NCBI GenBank assembly: GCA_965223005.1
Contig: CBDCVK010000010.1
Coordinates: 576,001-640,000, forward strand
Length of the DNA: 64,000 bases
Direction of reading: 5' to 3'
From: Terriglobia bacterium
GTDB lineage: Bacteria > Acidobacteriota > Terriglobia > JAJPHL01 > JAPKYU01
In this document: positions 1 to 64,000 of the stretch, piece by piece
Layout of the letters: the number at the start of each line of letters is the position of its first letter
How positions within the stretch are numbered: the first letter of the stretch is position 1
Notes under the pieces: model-generated
Database searches by the model: none
What the model was told of the DNA's origin: nothing
What the model saw: the letters and a program-made list of their open reading frames with translations, nothing else
Translations under genes and position numbers: made by a program

Positions 1-51
1 GACAGGGAGATATGGAAGAAGGTTTGGTTTGCGTTCTTACCTGTTCTCTGT

Positions 52-1122
52 TCAAGGAGTCTCCTCGCCGGTGGCGTAGTAGCCCTTGCGGGTCTGGACG
101 CGGAGATCTTTGCTGCGGGTCTTGATGCGGAGCTTCCGGAATGTCCCGTCGCGACGCGAATTGGATGAGGTGTAGCCCAGGCTGTACTGACTGCGGAGCT
201 CCCGGGAGATTTCCTCAAACGCCTCCGGCAGGTTTCTGCTGCGCTCCACCCGAATCATGCGCCCGCCGGCCTGCTCCGACATCTTCCTAAGAGCGCGGTC
301 GCCCGAGTAGCCTCCACGACTGTAGCGGCCGTAGAAGCGGGGGTCGAGGAACAGGATTCCGTAGAGAATGACGTCGGCCTTCTGCGCGGCCTCGATCGCT
401 TCCCTCCGCTTCACCTTGCTGCCCTGGTCCTCTCCATCACTGATGACCACAATGGCCTTGCGTCCCACCTCGCGAGCCAGCTTTTCGCGGGCGGCCAGAA
501 AGACCGCGTCGTAAAGGTGAGTGCCTCCCGCGCGCAGATTGGGAAAGGGCCCTCCGGAGGTGGGCACCGGCGCCGGTGCGGGAGCGTTCACCCGTAACCG
601 CTCGAGCGCCCGGCGCAGCAAAACATGGCTGCCCGTCAGATCCTGCAGCAGGTCCACGTGCATGTCGAAGCTAATCAGGAACGCTAGGTCCTTCGATCCG
701 ATCACGCGGCGAAAGAAGACCTCCCCCGCTTCCTGTTCGGCAGGAACCAGTCGCCACTGGCTGACGCTGGTATCCACCAGCAACCCCACGGTCAGCGGCA
801 GGTTGGTCTCGCGCGAGAAGTAGCGGATCTGCTGTCGCCGCCCGTCCTCGAAAATCTTGAAGTCCTCTTTGGTGAGGGTGTTGACGAGTTTTCCCTTGCG
901 GTCTTTCACCGTGCACAAGACGTTGACCACGTCCACGTCCACGCGGATCGTGGGCAGCGTCGGCTCACGCGCCGCCGCGTCCACCGCAACGCGACTCGGA
1001 TTGCGCTCTGTGGAGCGTTCCGGCGTGGGAGCGAACAGCATGCCGGGCAGGCAGCAGAGGCAACTCAGAACACACGCGACTCGCCCAGCAAGACTCATTG
1101 GTTTCATTGTAGGGGGTTTCAT
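52..1122 (-). CDS. VWA domain protein (Acidobacterial VWFA-related type), exported
   Basis: Signal-like N-terminus; 'IRVDVDVVNVLCTVKDRKG', MIDAS-like 'LLVDTSVS', 'IVVISDGED', C-terminal 'LRSQYSLGY..DGTFRKLRI..RKGYYA'. Confidence 0.88.
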   Translation of the reverse strand: MKPPTMKPMSLAGRVACVLSCLCCLPGMLFAPTPERSTERNPSRVAVDAAAREPTLPTIRVDVDVVNVLCTVKDRKGKLVNTLTKEDFKIFEDGRRQQIRYFSRETNLPLTVGLLVDTSVSQWRLVPAEQEAGEVFFRRVIGSKDLAFLISFDMHVDLLQDLTGSHVLLRRALERLRVNAPAPAPVPTSGGPFPNLRAGGTHLYDAVFLAAREKLAREVGRKAIVVISDGEDQGSKVKRREAIEAAQKADVILYGILFLDPRFYGRYSRGGYSGDRALRKMSEQAGGRMIRVERSRNLPEAFEEISRELRSQYSLGYTSSNSRRDGTFRKLRIKTRSKDLRVQTRKGYYATGEETP

Positions 1123-1342
1123 TGTAGGCCACCAGAGGCACTTTGAGAAATCCGATCGTTTCGCAGCTGCTGGCCTGTCAAAGCTGCAGATTGCTTCTCC
1201 TACAATGCAGCGCTGCGCGCGATCACTCTTCTCGCTCGATTCCCACTTAAACTGGACGCAAGTAGCGAACTCCGAGTTTCAATCGTCGTTCATCGGCGAA
1301 AGTTTCCGATTGGATGGTTGTATTCCTCGACTCACTTTTCTC

Positions 1343-1371
1343 TTGACATCAACGCAGTCAACCTCTATACA
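1343..1371 (+). promoter_or_regulatory. Sigma70-type promoter of the Lys-rich small ORF
   Basis: TTGACA (1343-1348), 17 nt, TATACA(T). Confidence 0.55.
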
Positions 1372-1424
1372 TGGAACATCATCACGATGCAGAATGCATT
1401 GCGATGAGAAGGGAGAAAAAGCTG

Positions 1425-1490
1425 ATGAAATGCGCAGCTAAGAAGAAAGCGGCGAAGAAGAAAGCAAAAGGCAAAAAGAAAAAGAAGTAG
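1425..1490 (+). CDS. 21-aa Lys/Ala-rich basic microprotein MKCAAKKKAAKKKAKGKKKKK
   Basis: Translated by hand; GGGAG SD at 1411-1415, promoter upstream, terminator downstream. Confidence 0.65.
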   Translation: MKCAAKKKAAKKKAKGKKKKK

Positions 1491-1515
1491 CTTTCAACTT
1501 CGTCAAGATTCGACC

Positions 1516-1549
1516 GGGCCTCGCTAACAGCGAGGCCCATTTACTTTTT
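1516..1549 (+). terminator. Intrinsic terminator
   Basis: Perfect 10-bp stem GGGCCTCGCT-AAC-AGCGAGGCCC followed by ATTTACTTTTT. Confidence 0.8.
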
Positions 1550-1748
1550 GGGTCTCCGCGTCGTACGTCCACGCCCGGCAGCCTGCGTAGCGAGAGGTCG
1601 ACCTTCCGCAGAAACCACTGCGGGCCGCTGAAACGTCTTCCTTCAAACGATTCCAGCGAGACGCACAACGGAATGTCTGTATCGCACTGTTGGGTTTCTG
1701 GGCGGCTGTGCAGCCGTTCCTACCTGCGCCAGCTATTTCACCGGCACG

Positions 1749-2117
1749 CTAACTGATGTCGAGCGCCGACAGCAGCTCCTCGATGGTGGCGGCATCCACT
1801 ACGATGCTGGCGGCTTCCCGCTGAAGCTGCTCGCTCTGATCGAAGGCGCGGAACAGCCGCATCTTGGCGGCGGCGTATTGCTCGGTGGGAGACAGCGGGC
1901 GCCGGTGTACCTTGTCCCAGGATCGCACCGCGTCGTCATAGATGAACACCGGAACCGGAAAGTTGGTCTTGCGGTCCACGGAGACGTCGAACAGGTACTC
2001 GGTGCCGGAGCGCCACCACCCGCGCCTTGCCCGCCGCTGGCTGACAAACACGTACTGGTAGACAACTCCGGTCTCCCCGGAATAGCTCTTAACGCGGCGT
2101 AGGGGGCGGCTGCCCAC
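1749..2117 (-). CDS. Conserved hypothetical protein
   Basis: 122-aa globular-looking ORF ('RRVKSYSGETGVVYQYVF', 'TEQYAAAKMRLFRAFD'); TAAACT box 6 nt before GTG. Confidence 0.7.
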   Translation of the reverse strand: MGSRPLRRVKSYSGETGVVYQYVFVSQRRARRGWWRSGTEYLFDVSVDRKTNFPVPVFIYDDAVRSWDKVHRRPLSPTEQYAAAKMRLFRAFDQSEQLQREAASIVVDAATIEELLSALDIS

Positions 2118-2421
2118 CTGAACAGTTTACTCAACGAGGGAAAAATGGGAAGAAACGCAACATCCCACCCTGTTTCGGTAACCGCCTCGCACCTTCACCC
2201 GTTTCGGAATCTGTTGTAGGCCCGGGCCTTATCCGGCAACCGCACACTTGGCCGCCAGCGTGCAACTCCTTCGTATGTAGTTTGGTACTCGCGGCGTTTG
2301 GTCCCGCCTGGGGGCCGGTTGCGGCTTTACAAGGGCAAGTCCGGAGAGTAGACTTTTGTAGTTGGGTTGCTGAGGTAACCCGAAAAGCTCATCCCCCGCT
2401 GGCAGTGAGAAGGATTTTCTC

Positions 2422-3021
2422 ATGCGGCATCCAATGATCGACGAAACAGAGGGCACGCGCAGTTCCAAAAGCGGCTTTAGCATCATCGAACTGATTATCG
2501 TCGTGGTCATCATTATGGTGCTGGCCGGCATGGCGGCTAAGTGGATGTCGCCGGCCATCCGTAGCTACCGGCTCAGCGGCACCGCGTTCGAGATTGCCGC
2601 CATGGCGAGGTTGGCCCGGATCAAGGCCACAACCGCGGACGCCCGCTACCGGGCGCTGGTGAACACGTCGGCGCGCACCTACCAAGTGCAGCGTTACCCC
2701 CGGGGAGGCACTTCCTGGTTGACTTTCGATGTTGGGGCGTCCTCGCAGCAAGTTCCGTGGCCCTCTAACCTCCTGGCTACGGGCGTCAACTTCAGCACCA
2801 CCGGAATCACCGCGGCTCCGCCGGGACAGAGCACGACCCAGGCCACCGAGATGGTCTTTAACACGCGCGGTCTGCTGATCAATCCCAGCACCGGAGTTCC
2901 GGTCAATGGTCGTTGCTTCTACTTGCAGGGCAACACCGATCGGCCGCTTGCCGTATGCGCGAACCTGGCGGGAAAGGTAACGGTGTACCGGCGCTTCGGC
3001 AGCGTCTGGGAGGTGCAGTAG
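2422..3021 (+). CDS. Type IV minor pilin/pseudopilin, FimT/GspH-like
   Basis: Prepilin motif 'KSGFSIIELIIVVVIIMVLAGMA', 'ARLARIKA', 'MVFNTRGL'. Confidence 0.85.
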   Translation: MRHPMIDETEGTRSSKSGFSIIELIIVVVIIMVLAGMAAKWMSPAIRSYRLSGTAFEIAAMARLARIKATTADARYRALVNTSARTYQVQRYPRGGTSWLTFDVGASSQQVPWPSNLLATGVNFSTTGITAAPPGQSTTQATEMVFNTRGLLINPSTGVPVNGRCFYLQGNTDRPLAVCANLAGKVTVYRRFGSVWEVQ

Positions 3022-3033
3022 CACGGAGGGTTC

Positions 3034-3507
3034 ATGCAGAAACGAGCTTCTAACTCGCAAAGCGGGACCACGCTGATCGAAACGATGATCGCCGTCGCCA
3101 TCTGCACGATCGTGGTGTTCAGTCTGGCGGGACTGGTGAGCCTGGCCACCCGGCAGAGCAAGGACATGGGCACCACTGCGGCTCAGGCTGCTGCGCTAGC
3201 CGCTGAGCAAATGGACATCTTCATGGCACTCCAGTTTGCCGACACCCAACTCGCTGCCGGAGGCAGCTTGACCACGAATACCTCTGGCTACGTGGACTAC
3301 CTGAAAGTTGATGGGACCTCCACCACCAGCAGCGCGGCCGACCTCTTTTTCACACGGCGCTGGAAGGTGACCACCAGCGGCTTTCCGACCGGCCTCAAGC
3401 TGATTCAGGTGCGGGTCCAGGGCAGGTCGATCGGACAGGGGGTGAGCCCTGCGGCCACTGTGGGCGCTTACAAGAGCAATGAGCAGTCACCCACGCCCAC
3501 ACCGTGA
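3034..3507 (+). CDS. Type IV minor pilin, PilV-like
   Basis: 'QSGTTLIETMIAVAI' prepilin motif; 'FTRRWKVT..LKLIQVRV'. Confidence 0.8.
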   Translation: MQKRASNSQSGTTLIETMIAVAICTIVVFSLAGLVSLATRQSKDMGTTAAQAAALAAEQMDIFMALQFADTQLAAGGSLTTNTSGYVDYLKVDGTSTTSSAADLFFTRRWKVTTSGFPTGLKLIQVRVQGRSIGQGVSPAATVGAYKSNEQSPTPTP

Positions 3508-3556
3508 ACGAAATGTGCTTCCGGCGCCGTGGCCCGTGGATTCATGGATTGGCGCG

Positions 3557-4687
3557 ATGACAGACATGACGATTTTCCCAGTTCGCTCGCATAAGCCAGT
3601 TCGCTTGCATAAGGGAGCTGGACGGATCATCCCTGCCGCCAGCTGGCCTGCCGGCAGCCGTGGTTTCTCCCTGGTGGAGTTGTTGGTTAGCATCGTAGTG
3701 CTGAGCATCATCCTGGGGGCGCTGATGCAGTTCATGAGTATGCTCCAGCGACGCTACACCCAGGCCCAGCGCACCAGCGGGATCGGGCAGACGGGCAAAT
3801 CGACCACGGACCTACTGGCCATGGACATCGGCCAGGCGGGTTTTTATAGGGGAAGGAGCACCACAAATTCGGCGGCCATCGCCATCGGCACCCAGACCGT
3901 CACGCTGGCCGATAGCACTGGTATTTTTCCGGGCAGCGTCATCATTGTGGACACCGGCATGGATCAGGAACCTGTACCGCTGTCAGCTGTGACTCATAGC
4001 AGCAACCAGGTCACCGGGCTTTTCCGGGTGGATCATGCCATCACGCGTCCAGTACGGCTCAGCGATGTGCCCTACCCTGAGGGAATCCTGGCCCCGGTGA
4101 CGAGAGATGCCACTGGCACTCTTATTGCCAACACCGCAGGCTCCAACGCGACTACTTTGAAACTCATGGGGGACTTCCGCGACGACGGCACGCTGCGCTA
4201 CGTTGAATACCGCTACAGCTCCGCCACCAGCAGCACGACGGCTTGCACCACGCCGCCTTGCGCTCTGTGGCGGTCCGACTCTTGCGTGCCTGGCACCGAG
4301 ACCGGTTGCACCATCACCACGCAGAATGCAGCAGTCATGGTAGCCGACAACCTGATGAACACGCCGACAGCGGGTGTGTTCAACTATTTCCTGCTGTGCC
4401 GTACCGGCACGCTTCCCACGCTCGCTTATGTCACGTATCTGAACACCTCGTACGCTACAGCGGTGACCCCTTGTGCTTCTGTGGCCCACTTTTACGTGCT
4501 AGGGGTCGAAGTGAACCTGCAACTGCGCACGCAAGCCTCGGTGGAGCGCGGAGCCGGCGGGACCACCACCATCGAAGTGCGGCAAACCTTTGCGCCGCGC
4601 AACATCCGGCACGCTCTGGAGGTCAGCCTGGACGGGCTGCAACGTTGGGTGCCTGACAAGCCCCCGGCTGTTCCGCTGGCGCCATAG
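3557..4687 (+). CDS. Type IV minor pilin, PilW-like (start uncertain)
   Basis: 'RGFSLVELLVSIVVLSIILGAL', 'DLLAMDIGQAGF', C-terminal 'PRNI'. Confidence 0.8.
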   Translation: MTDMTIFPVRSHKPVRLHKGAGRIIPAASWPAGSRGFSLVELLVSIVVLSIILGALMQFMSMLQRRYTQAQRTSGIGQTGKSTTDLLAMDIGQAGFYRGRSTTNSAAIAIGTQTVTLADSTGIFPGSVIIVDTGMDQEPVPLSAVTHSSNQVTGLFRVDHAITRPVRLSDVPYPEGILAPVTRDATGTLIANTAGSNATTLKLMGDFRDDGTLRYVEYRYSSATSSTTACTTPPCALWRSDSCVPGTETGCTITTQNAAVMVADNLMNTPTAGVFNYFLLCRTGTLPTLAYVTYLNTSYATAVTPCASVAHFYVLGVEVNLQLRTQASVERGAGGTTTIEVRQTFAPRNIRHALEVSLDGLQRWVPDKPPAVPLAP

Positions 4688-4700
4688 GAGGGGGGAGAAA

Positions 4701-6442
4701 ATGCACCGAACGCCGAACCCACAACCTGGCATAGCTGGCCCAGCTCAGAAGAGAAAAGACGAGCGCGGCATGGCCCTGGTCTTCGCCCTGATGGGCATCC
4801 TCATACTGTCAATGCTGGCGGCCGCCCTGCTGGTTGTGACCAACGCGGACACCCTTGCCAGCTTCAACTACAAGAACCAAATCCAGGGCAGCTATGTTGC
4901 CCTGGCCGGTGTGCATCGGACGGTGGACTGGTTCCGCGTTACTTACAGCCCGTGGCTCAACTCCGTGACGGGAAGTCCGCTCAGGGCGACCAACCCGCCG
5001 ATCCTCGCCACCACCTACGGGGGCACCTCGAACTCACCCACCCTCAGCAGCAACCCTGTCGTGCTGGGCGACAGCGCTAACTTCCCCACCGTCTCTTCCA
5101 ATACCATTGCGAACAGTTTCAGCAGCATGCGCAGCACCCTGAACACGATCGCGCTTGAAAACGCGACCGGCGACTTCACCATCAAGGACGCCACGCTGCT
5201 CTCTCATGACCGCTACAAGGCCTTCGATGGCGTGACGGACCGCATCGTCGAGCGCTGGCGGCTGCGCGTGCAGGGCAGGATAAGAGACGGGGCGGGCAGA
5301 GAGCTGGCTGTGGTAGAGGAGACCGCTGTCTTCCAGACGGCGCCACTTCCCATCTTCGGCAATGCGCTCCAGGGCCAGTGTTCACTGACAATGGTTGGCT
5401 CCCTCACCGTCGATTCCTTTGACTCGAGCAACGAACCTTACGGGGGCTCGAACCTGTTCACAGGGCCGGACGCGGGCGCCAACGTCGCCTCCAACTCTTT
5501 CACCGGCTCCTCGGGAAGCTCCGGCGTAATCAATGGAGACGTTTACTACGGCGCCACCCCGGACACCGCCGGGGGGTGCAGCAGCTCAGGCGAAAGCGTG
5601 ACCCACAGTATCGTACAAGGAGACGTCGAAGAGTACCCGTCGATGCCATACCCGCCGATTGTTCCGACGTTTACTACGGCGCCACCCCGGACACCGCCGG
5701 GGGGTGCAGCAGCTCAGGCGAAAGCGTGACCCACAGTATCGTACAAGGAGACGTCGAAGAGTACCCGTCGATGCCATACCCGCCGATTGTTCCGACGTTT
5801 ACTACCGCCACCATGAGCAAAGATTGTGCCGCCAAAAGCAGCTTCCACGTCAGTGGGGACTACTTCAGGTATACTCCAAATACTACCAGCACCAACAACA
5901 TGTCTACATGCGGCCTTACCGGTAACCAAGAGTTGCTGCTTACCGTTCCCGTCGTAGATGAGAGTGGTGGACCCGTCGCGCCAAACACGTTCTTCGTGGA
6001 AGGCATCAGCGTAGGTTCGGCGAATAATGTGGTGCGTGTTACCAAGTCAGGAAGCGGCGAACCCGGCACTTTGTGTTCGAGTGCCGACCCGAACACTGCT
6101 CGCTGCCCGAGAACGTCTCTTTATGTAAGTACCCTTTTGAATTTGGGTGGCGGTGGCTTACTTTCGGCATCGGGGGGCAATTGTGATCCCACCCGCTTTG
6201 CCGTTTACTACACCGGTACGGCCGACGCCACGTTAGGTGGGACCAGCGGATTCTGCGGCACCATCTACGCCCCCAATGCGAGGGTGACTATTCAGGGCAA
6301 CACAGTCGTCCATGGGGCCATCACAGCCAAGGAGGTAGTCACCGGAGGCGGCGTACAAATCCACTATGACCTGGCACTGGCGCGGATGAAAGTCATGGTC
6401 GCTCCGTTCCGAATCATCAATCAGAGCCGCGACGTATTCTGA
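4701..6442 (+). pseudogene. PilX-like minor pilin with C-terminal beta-rich adhesin-like domain, frameshifted by a 128-bp duplication
   Basis: 'DERGMALVFALMGILILSMLAAA' (no Glu5, PilX-type); ORFs 4701-5729 and 5576-6442 fuse into 537 aa if one repeat copy is removed. Confidence 0.8.
5538..5805. repeat. Exact 128-bp tandem duplication bounded by 12-bp direct repeats
   Basis: GACGTTTACTAC at 5538, 5666 and 5794; intervening units identical. Confidence 0.95.
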
Positions 6443-6458
6443 TTTCTCGGGGTATCTT

Positions 6459-7019
6459 ATGAAACAGGTTTGGATGACACTGGTTGTGGGCGTGATTCTG
6501 GCGCTGGGAGCCGGCCAGACCGAGGCCCAACAGGCGCCCCCGGCGAAAAAAACGACGGCCAAGAAGCGGCCCCGGAAGGCAAGAAAAGTTTGGACCAACG
6601 ACGATTTCCCGGAACGCCCGGCGCCGAAGGCAGAGAAGAAGACGAAACATGTGACCGAGGAAGAGAAAAAGGCCGCGGTGAATGAGAAGCTCGAGGAACT
6701 TGACTCGCAGCAAGCAAGAACTCAGGGCGAGGTGGACTGGCAGCAGTCACGACGCGGGGAGTTGCTGGTGGAAATCCGAGCCTTGGAAAAACGGATCAGC
6801 GCGACCTCCTCTCAACTGGAGCAGCTGGCCATCAACGCGGAACTCCAAGAAAAGCGGAAGGAACTGTTGAAGGTGGACGACCAGGTAGGGAAGGACCGCT
6901 TCAAGGTGCAGCAAATCAAGTACGACAAACAAGAACTGCTGGCGCCGTACGAAACCGGCGATTACGGGGTTCCTCTGACGCCCAAGGAAAAAGCAGAACA
7001 GAAGAAACAAGGGCCCTAA
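6459..7019 (+). CDS. Exported coiled-coil hypothetical protein
   Basis: Signal peptide, 'RKVWTNDDF' motif, long charged heptad region. Confidence 0.75.
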   Translation: MKQVWMTLVVGVILALGAGQTEAQQAPPAKKTTAKKRPRKARKVWTNDDFPERPAPKAEKKTKHVTEEEKKAAVNEKLEELDSQQARTQGEVDWQQSRRGELLVEIRALEKRISATSSQLEQLAINAELQEKRKELLKVDDQVGKDRFKVQQIKYDKQELLAPYETGDYGVPLTPKEKAEQKKQGP

Positions 7020-7089
7020 CTGACTCCCCCGAAGCCCTAGCTATTTCCCCACCCGGACACCTAAGACACATCAGCGCGCCACGAGAAGT

Positions 7090-7407
7090 TCAGGGACTAA
7101 AGGAAGCGCCGCATCCACAACTCTTCTGGGCGTTGGGATTCTCGAGCTGGAAGCATTGTTCCATCAACGTTTCCTTCCAGTCCAGCGTCAACCCTTTCAG
7201 GTAGAGCAAGCTCTTGGGGTCCATGAAGACCTTGGCTCCATCAAATTCAAAGGTGCGGTCCTTGGGGCCAGGCGCGTTCTCAAACCGGATAACGTAGGTG
7301 AGCCCCGAACATCCTCCGCCCCGAACGCCCAGGCGCAAGCCGGCCAGGTGCTCCTGCTCCATCATCGTCCGCACCTTGCGGATGGCGCTTTCGGTCAACT
7401 GAATCAT
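7090..7407 (-). CDS. iscA: A-type Fe-S carrier (IscA/HesB family)
   Basis: 'GVRGGGCSGLTY', 'NPNAQKSCGCGASF'. Confidence 0.93.
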   Translation of the reverse strand: MIQLTESAIRKVRTMMEQEHLAGLRLGVRGGGCSGLTYVIRFENAPGPKDRTFEFDGAKVFMDPKSLLYLKGLTLDWKETLMEQCFQLENPNAQKSCGCGASFSP

Positions 7408-7458
7408 ATCCGTTCCTTCATCGCGCAGGACCAGGCCCCTTCACGCGGTCTGGCTGCC

Positions 7459-8712
7459 TTAGGAGGCTTTGGAGGAACCCAGCCGCTCAGCTTCGTACAG
7501 CGGCGAGAGTTCGCGCAACTGGTGGACGACACTGGCAACGCGCTCCACCACGTAGTCCACCTCCTCCTCGGTGTTGAAGCGGCCGAGGCCGAAGCGAAGG
7601 GAAGCCTGGGTCAGATCTTCATCCACCCCCAGGGCCCGCAGCACGTAGGAGGGCTCCTGGGAGGCCGAAGTGCAAGCCGAGCCACTGGAGACCGCCACGT
7701 CGTTTAGCCCCATCAGCAGCGACTCGCCTTCCACGTAAGCGAAGCTCAAGTTGAGGTTGCCTGGCAGCCGACCCCTCGGGTGTCCGTTCAGATGGACTTC
7801 GTCCAGCCGGGCCAGGATTCCCTCTTGCAGCCGGTCGCGCAGGCCCGCCAGACGTCGGGCCTCCTCGGGCATCTCCCGCTGGGCCAACTCGCACGCCTTG
7901 CCGAAGCCCACAATGCTGGGCACCGGCAGGGTGCCGGAGCGCAGTCCACGCTCGTGCCCGCCGCCATCCAGCATGGGGGCCAACTCCACACGCCGATCGC
8001 GCCGTCGGACGTAGAGGGCGCCCACGCCTTTGGGCCCGTACATCTTGTGAGCCGAGAGTGAGGCCAGGTCCACCTGCACTTCCTCGACGTCAAATGGTAC
8101 CTTGCCCGCCGCCTGAGTGGCGTCGCAGTGGAACAGCACTTCTCTGTGCCTGTCGTGCCTGTCGTGCCTGTCGTGCCTGTCGTGCCTGTCGTGCCTGTCG
8201 TGACAGATGCGTCCAACCTCGGCTAGCGGGTGCAGCACGCCGATCTCGTTGTTGGCGGCCATCAGGGTCACCAGAATGGTTTCGTCCCCGATGGCTCGAC
8301 GCACATCGTCGGGGTCCACCTGGCCTGATTCGTTTACCGGCAGGTAGCTCACCCGGAAACCTTCCTGCTCCAGGCGCCGGCAGGTATCCAGCACTGCCCG
8401 GTGCTCCGTTACACAGGTGACGATATGATTACCGCGTTCGCGGTGCCGCCACGCCACACCCTTGATGGCCAAGTTGTCGCTTTCGGTGGCCCCGGAGGTG
8501 AAGATGATTTCCTTGGAGCTGGCGTGAATGAGCGCGGCCACCTGCTTACGGGCCTCCTCCACCGCCTGCTCGGCTTCCCAGCCGAAGACGTGGTTGCGGC
8601 TGGCCGCATTGCCGAACTTCTCCAGGAAGAAGGGTGCCATTGCCTCAAACACGCGCGGGTCCACCGGGGTGGTGGCGTGATGGTCCATGTAGATCGGCAG
8701 CTTCACTGTCAT
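7459..8712 (-). CDS. iscS: Cysteine desulfurase IscS (group I) with (HDR)6 insertion
   Basis: '[14 protein letters not shown]', '[12 protein letters not shown]', 'SSGSACTS'. Confidence 0.95.
8146..8202. repeat. 9-bp tandem repeat (GTGCCTGTC)x6.3 in iscS
   Basis: Six perfect units plus GTG, encoding [19 protein letters not shown]. Confidence 0.95.
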
Positions 8713-8763
8713 TCTCGCAAGCCCCCGGCCTCCTGCCTCAAGTCTGCAGCCTCACGCACGCGC

Positions 8764-9276
8764 TTACATTCCTTTGCCGGAGACAACGGGAACGCGCCGA
8801 TCGTCCATGACCCCGGACACCTCGACCAGACCCTTGACCCAGGCGCTCATCGCTTGTTCGTTGCACAGCAGGTCCCTCAGCGTGGTCCTGCTCAACACCT
8901 GGTCCAGTACCAATTGCACCGCGCGCCACAGCGAGCGGATGGAGCAATCCACTGAGTGCGTGCAGGCTTGCTCGGTTCCTGAGTGCCGTTCGCAAAACTC
9001 TGGTTCAAACAACCGATCCCCGAGCACTGCCATCGCCTGCCCCACGCTGATCTCTCCGGGTGCGCGCGCCAGGGTATAGCCTCCTGTCTGCCCGCGCACG
9101 CTCTTCACCAGTCCGCCCCGGCGCAGGACCCCCATGAGCTTGCCCACATAGTGGCTGGAGATTCCTTCGGCCCTGCTGATCTCGGGAATCGTCAGGCTCC
9201 CGCCCTCCCCCAGACCTCCGATCTGGAGCAGGCAGCGCAACCCGTATTCTTCTTGAGCACTCAATTTCATCGTCAA
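8764..9276 (-). CDS. Rrf2-family (IscR-like) transcriptional regulator
   Basis: 'EEYGLRCLL', 'LVKSVRGQTGGYTLAR', Cys cluster 'FCERH..ACTHSVDCSIR'. Confidence 0.92.
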   Translation of the reverse strand: MTMKLSAQEEYGLRCLLQIGGLGEGGSLTIPEISRAEGISSHYVGKLMGVLRRGGLVKSVRGQTGGYTLARAPGEISVGQAMAVLGDRLFEPEFCERHSGTEQACTHSVDCSIRSLWRAVQLVLDQVLSRTTLRDLLCNEQAMSAWVKGLVEVSGVMDDRRVPVVSGKGM

Positions 9277-9312
9277 ATCCTCCTACCGGACCGGATCGAA
9301 CACGAAGCCCCT

Positions 9313-9633
9313 TCACATAAAGCCGAGGTTGAGCTTGGCGCGTTCCGACATCTTGCTCTGGTCCCAGGGCGGGTCCCAAACCACCTCCACTTTGGCCCCG
9401 GTGACGCCGGGAATGGACTTCAGCTTGTTTTCCACCTCCGGGGGCAGCGAGCCTGCCACCGGACAGGCGGGTGAGGTGAGGGTCATCTTGACGTTCACTT
9501 GGCCGGGAGGCTCGACTTTCACCTCATAGATCAATCCCAACTCATAAATGTCGACTGGAATCTCCGGATCGTAGCAGCTTTTTAACTGCTCGATCGCTTT
9601 CTCTTCGATGGCAATCAGTTCGTGAAATCCCAT
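9313..9633 (-). CDS. sufT: SufT/DUF59 Fe-S assembly protein
   Basis: 'YDPEIPVDIYELGLIY', 'MTLTSPACPVAG', 'VWDPPW'. Confidence 0.9.
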   Translation of the reverse strand: MGFHELIAIEEKAIEQLKSCYDPEIPVDIYELGLIYEVKVEPPGQVNVKMTLTSPACPVAGSLPPEVENKLKSIPGVTGAKVEVVWDPPWDQSKMSERAKLNLGFM

Positions 9634-9638
9634 TGGAA

Positions 9639-10106
9639 TCACTCCGTGGAGGTGATTTCGCCGCTTCCCCGCATGGCGGCGCGCAGGGTGTGCCAGGCCA
9701 GCGTGGCGCACTTGACCCGCACCGGATACTTCGAGACGCCGGAGAACACCGCCAGCTTGCCCAGTTCGGCCGCGGGAACGCCGCTGCGGTCCCCTTCGGT
9801 AACCAACTGATGAAACTTCTCAAACAGGGTTTCCGCCTCCGACCGGCTCTTGCCTTTCAGGCTCTCGGTCAGGATGGAGGCCGAAGCGGTGGAGATGGCA
9901 CAGCCGGAGCCCTCAAAGCTGATGTCGCGCACCCGGTCATCCTCCAGCTTCACGTAAATCCGAACCCGGTCGCCACACAGCGGGTTATACCCTTCCGCGT
10001 CGCCGGTCGCCCCTTCCAGCCCCTTGAAGTTGCGGGGCCTCCGGCTGTGGTCGACGATGACCTCCTGGTAGAGGTCGTGCAGGTCCGTCAGCATCTCCTC
10101 GGGCAT
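9639..10106 (-). CDS. sufU: SufU (NifU-like) sulfur-transfer protein
   Basis: 'LYQEVIVDH', 'NPLCGD', '[10 protein letters not shown]', 'RVKCATLAWH'; TGATG overlap with sufS. Confidence 0.93.
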   Translation of the reverse strand: MPEEMLTDLHDLYQEVIVDHSRRPRNFKGLEGATGDAEGYNPLCGDRVRIYVKLEDDRVRDISFEGSGCAISTASASILTESLKGKSRSEAETLFEKFHQLVTEGDRSGVPAAELGKLAVFSGVSKYPVRVKCATLAWHTLRAAMRGSGEITSTE

Positions 10107-11395
10107 CAGTGAAACATCTCCTGCACCTTGCGGATGCCGGCCGCTAGCGCGTCCAGCTCTTCCCGGGTGTTGTAGAAGGCCAGCGAGGCGCGCGTAGTGG
10201 CTGCAACGCCGAAGCGCTGCATCACCGGCTGGGCGCAATGATGGCCGGTGCGAACGGCAATGCCTTCGCAGTCCAGCACGGTTCCCGCGTCGTGGGGGTG
10301 AATCCCGTCAATGACGAACGATAGCACGCTGGCCTTCTCCCGCGCAGTACCGATCAGCCGTACGCCCGGAATCTGCCGGAGCGCCTCGGTGCCGTAGCCG
10401 AGCAGCTCGTGCTCGTAGGCTCCCACGTTGTCCAGTCCCACCTGGGTCAGATAGTCAATGGCCGCGCCCAGCCCGATGGTAGCGGCGATGTTGGGCGTGC
10501 CGGCCTCAAATTTGTAGGGCAGCGTATTGTAGATAGTTTTCTCGAAGGTGACGGAGCTGATCATGTCGCCCCCCCCCTGGTAGGGGGGCATCTCTTCCAG
10601 CCACCGCGCCTTGCCGTAGAGCACACCGATGCCGGTGGGGCCAAACATCTTGTGCCCGGAGAATGTGTAGAAGTCGCAGTCCAGCGCCTGTACGTCCACC
10701 TTCAGGTGCGGCGCCGCCTGCGCTCCATCCACCAGCACCGGCACATTCCGGCGGCGTGCCATCTCGATGATCTTCCGGATCGGGTTGATGGTTCCCAGGG
10801 CATTGGAGACGTGGGCCACCGCCACCAGCCGAGTGCGCTCGTTCAGTAGCTTCTCGAACTCCTCCAGCAGCAGTTCCCCGTGGTCGTTGATGGGCGCTAC
10901 CCGCAGCATGGCCCCTTTCTCCTCGCACAGGATCTGCCAGGGAACGATGTTGGAGTGGTGCTCCATGGCCGAGATGAGCACTTCGTCGCCCCGCTCGACT
11001 CGGGTGCGGCCGAAGCTGTGCGCTACCAGGTTGATGGCCTCGGTGGCGCCCCGCACAAAGATGATTTCCCGTAGGTCGGCGGCATTCAAGAACTCCTTGA
11101 CCTTGCGACGGGTGCCCTCGAAGGCTTCCGTAGCCCGTTCACTAAGCTGGTGAACGCCGCGGTGGACGTTAGAACACTCCCGCAGGTAGAAGCGTAGCTC
11201 GGCGTCAATCACAACCTGCGGCTTCTGGCTAGTGGCCGCATTGTCCAGGTAGACCAGGGGCTTGCCGCGCACGGTTTGCTTGAGGATCGGGAAGTCCTCC
11301 CGAATCTTTTGCACGTCAAGGATTGCCTCTCGCGCCGGGGAACTCAACGTGGGACTGCCGCTGGTTGGCATCGCTTCAACTCCTCCGGGCTTCAA
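10106..11395 (-). CDS. sufS: Cysteine desulfurase SufS
   Basis: 'YLDNAATSQKP', 'SGHKMFGPTG', 'RTGHHCAQP'. Confidence 0.95.
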   Translation of the reverse strand: MKPGGVEAMPTSGSPTLSSPAREAILDVQKIREDFPILKQTVRGKPLVYLDNAATSQKPQVVIDAELRFYLRECSNVHRGVHQLSERATEAFEGTRRKVKEFLNAADLREIIFVRGATEAINLVAHSFGRTRVERGDEVLISAMEHHSNIVPWQILCEEKGAMLRVAPINDHGELLLEEFEKLLNERTRLVAVAHVSNALGTINPIRKIIEMARRRNVPVLVDGAQAAPHLKVDVQALDCDFYTFSGHKMFGPTGIGVLYGKARWLEEMPPYQGGGDMISSVTFEKTIYNTLPYKFEAGTPNIAATIGLGAAIDYLTQVGLDNVGAYEHELLGYGTEALRQIPGVRLIGTAREKASVLSFVIDGIHPHDAGTVLDCEGIAVRTGHHCAQPVMQRFGVAATTRASLAFYNTREELDALAAGIRKVQEMFH

Positions 11396-12750
11396 CTCCT
11401 TCGGCCCTCGGCCAGCTGCGCGAACAACTCCCCCTCCACCCAGCGGCGCACGGCCTGCACCTTCATCTGACCCAACGGCTCACTGGCGAAGGCGTAGGTG
11501 AGCATGTCGCGGGCCGCCTGAAGGTCCATGCCGCGGGTGCGCAGATAGAACAGGGCCTCCTGGTCAATTTGCCCGACGGTCGCCCCGTGGGTGCAGCGCA
11601 CGTCGTCGGCCCAGATCTCGAGCTGCGGCTTGGTATTGATCACCGCATCCTGCGACAGCAGCAGGTTCCTGTTGCTCTGCTTGGCGTTGGTCTTCTGCGC
11701 GTCCTGCCGCACAATGATTCCACCGTTGAACACCCCGCTGGCTTTTCCATCCAGGATGCCCCTGTAGATCTCGTGGCTGCTACAGTGGGGCCGGGCATGG
11801 TCCAGCGTGGTGTGGTTGTCCACGTGCTGGCGGCCCGTGCCCAGGTACAGGCCGTTCAGTGTGCACTCGGCGCCTTCCCCGTCCAGTACAGCCGTCAGGT
11901 CGTTGCGCACCAGGGCGCCGCCCAACGAAACGTTTTGATTGCTAAAGACGCTGCTGCGCTCCAGATGGACCTGCACCGTCGCCACGTGGAAAGCGCGCTG
12001 GCTTTCCTGCTGCAGCTTATAGTGTTCAACGACCGCGCTCTCGCCCACCGCGATCTCGGTGACCGCATTGGTAAAATAGGCGGCCTCGCCCAGCCCAACA
12101 TAGCTCTCAATCAAGGCCACCTGGCTCTCCCGGTCCGCCAGAATCAGGCTCCGGGGATGTGACACCCGGGGGACTTCATCGCCGGTGGAAACAAACAGCA
12201 GATGGATGGGCTGCTCGAGAACCAGGCCCGGGGGAATCCGGAGGAAGGCTCCCTGCTCCAGGAACGCGGTGTTGAGGGCCACAAACGGCTGCCGGTCGTA
12301 AGCGGCATAACGCGCCAGATGCTGCTCCAGCTCGCCGCTACGGCCGGCCTCGCCCGCCAGGGCCTCAGCCAGGCTGGCGAGCTGAACACCTTCCGGCAGC
12401 CCGGCGGTGGAAGAGAACTCGTGAGAGTAGACGCCGTTGACGAACACCAGCCGCGCGAGGCTCAGTGCGGCCAGCGGTGAGAGCGCCAGCGCTTCAGCGC
12501 TCAGCCCGTTTGCCTGCTCGGTGGCGGGCTGAAACGGAATCCGGACGAGCGGGGCAACGTTGGTGTACTTCCACTCCTCCTGATGCGTGGTGGGAAAACC
12601 CAACTCGCCGAAGCGACCAACGGCCTGGCGGCGAAGCTGGTGGACCCAGGAAGGCGCATCTGTGCCCAGCCGCTTCTCCAGTTGGGCGAAGCTCGCGAAG
12701 TAGGTCTCCTGATTTTCCTTGATTGTTTCGGCGCCAGTGCTTGGGAACAC
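11392..12750 (-). CDS. sufD: Fe-S cluster assembly protein SufD
   Basis: 'EEWKYT', 'KPQLEIWADDVRCTHGATVG', 'LFYLRTRG'. Confidence 0.95.
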   Translation of the reverse strand: MFPSTGAETIKENQETYFASFAQLEKRLGTDAPSWVHQLRRQAVGRFGELGFPTTHQEEWKYTNVAPLVRIPFQPATEQANGLSAEALALSPLAALSLARLVFVNGVYSHEFSSTAGLPEGVQLASLAEALAGEAGRSGELEQHLARYAAYDRQPFVALNTAFLEQGAFLRIPPGLVLEQPIHLLFVSTGDEVPRVSHPRSLILADRESQVALIESYVGLGEAAYFTNAVTEIAVGESAVVEHYKLQQESQRAFHVATVQVHLERSSVFSNQNVSLGGALVRNDLTAVLDGEGAECTLNGLYLGTGRQHVDNHTTLDHARPHCSSHEIYRGILDGKASGVFNGGIIVRQDAQKTNAKQSNRNLLLSQDAVINTKPQLEIWADDVRCTHGATVGQIDQEALFYLRTRGMDLQAARDMLTYAFASEPLGQMKVQAVRRWVEGELFAQLAEGRRS

Positions 12751-12758
12751 GTTTCCCC

Positions 12759-13529
12759 CTAGCCAGGAATCGGCTGCACGCTCTCGCTGGTGCCCTCCAG
12801 CCAGGCGTAGCCGTGATCCTCCAACTCCAGTGCCAGATTCTTGTCGCCCGAGCGGACAATGCGGCCGTTGTACAGGACGTGCACGAAGTCGGGGGTGATG
12901 TAGTTCAACAACCTCTGGTAATGGGTCACCACAAGAATGGCACGCTCGGGGCTTCGCATGGCGTTGACTCCGGTGGCCACAATCCTCAGGGCATCAATGT
13001 CCAGACCCGAATCGGTTTCGTCCAGGATGGCCAGGCGGGGTTCCAGAATCGTCATCTGGAAGATTTCGTTGCGCTTCTTCTCTCCGCCCGAGAATCCCTC
13101 GTTGACCGAGCGGGTCATCAGGCTCTCATCCAGCCCCAGCGCCTTCACCTTCTCCCGCACCAGCGCCAGGAAGTCCATAGCGTCCAACTCGGGCAGGCCT
13201 TGGTGCTTGCGAATGGCGTTGAGCGCCGCCTTGAGGAAGTAGGTGTTGCTCACCCCGGGAATCTCCACCGGATACTGGAAGGCCAGGAAGATCCCGTCGC
13301 CGGCGCGATCTTCGGGAGCCATGGCCAGAAGGTCCTGGCCGTTGTAGGTCACCTCGCCGGCGGTGACCTCATAGCAGTCGCGCCCGGCTAGGACCTGCGC
13401 CAGAGTGCTCTTACCCGACCCGTTGGGCCCCATGATGGCATGCACCTCGCCCAGGTTTACCTTGAGGTCCACACCGCGCAGGATTTCAATATCGCCAGTT
13501 CTGGCCTGCAGATTCTTGATTTCAAGCAT
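12759..13529 (-). CDS. sufC: Fe-S assembly ATPase SufC
   Basis: 'GPNGSGKST', 'FSGGEKKRNE', 'LDETDSGLDID'. Confidence 0.97.
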   Translation of the reverse strand: MLEIKNLQARTGDIEILRGVDLKVNLGEVHAIMGPNGSGKSTLAQVLAGRDCYEVTAGEVTYNGQDLLAMAPEDRAGDGIFLAFQYPVEIPGVSNTYFLKAALNAIRKHQGLPELDAMDFLALVREKVKALGLDESLMTRSVNEGFSGGEKKRNEIFQMTILEPRLAILDETDSGLDIDALRIVATGVNAMRSPERAILVVTHYQRLLNYITPDFVHVLYNGRIVRSGDKNLALELEDHGYAWLEGTSESVQPIPG

Positions 13530-13578
13530 GCTCGAAGGCTATCTCCTTAACAGGATGCTGAAAAACGCTCGCCAGCCT

Positions 13579-13679
13579 CTCATTCCGAGTGCCGATGCTG
13601 TCTGTCGGCTGAAAGAATTTGCTTCTCCGGCAAGCAATGGTGGTGGAAAGGCAGATTCCCCACTTCGCTCGGAACGACA
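13579..13679. repeat. Palindromic REP/MITE-like intergenic element
   Basis: Nested inverted repeats TCATTCCGAG/CTCGGAACGA, GAATTTGC/GCAGATTC, GCCGA/TCGGC. Confidence 0.6.
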
Positions 13680-13697
13680 CCGGGGCCCCCTAGGGCA

Positions 13698-15146
13698 CTA
13701 GCCCACACTGCCTTCCAGACTCACACTCAGCAGCTTCTGGGCCTCGACGGCAAACTCCATCGGCAGCTCGCGGAACACCTGCTTGCAGAAGCCGTTGATG
13801 ATCATCGAGACGGCGTCTTCGCTGGAGAGGCCGCGCTGGCGGCAGTAAAAGATCTGGTCCTCGCCGACCTTGGAGGTGGAAGCCTCGTGCTCCACCTGTG
13901 CCGCCGGATTCTTGACTTCCAGGTAGGGGAAGGTATGGGCTCCGCACTGGTCGCCGATCAGCAGCGAGTCGCACTGCGAATAGTTCCGCGCGCCGGCGGC
14001 GCCCGGCAGCATCTTCACCATGCCACGATAGGTATTCTGCCCGTGGCCGGACGAAATCCCCTTGGAGACGATGGTGCTCCGGGTGTTCTTGCCGATGTGG
14101 AGCATCTTAGTGCCGGTGTCAGCTTGCTGGTAGTTGTTGGTGGTGGCCACCGAGTAAAACTCGCCCACCGAGTTGTCACCCAGCAGAATGCAGCTCGGGT
14201 ACTTCCAGGTGATCGCCGAGCCGGTCTCCACCTGCGTCCAGGAGATCTTGGAATTGACTCCCAGACACTTGCCGCGCTTGGTCACGAAATTGAAGATGCC
14301 GCCCCGGCCTTGCTTGTCGCCGGGATACCAGTTCTGGATGGTCGAGTATTTGATCTGCGCATTGTCCAGCGCGATCAGCTCCACCACGGCGGCATGCAAC
14401 TGGTTGGTGTCGCGCATCGGCGCCGTGCAGCCCTCCAAGTAGCTGACGTAGCTGCCTTCCTCGGCAATGATCAGGGTGCGCTCAAACTGGCCGGTGTTCT
14501 GGGCGTTGATGCGGAAGTAGGTGGATAGCTCCATCGGGCAGCGGACGCCCTTGGGGATGTAGCAGAACGAGCCGTCACTAAATACAGCCGCGTTCAGTCC
14601 TGCATAGAAGTTATCGGTGTAGGGAACCACCGAGCCCAGGTACTTGCGGACCAGCTCCGGGTGCTCCCGCACCGCCTCGGAAAACGAGCAGAAGATGATG
14701 CCCAGCTCGCCCAGCTTCTCCTTGAAAGTGGTGGCCACCGAGACGCTGTCGAACACGGCATCCACCGCCACTCCGGCCAGCATCTCTTGCTCCCGCAACG
14801 GGATGCCCAGCTTCTCGTAAGTCTTCAGCAGCTCCGGGTCCACCTCGTCCAGGCTCTTGGGCTGGTCCTCCTTCGATTTCGGCGCCGAGTAGTAAACAAT
14901 GCTCTGGTAGTCAATAGGCGGGTAGTGCACGTTGGCCCAGCTCGGCTCTTCCATCGTGAGCCAGTGCCGGTAGGCTTTCAGCCGCCCCTCCAGCATGAAC
15001 TCCGGCTCGTTCTTCTTGGCCGAAATCAACCGAATGACGTCCTCATTCAACCCAGGGGGTACCGTATCGGTCTCAACTTCCGTGAAAAAACCGTACTTGT
15101 ACTCCTTGTTGGTAAGCTCCTCGATGTTGTTGACCGGAGTGCTCAT
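13698..15146 (-). CDS. sufB: Fe-S cluster assembly protein SufB
   Basis: 'YKYGF', 'GQFERTLI', 'YLEGCTAP', 'EHEASTSK'. Confidence 0.97.
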
Positions 15147-15265
15147 AGCTTGTCTTGTCTTGTCTTCTCCCTCTTAGAGGCATTGTGTAGAAACTCTCAG
15201 TGCTTCCAACCGAAGGTGACGCTTCACAAAAAGTGGGGAGCGCCAGCCAAGCGGCAGCGTATGTA

Positions 15266-15372
15266 AATCTATACAAATGAGTCAAGATTAATTTGCCTAG
15301 CTGCTACTTTGACTCACAAACCTCCCGTAGCAAGATCCAGGATAGCCAATCTAGACTAAAAAGTCAAGATTG
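15266..15372 (-). promoter_or_regulatory. suf operon promoter(s) with two palindromic operators
   Basis: AATCTATACAAATGAGTCAAGATT (15266-15289) and AATCTAGACTAAAAAGTCAAGATT (15348-15371); minus strand TTGACT-N17-TATCCT. Confidence 0.75.
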
Positions 15373-15528
15373 ATCCGGGCCCATGTACTACCTGCTATCT
15401 ATTTTAAAACAAAGCAAATATCCTGACGCAAAGCTATGGTTACAAGATCATCCAAAGCGGGAAGTTTTCTTGAGTTGACAGGTTCTTGGCGCCGTCAGGC
15501 ATTCCCTAAACGCACTGCGTGATGTGGT

Positions 15529-16095
15529 TTAGCTGCGGCGCAACAGGCTCCAGGAAAGCACCCGAAGCCAGCGCCCCAGGTAAGCGAACAGGGCGTAACA
15601 GGCCAGAAGCAGGAAGACAAAGGGAAGCAGCACGAGACGGAAGGCCGTTCGGAGCAGTTCGGCACCCTCCACATCCACACGAGCACCCAGGAAGCGGCGA
15701 ATGGAGGCGCGGTTGGACCAGTCGAGCCAGAAGAAGTCCCCGTTTTCATTCACCACCAGCAGCTTGGAGGGCAGAAAGAACATGAGAAGGAGCTTCCAGC
15801 GAAGCAAAACGGATTCCCGCGTGAACAGCAGGCCTGCCACGGAGGCCTGCGAGCGCCGCATAGCGAGCAGCATCTTCCACTTGCTGGCTACATCGGGCGC
15901 CTCCGTCACTCTGTAGACACGCTCAAAGCCGCCGGGGGCCGGCACACCGGGAAAGCAGGTGCACAGCTCGAAACGGGCCCGGGAAAAGATCGGGCGCATC
16001 CGCGCGTAGGCTCTCTCCATTACCGAGCGCGAACCGCTCTCAACCAGCAGCACCATTCGGGGCTCGGGGATCCGACTGCGAAAAAAATAGCGCAC
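15529..16095 (-). CDS. Hypothetical membrane-associated protein
   Basis: 188-aa ORF, C-terminal hydrophobic helix; TAGACT box 8 nt before GTG. Confidence 0.7.
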   Translation of the reverse strand: MRYFFRSRIPEPRMVLLVESGSRSVMERAYARMRPIFSRARFELCTCFPGVPAPGGFERVYRVTEAPDVASKWKMLLAMRRSQASVAGLLFTRESVLLRWKLLLMFFLPSKLLVVNENGDFFWLDWSNRASIRRFLGARVDVEGAELLRTAFRLVLLPFVFLLLACYALFAYLGRWLRVLSWSLLRRS

Positions 16096-16245
16096 TTGTC
16101 GAAAGTCTATTCGCGAACAGCCGGAGGTTCAATGGACAGAAGAGAGGAAATAGCTAGGTCACTTTCCGGCAGCTTGGCTCGGCCGGCAGACACCAACCGC
16201 CAGATTGGCCCGGCCAGCGTGGCCCCGAAGAGACTTTCCGGAGGC

Positions 16246-16854
16246 TTAGCGCTGAGACGAGGGCGATTTCCTTCCAGTCGTGGCACCCGGAGCGATAGCA
16301 GCGGAAGCGGCCAAGCTAGCGTTGTACAGTTTGATGATGTCTTCGGTCACATCCAGAGTCGTGCTAGCCCACGCAACAGGAGCTTGGGGCGAGCTGACGT
16401 CGATCACCAGGTGGTAGCCGTTCTCGCGCGCGTACTGATCCAGGATTTTTATCAGCTTCCGCCCGATCTCGTTGACCATCTGCCCCTGGGCCTGCTGGAA
16501 GTCGGCGCTGAGGTCCTCGTTGCTGCGATTGAAATCTCTGGTCTTGGTTTCAATCTGCCGCACCAGGTTCCTCCGGGCCTCATCACTAAGAACCCTTTCG
16601 CTTTCCTGAAGCTGCTTCCGCAACTTCTCGATTTCCTCTTGTTTGGCCCGCAATTCCTTGTCCTTGGGAGCAAACTCCGCTCGTAACTTCTCCTGCGCCT
16701 TCTTCCCCTCTTCCGATTCTACGATGGCCCGCTGAATGTTGATGATGCCGATCTTGGATCCCGGCGTGGGCGCTGGGTTTTGGGCCTGCACGTTACCCAA
16801 CAGAGTCACCACCAAAGCAACAGCCAGTGCCAAAGAAAAAGCCTGCTTTCTCAT
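16246..16854 (-). CDS. skp: OmpH/Skp periplasmic chaperone
   Basis: Signal peptide, 'KIGIINIQRAIVESEEGK', coiled coil, 'LDVTEDIIKLYN'; downstream of bamA. Confidence 0.92.
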   Translation of the reverse strand: MRKQAFSLALAVALVVTLLGNVQAQNPAPTPGSKIGIINIQRAIVESEEGKKAQEKLRAEFAPKDKELRAKQEEIEKLRKQLQESERVLSDEARRNLVRQIETKTRDFNRSNEDLSADFQQAQGQMVNEIGRKLIKILDQYARENGYHLVIDVSSPQAPVAWASTTLDVTEDIIKLYNASLAASAAIAPGATTGRKSPSSQR

Positions 16855-17055
16855 CTAAACTCCTAACCGTGAAGTCGGGACCTTTGCCCCTTTCGCAAAG
16901 AGCCGGAGGTCTATCCTATCAAGCCATTATAGTTGTCTCCCCATCACTGGGTCAATCCGGCCCGACACTTTCGCTGACGTGCCAACTGCGCCCGCTGGGG
17001 CCACAGTCCCTTGTCCACCCTCTGCAGTATACAGTTCAGGGGACTCACTAGCGGC

Positions 17056-19857
17056 TCAGAAAGTCCGGCCGACGCTGAATCGGAAGGTCCGGCTCTTCTC
17101 CCGCCAGAACACGCGCGGGGTGGTCAGCACCGCCGCGTTGAATGTGGCTTGGTTGGGGAACTGGCTGCGGTTAATCAGGACCGGCGGGGCCAGAAGGGTC
17201 TCCAGCCGGTTCGGGTTGTAGGCCCAGTACACGCGGAACGGAGCATTGACGACTGGCAGCAGCACTTGGACCTCCAATCCGGTCGAGCTGCGAATCTGCC
17301 GGTTGGTTCCTGGCAACAATTGTACCCTCGAGGGAAACTCCTGGCCGGGGAACTTAGCCATCAGGTCCGACAACCGCGAGGGGTTCATCGTGAGCTGGCT
17401 CTGCCGCCAGACGGTATTGAGCCCGGCGTCGAAGAACGCCGCCAGGACTACCGGCCCGAAAATTGGGACGCGGTATTCGAAGTTGCCGATCGTCTGCAAG
17501 TCCCCGCCTGGGAAGATGATGCGGTTCACCGGGTAGGTGACAGTTTGGGGCACCAGCTGCACCTCTCCATCGACCACCACCGGGACAAAGCGCGGCGTGC
17601 CGTCTTGATTGACCACACCGATCGTGGCCTCGTCGGTGACGTAGGCCATCGGGCTGACGGCGCGGATGAAGAAGCCGCGAATGTCGGTCTCCCCACCAAT
17701 GTAAAAGCGCTGAAACGGTGGCGCCACCTTGCCCGCGTAACCACTCTGGACTGAGGTCAGGAAGCGGAAACCCACGATATGCCCACTCTTGTTCACCGGA
17801 ATGAACTTGGTGAACTCGAAGGTGGGCCGGAAGAGACGGACGTTTCCGCCCAGACCGGCCAACTCTAGGCTACCGAAGACTTTGGTGCCGCGGGTGGGTG
17901 TGATCGGGTGATCCACCGTGTTGTACAGGTAGGTGGGGATGACCCTGCTGGTCGTGATCCCTTCCAGCGCGTTGGGGCCGCTGGCGCCCCGGAAATTCAG
18001 GAACTCGAAGAATTGCTTGGAAGCCGAACTGAAGGTCCTGATGTCGGAGCGGTCGTAGCCAAAAGTGAGGCCCACGCGGGCGAAACTGCGCCGCAGCGGA
18101 TAGGTGGCAAAGACGGTGAACCCCTGGCTGGACTGGCGGAAATTCTGGATGTTGTCGGTGCCCAACGCGTCAAACAGCGGAATCAGGTTGCGCCCGCTCA
18201 GGATGGAGGCCTCGCGCGCCTGATTGAAGCTGAAGCGGCGGGCAAAGATGGTGAAACCCATCTGTAGCGGGCGGTCAAACGCGTAGGGCTCGGTGAAGCC
18301 AAACAGGATGTTGCGCTGGCGGTTCCCGAGCTCCACCGCAAAGGTCAGCGTCTCCCCCAGCCCCATGAAATTGTTGGTGGAGTAGTTCATCCCAATAAAA
18401 CTGCCAGCGATGCCGCTGGTCCCACCCGTCAACCCGATGGTGTTTTTCCCGCGTTCCTTGACGTTCAAATTGATGTCCACCTGGCCGGTCCGGTTGTTAG
18501 GCCGGATGTCGGCCTCCTCGGGCTTGAGTGCCTCGAAGAAGCCGAGCTGGTTCAGGCGCAGGATGCTGACCTCCCACAGCCGGCTGTTGAACATGTCTCC
18601 TTCGTCCAACAGCAACTCACGCCGGATGACCTTGTCGCGGGTGGTGGTGTTGCCCGCGAACTCGATACGCCGGACAAAGAACTGCTTGTCCTCTTCGATG
18701 TCGAGGGTCATGTTGATGACCTTGTTCTGCCGATCCACGTCGGCGTCCGGCGTAGGAACCATATTGATGAAGCCGAATTCCCCGTACAGCTTGCGCAGGT
18801 CCTCCAGCCCATCGCGGATCTTGGAAACATCGAAGATGTCGCCTTCCCTCATCTTGAACAACGGGTACATAATGGCGTCCGGCTGGCGGAAGAATTTGAC
18901 CCCGGTAAAAGCCAACTTCCCCACCCGGTACTGCTCGCCCTCCTGGATGGGGATTGTCAGGTCCACCCGCTTGCTGGGCCGGTTGGGATAGAACAGGGGA
19001 ATGCGGAACCACCCGCCGCCGGTGTCGCGACTGTTGATGTCCGGGTCCAGCACCAGCGCGGTGAAGTAGCCGCTGTCCTGGTGTTTGCCGCGCACCCGTT
19101 CCAGGTCGGCGGCCAGCTTGTTGTGGTCAAAGGTCTTGCTAAAGATGTTTTCCAGAATGATGGAGTGGGGAATCCCGATCGGTTTCAGGTGTTTCATTGC
19201 CCGGCGCAGATCCCGGCTGCTAAAAACAGTATTGCCGGTGAATTCGATCTTGCCGACCTTGACCTTGGGCCCTTCCTCAACGACGAAGTCCAGCATCACC
19301 GAGTTCGGCGGCACCCGTTTGGGCTCGGCCCGAACCTTCGCGTACTGGCGGCCGCGCTCAGCCAGCAACTCTGCCAGCACCACCTCGGCCCGCCGCACCC
19401 GGTTGGGCTCGTACTGGCTTTGCGGCGTTAAACTCACCCTGCGCTCCCGGAACCGATCCAAGATCTCCGAGACAGTGACCGATTTGATGCCCTTGTAATC
19501 CATCGCGCGGATGGTGGGCTTCTCCTCCACGTGGAAGAGAACGATCTTCCCCTTGTCGCCGTCCTCCACCTCGAGACGGATGTTCTCAAAGAACCCTGCG
19601 TTCCACAGGGACATGAAATCGCGGCGCAGGGCATCCGGGTTGTAGGGATCGCCGGGTTTGCTGAAGATCCGGGAGCGCAGGGTGGCCGCGGGCACGCGCC
19701 GGTTCCCCAGAAACCGAATGTGGTCAATGAGTTCCTGCGACTCGGCTTGCTGGGCGACCGACGCTGCTGCGGAGGCACTGGCGGGCAGGGCCCCCAACCA
19801 GCACAGGAACAGCAGGAAAAGCAATCTGGGCGGTGCCGACAGCTTCAAACGGAACAT
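17056..19857 (-). CDS. bamA: Outer-membrane protein assembly factor BamA (ORF open to 19908)
   Basis: POTRA repeats ('GNTTTRDKVIRRE'), 'RFYIGGETDIRGF', C-terminal 'FRFSVGRTF'. Confidence 0.95.
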   Translation of the reverse strand: MFRLKLSAPPRLLFLLFLCWLGALPASASAAASVAQQAESQELIDHIRFLGNRRVPAATLRSRIFSKPGDPYNPDALRRDFMSLWNAGFFENIRLEVEDGDKGKIVLFHVEEKPTIRAMDYKGIKSVTVSEILDRFRERRVSLTPQSQYEPNRVRRAEVVLAELLAERGRQYAKVRAEPKRVPPNSVMLDFVVEEGPKVKVGKIEFTGNTVFSSRDLRRAMKHLKPIGIPHSIILENIFSKTFDHNKLAADLERVRGKHQDSGYFTALVLDPDINSRDTGGGWFRIPLFYPNRPSKRVDLTIPIQEGEQYRVGKLAFTGVKFFRQPDAIMYPLFKMREGDIFDVSKIRDGLEDLRKLYGEFGFINMVPTPDADVDRQNKVINMTLDIEEDKQFFVRRIEFAGNTTTRDKVIRRELLLDEGDMFNSRLWEVSILRLNQLGFFEALKPEEADIRPNNRTGQVDINLNVKERGKNTIGLTGGTSGIAGSFIGMNYSTNNFMGLGETLTFAVELGNRQRNILFGFTEPYAFDRPLQMGFTIFARRFSFNQAREASILSGRNLIPLFDALGTDNIQNFRQSSQGFTVFATYPLRRSFARVGLTFGYDRSDIRTFSSASKQFFEFLNFRGASGPNALEGITTSRVIPTYLYNTVDHPITPTRGTKVFGSLELAGLGGNVRLFRPTFEFTKFIPVNKSGHIVGFRFLTSVQSGYAGKVAPPFQRFYIGGETDIRGFFIRAVSPMAYVTDEATIGVVNQDGTPRFVPVVVDGEVQLVPQTVTYPVNRIIFPGGDLQTIGNFEYRVPIFGPVVLAAFFDAGLNTVWRQSQLTMNPSRLSDLMAKFPGQEFPSRVQLLPGTNRQIRSSTGLEVQVLLPVVNAPFRVYWAYNPNRLETLLAPPVLINRSQFPNQATFNAAVLTTPRVFWREKSRTFRFSVGRTF

Positions 19858-20153
19858 CTCTCCCGACTCAGAGTTTTCATACGAGACGCCCTGCGTCGGG
19901 CGACCCATTCATTTTACAACGGCCGCAGGGCTTCCAGGCAAAGACTCTGTAAGCTTGCCGGTCCGAGGGGATAAACCCATTCCGACGCTAAAGGTAGCAG
20001 GAAAGTCACATGAAAGTTGGACGGGTTGCCGAGCGTCGGGAGACCGTCAGACGCAGCTTCGAGCGGTCGATCGGAGTCCCTGCGCTAGCAGGCCGCCAGC
20101 CCTTCGAAGCGAGCACGAGGAGCCAGCACGGGGAGTAGTCGGGCACGGCCGCC

Positions 20154-21584
20154 TCAGGCTCGCCGCCATTCTCCGACGCGCACTAGTTTCATCAGGTTCG
20201 TGCCGCCGGGCGCGGTGAAAGGACTGCCGGCCACGGCCGCCACAATATCGCCCCGGGCGACTAGCTTCTTTTGCAGCAAGATCTTTTCCGCCGAAGCGAT
20301 GGTGGTATCGGTGTCGGAAACCAGCGGCATGAGCCGCGGCTGCACGCCCCAGTAGAGAGCCACCCGTTGGCAGGTCCGCTGCTCCGGGCAGAAGGCGTAG
20401 ATGGGGGGCACAGGACGGTACTTGGAGATCAGCCGAGCTGTGGAACCACTGCGGGTGAAGACCACGACCGCCTTGACGTCCAGTTCTTCTGTCACGTGGG
20501 CCACGCTCTCGCTGACCGCCTCCGCGACATTGTGCTCGTGCATCGCCCGCCGCAGCCGGGGATGGATCTCGCTCATGTGCCTCTCGGCCTCTTCGGCAAT
20601 GCGCGCCATCATCGCCACGGCTTCGCGCGGGTATTTCCCGCTGGCAGTCTCGCCGGAAAGCATCACCGCGTCGGTGCCATCGAAAATGGCATTGGCGACG
20701 TCGCTGGCCTCGGCCCGGGTGGGGCGGGGATTCTCGGTCATCGACTCCAGCATCTGGGTAGCGGTAACTACCGGAACCTTGGCGGCGCGGGCCCTCTCGA
20801 TGATGCGCTTCTGCGCCATCGGGACCTTCTCCGGCGACATCTCTACGCCCAGGTCCCCCCGGGCAACCATGACCGCGTCGCTGATCTTCAGGATGTTTTC
20901 CAGGTCCTCGATGGCCTCCGGCTTTTCCAGCTTAGCGACGACAGGAGTCTGGCTCTTCGAGCGCGCGATCACCTCCTTGACGGCGGCCACGTCCCGGGCG
21001 GTCCTCACGAAAGAGACCGCCACATAGTCCACTCCTTGCTCCAGGCCGAATTTCAGGTGCCGTTCGTCCTCTTTGGTCATCGCCGGGATGCGCAGCTTGG
21101 CGCCGGGCAAATTGACGCCTTTGTGCTCACCCAACAGCCCGCCGTTCTGGACCCTACAGACCACGTCGTTGCCGTGGCAGCTCTTCACCTGCAGCTCGAT
21201 CAACCCGTCGGCCAGCAGGATCCGGTCACCGGGGCGCACGTCCCGGCCCAGCCGGGAATAGCTGACGGAAAAGCGGCGGGAGTTGCCGACAATTTCCTTG
21301 GGTGTCAACTGCAGCGTCTGGCCGGCCCGCAGCGTTACCGGACGGCCCTGCTCGAGACGACCGGTGCGAATCTTCGGTCCGGGCAGATCTTGCAGGATGG
21401 CCAGGTGGCGCTTCTCGGCCGCGGCCACTTCCCGCACCAGCCGGATGAGGCGTGCGTGCTGCTGGTGGGTCCCGTGAGAAAAGTTAAGCCGCACCACGTC
21501 TGCCCCGGCCCGCACCAGCGCTCGCACGCCTTCCCGGGTGTTCGTGGCCGGCCCTACTGTAGCTATGATCTTGGCTTTTCGCAT
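20154..21584 (-). CDS. pyk: Pyruvate kinase
   Basis: 'KIIATVGPA', 'RLNFSHG', 'MVARGDLGVE', 'MLSGETA'. Confidence 0.97.
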   Translation of the reverse strand: MRKAKIIATVGPATNTREGVRALVRAGADVVRLNFSHGTHQQHARLIRLVREVAAAEKRHLAILQDLPGPKIRTGRLEQGRPVTLRAGQTLQLTPKEIVGNSRRFSVSYSRLGRDVRPGDRILLADGLIELQVKSCHGNDVVCRVQNGGLLGEHKGVNLPGAKLRIPAMTKEDERHLKFGLEQGVDYVAVSFVRTARDVAAVKEVIARSKSQTPVVAKLEKPEAIEDLENILKISDAVMVARGDLGVEMSPEKVPMAQKRIIERARAAKVPVVTATQMLESMTENPRPTRAEASDVANAIFDGTDAVMLSGETASGKYPREAVAMMARIAEEAERHMSEIHPRLRRAMHEHNVAEAVSESVAHVTEELDVKAVVVFTRSGSTARLISKYRPVPPIYAFCPEQRTCQRVALYWGVQPRLMPLVSDTDTTIASAEKILLQKKLVARGDIVAAVAGSPFTAPGGTNLMKLVRVGEWRRA

Positions 21585-21771
21585 GGTCAGGTCCGACTGT
21601 TATACCCCACCGCCTGCCCTTTGCAAAGCAGTACGTTTGGCCCCACAGGCCGCCCGGCCCGGTGCCTGCCGGCAAGCGGTCAAGCCGGGCTTCACCGCGC
21701 CAGAAGCACAGTGTGGCATGCTATGCTGAACGCCCGGAGGAGACCCCGAAAGAACCCCTGGAGGAACAAGG

Positions 21772-22944
21772 ATGCGCTTCGCAGAGCGGATGAGTCGGCT
21801 AGGAACCGAGACGGCGTTTGAGGTGCTGGCGCGGGCTCGCAAGCTGGAGGCGGCCGGACGTGACATTGTCCACCTGGAAATCGGCGAGCCTGACTTCCCC
21901 ACCGAGCCTCACATTGTGGCTGCCGCTGAGGCCGCCTTGCAGCAAGGCTGGACTCATTACGGCCCTTCCCAAGGCTACCCGGAGCTGCGGGAAGCCATCG
22001 CCGAGCAAGTCTCCTCCAGCCGCGGCATCCGGGTCACGCCCGAGCAGGTAGTGGTGGTGCCAGGCGCCAAACCCATCTTGTTCTTCACTCTGCTGGCTCT
22101 GCTGGAACCGGGCGACGAGGTGCTCTACCCCAACCCCGGCTTCCCCATCTACGAGTCCATGATCCGCTACCTGGGGGCGCAGCCTAAGCCGCTCCGGCTG
22201 TCAGAGGAGCGCGGCTTTTCGCTGGACCTCAACTCGTTGGCGGAACAACTCAGCGACCGCACCAGGCTGCTGATTCTGAATTCGCCTCATAACCCCACCG
22301 GCGGCATCATTCCCAAAGAAGACCTCAGCGAGATCGCGCGCCTGTGTGCTGACCGCGACCTCGTGGTGCTCTCTGACGAGGTCTACAGCCAGATTCTTTA
22401 TGAAGACCAGCACTGCTCGATCGCCTCCTTCCCCGGCATGGGAGAGAAGACGATCATCCTGGACGGCTTCTCCAAGACCTATGCCATGACCGGCTGGCGC
22501 CTCGGCTATGGGGTGATGCCGGTGGAGTTGGCCCAGCACGTGGTCCGATTGCAGGTCAACTCCACCTCCTGCACGGCCAGCTTCACGCAGCGAGCGGGGA
22601 TCGAGGCCCTGCGAGGCCCCCAAGATGCTGTACGGAAAATGGTCGAGGAGTTTCACCGCCGCCGGGACCTGATGGTGGACGGGCTGAACCGCATCCCGGG
22701 CTTTCGCTGCACCCTGCCGCGCGGCGCCTTCTACGCGTTTCCAAACGTCTCAGCCACCGGCAAGCCCTCGCGGCAGATCGCCAACCTGCTGCTGGACTCG
22801 GCCGGGGTGGCCTGCCTTGCCGGGGAGGACTTTGGCCAATACGGGGAGGGTTACCTGCGCTTCTCCTACGCCAACTCTCAGGAAAATATTCAGAAGGCGA
22901 TCGAGCGCATTGGTTCCACCGTCGCCGAAGCCGTCCGCGCCTGA
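21772..22944 (+). CDS. PLP-dependent class I/II (aspartate-type) aminotransferase
   Basis: 'IGEPDF', 'NSPHNPTG', 'SDEVY', 'GFSKTYAMTGWRLGY'. Confidence 0.93.
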   Translation: MRFAERMSRLGTETAFEVLARARKLEAAGRDIVHLEIGEPDFPTEPHIVAAAEAALQQGWTHYGPSQGYPELREAIAEQVSSSRGIRVTPEQVVVVPGAKPILFFTLLALLEPGDEVLYPNPGFPIYESMIRYLGAQPKPLRLSEERGFSLDLNSLAEQLSDRTRLLILNSPHNPTGGIIPKEDLSEIARLCADRDLVVLSDEVYSQILYEDQHCSIASFPGMGEKTIILDGFSKTYAMTGWRLGYGVMPVELAQHVVRLQVNSTSCTASFTQRAGIEALRGPQDAVRKMVEEFHRRRDLMVDGLNRIPGFRCTLPRGAFYAFPNVSATGKPSRQIANLLLDSAGVACLAGEDFGQYGEGYLRFSYANSQENIQKAIERIGSTVAEAVRA

Positions 22945-23055
22945 CCTGCGAGTCCGGCGCTGTCAACCTGTGCCACCACTTCGCTAGTGGGTCAGTTTCA
23001 CCAATGCCGGATAGGTCCCCACAAACGGGCTACAATGCTGCGTCGTTCGCCAGAC

Positions 23056-23439
23056 TTATCCTGCCGGAGCCTCGTGCAGTGCGACTCGGTTGCCCTCACA
23101 ATCTTCAAAGTAGGCAATGAAGCCGTGCTGACCGATGCTAGTGCGTGGCATGAGCGTCTTGCCGCCAGCTTCTCCGATCCTGGCCAGTGCAGCGTCGATT
23201 TTGGAAACGCCGATGTAAACAAGTGAACCGTGATGAGAAGGCGTATAGCTGTCTGCTTGAATAAGCGTTCCGGCTGAACCAGCTGCACCCATTTCCATGG
23301 GGAACCACGCCATCTTGCTCGGTCCCATTTCAGTCTGCGTAAGCTCTCCGCCAAACGCAGACTCATAGAACGTTTTTGCTCTTGCAATGTTGCTGACGGG
23401 AATCTCGAACCAGACAACGGGATTGGGCTTGATAGACAT
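23056..23439 (-). CDS. VOC/glyoxalase-family protein
   Basis: 'NPVVWFEIPVSNIARAKTFYE', 'FEDCEGNRVALH'. Confidence 0.9.
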   Translation of the reverse strand: MSIKPNPVVWFEIPVSNIARAKTFYESAFGGELTQTEMGPSKMAWFPMEMGAAGSAGTLIQADSYTPSHHGSLVYIGVSKIDAALARIGEAGGKTLMPRTSIGQHGFIAYFEDCEGNRVALHEAPAG

Positions 23440-23494
23440 TTCCGTTTTCTCCTCGGTATGCGTTATCTGATGATCAAAGCTAGCCGCTGCCGGC

Positions 23495-24112
23495 TTACTT
23501 TGGAAACTTCGGGTCCGCCATGACCTCCTCGATTTGCTTGTTGTGCCGCTGGTTGTGCAATGCCGCGAAGCGAATCCAGTGTGCGGCGCTGAGTTGACCC
23601 AAAGGCGTACCGCTGTCGTCGACATGCGCCTTGTAGGCCTTCGAGCCGTTCTTGGCGCGTTCGATCATTCTCGATCTTGCGGCCGAGTACTTGTTGACGA
23701 TCTCGTCGCGGCTCATTTTGCCTTGGGGTACGAACTCAGGCGGCGCTTGAACGCGGTTGGTGCGGTCTGGAATGACCTGGGTCATGAGTTGGATCTTGCC
23801 CTCAGTCAGCTTCCCCCAATCGGGGTTGGGCTTGCCGGCCATCAGCCCGTCCACGCGTTTGTGGAATCCGGTCTCGGTCAAGTAAAGGTGCTCAACAACC
23901 TCACCGGCCGACCACCGGTCCGGGCCTGGCTTGAACTTCCACTGCTCGTCGGTGAGTGGGGCGATCTTGGTCAGAGTGCCGCCACGGCTTTCCTGCAGCA
24001 GAGCAACAACCTCGGCGCTTTCTTGCGCGGAAAAGCTGCCGTCCCCGCCGGGGGAACCCGCGAGCAGAAGGGCGGAAGCAATGAGCGAAACGACGAACTT
24101 CATGCGAGTCAT
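23495..24112 (-). CDS. DinB-family protein with signal peptide
   Basis: 'QWKFKPGPDRWSAGEVVEHL', 'HNQRHNKQIEE'. Confidence 0.88.
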   Translation of the reverse strand: MTRMKFVVSLIASALLLAGSPGGDGSFSAQESAEVVALLQESRGGTLTKIAPLTDEQWKFKPGPDRWSAGEVVEHLYLTETGFHKRVDGLMAGKPNPDWGKLTEGKIQLMTQVIPDRTNRVQAPPEFVPQGKMSRDEIVNKYSAARSRMIERAKNGSKAYKAHVDDSGTPLGQLSAAHWIRFAALHNQRHNKQIEEVMADPKFPK

Positions 24113-24150
24113 ATGGGTCTCCTTTCGACCCGCTACCCTATAGCAAGTCG

Positions 24151-24165
24151 CTTGCAGTATGCAAG
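24151..24165. promoter_or_regulatory. Candidate operator between divergent dinB and hxlR-like genes
   Basis: Perfect palindrome CTTGCA-GTA-TGCAAG. Confidence 0.55.
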
Positions 24166-24285
24166 TGATATCTTCTCGCCGACCTGTTCGTTGCGAACGC
24201 AGCCGCAGTTCAGTTCACGTTTTTCGCCGCTCTCCGCCAACTTGCCCTCCGCCGGGCATGGAATCGGGAATAGAATAATGATCTG

Positions 24286-24741
24286 GTGTCTCGCCAAGGT
24301 GAGCCAAACAGGCGGTCGAGGTGTCCGGTGAACGTCTCTGTGGAGATCTTTGGCGATAGCTGGTCCTTGTTAGTGATTCGGGACCTTATGTTCAGGGGGG
24401 CGCACTCCTTCAAGGATCTAATGGGTGGAGGCGAAGGAATCTCCACCAACATCCTCACAGATCGCCTTGAGCAACTCGTGGCCCACGGGATTGTCGAGAA
24501 GGTCCAGCGGGCGGCGGACCGCCGTCAGAACATCTACCAGCTTACAGAGAAAGGCATCGACTTGGTGCCTGTACTATTGGAAATGGCCCTTTGGGGAGCC
24601 CGCTACGAAGAAACGGATGCTCCGACAGCTGTGATTCGAGAGATGGAATCGAACCGCGATGACTTCCTGGTGAAAGTTAGGAAAAAGTGGGAGGAGGACC
24701 GTAGGCGTCTCGATGCCGAGGCTTCGGATGATCAAAGATGA
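24286..24741 (+). CDS. HxlR-family winged-helix regulator
   Basis: 'RSRCPVNVSVEIFGDSWSLLVIRDL', 'YQLTEKGIDL'. Confidence 0.92.
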   Translation: MSRQGEPNRRSRCPVNVSVEIFGDSWSLLVIRDLMFRGAHSFKDLMGGGEGISTNILTDRLEQLVAHGIVEKVQRAADRRQNIYQLTEKGIDLVPVLLEMALWGARYEETDAPTAVIREMESNRDDFLVKVRKKWEEDRRRLDAEASDDQR

Positions 24742-25050
24742 CTCACCAGCGATGCTGGATAGGTCACCACTAACGGGCTAGTGTTTACCAATCCCAGTTT
24801 CAGTTGGGCGAATCGTCGGCTTCCCGGAAACTGGCCCTCTGCCAGCCCTTCCAAGAACTTGCAATACGGTTCTCAAGCTGCTAAGCACCGGGCGAATGCA
24901 GCCACTGGGAAATGCGGCGGGTCGCGGAAACGCTGGCCCAGGCAACCACCTGCACCAGATGGGCCTCATCCGGCTGCCTCTCCCGGACCGCCTCGATTCG
25001 TTATTGACGCACCTCGTGCGCGGCCCATCTGCGTTCGACGAAAGGATAGG

Positions 25051-28014
25051 CTATGGCCCGTCGCTGGCTTGGTTGCCGGCCAGCGCAGAGAAGCGGCGGC
25101 GGGTCTCCTCGGACCAGCCGGGAATCACTTCGGCCACCGTTCCCCCCGCGTTGAGCAGAACCGACAGAGGCACGGAGAGTTCGTCGGAAGCATACAGCTG
25201 TTCGACGGCCGGAATCCCACCGATATAGATCGGATAGCGGACGCCGGTGTCGGCCACAAACCCGCGGACGTTGGCGTCGGCTTCGGTGTCCACATTGAGG
25301 CCGATCAAGTCGACCCCTCCGGCTGAAAGCTTGGGGCGGAGTTTTTCCAGCTCCGGCATCTCCAGGATGCAGGGCGCGCACCAAGTGGCCCAGACATTGA
25401 TCAGCGCCCGGCGGCCCGGGCGAAGCTGTTTGTAGAGGGAAGTTGCCTCTCCGTCCAATGTCTTCAGCGCCAGATCGGGCATGGGGCGGCCGACGCTGAT
25501 CTTCAGCTTGCGCGCAAAGGTTTCGGCGCGAGTGAGCGGATCGGGCAGTTGGGCGCGGCCGAGGGCAAGCGTTTCGGCGCGACCGGCGCCGGCACGCAGC
25601 AGCAGCGTCGAGCCGGCCCGGGCGTCGGCCTGGAAACGCTCGACTTCCCCATTGGGCCAGGTCACCTCGATCCATTCGGCGCGCTCCTCCGATCCCAGCC
25701 CGAACAGCAGGCGCGGGTCGTGCTGCGCAATGAAGCCTGAGCCGCCGCTTTTGACTTTGGTCACCGTGCCCGCCGAAGTGCGCAGTCGCACAACCGCGCC
25801 ATAGGCGTCGCGCCCCAGCGCGGGGCTGCCTTCCAGCACGATCCGCAGGAAATGGTTGGCCTGCCCGATATTGTTGCGAAACAGCAGGTGTGCTTCCCCC
25901 TGGATGGTGGTTAGAAACACGTCCAGATCGCCGTCGTTATCGAAATCGGCAAACACCGCCGCGCGGCCATCGCTAATCGAGTCAATTCCAGAGATTCCGG
26001 AGACGTCCAAATACTTGCCCGTGCCCAGGTTCAGGGAGAGCAGATCGCGTTCGTACCCGCTAAATGAGAATCCCTGTTGGGCGATCAGGCGCATTTGGTC
26101 GGCACGGAGCGCGCCCTGCCCCTGTTTCGGATTCTTGTCTTGCGCCACGACCTGACGCCAGAACTGACTTCAGGTGTCCTTCATGGAACTGCCGGAGAGG
26201 AACCCATTGGGGGTCAGCAGATCCTCCCAGCCATCGTTATCGAAGTCGAGGAACCCACCCCCCCAGGCCCATCCGCCGGAGAAGCCAGCGCTCTCGGCGG
26301 TCACGTCCCGGTAGTAGCCGTTGCCGGCGTTCCGATACAGGTTGTTGCCCGAGGCCAGCTTCCGGTACACGTTGTTCCCGGCGCCAGCGCCGGGAAACAG
26401 CCGCGACACGATGCGGTTGCCTGCGGTCGAGGACATGTTGGTGACGTGCAGATCGAGCTCTCCGTCGTTGTCGTAATCGCCGAAGGAGACGCCCATGCCG
26501 TTGCCGGGGTCCACGACGCCGCGCTCCCGTGCCTCGTTCACGAACTTGTCCCCGTGGTGGATGAACAGGGCGTTTTCACCAAAGTCGTTGGCCACATAGA
26601 GGTCCAGGCGCCCGTCTCTGTTGACGTCGGCGAAGGCGGCCGCGTAACTCCAGCGCCGCTCGTCCACGCCCCAGCGGGCCGCCTCCTCGCGAAAGGTGCC
26701 ATCGCCCTGATTGATGTACAGCAGGTTCGGCGTGCCGTTGGTGGCCCGGTACCAGGAATCTGGCGTTACCCGGCCGAAGTGGTTGTAGCAGGCAACGTAG
26801 ATGTCGGCATATCCGTCGCCGTTCACGTCTCCGGCCACGGCGCTGAACCCAATCGCCTGCCGGCCTACCCCGGCCTTCCAGGAAACATCGCGAAGTTCCA
26901 GTTTCCCGTCCGGCACCTGCCGGTTCTCCAAAAGCATCTGGTGCCCAACCGAGGAGAGGAACACGTCGGAATCGCCGTCATTGTCGTAATCGAGAACCAG
27001 GGGGGCCACCCCGCGGTCGAGCAGCTCCACGCCCGCTTCCAGGGAGGCGTCACGGAACCGGCCTTGTGCGTCGTTCAAATAAAGATAGTTGCGATCCGGC
27101 GAGGTCACGAACAGATCGATCCAGCCGTCAAGATTGAAATCCCCGGCCGCCGCCCCGTACCAGGCGAAGCTGGGTCCTCCCCGCTCCGCAAAAGCAGGCA
27201 GGCTGGCGGCCACGCCGGCCGGCACGGAGACTTCCGAGAACAGATCGGTAGTGGCCAGCATGGAATCCAGGCTCAGCAACTCGAACGATTCAAACTGCCA
27301 GCGCCCGCTGGCCGCCCGACGGACCGCGATCGCCGCCGCTCCCCGCGTCCATTCGCGCCGCCCGTTAGTGTCTCGGCCTACCAGGTAAAACTTCAGGCGC
27401 GCCGTTCCTTCGGAACCCACCTTGGCGGTGGGAACATTGGCCTCCATCTCAACATCAGCCGAATCAGCGAATTGGGCTCCCGCCACCTTGAAGCGCGCGT
27501 CTTCGATCGCCTCGAAGTGATCCAGGAAGGCGAATAACGCACCCAAGAACTCCTCCCCGGTCATGCTGTGTTTCACCTCGCGGGAGCGGTCGTTGCGTTG
27601 CGAGGAGTGGCGGGGACCCTGAGCATCCGCCGTCCATCCATGCCTGGCGACCCATCTCACTTCTTTCTGGACCGGCAGCGGAGTGGACCAGAAGGGGGTA
27701 GCCGACAACTGGGCGGGAACGTACTCGACCACTTGGTGCTGGTCCCGATCCCGCACGGCGAGTGACAGATCCAACATGTCGTTGGCCAACGATTCGGACA
27801 ACTCCTCTACCACTTCCAGCCGCGCCGCATCCGCCGTTGCATCCGTCGTTGGATCCGTGGTTCCGGCGCGCTTGGGAGCCGAGGCCGCGGGCGTTTCGCC
27901 CTGCGCCGAATCGGCCGGCGCCGCCGGGGGCTGCGCCGCTGGCTTCTGCGCAAACAAGATCGCTGCCAGGAGCAGGCAAATCAGGAAGATTGTTGATTGT
28001 CCCAGCTTGTTCAT
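25051..28014 (-). CDS. Predicted exported selenoprotein: FG-GAP/CRTAC1-like propeller, Sec615, ASPIC/UnbV, TlpA-like thioredoxin (987 aa with UGA read-through)
   Basis: ORFs 26170-28059 and 25051-26148 are in frame, separated only by TGA 26170-26172 (KDT*SQFWRQVV); repeated D.N/D.DG..D motifs on both sides; WCAPC; SECIS-like hairpin. Confidence 0.75.
26142..26172 (-). promoter_or_regulatory. Bacterial SECIS-like element
   Basis: UGA + 11 nt + GCGUCA-GGUCG-UGGCGC stem-loop. Confidence 0.7.
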
Positions 28015-28208
28015 GCTGATTTCGTAATAATACTGCGCGCCGTCCAAGGCTGCTGCCAAGCCAGGCTTGAACGCCTCGGCATTGCTCCCACCAGAAGCTG
28101 CCAGCCCGAAGCCTGACGCTTCAGGCTCTTTTCTCAGTTTACTCTGGTTTCAGCACTTCCCGCGCGGCATTTCACGAGATGAAAACAAGAGTGACAAAAG
28201 ACTGCGGG

Positions 28209-29798
28209 CTAGGGAGATTTTCTTGCGGTCAATTCCTCCGGCTGTTGCTGGTCGGTTGCGTCGGGCGCGGTCACGGGGCTCTGGGCGGCGGGCGGCTGGG
28301 GTTTCCAACGCAGGATGGGCCGGCGCGCGGCCGCCACTTCGTCCAGGCGGCCTACCCGGGTGGCGTGCGGCGCGTTGCGCACCGTCTCGGGTTCTTCTTC
28401 CACCTCACGGGCGATCGCGCGCATCGCCTCAATGAAGCAATCCAGCTCCTGCTTGCTCTCGGTTTCCGTCGGCTCGATCATCAGCGCGCCCTGGACGATC
28501 AGCGGGAAGCTGACGGTGTAGGGGTGAAAGCCGTAATCAATCAGGCGCTTGGCGATGTCGCCGGTGCGCACGCCGTGGCGCGCCTGGAGCCGGTCGCTGA
28601 AGACGCACTCGTGGAGCGACGCCTGGCGGTACGTCAGCTCGTAGAGGTCTTCCAGGTGCCTGCGGATGTAGTTGGCGTTGAGCACGGCGTCCTCCGCTAC
28701 CGCCCTAAGGCCGTTGCCGCCGTGCGCCAGAACGTAGGCCAGGGCACGCACCAGCACGCCAAAGTTGCCCACGAAGGCACGCACCCGACCGATGGAGTTT
28801 GGCCGCTGGTGGTTCAGGCGCAGCCGGCCATGCGGCCCTTCTTCCAGGACCGGCACCGGCAAGTACGGCTCCAGGTGTTTCTTCACGCAGACGGGGCCGG
28901 CCCCGGGACCGCCGCCGCCGTGCGGGGTGGAAAAGGTCTTGTGAAGGTTCAGGTGCATCACGTCCACCCCGAAGTCGCCAGGACGGGTCTTGCCCAACAG
29001 AGCATTCATGTTGGCGCCGTCCATGTAGAGCTGGGCGCCCCGGGCATGCAGGAGATCCGCAATGGAGGCGATCTGCTGTTCAAAAATCCCCAGCGTGTTG
29101 GGGTTGGTGATCATCAGCGCCGCGACCTGTTCGGTGACAGCTTTCTGGAGCGCTTCCAGATCCACACGGCCGTCACCGTTGGAGCGGACGTTCTCGACCG
29201 TGTAACCAGCTATCGATGCGGTCGCCGGATTGGTTCCGTGAGCCGAATCCGGGATCAGGATTTTCTTTCGCGGGTTCCCCTGCGCTTCAAGATAGGCGCG
29301 TACCAGCAGGATGCCGGTCAGCTCGCCCTGGGCGCCGGCAGCCGGCTGCAACGTCACCGTATCCATGCCGGTGATGTCCAGCAGGTAAGTGGAGAGCTGC
29401 CGCAAGATCTTCAAACAGCCCTGGGCCAGATCATCGGGCTGATAGGGGTGCTGGTCAGCAAGCCCTTCCAGACGCGCCACCACTTCATTGACCTTCGGGT
29501 TGTACTTCATGGTGCAGGAACCCAGCGGGTAGAATCCCGTTTCCACCCCGTAGTTCCAGCTTGAGAGGCGAGTGAAGTGGCGCACCAACTCCACTTCGCT
29601 GACCTCGGGGAAGTCGGCAATTTCGGCCCGCACATTGGCCTGGCCCAGCGTCGCGACCGGATCCACCTCCGGCACCTCCAGCGCTGGCAACTGCCAGGCG
29701 TGCTTGCCCGGCGAGGAGCGCTCAAAGATCAGCCCTTCATTTTGGCTGATGTGGCGCCGACGGAGATGGTGGCTGACGTGGGAGGCGGCTTTCTTCAT
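28209..29798 (-). CDS. gcvPB: Glycine dehydrogenase subunit 2
   Basis: '[12 protein letters not shown]', '[17 protein letters not shown]', 'IEPTETE'. Confidence 0.96.
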
Positions 29799-31096
29799 GC
29801 GAGCACCTCGACCAGTTGGTCAAGCTGCTCCCTGGTGTGGACCTCGGTCACGCACAGCAACAGCGCCTCGCCCAGTTCCGGGTAGAACGGCCTCAGGTCC
29901 AGGCCGCCCAGAATCTTCTTCTCACGCAGTGCCTGAAGCTTCCTGTCGGCTTCGCCTGGCCTCAGGGTCACTACGAACTCGTTAAAGAAAGGCCCGGAGA
30001 ACTGTAGCTTCAGGCCGGAGGCAGCGCAGTGCGCCTTGGCCAGGTTGTGGCGGGCCAGCTCTCGCAAGCCTTCCTTGCCGTAGACGGTCATAAAGATGGT
30101 AGCCGCCAGAGCGCACAGAGCCTGGTTGGTGCAGATGTTGGACGTGGCCTTCTCGCGGCGAATATGCTGCTCTCGGGTGGCCAGCGTCAGGCAGAAGCCG
30201 GGGCGGCCCTCGACGTCGGTGGTCTGCCCGACGAGGCGCCCGGGGAGGCTGCGCACGTACTTCTCCCGCGTGGCGATCACCCCGGCGTAGGGACCGCCGT
30301 AACTGGCTGGAATACCCAGGCCCTGAATCTCCATGGCGACGATGTCGGCAGCGGCCGGGGGCCGCAGCACGCCCAGCGAGACCGGTTCTGCGATTGCCAC
30401 CACGAGCAGCGCCCCGGCAGCGTGTGCGATTTCCGCCGCCCGCTCCACGTCCTCCACTACGCCGAAGAAGTTCGGGGACTGTACCACGACCGCCGCCAGA
30501 TCCTCCGGCACCGAGAACGGTGCGAGCGTGCCGTCCCGGCGGTCGTACTCCAGCTCCCGCACCTCAATCCCTTGATGGCGTATGTAGGTGGCCAGAACCT
30601 GCCGGTATTCCGGGTGGACAGAGCGCGCCACCAGCACCCTCGAGCGCCGGGTTATCCGCGCCGCCATCAGTACCGCCTCGGCCAGCGCGCTAGAGCCGTC
30701 GTACATCGAGGCGTTGGCCACCTCGGTCCCGGTCAACTGGCAGATCATGGTCTGGAACTCAAAGATGGATTGCAGCGTGCCTTGGGAGATCTCGGCCTGG
30801 TAGGGCGTGTAGGCGGTGTAAAACTCGCTGCGCGAGATCAGCGCATCCACCGCCACCGGCCGAAAATGCGGGTACACTCCCGCGCCGAGGAACGATACAT
30901 AACCACTCGCATTCTCACGTGCCCACTCGCGGAAATACCGCACGAGTTCGAATTCAGAGATGCCATCGGGAATGTTCAGCCCCCTCTGCAAACGGACCTC
31001 GGCGGGAATCGAGGCAAATAGCTCCTCCACGTGCTTCAGTCCCAGCGACTCCAGCATCTGCTGCCGTTCCGACTCCGACTTGGGCAGATAGCGCAT
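29795..31096 (-). CDS. gcvPA: Glycine dehydrogenase subunit 1
   Basis: '[13 protein letters not shown]', 'NASMYDG', '[17 protein letters not shown]'. Confidence 0.96.
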
Positions 31097-31176
31097 GTTC
31101 TTGAGTGAAGAGTGCCGATGAAGAGTGAACGGGCTTTGATTCCTTCACTCTTCCTTCACTCTTCAGGCACCGAGCT

Positions 31177-31572
31177 TCACTGTTCTTCCTCCTCCGCGAT
31201 ATAGCCTTCGTACTGCTCGGCACTGAGCAGATCTGCCAGCTCAGTGGGGTTCGTCAGGCGGACCTTGACCAGCCAGGCCTCCCCATGCGGATCCTGGTTG
31301 AGCAGCTCAGGGCTGCCGGTCAGCTTTGCATTGGCGTCCAGGACCTCGCAACTGACCGGGGCAAAAATTTCCGAGACCGCCTTGACCGACTCTACCGTGC
31401 CCAGGGGCTGCCCGGCCTGGAAGCGGTCGCCGACGCGAGGCAACTCCAGGTATACGATATCGCCCAACTGCTTCTGGGCGTGGTCCGTGATGCCGACAGT
31501 GCCGGTCTCACCTTCCACTCGAATCCACTCGTGCTCGCGCGTGTAGCCGTAATTGGGGGGATAGACCGCCAT
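31177..31572 (-). CDS. gcvH: Glycine cleavage H protein
   Basis: 'HEW', 'GITDHAQ', lipoyl site 'VESVKAVS'. Confidence 0.96.
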   Translation of the reverse strand: MAVYPPNYGYTREHEWIRVEGETGTVGITDHAQKQLGDIVYLELPRVGDRFQAGQPLGTVESVKAVSEIFAPVSCEVLDANAKLTGSPELLNQDPHGEAWLVKVRLTNPTELADLLSAEQYEGYIAEEEEQ

Positions 31573-32721
31573 TTATTTGCTGCCTTCCGGCTTCGCCTCG
31601 CGTTTGTTTGACCCCGGCTTCGCCGGCCGCTTCCTCTTGTAAAAGGGCGTCTCGACAATGCGCGCCGCGACGCGCTGGTTGCGGACCCCAATCCGGATTT
31701 CCCCTCCCACCTGCGCCAGCTCCGACGGCAGGTAGGCCAGCCCGATATTCGTTCGCAGGAAAGGGGCGGGCGAGCCGCTGGTGACGTAGCCGACCTCGGT
31801 ATTCTCCAAATACACCGGATAGCCGTCTCGGGCGATCCCGCGTTCGGTCATTTGGAAGCCGACCAGGCGGCGGCGCACCCCGTGCTGCTTCTGGCGCATC
31901 AGGGTCTCCCGGCCCAGGAACTCGCCCTTGTCCAACTTGCAGATCCAGCCGAGGTCGGCTTCCAGCGGCGTGTGGGTTTCGTCAATTTCATGCCCGTAAA
32001 GAGCCATCTTGGCTTCCAGGCGTAGCGTGTTGCGGGCCCCAAGTCCGCAGGGGACCAGGCCGTGCTCGCGCCCCGCTTCCAGCAGTCTGTACCAGAGGCG
32101 CTCGGATTCCGACGGCGCGAAGTAGAGTTCGAAGCCGTCTTCACCAGTGTAGCCGGTTCGCGCCAGTAGGCATTCTGCCCCGTCCACGGTCCCGCGCGCA
32201 AACCAGTAGTAACCGAGAGCCCCCAGTTCGGTGTCGGTCAGCCTCTGCAAGATGGACGTAGCTTGCGGGCCCTGCAGGGCCAGCTGGGAATACTGGGCGC
32301 CGGTGTTGCACACTTCGGCGTGGAAGCGGTTCTGCTCGCAAATCCAGTTGAAGTCGCGCTCCTGGTTGGCTGCGTTGACCACCAGCAGGAAGTGGTCATC
32401 GGCCAGCTTGTGCACCAGCAGGTCGTCCGCCAGCGTGCCCTGCGGGTACATCAGGCCGCTGTACTGCGCCTGCCCGATGGCCAGGCGGGCCGCATCGTTC
32501 GAAGTGACGTGTTGCACCAGGCGCAGGGCGTCGCGGCCTCGCACTTCGATCTGGCCCATGTGGCTGACGTCGAACAGACCGGCGCGCGTGCGGACCGCCA
32601 AGTGTTCTTCCACGATGCCGCTGTACTGGAGCGGCATCTCCCAACCTCCGAAGGGCACCATCCGGGCGCCCATCCGCTTGTGCACGGCATGCAGCGCAGT
32701 GCGATGCGGGGGACCGCTCAA
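31573..32721 (-). CDS. gcvT: Glycine cleavage aminomethyltransferase T
   Basis: 'GLFDVSHMG', 'RTGYTGEDGFE', 'GLGARNTLRLEA'. Confidence 0.96.
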   Translation of the reverse strand: MSGPPHRTALHAVHKRMGARMVPFGGWEMPLQYSGIVEEHLAVRTRAGLFDVSHMGQIEVRGRDALRLVQHVTSNDAARLAIGQAQYSGLMYPQGTLADDLLVHKLADDHFLLVVNAANQERDFNWICEQNRFHAEVCNTGAQYSQLALQGPQATSILQRLTDTELGALGYYWFARGTVDGAECLLARTGYTGEDGFELYFAPSESERLWYRLLEAGREHGLVPCGLGARNTLRLEAKMALYGHEIDETHTPLEADLGWICKLDKGEFLGRETLMRQKQHGVRRRLVGFQMTERGIARDGYPVYLENTEVGYVTSGSPAPFLRTNIGLAYLPSELAQVGGEIRIGVRNQRVAARIVETPFYKRKRPAKPGSNKREAKPEGSK

Positions 32722-32836
32722 GAAGGCCTCCGGCGGGATGGAGCGGCTCTCACGGGCACCAAGCCTAGTATAGCGCCGGGGGCACCGTCAAACTCAGCGC
32801 GGCGGAAGCGAATGGACCAGGTGTAAAATACGGGCG

Positions 32837-32998
32837 ATGCCCTACGTCTGCTCCATGTGTGACAACCACGAAACATCGTGCAAGTGCGATAAGTTCTGCA
32901 CCATCTGCAAGTCGGATGAAAACGTGCGGCTGTGCTTCGACGGCTGCTATTACTGCGAGGGTTGCCGAGAAGTCTGCGAGCTCTCGGCCGAGGACTGA
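32837..32998 (+). CDS. 53-aa cysteine-rich (11 Cys) microprotein
   Basis: MPYVCSMCDNHETSCKCDKFCTICKSDENVRLCFDGCYYCEGCREVCELSAED; TAAAAT 7 nt before ATG; stop abuts the sirtuin ATG. Confidence 0.8.
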   Translation: MPYVCSMCDNHETSCKCDKFCTICKSDENVRLCFDGCYYCEGCREVCELSAED

Positions 32999-33775
32999 AT
33001 GTCGTCCGACTCCAACCGCCCCACCCAGCAGATCGCCCGCTACCTGTCGGAATCCCACCAGGTTGTGGCCTTCACCGGAGCGGGGATCAGCACCGAGAGT
33101 GGCGTCTCCGATTTCCGCAGCCCCGGAGGTGTGTGGAGCAAGTACCAGCCCGTGATGTTCCAGGATTTCCTGGCCAGCGCCGATGCCCGCCGCCAGTACT
33201 GGCGCATGAAAAAGGAAGGCTACTGGGAAATGCGCCGCGCCAGGCCCAATGCGGGGCACCGGGCCCTGGCCCGCCTGGAAGCGGCAGGCAAGTTGGTAGC
33301 GGTGATTACGCAAAACATTGACGGGCTGCACCAGGATGCCGGCAGCCGGCGAGTTCTGGAGCTGCATGGCACAAGCCGCTCGGTCGTCTGCCTGCAGTGC
33401 GAGGCCCGGTACGACCCGGATGCGATCCAGGCGCGCCTGGAGAACGGCGAAGAGATTCCCCTGTGCGACGGCTGTGGGGGTCCGTTGAAATCGGCCACCG
33501 TCTCGTTCGGGCAAACGCTGCCCCAGGACGTGCTGTCGGAGGCCTGCAACCTTTGTTCGGGCACTAACCTGATGCTGGCCATCGGCTCCTCGCTAGTGGT
33601 GGAGCCGGCCGCCTCACTGCCTTTGCAGGCGAAGCGGAGCGGCGCCCGCCTGGTGATCCTCAACAAGACAGAGACGCCGTTGGATCAGATCGCTGACGTT
33701 GTGCTTCGAGAGCCCATCGGCGACTCCCTTACCGCAGTCGTGAAGCAGTTCGGCCTCAACCTTCCTGAGTCGTAG
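32999..33775 (+). CDS. cobB: Sir2/CobB NAD-dependent deacylase
   Basis: 'TGAGISTESG..DFR', 'TQNIDGLHQ', 'ELHG', two CxxC pairs, 'GSSL'. Confidence 0.93.
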   Translation: MSSDSNRPTQQIARYLSESHQVVAFTGAGISTESGVSDFRSPGGVWSKYQPVMFQDFLASADARRQYWRMKKEGYWEMRRARPNAGHRALARLEAAGKLVAVITQNIDGLHQDAGSRRVLELHGTSRSVVCLQCEARYDPDAIQARLENGEEIPLCDGCGGPLKSATVSFGQTLPQDVLSEACNLCSGTNLMLAIGSSLVVEPAASLPLQAKRSGARLVILNKTETPLDQIADVVLREPIGDSLTAVVKQFGLNLPES

Positions 33776-33870
33776 CAAGCGACTTGCTACCATCCGGCCG
33801 AGTTCAGCCCTGACCATTGACTGAGACAAGGGTTTCCGAGTGGTGCGTGGCTGGCGCCGCACCTAGGCCA

Positions 33871-35559
33871 CTACCTTTTCCGGGAATAGATCGCGCCCCA
33901 GCCGAGCTGGGCAAGGAGGCGGTAATGCCGATGGAGGAAGGCGCCCAGCTCGGGATACATTTCCATCGCGAGCTCCGTGTTGTACAGGCCCAGGCCGTCC
34001 ACGATGTAATCAGGCCGAGACGCTTGGAGTTCGCGAAGGAGAAGGCGGCGATTCTCGGCCGCTCGTTTGGGTGCCACGCTGCGCGACTGAACCAGGTGAA
34101 TGTCGGCGGGCACCCCGGTCAGCGGCTGCGAACTGAGAAATTTTGAGGCAGGCGGGCAGCCGCAGTAGAAGTAGATTTCCGGCCGATACCCCCAGACAAA
34201 CAGCGAGGGCCCGTGCCCCAGGTTGGCCGGCGACCGCGCCGCCGATCCTTCTGCGGTTCCCCTTCGCTTCTCTTCCCATAGCAGGCGACGAGCGATCCGG
34301 CGGCTGTCTTGGTCGATTGCTGGATCATCCCAGGTGGCCATGTAGGTCGTAGAGCGGCCGGTGACAAGCTCATAGGCGAGCACTGCGGTCCGATTGTGGA
34401 ACCAGACCAGGGAGAAGACGATGCCCGCCCAAAACAGCACGCGCAGGGCGGCGTTGATCCGCACACTCTTCTTTTCCGGCAGCCACTCGCCAGCCTGCCG
34501 CGCGAGCCTGTAGCCGCGCGCGGCCAGGAGGCAAAGAAACGGCAACACCTGGCAGAAGTAGCGCGGGAAAAATCGCCCGCCGATGGCCACTCCCAGGAAG
34601 GAAGCTCCCAGCCAGAGCCAGACAGCGTGGGAAACTTCGCGCTCCGGAGTGGCCTTGCCCCGCGGGAAATACGCCAGCAGCAGCGCCAGTCCCAGAAACA
34701 GAGCGAAGTGAAAACCTGCGTAGTTCAGCGTCTTGCGCACGCCGGTCAGCACCCCAGTCGCGGGCGAGTACACGATGATGTAGCTCCATCCCCAGCCCCA
34801 GAACTCCCGCAGGTAGTCGGCCCACTTGCCGTCCACCAGCAAGTAGGCCACCCACGGCGCGCATCCGGCCAGAAAGCCAACCAGCAATAACCCCCACCGC
34901 CGCAGCCGTCCAGCCTGGTCGCCAGCAAGAGTGTGGAATCTCGGAAGCAGCAATTCGACGGCGGCGAAAAACAACCAAAGGACCAGCGCCTTCGGATTCA
35001 GCCAGAAGGCGACGGCCACCAGCAGGCCACTCCAGAAGCTTCGCCCGTACAGGAAGAAAAAGCCCGCGTAGAGGTAGGGCAGCAGTAGCAAATGATCCAC
35101 TGCCAGCGGCTGAACCTGGGAGTGAAGGTAGGTGGCGTTGTACAAGGCGTAGAGCAAGGCTGCCAATCGGCCTTCCTCGTCGCCCCAAAAGCGGCGGCCC
35201 ATGTGCCACAGGGCCAGCGCCACCAGAGTGGCGTAGAAGATGGTGAGCAGGCGCACGGCCAGCAGGCTTGGCCCTGCAAGCGCAAACAACGCGGCATAGA
35301 GCCAAGCCACTCCCGGCGGCTTATCAAACCAAATTTCCGAATAGAGCGCCTTGCCCCGCAGCAGTTCCTGCGCCGTCGTGAACCACAATCCCTCGTCGGC
35401 CCACACATAGCCGGCGTAAAAGATGCGGAGCGGGAAAATGGTCCCCAGCAGCAGTAGTGCAAACGCAAGGGGAGGCAGCGGTCGGAGGTGTGGAGCGCGG
35501 AATGCGGATTGGGCGGTCATGACGGCCGACGCGTTTCCGACTGCGGCTTGCTGTTCCAT
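33871..35559 (-). CDS. GT-C fold (ArnT/PMT-like) membrane glycosyltransferase; ORF open to 35718
   Basis: 'WADEG', 'LYSEIWFDKPPG', many TM segments, 'RFFPRY'. Confidence 0.8.
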   Translation of the reverse strand: MEQQAAVGNASAVMTAQSAFRAPHLRPLPPLAFALLLLGTIFPLRIFYAGYVWADEGLWFTTAQELLRGKALYSEIWFDKPPGVAWLYAALFALAGPSLLAVRLLTIFYATLVALALWHMGRRFWGDEEGRLAALLYALYNATYLHSQVQPLAVDHLLLLPYLYAGFFFLYGRSFWSGLLVAVAFWLNPKALVLWLFFAAVELLLPRFHTLAGDQAGRLRRWGLLLVGFLAGCAPWVAYLLVDGKWADYLREFWGWGWSYIIVYSPATGVLTGVRKTLNYAGFHFALFLGLALLLAYFPRGKATPEREVSHAVWLWLGASFLGVAIGGRFFPRYFCQVLPFLCLLAARGYRLARQAGEWLPEKKSVRINAALRVLFWAGIVFSLVWFHNRTAVLAYELVTGRSTTYMATWDDPAIDQDSRRIARRLLWEEKRRGTAEGSAARSPANLGHGPSLFVWGYRPEIYFYCGCPPASKFLSSQPLTGVPADIHLVQSRSVAPKRAAENRRLLLRELQASRPDYIVDGLGLYNTELAMEMYPELGAFLHRHYRLLAQLGWGAIYSRKR

Positions 35560-35699
35560 CGATCCTCGGCGCCTGTTGTACCACGGCCCCCACCGGGTTT
35601 TGCCATACTTCTTGCCCATCAATTCGGCGCAGTCCTCAGTTCGCTCGCTGCTGAAACGGAATTTGTGTGTCCTATCTGTTCCGTTGTAGCATCTCGTTC

Positions 35700-37133
35700 G
35701 TGCCGGATCGGAAAGCATCGGCCCTGGTAGGCGGACCGCTCGCCGCAGCGTCTTTGTGGCTGGCGCTGCGCTTCGGAGTGCAACTGGAGTCCGGAGTCTG
35801 TTGGACAGCTGCCATTACCTGCCTCTGCGCAATCTGGTGGGTTTTCGAACCGATCCCCATCCCTGCCACCTCGATCATCCCGTTTGCCCTGTTCCCCCTG
35901 GTGGGCGTGTTGACGCACGTGCAAGTTGCCACCGGATACGGCCATCCAATCATCCTGCTGTTTATGGGCGGGTTCATGTTGTCCCGGGCGATGGAGAAAA
36001 GCGGCGCGCACCGGCGGGTCGCGCTGGGCTTGTGCCGGATGGTGGGCGGCGCGGGCGGTCGTTGGCTGGTGCTGGGCTTCATGATCGCCTCGGCCGCGCT
36101 TAGCATGTGGATCACCAACACCGCCACGACGCTCATGCTGCTTCCGATCGCGCTGGCAGTGCTCGAGCAGGCCGATGACAAGGATCTGGCCGTGCCGCTG
36201 TTACTGGGCATCGCTTATGCGGCGAGCATCGGCGGACTCGGTACTCCCATCGGCTCCCCACCCAACGCCTACTTCATGGCCTACTATGATCAGGCCTTAG
36301 GGCATCACGTTCGCAATACGGGGGAACGCCTCGGTGCGCCATGGACTTTTGCCCAGTGGATGATGATCGGCCTGCCGGTGGTGCTGGTGTTCCTGCCGCT
36401 GGCGTGGTTGTGGCTGACGCGAAAGCTGCGCAAAGCCAGCCGAATTGAATTGCCCGATTGTGGACCTCGCACGAAGGCGGAGACACGGGTGATGATCGTC
36501 CTGGTACTCACGGCCCTGTTGTGGATCACGAAAAGGGGACCTTTCGGAGGCTGGGGCGGTTTCCTTCAGAAGTTCTGGGGTGAACAAGATGGGACTCTTG
36601 TGGGCGACAGTACCGTCGCTTTGTTCATGGTGGTGGTGATGTTCATCGTATCCGACGGAAAGGGCGGACGGCTGCTGAACTGGCAAAGCGCCGTTAATAT
36701 TCCCTGGGGAATACTGCTGCTATTCGGCGGTGGCCTCGTGATTGGCTCTGCGTTCAAGGAGTCGGGGCTGGCAGGTATTATGGGGCAGTCGTTCGAAGGG
36801 GTTCAAGTCCTGCCCGCCTGGGTCATGATCGGCGTGATCTGCCTGTGCATGACATTTTTGACTGAAATTACCTCCAATACTGCAACCACCGTCTTGCTCA
36901 TGCCCATTCTGTTCGAGGCAGGTAAGGTGGCCAAGCTTGACCCAGCCCTGCTGATGGTGCCTGCGGCGGTGAGCGCTAGTTGCGCTTTCATGTTACCCGT
37001 GGCTACACCTCCCAATGCCATCGTCTTCGGCACCGACCGCTTGACGATTCCCACCATGGCTCGCGAGGGTTTTGTGCTCAACCTGGTAGGCGTGGCAGTC
37101 ATCACGACGGTCTGCTACCTGATGTTGGGGTGA
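35700..37133 (+). CDS. DASS/SLC13 sodium:dicarboxylate/sulfate symporter
   Basis: 'SMWITNTAT', 'GTPIGSPPN', 'TEITSNTAT', 'AFMLPVATPPNA'. Confidence 0.93.
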   Translation: MPDRKASALVGGPLAAASLWLALRFGVQLESGVCWTAAITCLCAIWWVFEPIPIPATSIIPFALFPLVGVLTHVQVATGYGHPIILLFMGGFMLSRAMEKSGAHRRVALGLCRMVGGAGGRWLVLGFMIASAALSMWITNTATTLMLLPIALAVLEQADDKDLAVPLLLGIAYAASIGGLGTPIGSPPNAYFMAYYDQALGHHVRNTGERLGAPWTFAQWMMIGLPVVLVFLPLAWLWLTRKLRKASRIELPDCGPRTKAETRVMIVLVLTALLWITKRGPFGGWGGFLQKFWGEQDGTLVGDSTVALFMVVVMFIVSDGKGGRLLNWQSAVNIPWGILLLFGGGLVIGSAFKESGLAGIMGQSFEGVQVLPAWVMIGVICLCMTFLTEITSNTATTVLLMPILFEAGKVAKLDPALLMVPAAVSASCAFMLPVATPPNAIVFGTDRLTIPTMAREGFVLNLVGVAVITTVCYLMLG

Positions 37134-37209
37134 CAACAAGCGGTCTGTTGCGGCAACCGTGAATCGCTGACCGTTCACGGACCCGGAGAGATACGATCTG
37201 CGGTTTGGG

Positions 37210-39021
37210 TTACTCGCCCGGCCGGCTCTGGGCGACTTTCACCCCGCCCAGGGAATTGGCGTAGCGCTGGATACCGCGGTACAGCGCCTCGGCCACCTTC
37301 TGCCGGTACGCTGGTTTGCGGAGCAGCCGTTCGTCGGTACGGTTGCTGAGGAAGGAGATTTCCGCCAAGGCGGAGGGCATCTGGGCGCCGATCAGCACGA
37401 TGAACGGCGCTTTCTTCACGCCGCGGTTGCGCAGCCCGTTGCGGCGCGCCATGCCCTTCACCAGCGCCCGCTGCATCTGCGCCGCGAACTCGCGCGACTC
37501 CTCCAGCTTCTCTTTCATGGTGATCTTCTTCACCAGGTCCTGCAACTCGTGGATGGACTTTTCCGAAACGGCGTTCTCACGCGCCGCGACTTCAAGGGCA
37601 TTCGCGGAGCTGGTGAAGTTCAAATAATAGGTCTCAATGCCGCGAATGGCGCGGTTGCGGCTGGAGTTGGCGTGAAGGGAGACGAACAGGTCGGCCTGCT
37701 TCTGGTTGGCGATGGCGGTGCGCTTCTCCAGCGGGACAAACGTGTCCTTCTCCCGGGTGTAGACAACCTCGCTGCCCAACCGCTCTTCCAGCAGCGTCCC
37801 GAGCCGCCGTGCCAGGTCCAGCACCACTTCCTTTTCCATCAGCCCTGTCGGGCCGATGGTGCCTGTGTCGTGGCCGCCGTGTCCGGGATCAATGACAATG
37901 CGGCCGATTTTCAGACCCAAGGCGCGGGTCAGAGAACGTTTGCCCGAGCTGGTAGGCCGGGCAGGGCGCGGGGGGGGCGGCGGAGTGGCGGAAGCTACCT
38001 CGGTTTTCTTCGCGGGACCCTTCTTAGTCGATTTTTTCGTCCCAGCCTTCTTGCTGGAGGTCTGCGGCTCGGACTTGGCAACTTGCTTCACGGACGGACG
38101 GCCGGAAGGGCCGCCAGTGGAAGCAGTGGCCTTGGGCGTTTCCTTCGCCCTCGACACCGCCTTGGGCCTTTTGCCGGACGGAGCGGCGGAGGGCTTGGAT
38201 GCTGAAGCGGACTTGGTCCGCTTAGGAGGCGGCCCGCCATTGATGTCCACCACCAGGCGGAAGGGGTTGGGCAACACGAAGGCGGAGTACTCGCGCACAG
38301 AACCCACTTCCAGCACAACGCGCGCGATACCCGCCTGGTTTTGGCCAACCCGGACGCGCCGGACCAGGCTCTCGTCGCCGCCCAGGGTTCGATTTCGCAC
38401 TTTCGAGCTGAGCCGGGCCCCATACAGGTCAAAGAAAATTCGCTCGGGGTTAGCGATGCGGGCGCGCCGATACTCTACCGGCCCATCCAGTTCAATGACC
38501 ACCCGGGTGTAGCTGGCGGTGGCCCAATGGCGGATCTGTGTGACACGGGCCAGCTTGGTGGAACTCTTTTTTGCCGAGGCCGACTTCCCCAGCTTTTTCA
38601 AGGCCAGCCTGGCTTTTTTCAGGTACTTGCTGTAAGGGTACTCCCGGATCAGGAAGCGATATTTTTCCGCGGCGCGCTTCCGCGATTGCGGATCGTTAAA
38701 CAGCCGCCCTTTCTCGGCCCACAGTTCGGCAGCGGCGAACACACTATCGTCGGCCTCTCCGATGGCGGGGCCCAGGTGCAGCGCCCGATCGTAGAGCCGG
38801 ATCAACCCCAAGTACTCGGCGGGGCGACGCCGCGCCTCAGGCTTGGCTTCCAGTTCCGCCCGCAGTCGCTCGGCCTTCTGGAACTCGGTGCGGGCGCGGG
38901 CTTTCTTTTCGGCGGGCCCGCCCAGCCCGGAACCGGGAAGCAGGCACAGCAGCAAGGCTGCTGCTATCCACGGGAGACGCGTTGATCTGTTGCCGGGCAC
39001 TTTCTCGCTGTCCCTCACCAT
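37210..39021 (-). CDS. N-acetylmuramoyl-L-alanine amidase (TPR-like + AMIN + Amidase_3)
   Basis: 'YTRVVIEL', 'IDPGHGGHDTG', 'FVSLHANS', 'AEISFLSN'. Confidence 0.93.
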   Translation of the reverse strand: MVRDSEKVPGNRSTRLPWIAAALLLCLLPGSGLGGPAEKKARARTEFQKAERLRAELEAKPEARRRPAEYLGLIRLYDRALHLGPAIGEADDSVFAAAELWAEKGRLFNDPQSRKRAAEKYRFLIREYPYSKYLKKARLALKKLGKSASAKKSSTKLARVTQIRHWATASYTRVVIELDGPVEYRRARIANPERIFFDLYGARLSSKVRNRTLGGDESLVRRVRVGQNQAGIARVVLEVGSVREYSAFVLPNPFRLVVDINGGPPPKRTKSASASKPSAAPSGKRPKAVSRAKETPKATASTGGPSGRPSVKQVAKSEPQTSSKKAGTKKSTKKGPAKKTEVASATPPPPPRPARPTSSGKRSLTRALGLKIGRIVIDPGHGGHDTGTIGPTGLMEKEVVLDLARRLGTLLEERLGSEVVYTREKDTFVPLEKRTAIANQKQADLFVSLHANSSRNRAIRGIETYYLNFTSSANALEVAARENAVSEKSIHELQDLVKKITMKEKLEESREFAAQMQRALVKGMARRNGLRNRGVKKAPFIVLIGAQMPSALAEISFLSNRTDERLLRKPAYRQKVAEALYRGIQRYANSLGGVKVAQSRPGE

Positions 39022-39866
39022 CCTTGGGTGTTGCTGAAGTGCACCCTGCCCCTCTCATCTGCCCATTTCATAATCACGGGGCGCTGGGACCGGGGCTTGA
39101 GCCCGTAGCCCCTGCCGTACAGCGATGAAACCTTGCGAACGTATCGCCGGGTCTCCGGGTAGGGTGGGATGCCACCATAGCGCGCCACCGCATTCTCGCC
39201 CGCGTTGTAAGCGGCCAACGAAAGCACCAGGTTGCCCCCATACAGCCACAGCAAGTGCTTCAAATAGCGAACCCCACCGTCTAGGTTCTCCTCCGGGTCA
39301 AACCTGTTTCCAACACCGAAGCGGCGGGCCGTGGCGGGCATTAACTGCATGAGCCCCGTAGCGCCTTTGCGCGATATGGCAGCAGGGTTGAAGTTGGACT
39401 CGACCTTGACGATGGCTCGCACCAAGTCCGGATCAATGGAGTGTCGTTCCGCCGTGCTTACGATGAGCTCGTCCACGGCCATCCGGGTGGTGCCGTTTTC
39501 GGCGCCCGAGGGCGACCGAGCGCCCTTGGTTTGCCGGGCTGTGGCCGGCGCCGGCCCGGACGATCCCAACGACTCATTCGGCGCAGGCACTGTAACCAGC
39601 TGGTTCGTGTCCGGGTCCCTCCGGACCAGCACGCTATGCCGAGCACGTTGCTGGCGCCTGGGCTTGCGCTTGGAGGCGACTTGCTTTGCGGCGTCCCCGG
39701 TATTCACGTAGACGCGACGCCCGTTGTTATCTACATAAGACGCAATTCGGGCTGCCGAGGCCGACACCGCAGCCACCGCGCCAACGATGCCCAGTACGAA
39801 CAGTTGCTGTCTCATGCCCGGATCCGTTGAAAATACCGCACTTGGGCTCGTCTGAACGCTTGCCAT
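39015..39866 (-). CDS. Lytic transglycosylase (SLT domain); start may be 39815
   Basis: 'VESNFNP', 'GATGLMQLMP', 'LAAYNAGE', 'PPYPETRRYV'. Confidence 0.93.
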   Translation of the reverse strand: MASVQTSPSAVFSTDPGMRQQLFVLGIVGAVAAVSASAARIASYVDNNGRRVYVNTGDAAKQVASKRKPRRQQRARHSVLVRRDPDTNQLVTVPAPNESLGSSGPAPATARQTKGARSPSGAENGTTRMAVDELIVSTAERHSIDPDLVRAIVKVESNFNPAAISRKGATGLMQLMPATARRFGVGNRFDPEENLDGGVRYLKHLLWLYGGNLVLSLAAYNAGENAVARYGGIPPYPETRRYVRKVSSLYGRGYGLKPRSQRPVIMKWADERGRVHFSNTQGW

Positions 39867-39992
39867 TATATATCAGTGATCTATCCGTTAGAAACAAAAC
39901 AGTTACGCACGGGAATCACCCAAGGCAATAGGGCGAAACCTGCTGGCTCATCGCCCCGTTTGTGGGAGGAGAAGGCCGGGCGAGCTGTTCAG

Positions 39993-42374
39993 CTAGAAGC
40001 GGTACCAGTATTTTGTTTTCTTTGCCCAGGAGCTGTGAGGGTATTTCCGGTGAAGAAACTGAAAAGCCGCTTTGGAATAGTGTCCTGTTTGTTGATCTAC
40101 GCAGCCGTAACGCGTGGCTTTCACCGTCAAGTGAAGGGCCTGGGGCACTCGTGGGTCGTCCGGATGGTTCTTGGCCCATTCCAGCACTAGCCGGCCCAGA
40201 TGGCTCGGCGCGGTTTCCAGGGCAGAAAGCTGTTCCCATTCTCGGGCTGCTTCTGCTTTCTGGGCAAGGCTGAGGAAGGCAGGGTAGTCCAGCTCGTGGC
40301 TGGGATAAAGCATCTTCAAGGGCATGTGAAAAGTTGTGTCCATCCGGTAGTGACGATAGCCCATATAGATTCGACTGCCGCGCTGAGCAGGCGCCAGTCG
40401 GCACCACCAGTTTTCCCGCAAATTGTCAATGCGAGCGAGGGGAGTTCTCCGGGCGGGGCCGGCGCCCACATACAGGTGCAGGCCAGGAAATCGCAGGATT
40501 GTGAAAACAGCAGCGAAGCGGCGCGCCGGGCTGTTTGGGGAGGATACGTACTTCTGCAGATCGCCTTTCAACTCCGGCGCAAGCTGCTCGAGGATCGGCA
40601 CGACCTCCCGGCACACCTCCTCTCGATCGAGCAAGACGCAGCGCACCCAGGTTGCCAGCGCTACTTCCCGTCGCAAATTCGGAGGGAGGCTTTTGCTGCC
40701 AGACGCCTGCAGCAGGAGCCGCAGTGGCATTCGTTCGGTGAAGATCCGGGCGGCATCGGCATCGAACAGCCAGCGCGGCTGCGGGCGCGGTTGCCGGCCT
40801 CGTCTGTCGGCCGGTTGTTCGGCAATCACGCGCCCGAAGTGATTCCAGCCAACTCGGGCAGGAACACGCCTTGCGCCTCGAAGCAGCTCGTCCAGGTTCC
40901 GGGCCAGCTTCATTTGCAGCGCAAGGACCAGGTTGATGGAGGAGCGGGGCAGCGACATGTCTTTCGCCAGCATCTGCTCCAGCGCGATCCGCGCCCGCGC
41001 GGCTTCTCCAGAAGCGGCCAAGAGACGCGCCCTGTGAAAGGCAATGGTGGGAAAAGCGGACGAATTCCGGGGAATTGTTCCCGCCGCCTCCAAGAGCGCC
41101 GCAAGCTTGGGGCCTCCTGCCTGCGCCTTGGAAATGGCTGCAACTAGCCACGGCAGCGAACCCGTCTCGTGCCATTTTTTCATTGCATGGTCTCGCGCCG
41201 ACGAGGTCTGACGCTGGAACGTCAGCATCCAGTCTGCCAGCTCGTCCTCTGCTCGCAACTCGGCCAGCGGCATTCGGTTTCCGCGTCCGCCTCCCGCAGG
41301 CCACTTGCCGAGCAGCGCCAGGTAGTCCGTCAGGTCCTGCCGAAGCGTCCCAGGCGACGTACCTTCCAGCAAGGCTTCGCGTAGCTGGCAGATGCGCTGA
41401 TTGGGGCGCAGCCGCAACTGGACGTAGCCCAACAGCCGACGGGCAGAGGGATGCGTACGGCGCAGACTGTTGTCGGCTAAGACCTTCTGCAACTGGGTCT
41501 CTGCCTTGGCGAGCAAAGCCAGATCGGGCTTGCCCGGCTCGGTGTAGACGGTCGCCTGGCGGATCAGGGATCTGGCTACCAGCAGGGGAGCGAGCCAGCT
41601 CCAGGGCGAGTCGGGATCGTGCGCGATTTCCTCAAAGACCTTCCCGGCAGTCTCGAAATTGCCGGCATAAAAATGGGCTGCCCCCATCTGGTAGGCACGG
41701 TCGGCGCGAATCAGCGGAGAGTCCTCTGCAGAGGCTTTGAGTGGCAGAAATTGCTGCTTCTCTAACCCGTTTCCTCCACCGGAACAATTGGCGAAGACCC
41801 GGTCTTGCGCCTGCACCCAACTGTTGACTGCGGCGCTGTCCGCTCCAAATCGGCCAACTCTTTCCTCCAGCGTATGGACTGCGGTGCGAAATGCATCCGA
41901 AAGACAATTGTAGTAGCCGATGTAGGTGGTGCCGATTCGTTCGGACCGGTACGCGCCCAACGGGTTGTGTACGCCCAGCGGCGTCGGCGCGCTTGTATCC
42001 AGCCCCGGGATTTTCTTCCTCGCCTCAACCCATAGCTTGATCCAATTCGGCGGCTTTGGCGCTTTCTGCAGCGCACCGGACACGTCCGATGGCCTGCGCC
42101 GAATCCAGACACCTTCCAGAGCCGCGAACTGCTCTGGGCTGAATGGCTTGCCTGCCAGGTAGCGATAGGAGAGGTAGAGGTAGGAGCGGGAGTAGGTCGG
42201 CAGGACGATTCCCAGTTGACCCCGTAAGAAATTTTCCAGCGGCAGATCCGGATGCCTGGTAAAGGTGAAGACAGCCTGGGGAAAAAATGGGCCGCAGGAA
42301 AACGCCGGGCTGGCCAGGCCAAGCAGGACGGTGGCCAAAAGCAAAGCACAGGCCCTTGCACGCCTTGCTGTCAT
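39993..42374 (-). CDS. Large exported helical (TPR-like) hypothetical protein, 793 aa
   Basis: AGGAGG before ATG 42374; signal peptide then 'SCGPFF'; C-terminal 'FQFLHRKYPHSSWAKKTKYWY'. Confidence 0.8.
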   Translation of the reverse strand: MTARRARACALLLATVLLGLASPAFSCGPFFPQAVFTFTRHPDLPLENFLRGQLGIVLPTYSRSYLYLSYRYLAGKPFSPEQFAALEGVWIRRRPSDVSGALQKAPKPPNWIKLWVEARKKIPGLDTSAPTPLGVHNPLGAYRSERIGTTYIGYYNCLSDAFRTAVHTLEERVGRFGADSAAVNSWVQAQDRVFANCSGGGNGLEKQQFLPLKASAEDSPLIRADRAYQMGAAHFYAGNFETAGKVFEEIAHDPDSPWSWLAPLLVARSLIRQATVYTEPGKPDLALLAKAETQLQKVLADNSLRRTHPSARRLLGYVQLRLRPNQRICQLREALLEGTSPGTLRQDLTDYLALLGKWPAGGGRGNRMPLAELRAEDELADWMLTFQRQTSSARDHAMKKWHETGSLPWLVAAISKAQAGGPKLAALLEAAGTIPRNSSAFPTIAFHRARLLAASGEAARARIALEQMLAKDMSLPRSSINLVLALQMKLARNLDELLRGARRVPARVGWNHFGRVIAEQPADRRGRQPRPQPRWLFDADAARIFTERMPLRLLLQASGSKSLPPNLRREVALATWVRCVLLDREEVCREVVPILEQLAPELKGDLQKYVSSPNSPARRFAAVFTILRFPGLHLYVGAGPARRTPLARIDNLRENWWCRLAPAQRGSRIYMGYRHYRMDTTFHMPLKMLYPSHELDYPAFLSLAQKAEAAREWEQLSALETAPSHLGRLVLEWAKNHPDDPRVPQALHLTVKATRYGCVDQQTGHYSKAAFQFLHRKYPHSSWAKKTKYWYRF

Positions 42375-42396
42375 TGCGCCGCCTCCTTGAGAACCT

Positions 42397-42570
42397 TCAG
42401 GCCCACAAGACAATGTTGGGAACATCCTTCGTCCGGTCGGGGCCGGGTGAAACCAAGCCGCTCAAGTTGCCAGGGCTCAATCCGACGACGACGGCCGCTG
42501 CCGCCAGAAGCAGCACATTTAAGAAGGCAGATGGCAAGAAAGCGCTTGCCGGAATAGCATCGGCATTTCC
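42397..42570 (-). pseudogene. Possible truncated DUF3142-like gene remnant
   Basis: Hydrophobic leader then 'PNIVLWA*', resembling the recalled DUF3142 start 'LWAWERPEDL'. Confidence 0.35.
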
Positions 42571-42848
42571 ACCGACGAACCCGTACACCGGCTGCCGGCC
42601 GGCCGGCGGCTTTACGTGTTTCACCCCCGGCCCTGGTCGCACAGGGCCGTTGAACACGGCATAGGACGAAACCGCGACCTGTCGAGCGCGAGAGTAAGAT
42701 GAGGGCACGGGGAAGTCAAGTAAGAATCCGGGCTCCGCTGGGCGGCTCGGCACCCAAAATAGGCCCGGCGGTGCCCAAAATAGGGCAATAATCGGCACCC
42801 ACCCAAAATAGGCTTGACAGACCACTGGCAAAGTGGTAACTTTGGGGC

Positions 42849-43808
42849 ATGGATAGCACCCCAAAGACTTTACAGGAAGCGATTCAACGGTTTGGAACCT
42901 TCGACAACTGCCACAAGTTCATGGTGGCTCTCCGTTGGCCGGATGGCGAGGTCCAGTGCCCGTACTGTGGTTCCGAGAAGGTTACTTACCTAGAGAAGGC
43001 CCGCGTGTGGAAATGCTACATCGGCCATCCCAAGCCGAAGTTCTCGCTGAAGACCGGCACCATTTTCGAGGACAGTCCTATCGGGCTTGAGAAGTGGCTC
43101 CCCGCCGTGTGGCTAATCGTGAATTGCAAGAACGGCATTAGCTCCTACGAGCTTCATCGGGCGTTGGGCGTGACCCAGAAAACCGCGTGGTTCATGCTAC
43201 ATCGTATTCGTCTGGCGATGCAGACCGGCTCGTTCGCCAAGGTGGGCGGCAGCGGAACCGAAGTCGAAGCGGACGAAACTTTCATCGGTGGGAAGTCCCG
43301 CAATATGCACCTGTCTAAGCGGCAACGTCGAATCACTGGAACTGGCGGCAAAGGCAAGGCTATTGCCTTCGGCATTCTTGAGCGTGGCGGCCAGGTTCGG
43401 ACTGCCGTTATTCCGAATCGGCAGAAGGAAACCGTTCAGCCGATCATCAAGAAGCACGTCCAGAGGGACTCGGCCCTGTACACCGATGAGATGCTCGGAT
43501 ACTACGGCCTAGAGAGCGACTTCGCACATCAGGTGATTGACCACGCCGTTGCTTACGTGGACGGTCGCATTCATACCAATGGACTCGAAAACTTCTGGAG
43601 CCTGCTGAAACGTGGAATCAACGGGACCTACGTGAGCCTGGAACCTTTCCACCTGTTCCGGTATCTGGATGAGCAAGCCTTCCGGTACAACAATCGCAAG
43701 GATATGACTGACAGTGACCGCTTCGAGCTTGCGGTTTCTCGAATCGCTGGCAAGCGCCTGACTTATGCCGAAGTCACCGGTAAGGTGGGGCAAACGACGG
43801 TCAACTAG
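42849..43808 (+). CDS. IS1595-family DDE transposase
   Basis: Zn ribbon 'RWPDG..CPYC', 'VEADETFIGG', 'LYTDE', 'HTNGLENFWSLLKR', 'YLDEQAFRYN'. Confidence 0.96.
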   Translation: MDSTPKTLQEAIQRFGTFDNCHKFMVALRWPDGEVQCPYCGSEKVTYLEKARVWKCYIGHPKPKFSLKTGTIFEDSPIGLEKWLPAVWLIVNCKNGISSYELHRALGVTQKTAWFMLHRIRLAMQTGSFAKVGGSGTEVEADETFIGGKSRNMHLSKRQRRITGTGGKGKAIAFGILERGGQVRTAVIPNRQKETVQPIIKKHVQRDSALYTDEMLGYYGLESDFAHQVIDHAVAYVDGRIHTNGLENFWSLLKRGINGTYVSLEPFHLFRYLDEQAFRYNNRKDMTDSDRFELAVSRIAGKRLTYAEVTGKVGQTTVN

Positions 43809-43975
43809 TGACGGTCGTTTGAAGCGCGGGAAGAAGGCCGCTTAGCCTTGCGGCGCTTCTTCTCCCCTTCGTAGGCGTCCATCTTCACTTTCAATTCATC
43901 GTGGGAAACCGCTAGAAGTCCCTTCATCGTCCTAGTGAATGCGGCCATCCCTGGCGTGTCCGGTTTTGGCTTCAT
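43805..43975 (-). CDS. 56-aa basic ORF convergent on the transposase
   Basis: MKPKPDTPGMAAFTRTMKGLLAVSHDELKVKMDAYEGEKKRRKAKRPSSRASNDRH; TATCAT box 9 nt upstream. Confidence 0.6.
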   Translation of the reverse strand: MKPKPDTPGMAAFTRTMKGLLAVSHDELKVKMDAYEGEKKRRKAKRPSSRASNDRH

Positions 43976-44017
43976 GGTCCCAATATGATACTCCACTACT
44001 TTGCGCCGTGTGATATT

Positions 44018-44395
44018 ATGTCGCGCCTGGTGGCGTTGAAAACGAGAGGGTTCCTGAGTAACGAGCAGTTGGCCAGGCACTTCAATGAACACGCCGCGGA
44101 CTTTGGCGTATCGAACACAGATGAATACGAGAGGTTGGCAGACGCATTTCTTGCGGGGACAAGGCCGGTGAGCGTCCATGAATGTAGAAGGAAGAAGGGT
44201 GATATAATACGGTATGATCCAAGCACCGAAGCTTATGGAGTTCTTGACAGCAGCAGAATCATACGGACATACTTCAAGCCGGTTCCATGCTCATCGGTGG
44301 CTGTCTCTGTCCTGGCAGCCGTGAGACTGGCGGGGCGGTGCCACCCCCATGCGAACAATTTCCAGTACTTCAAAAGGGAGTGCAGGCGATGGTAA
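44018..44395 (+). CDS. Stand-alone polymorphic-toxin-like nuclease domain (start 44018 or 44030)
   Basis: 'HFNEHAADFG..EY..LA..F', 'GDIIRYDPST..YGV...IIRTYFKP' pattern typical of CdiA/Rhs C-terminal RNase tips. Confidence 0.65.
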   Translation: MSRLVALKTRGFLSNEQLARHFNEHAADFGVSNTDEYERLADAFLAGTRPVSVHECRRKKGDIIRYDPSTEAYGVLDSSRIIRTYFKPVPCSSVAVSVLAAVRLAGRCHPHANNFQYFKRECRRW

Positions 44396-44772
44396 CCAAC
44401 CTTGAAAATCTCTGCCTAGTGTGCGGTTACGAGATGGAGGAACCACCTCGGGACTACAATATCTGTCCATCATGCGGGACATTTGGCGTTCACGATGTCA
44501 ACGCTCCAATCGAAGACTTGCGGGCCGCGTGGATTCAAAGTGGCCCCCGGTGGTGGAGCACCTCTGATCCGCAACCAGAGAGCTGGAACCCACTTGCGCA
44601 ACTAGAGAAGGTAGCGGCCCCTATCGCCAGCGCGTCCGTGTTTCTAAGCTGGGGCGGCCCTCGGCATATCGTCGTCTCAAGTTCTGGGATTGCGATCAAT
44701 TCACCGACAGCGAATTGGCTCAAGGATTGGCCTGACCATGTATCTGGCCAACTCGTTGGTAGACAATTCTGA
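44389..44772 (+). CDS. Cys-rich immunity-like protein
   Basis: 'CLVCGY..YNICPSCG.FG..D..RAAWI..G..WW...PESWNPLAQL'; 7-nt overlap with the toxin stop. Confidence 0.65.
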   Translation: MVTNLENLCLVCGYEMEEPPRDYNICPSCGTFGVHDVNAPIEDLRAAWIQSGPRWWSTSDPQPESWNPLAQLEKVAAPIASASVFLSWGGPRHIVVSSSGIAINSPTANWLKDWPDHVSGQLVGRQF

Positions 44773-45157
44773 GCGGCATCTTTGTGACGGCCTGACCATC
44801 GACGGCTACGTCGAACCAGTACAGTCCATCCTCTTGAACTGGGAATCCCAGTGGCGCTACGACGCCAGTACCGCGATCCTCGTCCCCCTCGAAAAACACA
44901 GGGAACGCGATAGTAGGCATCAGTTCCCCTGAAGGCTTAGTCGGGGTGATTGTGATTTGCGCAGAACCTCTATGAATCCCGGCCTTCATCAGAACTACGA
45001 GATATGCTTGGATGAGAGTCGGCGGCATTGTTTCGGTCGGTCCAGTGACATTCCACCTGTCTACCATCCGAATGAAACTCAACACGCCGTCCTTTTCATG
45101 GAGAGCCTTTTCACAGAAGAAGGCTGCAACGAGATACGGTCCACCCATTACAGGCAT
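44720..45157 (-). CDS. Hypothetical beta-rich protein (DUF6941-like)
   Basis: 'AAFFCEKALHEKDGVLSFIRMVDR', 'GLYWFDVAVDG..VTKMPLRI'. Confidence 0.7.
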   Translation of the reverse strand: MPVMGGPYLVAAFFCEKALHEKDGVLSFIRMVDRWNVTGPTETMPPTLIQAYLVVLMKAGIHRGSAQITITPTKPSGELMPTIAFPVFFEGDEDRGTGVVAPLGFPVQEDGLYWFDVAVDGQAVTKMPLRIVYQRVGQIHGQANP

Positions 45158-45273
45158 AGCGAATGATGATACAGGACTTCAGTAGATCAGGCCAACACTG
45201 ATCCTAACCGAGCCTTGACGGTCTGTCAAGTATATTATTGCCCAAAATAGACCCGAATGCCGGGGCTAGCCTT

Positions 45274-45918
45274 TTAGCTGGAGCCAAGGGGAAGGAAGTA
45301 CTGCGTGCCCACTACCGGCTGTGTGAGCCGCTGCAATAGCTCCTCAAGTTCGTTGCGGTTCGCGACAAAATCAATCTCGCTGGTATTGATCACCAGCAGC
45401 TTCGACGCCTTGTAGTGGAAAAAGAAATGCTCGTAGGCCTTCACCACCGCCTCCAGGTATTCCAGTGAGATCTCGGTTTCCAGCGGCGAATTCTTGCGCG
45501 CGATGCGCCGGAGGAGCACTTCAGGAGTCGCCTGAAGATAGATCACCAAGTCGGGCGGGGGGACCTGCGGGCGGAGCAGTTCATAATACGTGTCATAGAG
45601 GCGGAGCTCATCGTCACTAAGATTGATATAGGCGAAGATTTTGTCCTTCTCGAATAGGTAGTCGGCCACCACTGTGGCATGTGGATTTTCCAGACCGAGG
45701 GCGCGCAGTTGCTGGAAGCGCTGGATGAGAAACCACATCTGTGCCCTGAAGGCAGCCCCGGGCTGCTCCTGGTAGAACTCTGCCAGAAATGGGTTCTCTT
45801 CGGAATCCAGCAACGTGCGCGCGTGCAGCCGGTCGGCCAGCAGCCGTGCCAGTGTCGTCTTGCCTACCCGGATTGGTCCTTCAATAGCGATCTGGTTTGG
45901 CGGGTGGTAATCGGCCAT
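45274..45918 (-). CDS. Deoxynucleoside kinase
   Basis: 'IAIEGPIRVGKTT', 'ENPFLAEFY', 'PDLVIYLQA'. Confidence 0.93.
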   Translation of the reverse strand: MADYHPPNQIAIEGPIRVGKTTLARLLADRLHARTLLDSEENPFLAEFYQEQPGAAFRAQMWFLIQRFQQLRALGLENPHATVVADYLFEKDKIFAYINLSDDELRLYDTYYELLRPQVPPPDLVIYLQATPEVLLRRIARKNSPLETEISLEYLEAVVKAYEHFFFHYKASKLLVINTSEIDFVANRNELEELLQRLTQPVVGTQYFLPLGSS

Positions 45919-45951
45919 GTCTTACAGGCTCCCAGACGTACAGGCGACCTT

Positions 45952-46464
45952 CTAGGGCGCCATCCCCGGCAGGCTAACGCTACGCAGACGGCGGACCCGG
46001 CCGCGGTCCGCCGCGGCGGCCAGCAGCTCGGTGACGGTTCGCTGGCTGACCGGGTGCCGCAGCCCCGCGGCCAGGTCACGCAATGGTTCCAGTACAAAGC
46101 GGCGCTCTGCCAGCTGCGGGTGCGGGATGGTCAGCTCGCTGGTGCGCATGACGTGGTTCTGGTACAGCAGGATGTCAATGTCAATGGTGCGCGGTCCTCG
46201 CCGAACGCCGCGCCGGCGTCCCAATTGCCTTTCAATCCGCTGCAGTTGGCGCAACAGTTGCCGCGGCATGTACTCGGTTTCCACCTCCGCCACGCAATTC
46301 AAGAACCAGGGTTGCGCGGTGTAGTCCACTGGCTGCGTGTGATAGAGGGCCGAGACCCGGTGCACCCGGATTGCTGCGGCCTGCATCTCCTCCAGCGCGC
46401 GCGCCAGGTAGGCCCGCCGATCACCCAGATTGGAACCCAGACAGAGGTAGACTCGTTTCTTCAC
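45952..46464 (-). CDS. folK: HPPK (folate synthesis)
   Basis: 'LGSNLGDR', 'GPRTIDIDIL', 'IPHP..ERRFVL'. Confidence 0.96.
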   Translation of the reverse strand: MKKRVYLCLGSNLGDRRAYLARALEEMQAAAIRVHRVSALYHTQPVDYTAQPWFLNCVAEVETEYMPRQLLRQLQRIERQLGRRRGVRRGPRTIDIDILLYQNHVMRTSELTIPHPQLAERRFVLEPLRDLAAGLRHPVSQRTVTELLAAAADRGRVRRLRSVSLPGMAP

Positions 46465-46580
46465 ACTCCACTTGCTATAGGGCAGCTCACCGCTGTCTGC
46501 ACCTCTTACACAGGCGGTGGAAACGTCTGGGCTGACCGTCGGCCGACCTCTCAGAACAGCTCAGAACAGGGCATAACAGA

Positions 46581-47606
46581 TCAGAACAGCGCTGGCTGGC
46601 CCGACCGGCCCTCCGCCTTCTTATTGAGGTGCTGGTAGGCAAGCGCGGTGGCCACGCGCCCCCGCGGCGTGCGGTCCAGGAAGCCGGATTGGATCAGGAA
46701 CGGCTCGTAGATCTCCTCAATGGCATCCACCTCTTCGCTGATGGAAGCGGCGATGGTATTGACTCCCACCGGGCCGCCGCCGTACTTCTCGATGATCGTC
46801 AGCAGCAACTTGCGGTCGATCTCGTCGAAGCCTAGCGGGTCCACCTGGAGCAGCTCCAGGGCCTCGCGGGCCACCGGGCCGGTGATGCGGCCCTGGGCGC
46901 GCACCTGGGCATAATCGCGCACACGGCGCAGCAGGCGGTTGGCGATGCGCGGAGTTCCTCGACTCCGCCGCGCGAGCTCCTCGGCGCCCTCTTCCTCCAG
47001 TTCCACCTTCAGGATGGCCGCCGAACGCTTCACAATCGTCCGCAGATCCTCCGGTGTATAGAAGTCCAGGTGAAGGATGATGCCGAAGCGTGAGCGCAGC
47101 GCCCCGGTAAGCAACCCGGCCCGCGTCGTGGCGCCCACAAAGGTGAACCGGGCCAGGCCCAGCGAGTGCATGCGCGCCCCCGGCCCCTGCCCAATCACGA
47201 TGTCCACTCGGAAGTCCTCCAGCGCCGCGTAGAGAATCTCCTCAATCTCCGGCTGCAGGCGGTGCACTTCATCCACGAACAGGACCTGGCGCTCGGTCAC
47301 GTTGGTCAGGATGGCTGTCAGGTCGCCTTTGATCTGAATCACCGGACCCGAAGTCTGCTGGAAGCGCGCCGCCAGCTCGTTGGCGACAATGGCTGCCAGA
47401 GTCGTCTTGCCCAGGCCCGGTGGGCCGTAGAGCAGAACGTGGTCCAGCGCCTCGCCGCGCGCGCAGGCGGCTTGAATGGCGATGCCCAGGTTGTCCTTCA
47501 CCTGCTGCTGGCCGACAAACTCCTCCAATCGGCGCGGACGCAGGTGGGATTCAAAGCTGTGCTCCCCCTCCAGCGCCTCTCCCACTATCAAGCGCTTTGC
47601 AGTCAC
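46581..47606 (-). CDS. ruvB: Holliday junction helicase RuvB
   Basis: 'GPPGLGKTT', 'GATTRAG', '[16 protein letters not shown]'. Confidence 0.98.
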
Positions 47607-48193
47607 GGCCTCACCAGCAAGTGCAGAGCTCGTTTCAACAACTGATCAAAATGCGCGGCGCCGTCCTGGGCGACGGCCTGCCCGACTGCTTTCTCGGCCG
47701 CGGCCCGCGGGTAGCCCAGGTTGAGCAGAGCCGACAGCACATCTTCCTGAACCGGAGGCAGCCCCGGGCGAGCTGCCGGCTCAGCTTCGGCCCCGGCCAC
47801 CTTGTCGCGTAGCTCCACCACGATGCGCTCGGCGGTCTTGCGGCCCACCCCGGGGATGTGGCTCAACTTCAGCAAGTCGTTTTGGCGAATGGCCGGCACC
47901 AGCTCCTGCACCTCCAAGCCCGAGAGAATAGTGATGGCCAGCCGCGGCCCGATGCCGCTAACGCTGAGCAGCTTCTCAAACATTTGTTTCTCACCCAGGC
48001 TGCGAAAGCCATAGAGCGCCAGCGCACCTTCGCGCACGTGCGTGTGGATGTGCAGTTGCGCTTCGGCAGGCGGGTCAGGCACCAGGTAATAGGTGGAGAC
48101 CGGAATGTTCACGTCGTAGCCGACTCCCTGCACATCCAGGATCACCTGGCTGGGCCGTTTCTCCAAAACCCGTCCCCGTAGAAATCCAATCAT
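47603..48193 (-). CDS. ruvA: Holliday junction protein RuvA
   Basis: 'MIGFLRG', 'HVRE..LYGF', '[12 protein letters not shown]'. Confidence 0.97.
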
Positions 48194-48197
48194 GAAA

Positions 48198-48317
48198 AGG
48201 TGCCAAGTCTCATGTTTCAGATGTCAGGTTAGTCCCCTCCAGCCCACCGGTCAATCCCGCCGGCATCGAGATGACAGACAAATAACTGACACCTGGCACC
48301 TGAAGCCGAAAACCTGT
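48198..48317. repeat. Degenerate heptamer inverted-repeat hairpin between polA and ruvA
   Basis: AGGTGCCA..TCAGATGTCAGGT arm versus CTGACACCTGGCACCTGAA arm. Confidence 0.5.
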
Positions 48318-48318
48318 G

Positions 48319-50949
48319 TCATTTGGCGTCGCGCCAGTTGTCGCCCACGCCGACGTCGGCCACCAGGGGCACCGAAAGGGCTGCGACTTGCTCCATTGCC
48401 CGCTTCACCAAGCTGCGCGCGGCTTCTACCTCCTCAGGCGGCGATTCCAGCAACAGCTCGTCGTGGACCTGAAGCAGCATCCGCGCACGCAGCCCCTGGC
48501 CTGCCAGCTCGTCGCGGATGCGGATCATCGCCACCTTGATCAGGTCAGCGGCGGTACCTTGCAGCGGAGTGTTAATGGCGGTCCGCTCGGCAAAGCCACG
48601 CTGCTGCGCGTTGCGGCTGTTGATTTCCGGGATCGGTCGCAGCCGGCCGTACAGCGTCCGCACAACACCCGAGCGACGCACCTCTTCCAGGCATTTATCA
48701 ATGTAGCGGCGAACGCCGGCGTAAGTGGCGAAGTAATGGTCAATGAACTGCTGCGCCTCCGACTGCTCGATTCCAAGCTGCTGCGAGAGGCCAAATGCGC
48801 TGAGGCCGTAAACGATGCCGAAATTGACAGCCTTGGCGCGACGGCGGTGCTCGCCGGTCTGCAACAGAGGCGGCACGCCGAACACCAGCTCGGCGGTTCG
48901 CGAATGGATGTCCTGATTTTGACGGAAGGCTTCCAGCAGCACCGGGTCCTGGGAGAAGTGGGCCAGCAAGCGCAGCTCGATCTGCGAGTAGTCGGCCGAG
49001 AGAATCTTCCATCCCGGCTCGGGTAGGAACGCAGCGCGAATCCGCCGTCCCAGTTCGGTGCGAATGGGAATGTTCTGCAAGTTCGGGTCGCGCGAGGAGA
49101 GCCGGCCGGTGGCCGTGCCCGCCTGGTCGAACGTGGTGTGGATGCGGCCGGTGCGCGGGTTCACCAGCTTGGGCAGCGCGTCGATGTAGGTGTTCTTCAG
49201 CTTGGTGAGCTGGCGAAATTCCAGCACCTTCCGCGGCACTTCGTGCGCCTCGGCCAGCTCTTCCAGCACGTCCACGGCGGTCGAGTAGACCTTGCCCTTG
49301 CCGTACTTGCGCGGCGCCGGCAGCTTGAGCTGTTCGAACAGCACCTTGGCGAGCTGCTGTGGAGAATTAATGTTGAATTCGGCACCGCTGAGTTTATGAA
49401 TTTCCGCCGTCAGCGTCTCAATCTGCCGGGCCAGTTGTTTGGAAAGCTCGGCCAGTTGGCGCGTATCCACACGCACGCCCACCTCTTCCATCTTGGCCAG
49501 CACCGGCGTCAGAGGCAGCTCGATTTCCTCGTAGACTGGCCGGAGACCGGCCTGCTCCACCTCCGGGGCCAGCAAGCGGGCAAGCTGGCCCAATACGTCG
49601 GCACGCTCCGCCGGGCTGCCGCTCAGGCGCGCGCCGAAACGACGCTTGGCCACCTCTTCCAGCGTGTAGTTGCCCTGGGCGGGATCCAGCAAGTAGGAAT
49701 AGAGCAGCGTGTCATCGCGCACCCCGCGCAGCGCCATGCCCCGCGCGCGCAAGGCGTGGATCGCCGCTTTGGCGTCACACACCGCCTTGAACCTCTCATC
49801 TGATTCCAGCCAGGCTCGAGCGGCGGGAAGCAGCCGCTCGGGGATCATCCGTGCCAGGCCGGCCTGGGGCGAGACCGCAAGCCCCGGACCGAACCGGATC
49901 TGGCCTTCCTCACCGGCTTCCAGGGCCAGCGGCAGCGCTACTTCCAGCGCAACTTCGAGCGCAGATGGCAGCGCGGTCCCAGCGGGCAGCTTCTGAAGAA
50001 ACTCGGCCACCTCCGCCTCACTCGAAAGTTCAGAGTGATCTCTCTCCCGGACCTCGAGCGCCGGCAACAACTCCTGCGCCAGGCTGTGCAATTCCAGTTC
50101 CTTGTAGAGCTGCTGGAGGGCAACCTTGTCGGGAGGCCGAGTGGCGATGGCCTCCAGCTCCAGGCTGACTGGCACAGCCGTCTCAATCGTGGCCAGCTTC
50201 TTGCTGAGCAGGATCTGGTCGCGATACTTCTCGAGGGACTCGCGGTAGGTCTTTCGCCCCACCTCCTTGGCACGCTGCAGAGCCTCCTCCACCGAGCCGA
50301 AGTGCTGGATCAGCTCGCGCGAGCCCTTCTCGCCGATTCCCGGTGCCCCGGGGATGTTGTCGATGGCATCGCCGCGCAGGGCCATCACGTCCGGTACCCG
50401 CCAGGGGGGCACGCCCAGCAACTCCTCGACCTTGGCCGCATCGCAAACCAGATCGTCTTTGGTGGGAATCAGGACGCGGACCAAGCCGGGGCTCTCTCCT
50501 CCGTTGGAGGTGACCAGTTGCAGCATGTCTTTGTCGCTGGAGACGATAGTGACCTCCAGCCCGGCCTGCGCCCCCTGCACCGCCAGCGCCCCGATCAGGT
50601 CGTCAGCTTCGTAGCCGGCAAACTCCAGGATGGGAATGTGCAGCGCTTCCAGCAGCCGCCGGATGTAGGGAATCTGTTGCACCAGTTCGGAAGGCATTTC
50701 AGCCCGGTTGGCTTTGTAGTCAGCAAACAGCGCGTCACGGAAGGTAGGCGCGGCTACGTCAAACACACCCGTGACGTAATCGGGCTGATGCGCCGCCAGT
50801 AGCTTGCGAAGCATGTTGTGGAGCACGAAGACCGCTCCCGTAGGCAAGCCCGCGCGCGTGTAGAAGCGTTGTGTCTGTGGCTGGTGGTAGGCCCGGAAAA
50901 TGTAGTTCATCGAGTCGATCAGGAACAGCCGCCTACGACTCGCTTCCAT
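48319..50949 (-). CDS. polA: DNA polymerase I
   Basis: 'EADD', 'TGRLSS.DPNLQNIP', 'DYSQIELR', 'KAVNFGIVYG', 'QVHDEL'. Confidence 0.98.
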   Translation of the reverse strand: MEASRRRLFLIDSMNYIFRAYHQPQTQRFYTRAGLPTGAVFVLHNMLRKLLAAHQPDYVTGVFDVAAPTFRDALFADYKANRAEMPSELVQQIPYIRRLLEALHIPILEFAGYEADDLIGALAVQGAQAGLEVTIVSSDKDMLQLVTSNGGESPGLVRVLIPTKDDLVCDAAKVEELLGVPPWRVPDVMALRGDAIDNIPGAPGIGEKGSRELIQHFGSVEEALQRAKEVGRKTYRESLEKYRDQILLSKKLATIETAVPVSLELEAIATRPPDKVALQQLYKELELHSLAQELLPALEVRERDHSELSSEAEVAEFLQKLPAGTALPSALEVALEVALPLALEAGEEGQIRFGPGLAVSPQAGLARMIPERLLPAARAWLESDERFKAVCDAKAAIHALRARGMALRGVRDDTLLYSYLLDPAQGNYTLEEVAKRRFGARLSGSPAERADVLGQLARLLAPEVEQAGLRPVYEEIELPLTPVLAKMEEVGVRVDTRQLAELSKQLARQIETLTAEIHKLSGAEFNINSPQQLAKVLFEQLKLPAPRKYGKGKVYSTAVDVLEELAEAHEVPRKVLEFRQLTKLKNTYIDALPKLVNPRTGRIHTTFDQAGTATGRLSSRDPNLQNIPIRTELGRRIRAAFLPEPGWKILSADYSQIELRLLAHFSQDPVLLEAFRQNQDIHSRTAELVFGVPPLLQTGEHRRRAKAVNFGIVYGLSAFGLSQQLGIEQSEAQQFIDHYFATYAGVRRYIDKCLEEVRRSGVVRTLYGRLRPIPEINSRNAQQRGFAERTAINTPLQGTAADLIKVAMIRIRDELAGQGLRARMLLQVHDELLLESPPEEVEAARSLVKRAMEQVAALSVPLVADVGVGDNWRDAK

Positions 50950-51010
50950 GCGGAAATTCTAGCACGCCGACACGCAGGACTCCGGTTGACGGCGGCAGAG
51001 GACAGATCGC

Positions 51011-51424
51011 ATGCTCGCAGCCGCGATGGACGGTGAAACCACGCCCGCGCCTGGAACTCCGACGAACCTTCCCGCGGTGCGCATCATCTACTTTGCGCTC
51101 GTGGGCGCCGTGTTGATCTATGGCGGGCTCATCCAAATGGTCCTACCGCCGGGGGGTGCGAAAGTCCCCTACCCGGTGGGGGAAGTGATTCTGGGCGTGG
51201 CGTTGCTGACCGCGGCGGCAGCGCTGTTCGTACGCTACCGCCTGGCAGCCGCAGCGACTCCGGTTCGCGCGCTCAATCTCTATGTACTCAGCTTTGCCCT
51301 TTCGGAAGCCCCGGCCATCTTCGGCCTGGTGCTGCACTTCCTGGGCGGCAGCCGCGGGGTGGCTTTTGGCTTGGTTTTCACTTCTCTCGCGGTACTCTTC
51401 CTTTGTTACCCGCGCAGGGCCTAG
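51011..51424 (+). CDS. Small hypothetical membrane protein
   Basis: About four hydrophobic segments, 'ALSEAPAIFGLV'. Confidence 0.7.
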   Translation: MLAAAMDGETTPAPGTPTNLPAVRIIYFALVGAVLIYGGLIQMVLPPGGAKVPYPVGEVILGVALLTAAAALFVRYRLAAAATPVRALNLYVLSFALSEAPAIFGLVLHFLGGSRGVAFGLVFTSLAVLFLCYPRRA

Positions 51425-51643
51425 ATCCGCGGCCGCACTCGGAAACGAAGCTGTGTCCAAGAGCCAAACTGTGTCGTAGATGCCGCAGTCTGAGTCGACA
51501 AGTGTGGCTAAAACGCAACAGTAAGCGCCCATGGTTAGTTCTATTAACCTTTTGTATACAAATGGATTAGTTTGTTTTTGCGAAACGGCCTGCGGTTTGC
51601 TAACCTGTGCGTGCCCCCGGGTGGAGTCGGGGTTGGACCGCCC

Positions 51644-52558
51644 TTGCACAGGCAGACCACAATCCGCAACCCGGTTGAGGTTTCAGGAATTGGCCTGCAT
51701 AGCGCCGCCCGCGTAAACCTGCGCATCCTTCCCGCCGCTACGGGCCGTGGCATCGTCTTCCGGCGTACAGACCTGGAAAATTTCGAGATTGAAGCGAGCT
51801 GGAAGCACGTGGCGCGCGTCAGCTACGCCACCAGCCTGATGAAGAAGGGCGTGCTCATCTCGACCACCGAGCACTTGCTGTCGGCGCTGCTCGGCTGCGG
51901 GGTGGACAACGCGATCCTTGAGATTGACTCACTGGAGTTGCCGATCCTGGATGGCAGCGCCATGCCCTTCGTGGAGATGATCCAGCGGGCCGGCCTACGG
52001 CGCCAGCGCGCCAGGCGCTCCTACCTGCGAGTACTGCGCCCGGCAGAAGTACGCCAGGACGGAAAGCGCATTGGCATCTACCCGGCCGACACCTACCGCC
52101 TGAGCTGCACGATTGACTTCCCTCATCCGCTGATTGGCCGCCAGAACTTCGACTTGGAACTAACCCCAGAGAACTACGTGCGCGACATTGTGCCCGCCCG
52201 AACCTTCGGCTTTCTGCGAGACGTGGACGCGCTGCGGAACATGGGCCTGATCCGGGGCGCTTCGCTGGACAGCGCGCTGGTGCTGACGGATGCCGGTCTG
52301 CTCAACGGCAGCGGGCTTCGCTTCCCCGACGAATTCTGCCGCCATAAGTTGCTGGACCTGATCGGTGATCTGGCGCTCATCGGCCGCCCCCTGCTGGGAC
52401 ACGTCATCGCCGAACGGGCTGGCCACCAGATGCACGTGGTTCTGGTGGATCGCTTGATGCGCGACCGTTCGCTGTGGGAGGAAGTGGTCATCGAGGATTC
52501 GCCGCCCCCCGTGGCCGCCGCGGCGGCTGCGAGCGCCACACTTTCCCCCCGCCTATAG
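51644..52558 (+). CDS. lpxC: UDP-3-O-acyl-GlcNAc deacetylase
   Basis: 'GIGLHS', 'TTEHLLSAL', 'ARTFGF', 'HKLLDLIGDL'. Confidence 0.97.
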   Translation: MHRQTTIRNPVEVSGIGLHSAARVNLRILPAATGRGIVFRRTDLENFEIEASWKHVARVSYATSLMKKGVLISTTEHLLSALLGCGVDNAILEIDSLELPILDGSAMPFVEMIQRAGLRRQRARRSYLRVLRPAEVRQDGKRIGIYPADTYRLSCTIDFPHPLIGRQNFDLELTPENYVRDIVPARTFGFLRDVDALRNMGLIRGASLDSALVLTDAGLLNGSGLRFPDEFCRHKLLDLIGDLALIGRPLLGHVIAERAGHQMHVVLVDRLMRDRSLWEEVVIEDSPPPVAAAAAASATLSPRL

Positions 52559-52665
52559 CTGCCGCGAGCCTGCCGGCCCGTCCTCCCAAACAGAATGGCG
52601 CTTCGCGAAGGGACGTAGCTGCCCCCGGAGAAACAGCCACTCCCGGCGCGGCCTCCGTACTTGGG

Positions 52666-52962
52666 TTACTTCTTGGGCGGAGCGACCGCGTCCTTAGCGG
52701 CCTTGGCCAGGTAGAACTTCACCGTGGTCTTAGCCGGAATCTTGATGGTCTCGCCGGTGGCGGGGTTGCGGCCCATGCGCGCCTTCCGCTGCACCTTCTT
52801 CATCCGGCCTAGGCCGGGCAGAACGAAGATGCCGCCCCGTTTGGTCTGTTGGACTGCCAGATCCACCAACGAATCGAGGAACTCGTGCGCTGCCTTATTT
52901 GTGAGTCCATTCTTCTCTGCCAGATGCCGGACCACCTGGCTCTGCGTCATTCGAGCTGCCAT
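52666..52962 (-). CDS. hup: HU-family DNA-binding protein
   Basis: 'RKARMGRNPATGETIKIPAKTTVKF'. Confidence 0.95.
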   Translation of the reverse strand: MAARMTQSQVVRHLAEKNGLTNKAAHEFLDSLVDLAVQQTKRGGIFVLPGLGRMKKVQRKARMGRNPATGETIKIPAKTTVKFYLAKAAKDAVAPPKK

Positions 52963-53036
52963 ATTCCTCCTTCAATTGTTCCTGAGCGAGAACAACTATC
53001 ATACGGAAAACAGACGCCCCGGTAAAGCCGACAATA

Positions 53037-54272
53037 CTACATCGGCGCTTCGATAGGCTGGGGCCGAAGCACCCCCAGCATCCGTTGCAAGATCGGGGGG
53101 ACCATCAAGGTCGTCACTACGGCCATGGCGACCAGGACGGAATAAAGCGTGCCGGAGAGGACACCGACGGTCAGCCCCAGTTGCGCCACAATAATGCCGA
53201 CCTCGCCTCGCGGGATCATGCCTACACCAATCGTCGTCGCGTCGCGCCACCCGAGGCGCGCGGCCCCCAGGCCGCAGCCCACCAGCTTGGTGGTCGCCGC
53301 GGCCACAATCAGCAACAGGGCGAACAGCAGCGCGCTGGGCTCGCTAAAGAACTCTCGGCTCACGCGCATGCCAATATCAACGAAAAAAAACGGCATCAAT
53401 AACTCGCCGATGGCGTGCATGTGGGTGTCCAGATCCGACTCGCGGCTATAGTCGGAAAGCAGCAGGCCGGCCATAAAGGCGCCAATAATGGCAGCGATGC
53501 CGATGTGGTTGGCCAGGTAAGAGAGACCCAGCATCAGCACCAGGGCAAAAACGAACATGGCATGTTCCAGGTGCAGCCGGTGCACCAGCGGCACCAACCG
53601 GCGGATCCATCGAAACCCCACAAGAACCAGGAAGCCAGTGAAGCCGAAGGCCAGTCCGGCAGTCGCGATCAACTGCGCGTAGTGAACCGAGCCGCCGGCC
53701 AGGCCGCTGACTAAGGCCAGCACAATCAGGGCCAGGATGTCGTCAATGACCGCGGCTCCCAAAATCACCCGGGCCATCCGCGTTTTCAAATGTCCCAGGC
53801 TCTGCAAGACCCGGGCAGTGATGCCCACGCTGGTAGCCACCAGGGCCGCGCCGACAAAAATGGATTCCAGGCTCGAATAGCCCCAGGCCAGCGCCAGCAG
53901 CCATCCGGCGAAAAACGGCAGCACGACGCCGAGAACAGCCACTTTAATCGCTGTGCCTCCCACCTCGAACAGCTCTCTGGGCTTGACTTCCAGGCCAACA
54001 TTAAACAGAAGAAACATCACACCCAGTTCCGCCAGCGCGAAGGTGACTTCCGAAGGTCCCACCCAGCCCAGCAGTGCCGGCCCGATGAACACTCCAGCCA
54101 GGATTTCCCCCACCAGCCCCGGTTGACTGAACCGCTGGAAGATTTCTGCCAGCAACTTAGCCGAGACGAAAATGAGGAACAGCGTGAAGAGCAGGTCTGT
54201 CTCCTGACCTGCGGAAAACAGCGCAAAACAAGCCACGCCAGAATCCATAGTGAAAAAGGGCGACGCGAACAT
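53037..54272 (-). CDS. Cation:proton antiporter (CPA2, NapA-like)
   Basis: 'GEILAGV.IGP', 'GAAVIDDI', 'MIPRGEV'. Confidence 0.92.
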   Translation of the reverse strand: MFASPFFTMDSGVACFALFSAGQETDLLFTLFLIFVSAKLLAEIFQRFSQPGLVGEILAGVFIGPALLGWVGPSEVTFALAELGVMFLLFNVGLEVKPRELFEVGGTAIKVAVLGVVLPFFAGWLLALAWGYSSLESIFVGAALVATSVGITARVLQSLGHLKTRMARVILGAAVIDDILALIVLALVSGLAGGSVHYAQLIATAGLAFGFTGFLVLVGFRWIRRLVPLVHRLHLEHAMFVFALVLMLGLSYLANHIGIAAIIGAFMAGLLLSDYSRESDLDTHMHAIGELLMPFFFVDIGMRVSREFFSEPSALLFALLLIVAAATTKLVGCGLGAARLGWRDATTIGVGMIPRGEVGIIVAQLGLTVGVLSGTLYSVLVAMAVVTTLMVPPILQRMLGVLRPQPIEAPM

Positions 54273-54425
54273 GCCGCGTCATTGTGTACAAAATTCCTGT
54301 CTGCGCGCAACACCTTTGCGGCTGCCCGCAAGTCGAGCCGGCAGGCCTGCGGAATCCTTGAGCACCCACCCCGGCGCTGATAAACTGCCGCATGCAAAGT
54401 GGTCGCCAGAGATGACGGACTAGAG

Positions 54426-55172
54426 ATGACAGAAAAGAAGCTGCGCGTGTTGCTCGAGCAGGTACGGCGGGGAAAGGTGGACGTGGAAGGAGCCGTTGGG
54501 CAGCTCAAACACCTTCCATTTGAAGACCTAGGGTTCGCCAAGATTGACCACCACCGTGCCCTCCGCCAAGGCATGCCGGAGGTGATCCTGGGGCGCGGCA
54601 AGCAGCCGGAACAGGTGGTGGGTGTGGTGAAGAAGATGCTGCGCGTCTCGCCCAATGTGCTGGTGACGCGCGGCGACGAAGCCCTGTACCGTCGGCTCCG
54701 CAAGGCCATTCCCGCCGCGAAGTTCCACTCCCTTTCCGGCGCCATCACCATCCAACGCGATCACACCATCTACGGGCGCGGCAAGGTGCTGGTGATTTCG
54801 GCGGGCACCTCCGACATCCCGGTAGCCGAAGAAGCGCTAGTGACAGCGCGCGTCATGGGCAACCCTGTGGAGCATCTCTACGACGTCGGAGTGGCGGGCA
54901 TCCACCGGCTGATGGGCAACCGGGACGTTCTGAGTTCGGCCCGCGTAATCATTTGCGTGGCCGGGATGGAAGGTGCGTTGCCCAGCGTAGTGGCCGGGCT
55001 GGTGGCTGTGCCGGTGATTGCCGTACCCACCAGCATTGGCTACGGCTCCAGCTTCCAGGGCTTGGCTGCGCTGCTGGGCATGCTCAACAGCTGCGCCAGC
55101 AATGTCGCCGTGGTCAACATTGACAACGGCTTCGGCGCCGGCTCCGTGGCCAGTATGATCAACCGATTGTGA
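54426..55172 (+). CDS. larB: LarB (PurE-like) nickel-pincer cofactor biosynthesis protein
   Basis: '[13 protein letters not shown]', '[12 protein letters not shown]', '[10 protein letters not shown]', '[10 protein letters not shown]'. Confidence 0.93.
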
Positions 55173-55373
55173 TCCACTTGGCAGCCCTCACCGAGTGCGG
55201 CAGCTTTGTGCCGCTTTCCATCTTAATGATTCTTGGCTTAATGACTCTTTGGCTCAATGATTTCTGGGGGCCAGAATCCTGAGGGGTGCCCACGTCTCGC
55301 CGGCTAAACCCTCGCTGGTGTCACGTGGGGGGCGGGCTCTCCGCGGTGTTGGACCGAGGGCGGAACAACACCA

Positions 55374-55820
55374 TCATTCCTCCTGTACCACCTGCAACTT
55401 CAGTGTGGCGCTGACCTCGCGGTGCAGGCGCAGCGGGACTTCGTACTCACCCAGGTGCCTGATCGGCTCTTCCAGGTGGATCTTGCGCCGGTCGATGTGG
55501 TAGCCCTTGGCCTGCAAGGCGTCAGCAACGTCCAGCGAGGTGACCGAGCCGAAGAGCTGGTCCGCTTCGCCGGACTTGCGGGCAACGGTCACGGTAAGGT
55601 CGGCCAACTGGCGGGCGAGTTCCTCAGCCTGGGTGCGCTCATTGGCCTCGTGGCGGGCTGCCGCCGCCTTCTCCTGCTCCACAACCTTCTTGTTGCCCGA
55701 GGTGGCCGGCACCGCTAGTTTGCGTGGCAAAAGGAAATTGCGGGCGTACCCCGAGGCCACATCTACGACCTTGCCGCGCTGGCCCAACTTGGGGACATCG
55801 ACTCGAAGGATCACTTCCAT
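55374..55820 (-). CDS. rplI: 50S ribosomal protein L9
   Basis: 'MEVIL', 'GYARNFLLP', 'LFGSVT'. Confidence 0.97.
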   Translation of the reverse strand: MEVILRVDVPKLGQRGKVVDVASGYARNFLLPRKLAVPATSGNKKVVEQEKAAAARHEANERTQAEELARQLADLTVTVARKSGEADQLFGSVTSLDVADALQAKGYHIDRRKIHLEEPIRHLGEYEVPLRLHREVSATLKLQVVQEE

Positions 55821-55875
55821 GGCACTCTCCCGAGATGGCGAATGGCAGTTGTGCGCCGGGGCAGCCTTGCGCGCC

Positions 55876-56148
55876 TCAGAGCTCGGCGGCGAAAGGAAGT
55901 AGGGCGATGTTCCGCGCCTTCTGGATCGCTTCGCTCAGCCGCCGCTGGTGCGGCGTGCAGACCCCGGAAATGCGCCGGGGGATGATCTTGCCCCGCTCGA
56001 CGACGAACTGGCCAATCAGCCTCACGTCCTTGTAGTTGATGTTGTCAATCCGCTCGACGCAGAACTTGCAAACCTTCCTGCGCCGCGCGTATTGCTTCTT
56101 GACGCCCCCCGGTCTGGCGGGACGGCGTGGATACGCTTGGTTGGGCAT
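55876..56148 (-). CDS. rpsR: 30S ribosomal protein S18 (Zn-binding C+ form)
   Basis: 'RRKVCKFC', 'GKIIPRRISGVC..HQR'. Confidence 0.97.
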   Translation of the reverse strand: MPNQAYPRRPARPGGVKKQYARRRKVCKFCVERIDNINYKDVRLIGQFVVERGKIIPRRISGVCTPHQRRLSEAIQKARNIALLPFAAEL

Positions 56149-56190
56149 GATACCTGCTCTACCTCCAGGGGCCGGACAGAGCCCGCCCCG

Positions 56191-56604
56191 TTACACTGCA
56201 GCCTCGGGCGCCGCCGCGGGCACGGGCGGCGCGGCCGAGGCGCCGCGCGCGACTCCGCGCTTGCCCCGCTTCTCCTTTTTCTCCCGTTTTTGGCGGAGCT
56301 TCTCCAGACGCTTGAGTTCCTGGTCAATCCGCACGGTCAGAAATTTGATGGCAGGCTCGGAGACCTTCAGGACTCGCTCGAACTCACGGACCGTGGGCGG
56401 CTCACATTCCAAGTTAAACAAGACGTAATAGCCCTCGCGGTGGCGCCGCACTTCGTAGGCCAACCGGCGCCGCCCCCACTTCTCTTTGCTTTGGACGGTT
56501 CCCCCAGTGGAAGACACCACGGTTTCCATTTGGGTCAGAAACCGATCCACATCCTCTTCGGTCATGTCCGGTCTGAGGATGAACAGAATCTCGTAAGCGC
56601 GCAT
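56191..56604 (-). CDS. rpsF: 30S ribosomal protein S6
   Basis: 'YEILFILRPD', 'WGRRRLAYE'. Confidence 0.97.
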   Translation of the reverse strand: MRAYEILFILRPDMTEEDVDRFLTQMETVVSSTGGTVQSKEKWGRRRLAYEVRRHREGYYVLFNLECEPPTVREFERVLKVSEPAIKFLTVRIDQELKRLEKLRQKREKKEKRGKRGVARGASAAPPVPAAAPEAAV

Positions 56605-56739
56605 TTTCCCTCAGCTTCTCCAGGCCGCACGCTCGCCGGCGGCCACGCGAGCAACACAGCCTGGTTTGGGCAACCTGCTCACAGGTTGCGGAGGAGCCTA
56701 TCGCCTGTGTTTAGGCTACCGAGCCACGGCCGGCGGCAG

Positions 56740-57336
56740 TCACTCCCCCTGTTTTTCAGCGGCCTGTTCAGGAGGCCGGCGGTTGAACCGGTTCATTGCC
56801 TTCTGCAGGCCTTCGCGCAGGATCAGCAGCACCGCCTCCGCCGCCCTCTCCACTTGCTCATCCACCCGCTTCAACTCCGAACGGCGGTAGGTCCGCAGCA
56901 CGAAGTCCGAGGCGTCGTTCACTGGATGCTCGGGGCCAATGCCCAAGCGCACCCGCAAAAACTCCTGCGTGCCGAGCGCCCCAATAATGGACTCCAGGCC
57001 GTGGTGCCCGCCAGCGCTGCCGTGGGGGCGGATACGCAGTCCCCCCTCCGGCAGGGACAGCTCATCACTGACCACCACCAGCGCCTCCGGAGTCAACTCC
57101 AAAACCTGAAGCAGTTCTCGCACCGCCAGCCCGCTCAAGTTCACGTAGGTGAGGGGCTTGGCCAGCACCACCGATTGCCCCTCCAGCTCGGCGTAAGCCA
57201 GCAGACAGCGCGCCTCGGGCCGTTCGACCCGCGCCCGGGCCGCTTCGGCCAGCCGATCCACCACGAGGAAACCCAGGTTGTGGCGCGTAAACTGGTATTC
57301 GATCCCGGGGTTACCGAGACCGATGATGACGCGCAT
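56740..57336 (-). CDS. pth: Peptidyl-tRNA hydrolase
   Basis: 'GLGNPG..Y..TRHNLGF', 'GSAGGHHG', 'RLGIG'. Confidence 0.96.
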   Translation of the reverse strand: MRVIIGLGNPGIEYQFTRHNLGFLVVDRLAEAARARVERPEARCLLAYAELEGQSVVLAKPLTYVNLSGLAVRELLQVLELTPEALVVVSDELSLPEGGLRIRPHGSAGGHHGLESIIGALGTQEFLRVRLGIGPEHPVNDASDFVLRTYRRSELKRVDEQVERAAEAVLLILREGLQKAMNRFNRRPPEQAAEKQGE

Positions 57337-57375
57337 CTCTCGGCGCGGAAGTCGGCGGCGCGGGAGCCGGCCGGG

Positions 57376-58065
57376 CTATTTCTTCTTGGCCTCGGTGGCT
57401 TCCTCTTCTTCCTCCTCGCCCTTGCCCTTGCGAATGACCTCGGGCTCGGCCGACGCGGCCTCCTCGGACACAACCGCCTCCTCCGCAGGCTTCTCTTCGA
57501 CTTGCCTGGGCGCAACGACGTGCACCACGACCAGCTCGGGGTCAGAGAGAACGCGCACCTTTTCGTCCACCTTGAGGTCCCGCACCCGCACGCTCGTTCC
57601 GATCATCAGCTCGCTGACGTCAGCATGGATACTATCCGGGATGTCGGCGGGGAGGCACTCGACTTCCACCTCGCGCGCCACAAACTCCAGAATGCCGCCC
57701 TGCAGCTTGACGCCCGGAGCCTCTCCCAGGCGGACGACCGGCACGGTGGCCTGCAGTTGCTGGTCCAGCACTATGCGCTTTAAGTCCACATGCAACAGTC
57801 TGCTGTGCACAGGCTCATACTGCCAGTCCACCAGCATGGCCTTGGTGGTTTCGCCGCCCTTGACCTCCACCGTAAGGATCGTGTTCCGTCCGGTCTCCGA
57901 TTCCAGCACGGTCCGCACCTGCCGGGGGTTCAGCGCCACGGCCACGGTCGGCTGGCCGGCCCCGTACAGGACCCCGGGCATATGGCCGCTCTGGCGCAGG
58001 CGTCGGGCCACGTTCTTGCCGGTCTCGGTGCGAGGCTCGGCTTCGATGACCGTCTTGTTCACCAT
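57376..58065 (-). CDS. rplY: 50S ribosomal protein L25/Ctc
   Basis: 'GKNVARRLR', 'PGVLYG', 'LLHVDL', acidic tail. Confidence 0.95.
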   Translation of the reverse strand: MVNKTVIEAEPRTETGKNVARRLRQSGHMPGVLYGAGQPTVAVALNPRQVRTVLESETGRNTILTVEVKGGETTKAMLVDWQYEPVHSRLLHVDLKRIVLDQQLQATVPVVRLGEAPGVKLQGGILEFVAREVEVECLPADIPDSIHADVSELMIGTSVRVRDLKVDEKVRVLSDPELVVVHVVAPRQVEEKPAEEAVVSEEAASAEPEVIRKGKGEEEEEEATEAKKK

Positions 58066-58104
58066 GGCCGCAGGTTCCAAACAGAGAATTTCATGATTGC
58101 AAAC

Positions 58105-59049
58105 TCAAATGAACAGTTGGCTGACGGAGGTCTCCGCGTGAATGGAATGGATGGCCTTAGCCAGCAGCTCGGCGATGCTTAACACCTTGATCCGGTCGCA
58201 GCCCTGCGCCTCCGGCTGCAGTGGGATCGAGTTGGTGACCACCAGCCGTTCGATCGGCGACCTGCAGATCCGCTCCACCGCACTCCCGGACAGCACCGCG
58301 TGAGTCGCCGAGGCAAAGACGCGGCGGGCGCCGTTGTCCAGCAGCGCCTCGGCCGCCTTTACCAGCGTCCCAGCCGTGTCCACAATGTCGTCCACAATCA
58401 GGGCAGTGCGATCGTGCACGTCGCCGATGACGTGCATCACTTCAGCCACGTTGACTTCCTCGCGGCGCTTGTCCATGATCGCCAGCGGCGCGTTCACCTT
58501 CTTGGCGAAAGAGCGCGAGCGCTCCACGCCACCAGCGTCCGGTGCCACGACGGTCAGATCGGCCAAATCGAGGCTCTGGAAATAACTCACCAGCACTGGC
58601 GAGGCAAACAGGTGATCGACCGGGCAATTGAAGAAGCCCTGGATCTGCGACGCGTGCAGGTCCAGGGTGAGCGTGCGGCTGGCGCCGGCCGTGGTCAGCA
58701 GGTCGGCCACCAGCTTGGCCGAGATTGGTACCCGGGGCTTGTCCTTCCGGTCCTGTCGAGCATACCCGTAGTAGGGGATCACGGCGGTGATGCGCTGGGC
58801 CGAGGCCCGTTTGAGCGCGTCAATCAGCAGCAGCAGCTCTACCAGGTTGGTATCCACCGGCTGGCAGGTGGGCTGCACCACGAAGACATCGGCCCCGCGA
58901 ACGTTCTCCAGGATTTGGACGTAGACCTCCCCGTCGCTGAAGCGAGTCACGGAGGCGTCGGCCACCGGAACCTTCAGGCAAGCGCAAATTTCCTCGGTCA
59001 GCAGCGAGTTGGCGTTGCCGCCTAGGATTTTCAATCGGTCACTGTCCAT
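58105..59049 (-). CDS. prs: Ribose-phosphate pyrophosphokinase
   Basis: 'FSDGE', 'PYYGYARQDRK', 'VDDIVDTAGT'. Confidence 0.97.
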   Translation of the reverse strand: MDSDRLKILGGNANSLLTEEICACLKVPVADASVTRFSDGEVYVQILENVRGADVFVVQPTCQPVDTNLVELLLLIDALKRASAQRITAVIPYYGYARQDRKDKPRVPISAKLVADLLTTAGASRTLTLDLHASQIQGFFNCPVDHLFASPVLVSYFQSLDLADLTVVAPDAGGVERSRSFAKKVNAPLAIMDKRREEVNVAEVMHVIGDVHDRTALIVDDIVDTAGTLVKAAEALLDNGARRVFASATHAVLSGSAVERICRSPIERLVVTNSIPLQPEAQGCDRIKVLSIAELLAKAIHSIHAETSVSQLFI

Positions 59050-60001
59050 ACCCAACCCACTCGCGCGCCAGTTCAAGGCGTGGGACTGTCCGAGTTACCC
59101 AGATCTGCCAGCGGGGCCATCGGCGCCGTAGTCGCGCCGCAGCATGCCGGGCCGCCGTTCCCGAATCGAAAATTCCAAACACGGCCGAACCGCTGCCGGA
59201 AAGCATTGCCGCCGATGCGCCGGCTCGAGTGAGAGCTGTCTTGAGCCGCACCAGTTCTGGGTAGGTGGAAAAAACAACCGGCTCAAAATCGTTCCTGAGT
59301 CGGTCCCATCTCCGACTACAAACGATGGCGCAGAAGTTAAATATACTAAGGTCTGTCGCGGTGCTTGTCAACGCCACGGGGTCGAGTGGTTCCGGATTGC
59401 CTCGGGCCTGATCGAGCTGCCGGTAAGCGTCGGCGCTAGAAACGTGCAGGCCCGGATGGACCACCACAAGGGGTAGAGCCGGAACGTCGGGCAACGGATA
59501 GACCTCAGTTCCCCGACCCAACCCGATGGCCTGGCCGCCCACCAGAAAAAACGGGACATCGGCACCCAGCTCCGCCGCCAAAGCCAGCCCACGTTCCGGC
59601 GCCAACGGCCGGCCCAACAAAACAGGCAGCACTCGCAGCACGGCTGCAGCATCGCTGGAGCCGCCCCCTAACCCGCTGCCCGGCGGAATCTTCTTGTTGA
59701 GCGTCAGCCGGACCGTGCGCCGTTCCCCCAGTTCTTCTAATACGGCTTCCGCTGCCAGAACCGCCAGGTTGGGCAGTCCAATTGCCTCTGCCCCGTCGCC
59801 AGACAGTTCCACTTTGGCCGTTCTGGCTGCCTTCTCCTGCAGGTGCAGTTCATCGTGCAGCGCGATGGTTTGGAAGACCGTACGGAGCTCGTGGTAGCCG
59901 TCGGGACGCCGACCCAACACTTGCAGCCCGAGGTTAATCTTGGCGGGACATTTCACCCGGCGGAAGGCCGCCCGGAGAGGCCGGTTTGACCGCGGACTCA
60001 A
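59039..60001 (-). CDS. ispE: 4-diphosphocytidyl-2-C-methyl-D-erythritol kinase
   Basis: 'PAKINLGL', 'GLGGGSSDAA', 'LGADVPFF', 'MLSGSGS'. Confidence 0.96.
   Translation of the reverse strand: MSPRSNRPLRAAFRRVKCPAKINLGLQVLGRRPDGYHELRTVFQTIALHDELHLQEKAARTAKVELSGDGAEAIGLPNLAVLAAEAVLEELGERRTVRLTLNKKIPPGSGLGGGSSDAAAVLRVLPVLLGRPLAPERGLALAAELGADVPFFLVGGQAIGLGRGTEVYPLPDVPALPLVVVHPGLHVSSADAYRQLDQARGNPEPLDPVALTSTATDLSIFNFCAIVCSRRWDRLRNDFEPVVFSTYPELVRLKTALTRAGASAAMLSGSGSAVFGIFDSGTAARHAAARLRRRWPRWQIWVTRTVPRLELAREWVGYGQ
59343..59371 (-). promoter_or_regulatory. Internal sigma70 promoter in ispE facing prs
   Basis: TTGACA-N17-TAGTAT in an AT-rich patch. Confidence 0.7.
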
Positions 60002-62076
60002 TCTCGCTTCTTGCCGGTTTCCCGGGCCAGGCGCACTTTAGCGCCTTCCAGTTTCTTCTGGATCTTCGCCACTACCTCCGGGTCAGCTTCGCTGGGCAGG
60101 GCGCGCGACCACTGGGCCAGCGCCTTCTGCCAATGAATCAGCGCTTCGCGAATTCGCCCGGTGCTGTAGTACACGTCGCCCAGGTGGTCGTGGATGGTGG
60201 CATCGCGGGAAATCCGCTGGACCGCCCTCAGCAGGTACTGCTCGGCCGCGTCGAACTGGTCCAGTTTGTAAAACACCCAGCCCAGGCTGTCCAGGTAGGC
60301 TCCGTTATTGGGGTCCTGCTCCAGGGCGGCTTGAATGTATCGTTTGGCTTCCTCAAGGCGCACGCCACGGTCGGCCAGCATGTAGCCGAGGTAGTTGAGG
60401 GTCATCGCACTCTGGGGGTTGATGGCCAGGGCTTTCTGGAACTGCTCTTCGGCGCCGTTGTATTTCTTCTGCCGTTCCAGAATGGAGCCCCAGAGGAAGT
60501 GAACGAACTCCTTTTCCTCTTGGCGCGACGAGTACTTTTCCGCTGCGGCGATAGCCTGCTCGGCCTCTCGATAGCGCTTCGCGCGCTCGTTCACCTGAGC
60601 CAGGGTGAGCAGCACCTCGCGGTCCTCCGGTTTGTCCTGGAGCATGGCTCGCAGAATCCGGGAGGCGCGTTCCGCCTCTCCGCTCTCCCCCAGAAGCGAA
60701 ACGTGAGTGAGCTTCAGGCTGCGTTCCTCGGGGAAACGTTGGAGTGCCGCTTCAGCCTCGGCCAGCGCCCGGGGTAGCTCTCTGGCTTGGCGGAGGGTTT
60801 CCACCAGCTGGGTGGCCCCGCGGACTGCGTTTTCCTCGTCGCTTTCCAGCATCTGCCGGAACGCCTCTTCCGCAGCCGTGTAATTTTCCGTGCTGCGGTA
60901 CAGAACACCGAGCCGCTCCAACAAGATGGCCCGGTTGGCTTTCTCGCGTGGACCCTGTTGGCTGGCGTCGGCCTGGTTCGTCTGGTCCAACAACTTCTGC
61001 ATTGCCTGGATGGCCTCGTGCGGCCGACCCTGGGCTTCGTGCAACAATGCCAGGTTGTAAGGAACCTCCACGCTTTCCGGCATCAGTGCCCCGGCCTTCC
61101 TCAGGTTTTCCAATGCCAGATCGTACTTCCGCAGCTGGCGGTAGATTTGCCCCAGCCGCAGGAAGGCGTTCCCGTTGCGGGGTTGGGCGGCCGCCACCGC
61201 CTGATAGGGAACCAGGGCTTCCTCGTACTGTTCGTTGTAGATCAGGTTGCGGCCCAGGGCGCTGAGGAATTGAGTGTTGTCCTTGTCCCGCTCCAAAGCC
61301 TTGCGGTAGGCTTGAATGGCTTTCCCATGCTCGCGCCCCTGTTCGTAGGCCGCCCCGAGGGCTGCTAGGAGCTTGGGGTCCGGATTCCGGCCAGTGGCTT
61401 TTTCCAGCAGTTCCGAAGCAGCATGAAACTGGCTGGCGTCGGTGTAGAGGAAGGCCAGGGTCGTCAGCGCCGCCTCGGATTCCGGCTCCAGTGCGAGCGC
61501 CTCCTTGAGCACCTCCTCGGCCTTGCTAAAGTCGCTGCTCAACCGGTACAGCCTCCCCAGGGTGACCCGGACACCCGGGTCCTTGGGCTGGAGCCGGGCA
61601 ATCGCTTCGAACTGCTCGATGGCCCGGCGCAGCACGTCTCCCCGCTGCGTGCCGCCTGAGGGCTCCCCTAGCACCCGCAGGTAAATGCGGCCCAAGAGGC
61701 GCCGTGCCTCCAGACTACTGGGATCGCGCTGGAGCACCTCTTCGGCTTGCAGCACCGCCTCGCGGATGCGCCCGGTGCGGGCGTACAGGTCGGCCAGCTC
61801 CGCGCTAAGGAAAGCTGAATCCGGGTCGAACTGGATGGCCTGCTTGTATTCTTCGATGGCCCGGGCAAAGTAATCCTGCCGGTTGTGGGCTACTGCCATT
61901 TCCTTGTAGAGGTGAGCCAAAGTGTAGTGGTAATAGGACCGACCGCGGTCCGGAACGGCGGCGGGCAAGCTGCTGGGGTCACCAGGCTGCGCTTCAGGCT
62001 CCTCGGATTGTTGGCCGCACAGCCCCCCGGAACCTAGCAGCAACAGTAAGACTAGCGACAGGGATCTGTTCATCAA
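59998..62076 (-). CDS. Exported tetratricopeptide-repeat protein
   Basis: Signal peptide, serial TPRs, 'LNYLGYMLAD', 'YLDSLGWVFYK', 'DHLGDVY'. Confidence 0.9.
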   Translation of the reverse strand: MMNRSLSLVLLLLLGSGGLCGQQSEEPEAQPGDPSSLPAAVPDRGRSYYHYTLAHLYKEMAVAHNRQDYFARAIEEYKQAIQFDPDSAFLSAELADLYARTGRIREAVLQAEEVLQRDPSSLEARRLLGRIYLRVLGEPSGGTQRGDVLRRAIEQFEAIARLQPKDPGVRVTLGRLYRLSSDFSKAEEVLKEALALEPESEAALTTLAFLYTDASQFHAASELLEKATGRNPDPKLLAALGAAYEQGREHGKAIQAYRKALERDKDNTQFLSALGRNLIYNEQYEEALVPYQAVAAAQPRNGNAFLRLGQIYRQLRKYDLALENLRKAGALMPESVEVPYNLALLHEAQGRPHEAIQAMQKLLDQTNQADASQQGPREKANRAILLERLGVLYRSTENYTAAEEAFRQMLESDEENAVRGATQLVETLRQARELPRALAEAEAALQRFPEERSLKLTHVSLLGESGEAERASRILRAMLQDKPEDREVLLTLAQVNERAKRYREAEQAIAAAEKYSSRQEEKEFVHFLWGSILERQKKYNGAEEQFQKALAINPQSAMTLNYLGYMLADRGVRLEEAKRYIQAALEQDPNNGAYLDSLGWVFYKLDQFDAAEQYLLRAVQRISRDATIHDHLGDVYYSTGRIREALIHWQKALAQWSRALPSEADPEVVAKIQKKLEGAKVRLARETGKKRD

Positions 62077-62210
62077 GCCGCCTGTTCAGAAGACATCTTG
62101 CCCACTTCTGCCCAGTATAGCACCACCTCGAGGCCCGAAAACGGATCAGATAAGGTCACCAGTAAGAACTGTTCTGGCACGTGCCCGTTCGAGTTGACGG
62201 TCTTCCTCCA

Positions 62211-63785
62211 CTAGTGTAGGAAGTGGCGCACGCCAGTGAAGATCATGGCCAGGCCGAGCCGGTCGGCCGCCGTGATCACTTCGCGGTCGCGGATCGAGCC
62301 GCCCGGCTGGATGACAGCTGTGATGCCGACCTTCGCGCCCTCTTCCACGCCGTCGGGGAAGGAAAAGAAGGCGTCGGAGGCCATCACCGTACCGTCGAGA
62401 GAAAGCACGGCTTTGCCCGCGCCCAGCTTCACCGAATCCACTCGGCTCATTTGTCCGGCTCCCACACCCACCAGCTGCCCCTCGCGGGCAAAGACGATGG
62501 CATTGGACTTCACATGCTTGACGATTTTCCAGGCGAACAGCAGCGCGCGGATCTCCTCCTCGCTGGGAGAGCGCTGGGTGACCACCCGCAGTTCCTTCTG
62601 AGCCAGCCGGTGCTGATCCGGAGTCTGCGCCAGCAGGCCGCCGCTGATGTGTCTCCATTGGAGCTGATCGCCAGCCCGCTCGCCGTCGGCCATCTCCACC
62701 AGTCGCAGGTCCTTCTTGGAAGCCAGGCGTTGACGCGCGCCGGCGCTGTAACCAGGGGCGATGATGGCCTCCACGAAGGTCTTGGCGACCTCTTCAGCCG
62801 TCTCGGCCTCCAGTGGACGGTTGAAGCCGAGCACGCTGCCGAAGGCCGACACCGGGTCGGTGGCCAAGGCCCGGCGATAGCTCTCGACTTGGCTGGCTGC
62901 GCTGCCCAGACCGCAAGGATTGGTATGCTTGATAATTGCGGCGGCAATTTCGGAGAATTCACTGACCAGTTCCCAGGTCGCATCCAGGTCCACCAGATTG
63001 TTGTAGGAAAGCGGCTTTCCTTGGAGTTGCTGCGCGCCGGCCAGCCCCACTGCGGACTGGTTTCTTGCCCGGTACAGGGCTGCCTGCTGGTGCGGGTTTT
63101 CGCCGTAGCGCAAGTCGCTGACTTTTTCCAGCGGCAGCCACTGCAACGGCGGGAATGGCGAAGACTCGGCCGTGACAGTAGCCGGAGCTGCGGGGTTGGC
63201 GGTTTTGGCCAGAGTTTGCGCAATGGCGGCGTCGTAGGCGGCGGTCGCGGCGAAAGCCCGCTGCGCCAGCCTCCAGCAAGTCTCCATCGGCAGCTCCCCG
63301 CCCGTCTGCTCCAGTTGCCTCAGCAGCGGCTGATAGTCATCGGGAGAGACCAACACGGCCACGTCGCGGAAGTTCTTGGCGGCCGAACGGATCATGGAGG
63401 GGCCCCCGATGTCGATCTGTTCGATCAGCACCTCAAGCACCTCGTTGCGGGCGTCGGCCTGCTCAAACTGGTACAGATTCACGATGAGCAGGTCAATGGG
63501 GCGAATCCGATGGTGCTCGAGTGAGGCCAGGTGCTCCGCCTGGTCCCGCCGCGCCAACAATCCACCATGGATGGCCGGGTGCAGGGTTTTGACTCGTCCA
63601 TCCAACATTTCCGGAAAGCCGGTAACCTCGGCAACCTCAGTGACCGCCAGGCCGCTTTTCCGCAACAGACGGGCCGTTCCACCGGTGGAAATCAGCTCGA
63701 TTCCCAGTTTCGCCAAGCCGCGGGCAAATTCCACCAGCCCACGCTTGTCGGTCACACTCAACAGAGCGCGTTGAATCTTCGGCAT
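62211..63785 (-). CDS. purH: AICAR transformylase/IMP cyclohydrolase
   Basis: 'ALLSVTDK', 'GRVKTLHP', 'LRYGENPHQ', 'IQPGGSIRD'. Confidence 0.98.
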   Translation of the reverse strand: MPKIQRALLSVTDKRGLVEFARGLAKLGIELISTGGTARLLRKSGLAVTEVAEVTGFPEMLDGRVKTLHPAIHGGLLARRDQAEHLASLEHHRIRPIDLLIVNLYQFEQADARNEVLEVLIEQIDIGGPSMIRSAAKNFRDVAVLVSPDDYQPLLRQLEQTGGELPMETCWRLAQRAFAATAAYDAAIAQTLAKTANPAAPATVTAESSPFPPLQWLPLEKVSDLRYGENPHQQAALYRARNQSAVGLAGAQQLQGKPLSYNNLVDLDATWELVSEFSEIAAAIIKHTNPCGLGSAASQVESYRRALATDPVSAFGSVLGFNRPLEAETAEEVAKTFVEAIIAPGYSAGARQRLASKKDLRLVEMADGERAGDQLQWRHISGGLLAQTPDQHRLAQKELRVVTQRSPSEEEIRALLFAWKIVKHVKSNAIVFAREGQLVGVGAGQMSRVDSVKLGAGKAVLSLDGTVMASDAFFSFPDGVEEGAKVGITAVIQPGGSIRDREVITAADRLGLAMIFTGVRHFLH

Positions 63786-63835
63786 AGATGGGGTCGGGAA
63801 AATAGAGGATGCCGACGCTTTGGATCGTCAGAAAC

Positions 63836-64000
63836 TCAGGATGAGCCTTTTGCTTTTAATCGGACCTGGCCTTTTTCCACCTCCACGACGTATTCCACAG
63901 ACTGACACCCCTGGTCTTTCTTCAACTGCTCGGTCTTCTGCTTGACGAAGCGCTTGAAGTTGTCCAGCGGCAGGGCGTCGCCCGCCTGCCCACACTGTTT
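63836..64000 (-). CDS. 3' end of a hypothetical protein (MXAN_5187 C-terminal-like), partial
   Basis: Hand translation KQCGQAGDALPLDNFKRFVKQKTEQLKKDQGCQSVEYVVEVEKGQVRLKAKGSS*. Confidence 0.6.
   Translation of the reverse strand, partial: KQCGQAGDALPLDNFKRFVKQKTEQLKKDQGCQSVEYVVEVEKGQVRLKAKGSS

Follow-up and report, generated by a model that had tools for sequence, protein, structure and literature searches.

A probable exported CRTAC1-family selenoprotein with a fused TlpA/ResA-like domain in a Terriglobia bacterium

This study analyzed a 64,000-nucleotide stretch of DNA from a Terriglobia bacterium (hereafter, the window) and identified on its minus strand, at 28014..25051, what is probably a single gene for an exported CRTAC1-family protein of 987 residues. 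The predicted protein is fused to a TlpA/ResA-like domain, one in-frame UGA in its gene appears to be decoded as selenocysteine (Sec), and the Sec residue and the fused domain may form a redox relay in cis. We place the probability of this explanation as a whole at roughly 0.88. The decoding step can be stated with greater confidence; on comparative evidence, 28014..25051 is very probably one gene whose UGA is read as Sec by means of SelB, tRNA-Sec, and a downstream hairpin. SelB and tRNA-Sec would decode the UGA at 26172-26170, and the hairpin, which lies 11 nt downstream over the W-R-Q-V-V-A codons, would direct the Sec decoding.

Reading frame and junction

The coding sequence occupies 25051..28014 of the minus strand and comprises 987 codons, with a lone in-frame TGA (26172-26170) and a terminal TAG. 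Translation of this sequence with TGA read as U yielded 987 residues with one recoded codon, U615. The junction reads AAG GAC ACC TGA AGT CAG TTC TGG CGT CAG GTC GTG, exactly as the earlier note had reported, and the TGA is indeed the only stop between two in-frame ORFs. ORF listing divides the recoded gene into 26170..28059 and 25051..26148. The expectation that standard annotation would split the gene in this manner was borne out in public records, where P0043 and approximately 75 more N-terminal fragments all end in ...(K/A)DT. Such records carry a "VCBS repeat-containing protein" plus an independent ORF downstream of it, which in the window starts inside the propeller. FG-GAP-type repeats had also been described on both sides of the TGA; calcium-binding motifs are present on both sides, in six stretches matching Pfam FG-GAP_3, and DFDNDGD follows the TGA.

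The two same-genus genomes encode residues 1-987 at 94% and 90% identity, with one TGA each, and Logan contigs of runs X1 and X3, which belong to different studies, showed zero differences over 25913-26256, which indicates that the TGA is not an assembly error. A mistake in sequencing or assembly, or a mutation that recently turned the gene into a pseudogene, was rejected as an explanation of the TGA, with a negligible probability; the identical contigs, the same-genus genomes, and the occurrence of the TGA in three phyla all oppose it, and nothing was found in its favor. A contig from an RNA library (X18 record 12, from a 95%-similar strain) spans 25647-26367, including the junction; such libraries may contain DNA.

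In the window, the gene lies after gcvT-gcvPA-gcvPB and before HxlR, DinB, and glyoxalase genes. Across eight other loci, no conserved neighboring partner was found except for a DUF6851/VCPO-like gene in three related loci. The gene neighborhood in the window was uninformative with regard to function.

Conservation of the TGA column and Sec machinery

We compared the gene with its homologues in an own-phylum sample of 401 genomes, of which 125 had a match, and in a Planctomycetota sample of 301 genomes, of which 69 had a match. Among the 150 own-phylum matches listed (48 more lay beyond these), 80 contained one TGA, 70 contained none, and TAA or TAG was found in 0. Among the 150 Planctomycetota matches listed, 130 contained one TGA, 20 contained none, and no other stops occurred. 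The codon at 26170..26172 is conserved as TGA at one column, with the frame continuing, in 76 distinct homologous sequences. When 49 loci of other genomes were fetched, all 49 had TGA at the same column, followed at once by [ST]x[FYL]W or an equivalent motif, and the TGA form is retained across three phyla.

It is very unlikely that the TGA is a true stop and that an N-terminal propeller gene and a C-terminal ASPIC-thioredoxin gene have simply been conserved next to each other in the same frame. The halves are separate in gene calls and public records, and a GTG lies seven codons past the TGA, both of which would fit two genes; however, all 210 in-frame stops among the 300 matches listed were TGA and none were TAA or TAG, the frame is gapless, and a peptide motif straddles the stop in the 76 distinct sequences.

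The earlier note had proposed a search of the genome for selA, selB, selC, and selD, and the results revealed a complete set. The organism's own genome contains selA (551 bits), selB (341 bits), selD (357 bits), which has an in-frame TGA of its own, and a tRNA-Sec (78.5 bits), which ARAGORN calls as tRNA-SeC with anticodon TCA. Among the TGA-bearing genomes of the same phylum, selA was present in 58 of 62, compared with 301 of 401 overall, and the remaining 4 had selB above the cut-off; selB was also present in all three Planctomycetota/Verrucomicrobiia genomes tested. The presence of selA or selB in 62 of 62 TGA-bearing own-phylum genomes further opposes a true stop.

Read-through of the UGA without Sec, by a near-cognate tRNA (Trp, Cys, or Arg) or under a reassigned code, with the hairpin serving as a stimulator, would also keep the frame open, and we consider it marginally less probable even than a true stop. 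The column tolerates many residues in non-TGA homologues, so any residue might do. The 59 non-Sec rows had S in 13, R in 12, A in 7, E in 6, C in 5, N in 4, D in 3, L in 3, Q in 2, and Y, V, I, and T in 1 each; in A4, the alignment of database proteins used for the fold, the column of distant rows may be one residue off. Against such read-through, Trp occurred in 0 of these 59 rows, and TGA forms were found only in SelA- or SelB-containing genomes. Moreover, TGA was the commonest terminator of the window's ORFs of at least 300 aa (19 of 37, by mechanical calls), and each homologue has exactly one TGA; TGA is thus still a normal stop, and the code is not reassigned.

The earlier note had anticipated either a conserved TGA or Cys at this column. 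The TGA was conserved as anticipated, but Cys proved rare, with five occurrences among the 59 non-Sec rows (P0002, L099, L107, and two others), which counts against Sec decoding. In most selenoprotein families, unlike this CRTAC1-like one, Cys is common at the Sec column of homologues.

A SECIS-like hairpin downstream of the UGA

The hairpin GCGUCA-GGUCG-UGGCGC was found exactly 11 nt past the TGA, at 26158-26142 (26142..26158 of the minus strand), where the earlier note had placed it; it has a 6-bp stem and the 5-nt loop GGUCG. It is the minimum free energy (MFE) structure of the 23-nt stretch (-8.7 kcal/mol, z -2.29, equalled by 5 of 200 shuffles) and also that of the 48 nt starting at the UGA (-10.8 kcal/mol); the 66-nt fold starting 3 nt before the UGA favors another pairing. 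Over the longer stretches, the folding energy did not stand out (z -0.80 over 48 nt and -0.49 over 66 nt), a result that a true stop would readily accommodate. Nevertheless, the proven SECIS of fdhF had a z of -0.67 in the same folding test, and because it was no better, the long-stretch z-score was dropped as a criterion.

The hairpin falls within the published bSECIS model, which specifies a loop of 3-9 nt, a stem of 4-16 bp, a G within the first two loop positions, a UGA-to-loop distance of 16-37 nt, and an MFE <= -7.5 kcal/mol (PMC13188914). The corresponding values are a 5-nt loop, 6 bp, a UGA-to-loop distance of 17 nt, and -8.7 kcal/mol, and the loop G is present. An Rfam scan of 25900-26400 (E <= 10) detected no SECIS family and returned three chance matches only.

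Covariation of the hairpin, a check that had been suggested at the outset, was seen in the TGA forms and was absent from the non-TGA homologues. In an ungapped 51-nt alignment of 70 TGA forms, 89.3% of cells were paired, and the covariation was 0.249 compared with 0.103 in shuffles, with 0 of 500 shuffles as high. The figures for 20 non-TGA homologues that share the WRQVV motif were 60.8% paired cells and a covariation of 0.061 compared with 0.062 in shuffles (320/500). Pair 18-28 of the TGA forms was CG in 26, UA in 18, GU in 7, AU in 6, GC in 4, and UG in 2, and was unpaired in 7. Pairs 17-29 and 20-26 barely vary, the stem being partly set by the protein sequence, so the covariation derives mainly from one pair. 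A G occupied loop position 2 in 70 of the 70 TGA forms. The restriction of a covarying hairpin to TGA forms argues against a true stop, and the SECIS spacing, the G at loop position 2, and the fdhF-like GGUC loop argue against read-through without Sec.

The likeness to the E. coli fdhF element, to which the earlier note had pointed, was confirmed in NC_000913, which reads TGA, then 11 nt, then GGTTGCAGGTCTGCACC. Both genes have an in-frame UGA, 11 nt, and a 17-nt hairpin with an apical GGUC closed by A-U. Measured from the UGA, the first G of GGUC comes one nucleotide earlier in the window (17 nt) than in fdhF (18 nt), and the window hairpin differs in having a perfect 6-bp stem and a 5-nt loop without the bulged U. 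The proteins themselves, FdhH and the window protein, are unrelated; the Sec of FdhH ligates Mo (PMC13188914).

Protein architecture and predicted fold

The protein begins with a signal-peptide-like N-terminus, judged by eye (residues 1-23, MNKLGQSTIFLICLLLAAILFAQ; 27946..28014, minus strand, as are all features below). In the AlphaFold2 (AF2) model, this region forms a helix (9-20) followed by a low-pLDDT linker, and several homologues have lipobox-like N-termini. An N-terminal alpha/beta domain follows (residues ~55-262; 27229..27852), with a pLDDT mostly >90, a long helix (55-88), and then a beta-sheet; it contains motifs that are invariant in alignment A1, and it had no Pfam or NCBIfam match. 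The FG-GAP/VCBS propeller blades preceding the Sec residue (residues ~270-614; 26173..27207) were recognized by both Pfam and Foldseek (FG-GAP_3, E 1.3e-41, 141.5 bits against a cut-off of 26.9; FG-GAP, E 1.7e-20).

The predicted Sec residue opens a two-helix insertion (615-627 and 635-647; 26074..26172), as assigned by DSSP of the AF2 model. The earlier note had placed Sec615 in a propeller loop; the model instead puts it first in helix 615-627 of this insertion, between blades. One more FG-GAP-type blade precedes a UnbV_ASPIC domain (residues 737-797; 25624..25806; PF07593, E 4.2e-14, 52.6 bits against a cut-off of 23.4), the region of which aligns with CRTAC1 residues 374-491. The C-terminal part is a TlpA/ResA-like thioredoxin-fold domain (residues 841-942; 25189..25494) identified by Pfam (Redoxin, E 2.8e-16, 60.1 bits against a cut-off of 26.6; AhpC-TSA, E 2.7e-14), by PDB sequence matches to ResA 4nmu and TlpA 1jfu, and by Foldseek matches to ResA/TlpA. 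Its CAPC active-site motif (C879/C882; 25369..25380) sits at the start of helix 880-898, and C879 and C882, which accompany U615, are the sole conserved cysteines of the mature protein. The overall architecture that had been read from the letters, namely FG-GAP, UnbV/ASPIC, and a TlpA-like WCAPC domain, was thus supported by Pfam and Foldseek.

The AF2 model across the stop, in which the chain carries C for U, had a pLDDT of 90.8 and a pTM of 0.90. The top Foldseek match was murine CRTAC1 (9etn_A; E 8.4e-29, target-normalised TM 0.74, 612 aligned columns), and the sequence match to 9etn had an E of 5.2e-28 in an alignment that skips residues 536-681. Termination at the TGA is difficult to reconcile with the position of this codon within one propeller fold, which aligns to a single chain of CRTAC1. 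The FG-GAP and UnbV_ASPIC scores above the Pfam gathering scores, together with the CRTAC1-like fold, place the protein with CRTAC1/ASPIC-UnbV proteins, such as murine CRTAC1 and the bacterial "CRTAC1 family protein," with which it shares the FG-GAP propeller and UnbV_ASPIC. Unlike CRTAC1, it adds the N-terminal alpha/beta domain, the Sec-initiated helical insertion, and the C-terminal TlpA-like domain. The last of these resembles TlpA/ResA/DsbE in its Redoxin fold, its WCxPC at a helix N-terminus, and its extracytoplasmic setting; in contrast to those proteins, it is one domain of a ~105 kDa protein, and it presumably acts on the Sec of its own chain. Its NCBIfam scores were far under the cut-offs for ResA (72.3 versus 170) and TlpA (61 versus 230), so the domain is TlpA-like without being an orthologue.

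Comparison with known selenoproteins

The 119 families in Table 1 of a 2026 catalogue (PMC13188914) include no FG-GAP, ASPIC, CRTAC1, or PF13517/PF07593/PF01839 entry. No NCBIfam selenoprotein model matched the Sec-bearing region, the matches being confined to residues 825-973 with one sub-threshold exception (XAC2610_fam, residues 394-416, E 0.0016, 18.9 bits against a cut-off of 35); the WAxxUGC_long model matched the thioredoxin (Trx) domain only, at 38.6 bits against a cut-off of 300. Literature searches linking selenoprotein or selenocysteine with ASPIC, FG-GAP, CRTAC1, UnbV, or VCBS yielded nothing relevant among the matches listed, and the accessible parts of the deep-Sep and BSepDB supplements contained 0 occurrences of FG-GAP, VCBS, ASPIC, CRTAC1, UnbV, or propeller.

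The view that the protein lies outside the classic selenoprotein families accordingly held for the 2026 catalogue and NCBIfam, but a precedent exists, because Table S9 of a 2016 supplement, in its accessible part, tabulates four ASPIC/FG-GAP selenoprotein candidates, each annotated as two genes (PMC4807772). In that part of the table, SECIS is given as "yes" for three of the four, and the closest non-Sec match has Gly at the Sec column. These candidates share the domain description of the window protein; the likeness is one of description, from which we infer the identity of the Sec column. As far as the accessible part of the supplement goes, they form a bare list without covariation, distribution, a thioredoxin link, or structure, and the main text of PMC4807772 makes no mention of ASPIC or FG-GAP. 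The CRTAC1-like Sec family is widespread and absent from current selenoprotein catalogues, and it is not wholly unreported.

The window protein resembles known Sec-containing Trx-fold families in combining a TlpA/redoxin fold with predicted extracytoplasmic selenium-based redox chemistry. There, Sec takes the place of one of the CxxC cysteines, whereas the window protein has an all-Cys CxxC and a Sec ~264 residues upstream, in a different fold.

A possible partnership between Sec and CxxC

A CxxC 249-285 residues after the U was present in 50 of the 51 TGA forms whose C-terminus is complete, and the exception had U-T-C (U-x-C). A partner Cys was present in 58 of the 58 Sec forms of known status compared with 8 of the 44 non-Sec forms. 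Forms without the Trx domain had U-x-C (L162, L267, L269, L270, and L272) or C-x-x-x-C (L099 and L107, which are Cys forms at the Sec column). In non-TGA relatives of ~1300 aa, the Trx-like domain is kept, and its CxxC has become CSQS, AAES, or SSAS; in L028, L029, and L032, CxxC and Sec were lost together. CxxC was kept in five non-Sec proteins. After correction for relatedness, six independent pairs remained, of which ~4.2 were concordant and 0 opposite, and Sec and a partner Cys were not significantly associated (median p 0.125). The Sec/dithiol relay proposed in the earlier note is thus backed by co-occurrence but not by the relatedness-corrected association. The co-occurrence of Sec with CxxC supports such a relay, short of proof.

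On balance, we lean toward a function in which Sec615 is a redox nucleophile recycled by the in-cis CxxC. Located at a helix N-terminus, the usual site of a reactive thiolate or selenolate, Sec615 would attack a substrate outside the cytoplasm; candidates include peroxides, disulfides, sulfoxides, and metal(loid) species. C879/C882 of the TlpA-like domain would then resolve and recycle, in cis, the selenenic acid or selenenylsulfide so formed, and a membrane reductant of the CcdA/DsbD type would re-reduce this domain, as it does other TlpA-like proteins. Under selenium scarcity, translation would be expected to halt at the UGA and produce a truncated propeller of 614 residues.

A competing possibility, which we consider unlikely but of some weight, is that the protein is a genuine selenoprotein in which Sec615 is a metal(loid) ligand or part of a structural selenenylsulfide, with the TlpA-like domain serving other periplasmic clients. 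Most homologues have a residue other than Cys at the column, and the five non-Sec proteins that retain CxxC imply that the Trx domain is able to work without Sec; the nonsignificant corrected association points in the same direction. TlpA-type domains also reduce separate clients, as indicated by what the PDB entries 4txv and 4txo record of mixed disulfides with CoxB and ScoI. Set against these points are the difference in partner Cys between Sec and non-Sec forms, the vicinal Cys in forms without the Trx domain, the joint loss of CxxC and Sec in the three proteins named above, and the helix N-cap position, which is typical of reactive thiolates and selenolates. We continue to prefer a catalytic Sec615 that is recycled in cis.

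Significance

The TGA form occurred in 62 of the 401 own-phylum genomes sampled, and Planctomycetota had several TGA forms per genome. We regard as evenly poised the broader proposal that these proteins constitute a large and little-characterized family of extracytoplasmic selenoenzymes, ranking among the most abundant selenoproteins in Acidobacteriota and Planctomycetota and reaching 8-9 paralogues per genome, in which a propeller presents a helix-N-cap Sec to a fused CxxC for self-recycling and in which Sec has been gained and lost repeatedly at a mostly non-Cys site. If this proposal is true, the repeated gain of Sec at such a site departs from the usual Cys-to-Sec route.

Bacterial selenoprotein discovery relies on Cys/Sec pairs and thioredoxin-like motifs, and the CRTAC1-like Sec family passes neither filter; the Sec lies in a propeller protein, most relatives of which carry residues such as Ser, Ala, or Asn at that position. 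For these soil and marine phyla, the split annotation biases selenoproteome sizes, estimates of selenium demand, and protein-family models. To our knowledge, bacterial members of CRTAC1/ASPIC-UnbV have no known activity. The Sec family would provide a first functional handle on this group. The pairing predicted here, of a reactive Sec and a dithiol on which it depends, points to redox chemistry at a defined site.

A conserved TGA within a single reading frame

We translated the gene at 28014..25051 (minus strand) with its in-frame TGA (26172-26170) read as selenocysteine (Sec). The product comprised 987 residues, U615 was its sole departure from table 11, and the terminal codon was TAG. Within 26050-26300, the minus strand reads AAG GAC ACC TGA AGT CAG TTC TGG CGT CAG GTC GTG GCG C. 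The recoded translation confirmed the internal TGA, which the earlier note had read as the only stop in the frame. A mechanical ORF listing yielded two ORFs here (26170..28059 and 25051..26148); TGA as an ordinary stop closes 19 of the 37 mechanical ORFs of at least 300 aa in the window. A sequencing error, which had been raised as an objection, was rejected because the contigs of two separate studies showed 0 differences over 25913-26256 and genomes of the same genus retained the TGA, with protein identities of 94% and 90% across the full 987 residues.

The comparison of homologues was decisive for the question of the Sec codon. Approximately 75 of the best 120 protein-database matches were N-terminal fragments of 550-680 residues, all of which terminated in ...(K/A)DT exactly at the TGA column; several were labelled "VCBS repeat-containing protein" by NCBI. 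Standard annotation thus splits the gene, as had been anticipated. Searching the DNA of 401 genomes of the same phylum with query residues 540-720 revealed matches in 125 genomes; among the 150 matches listed (a further 48 were found), 80 carried exactly one in-frame TGA and 70 did not. Matches were also found in 69 of 301 Planctomycetota genomes, and among the 150 listed, 130 carried one TGA and 20 did not. TAA or TAG, which the earlier note had regarded as evidence against Sec, occurred in 0 of the matches listed in either set. Some Planctomycetota genomes (G635, G664, and G725) contained 8-9 such genes each. The junctions of 49 own-phylum loci and of loci from named MAGs and metagenomes were inspected, and the TGA column was identical in every one: the final D-x-D-G blade and the motif N-G-[FY]-x-[ST]-G immediately precede it, and [ST]-x-[FYL]-W immediately follows. 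The TGA was present at this column in 76 distinct sequences, which, according to their record titles, derive from Acidobacteriota (Pyrinomonadaceae among other groups), Planctomycetota, and Verrucomicrobiia.

Paralogues with the TGA were also observed in tandem: L135 and L136 are adjacent genes of the same metagenome contig, and certain Planctomycetota genomes carry 4-6 matches on a single contig (G664:C253, G725:C204, and G632:C19).

The homologues had been expected to carry either TGA or Cys at this column. The first expectation held, but Cys was mostly absent: the non-Sec rows contained S 13, R 12, A 7, E 6, C 5, N 4, D 3, L 3, and Q 2, and Y, V, I, and T once each, with column placement possibly off by one residue in distant rows of the alignment of stored database proteins. 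Many of these are typical helix N-cap residues. Abundant Cys homologues are usual in most selenoprotein families, and their scarcity here is unusual. The Sec state changed, by gain or loss, at least 12 times on the junction tree.

Selenocysteine machinery

The genome holding the window encodes the complete set of genes that had been proposed for checking. Matches to selA (551 bits), selB (341 bits), and selD (357 bits against TIGR00476) were found, together with tRNA-Sec (78.5 bits in Rfam; tRNA-SeC with anticodon TCA in ARAGORN). The selD match, outside the window at G000:C10:916629-917552 (locus L010), carries one in-frame TGA, and SelD is therefore probably a selenoprotein itself. Among own-phylum genomes with a TGA form, selA was present in 58 of 62, compared with 301 of the 401 genomes overall; the remaining four had no selA match and a selB match above the cut-off. 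The 62 include one genome marked as unpublished (G086), and the counts without it are 61 and 57. selB was also found in three genomes from other phyla, and the homologues in four selA-less genomes (G135, G205, G245, and G255) were stop-free forms.

A covarying hairpin downstream of the UGA

The hairpin GCGUCA-GGUCG-UGGCGC was found exactly 11 nt downstream of the UGA, at 26158-26142 (minus strand), as claimed. Folding of the local 23 nt gave it as the minimum-energy structure (-8.7 kcal/mol, z -2.29), and it recurred, with three extra pairs beneath a bulge, in the minimum-energy structure of the 48 nt starting at the UGA (-10.8 kcal/mol); a 66-nt stretch from 3 nt upstream of the UGA adopted another fold, no better than shuffles (z -0.49). 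The likeness to E. coli fdhF was borne out on the K-12 sequence, which reads TGA, 11 nt, and then GGTTGCAGGTCTGCACC. Since this proven element reached a z of only -0.67 in the same folding test, a weak z-score is no argument against the hairpin. The published bSECIS model, as quoted in PMC13188914, specifies a loop of 3-9 nt on a stem of 4-16 bp, a G among the first two loop nucleotides, a UGA-to-loop distance of 16-37 nt, and an MFE of at most -7.5 kcal/mol. The window hairpin fits this model on all four counts, with a UGA-to-loop distance of 17 nt. No Rfam model matched the hairpin region.

Seventy TGA forms aligned over 51 nt without gaps, and the 11-nt spacing is therefore invariant in that set; loop position 2 was G in 70/70. 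In the stem (alignment columns 15-20/26-31), 89.3% of cells were joined by standard pairs, and covariation was 0.249 versus 0.103 in shuffles (0/500 reached 0.249), with no slid register near this value. The fourth pair joins the wobble base of an Arg codon to the first base of the next Ala/Thr/Ser codon and was C-G in 26 forms, U-A in 18, G-U in 7, A-U in 6, G-C in 4, U-G in 2, and unpaired in 7. Twenty stop-free homologues encoding ...FWRQVV[AS]... served as the control: 60.8% of cells were paired, covariation was 0.061 versus 0.062 (320/500 shuffles reached 0.061), and the fourth pair was unpaired in 13. The encoded peptide thus does not account for the pairing.

Most unpaired stem cells stem from divergent subtypes (L162 and L265-L272), which have other hairpins or registers. 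In four of these (L265, L266, L271, and L268), the TGA occupies the same structural column within other peptides (SEDT-U-VLFWN, DD[FL]-U-LP[FY]I, and GDS-U-SVFWR) and is followed by apparently different hairpins, which suggests several SECIS variants inside one protein family.

Protein architecture

Pfam searches recovered the proposed architecture: FG-GAP_3 (six stretches), FG-GAP, UnbV_ASPIC (737-797), and Redoxin/AhpC-TSA (841-942). NCBIfam gave only TlpA/ResA-like matches, far under their cut-offs, and no selenoprotein model matched the Sec region. An AlphaFold2 model from 59 aligned sequences had a mean pLDDT of 90.8 and a pTM of 0.90. Foldseek ranked the murine CRTAC1 crystal structure first (9etn_A; E 8.4e-29, TM 0.74 normalised to CRTAC1, 612 columns). 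ResA and TlpA came next, as matches to the C-terminal domain, and a PDB sequence search was concordant. U615 had been placed in a propeller loop; in the model, it does lie between blades, but as the first residue of helix 615-627, at the start of a two-helix insertion rather than in a plain loop. After the insertion come a further D-x-D-x-D-G blade and the ASPIC domain, and the stop therefore cuts through a single fold.

The N-terminus is signal-peptide-like by eye. Several homologues (L051, L052, L212, and L208) have lipobox-like starts by eye (e.g., ...LALAACGGG and ...LLLVGCSG), and localisation may differ between family members. Residues ~55-262 (27229-27852, minus strand; motif RLEVxEDLSESLAN...IEDARFKV) form a well-conserved, confidently folded alpha/beta domain with a long helix and then a sheet; it had no match in Pfam or NCBIfam.

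A candidate redox partner of U615

The WCAPC motif contributes the only conserved Cys residues of the mature protein, C879 and C882; C13 lies within the signal peptide and C409 is unconserved. Of 51 distinct TGA forms whose downstream frame is complete, 50 had a CxxC 249-285 residues past Sec. The exception, L162, is without the domain and reads U-T-C; U-x-C also occurs in subtypes L267, L269, L270, and L272. The Redoxin/AhpC-TSA domain was detected in seven of eight tested forms of ~950-1030 residues, and the eighth has CVPC with a domain score under threshold. Forms of ~1200-1300 residues carry additional terminal TPR repeats (Pfam). Two Cys forms without the Trx domain (L099 and L107) both read C-x-x-x-C. 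Three stop-free proteins of ~1300 residues (L028, L029, and L032) keep an AhpC-TSA-like/Trx-like domain in which CxxC is replaced by CSQS, AAES, or SSAS, with Ala or Ser at the Sec column; they seem to be redox-dead variants of this architecture.

The earlier note had proposed a Sec/dithiol relay. A partner Cys was present in 58/58 Sec forms of known status versus 8/44 non-Sec forms, and five non-Sec proteins retain CxxC. A tree built from 135 junction regions, for which the Sec column was masked, offered only six phylogenetically independent contrasts, of which ~4.2 pointed in the same direction and 0 in the opposite one; the median p was 0.125, and the link between Sec and the partner Cys is therefore only suggestive. 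A putative relay between U615 and C879/C882 is the best available mechanism, and we favor it slightly.

Gene neighborhood

The gcvT-gcvPA-gcvPB glycine-cleavage cluster (28209-32721, minus strand) lies upstream across a 195-nt gap, and HxlR-type regulator, DinB-family, and glyoxalase genes lie downstream; none of these is informative. An Omp85/BamA-like protein (17056-19908; five POTRA repeats) and pyruvate kinase (20154-21584), both on the minus strand, are, like the gcv cluster, ordinary neighbors. In three related Pyrinomonadaceae loci, a plus-strand gene with DUF6851, VCPO_2nd, and PAP2 domains lies directly downstream (L044:5485-7026, L048:5372-6961, and L049:5709-7214); its product is similar to vanadium haloperoxidases or acid phosphatases. 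This gene is absent in the window, L047, and L050, and other loci differ.

A probable selenoprotein family outside current inventories

Table 1 of a 2026 review, styled the most comprehensive inventory (119 families; PMC13188914), lists neither an entry for FG-GAP, ASPIC, UnbV, or CRTAC1 nor any of the corresponding Pfam accessions. These names are likewise not mentioned in the main texts of the deep-Sep, BSepDB, and GOS papers or in the supplement text available for deep-Sep and BSepDB. Part of the supplement of a study of Planctomycetes from Porphyra (PLoS One 2016; PMC4807772) bears on the family: it lists four ASPIC/FG-GAP selenoprotein candidates, each annotated as two genes. Three of them are marked "yes" for SECIS, and the nearest non-Sec match has Gly at the corresponding position. 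These candidates go undiscussed in the main text, and the family was therefore glimpsed but neither characterised nor catalogued.

We conclude that the original observation stands and that the UGA at 26172-26170 is very probably a selenocysteine codon (probability of about 0.93). This is a new selenoprotein family with classical decoding, recorded so far only as four supplement candidates; its members are widespread among Acidobacteriota and Planctomycetota and are systematically mis-annotated.
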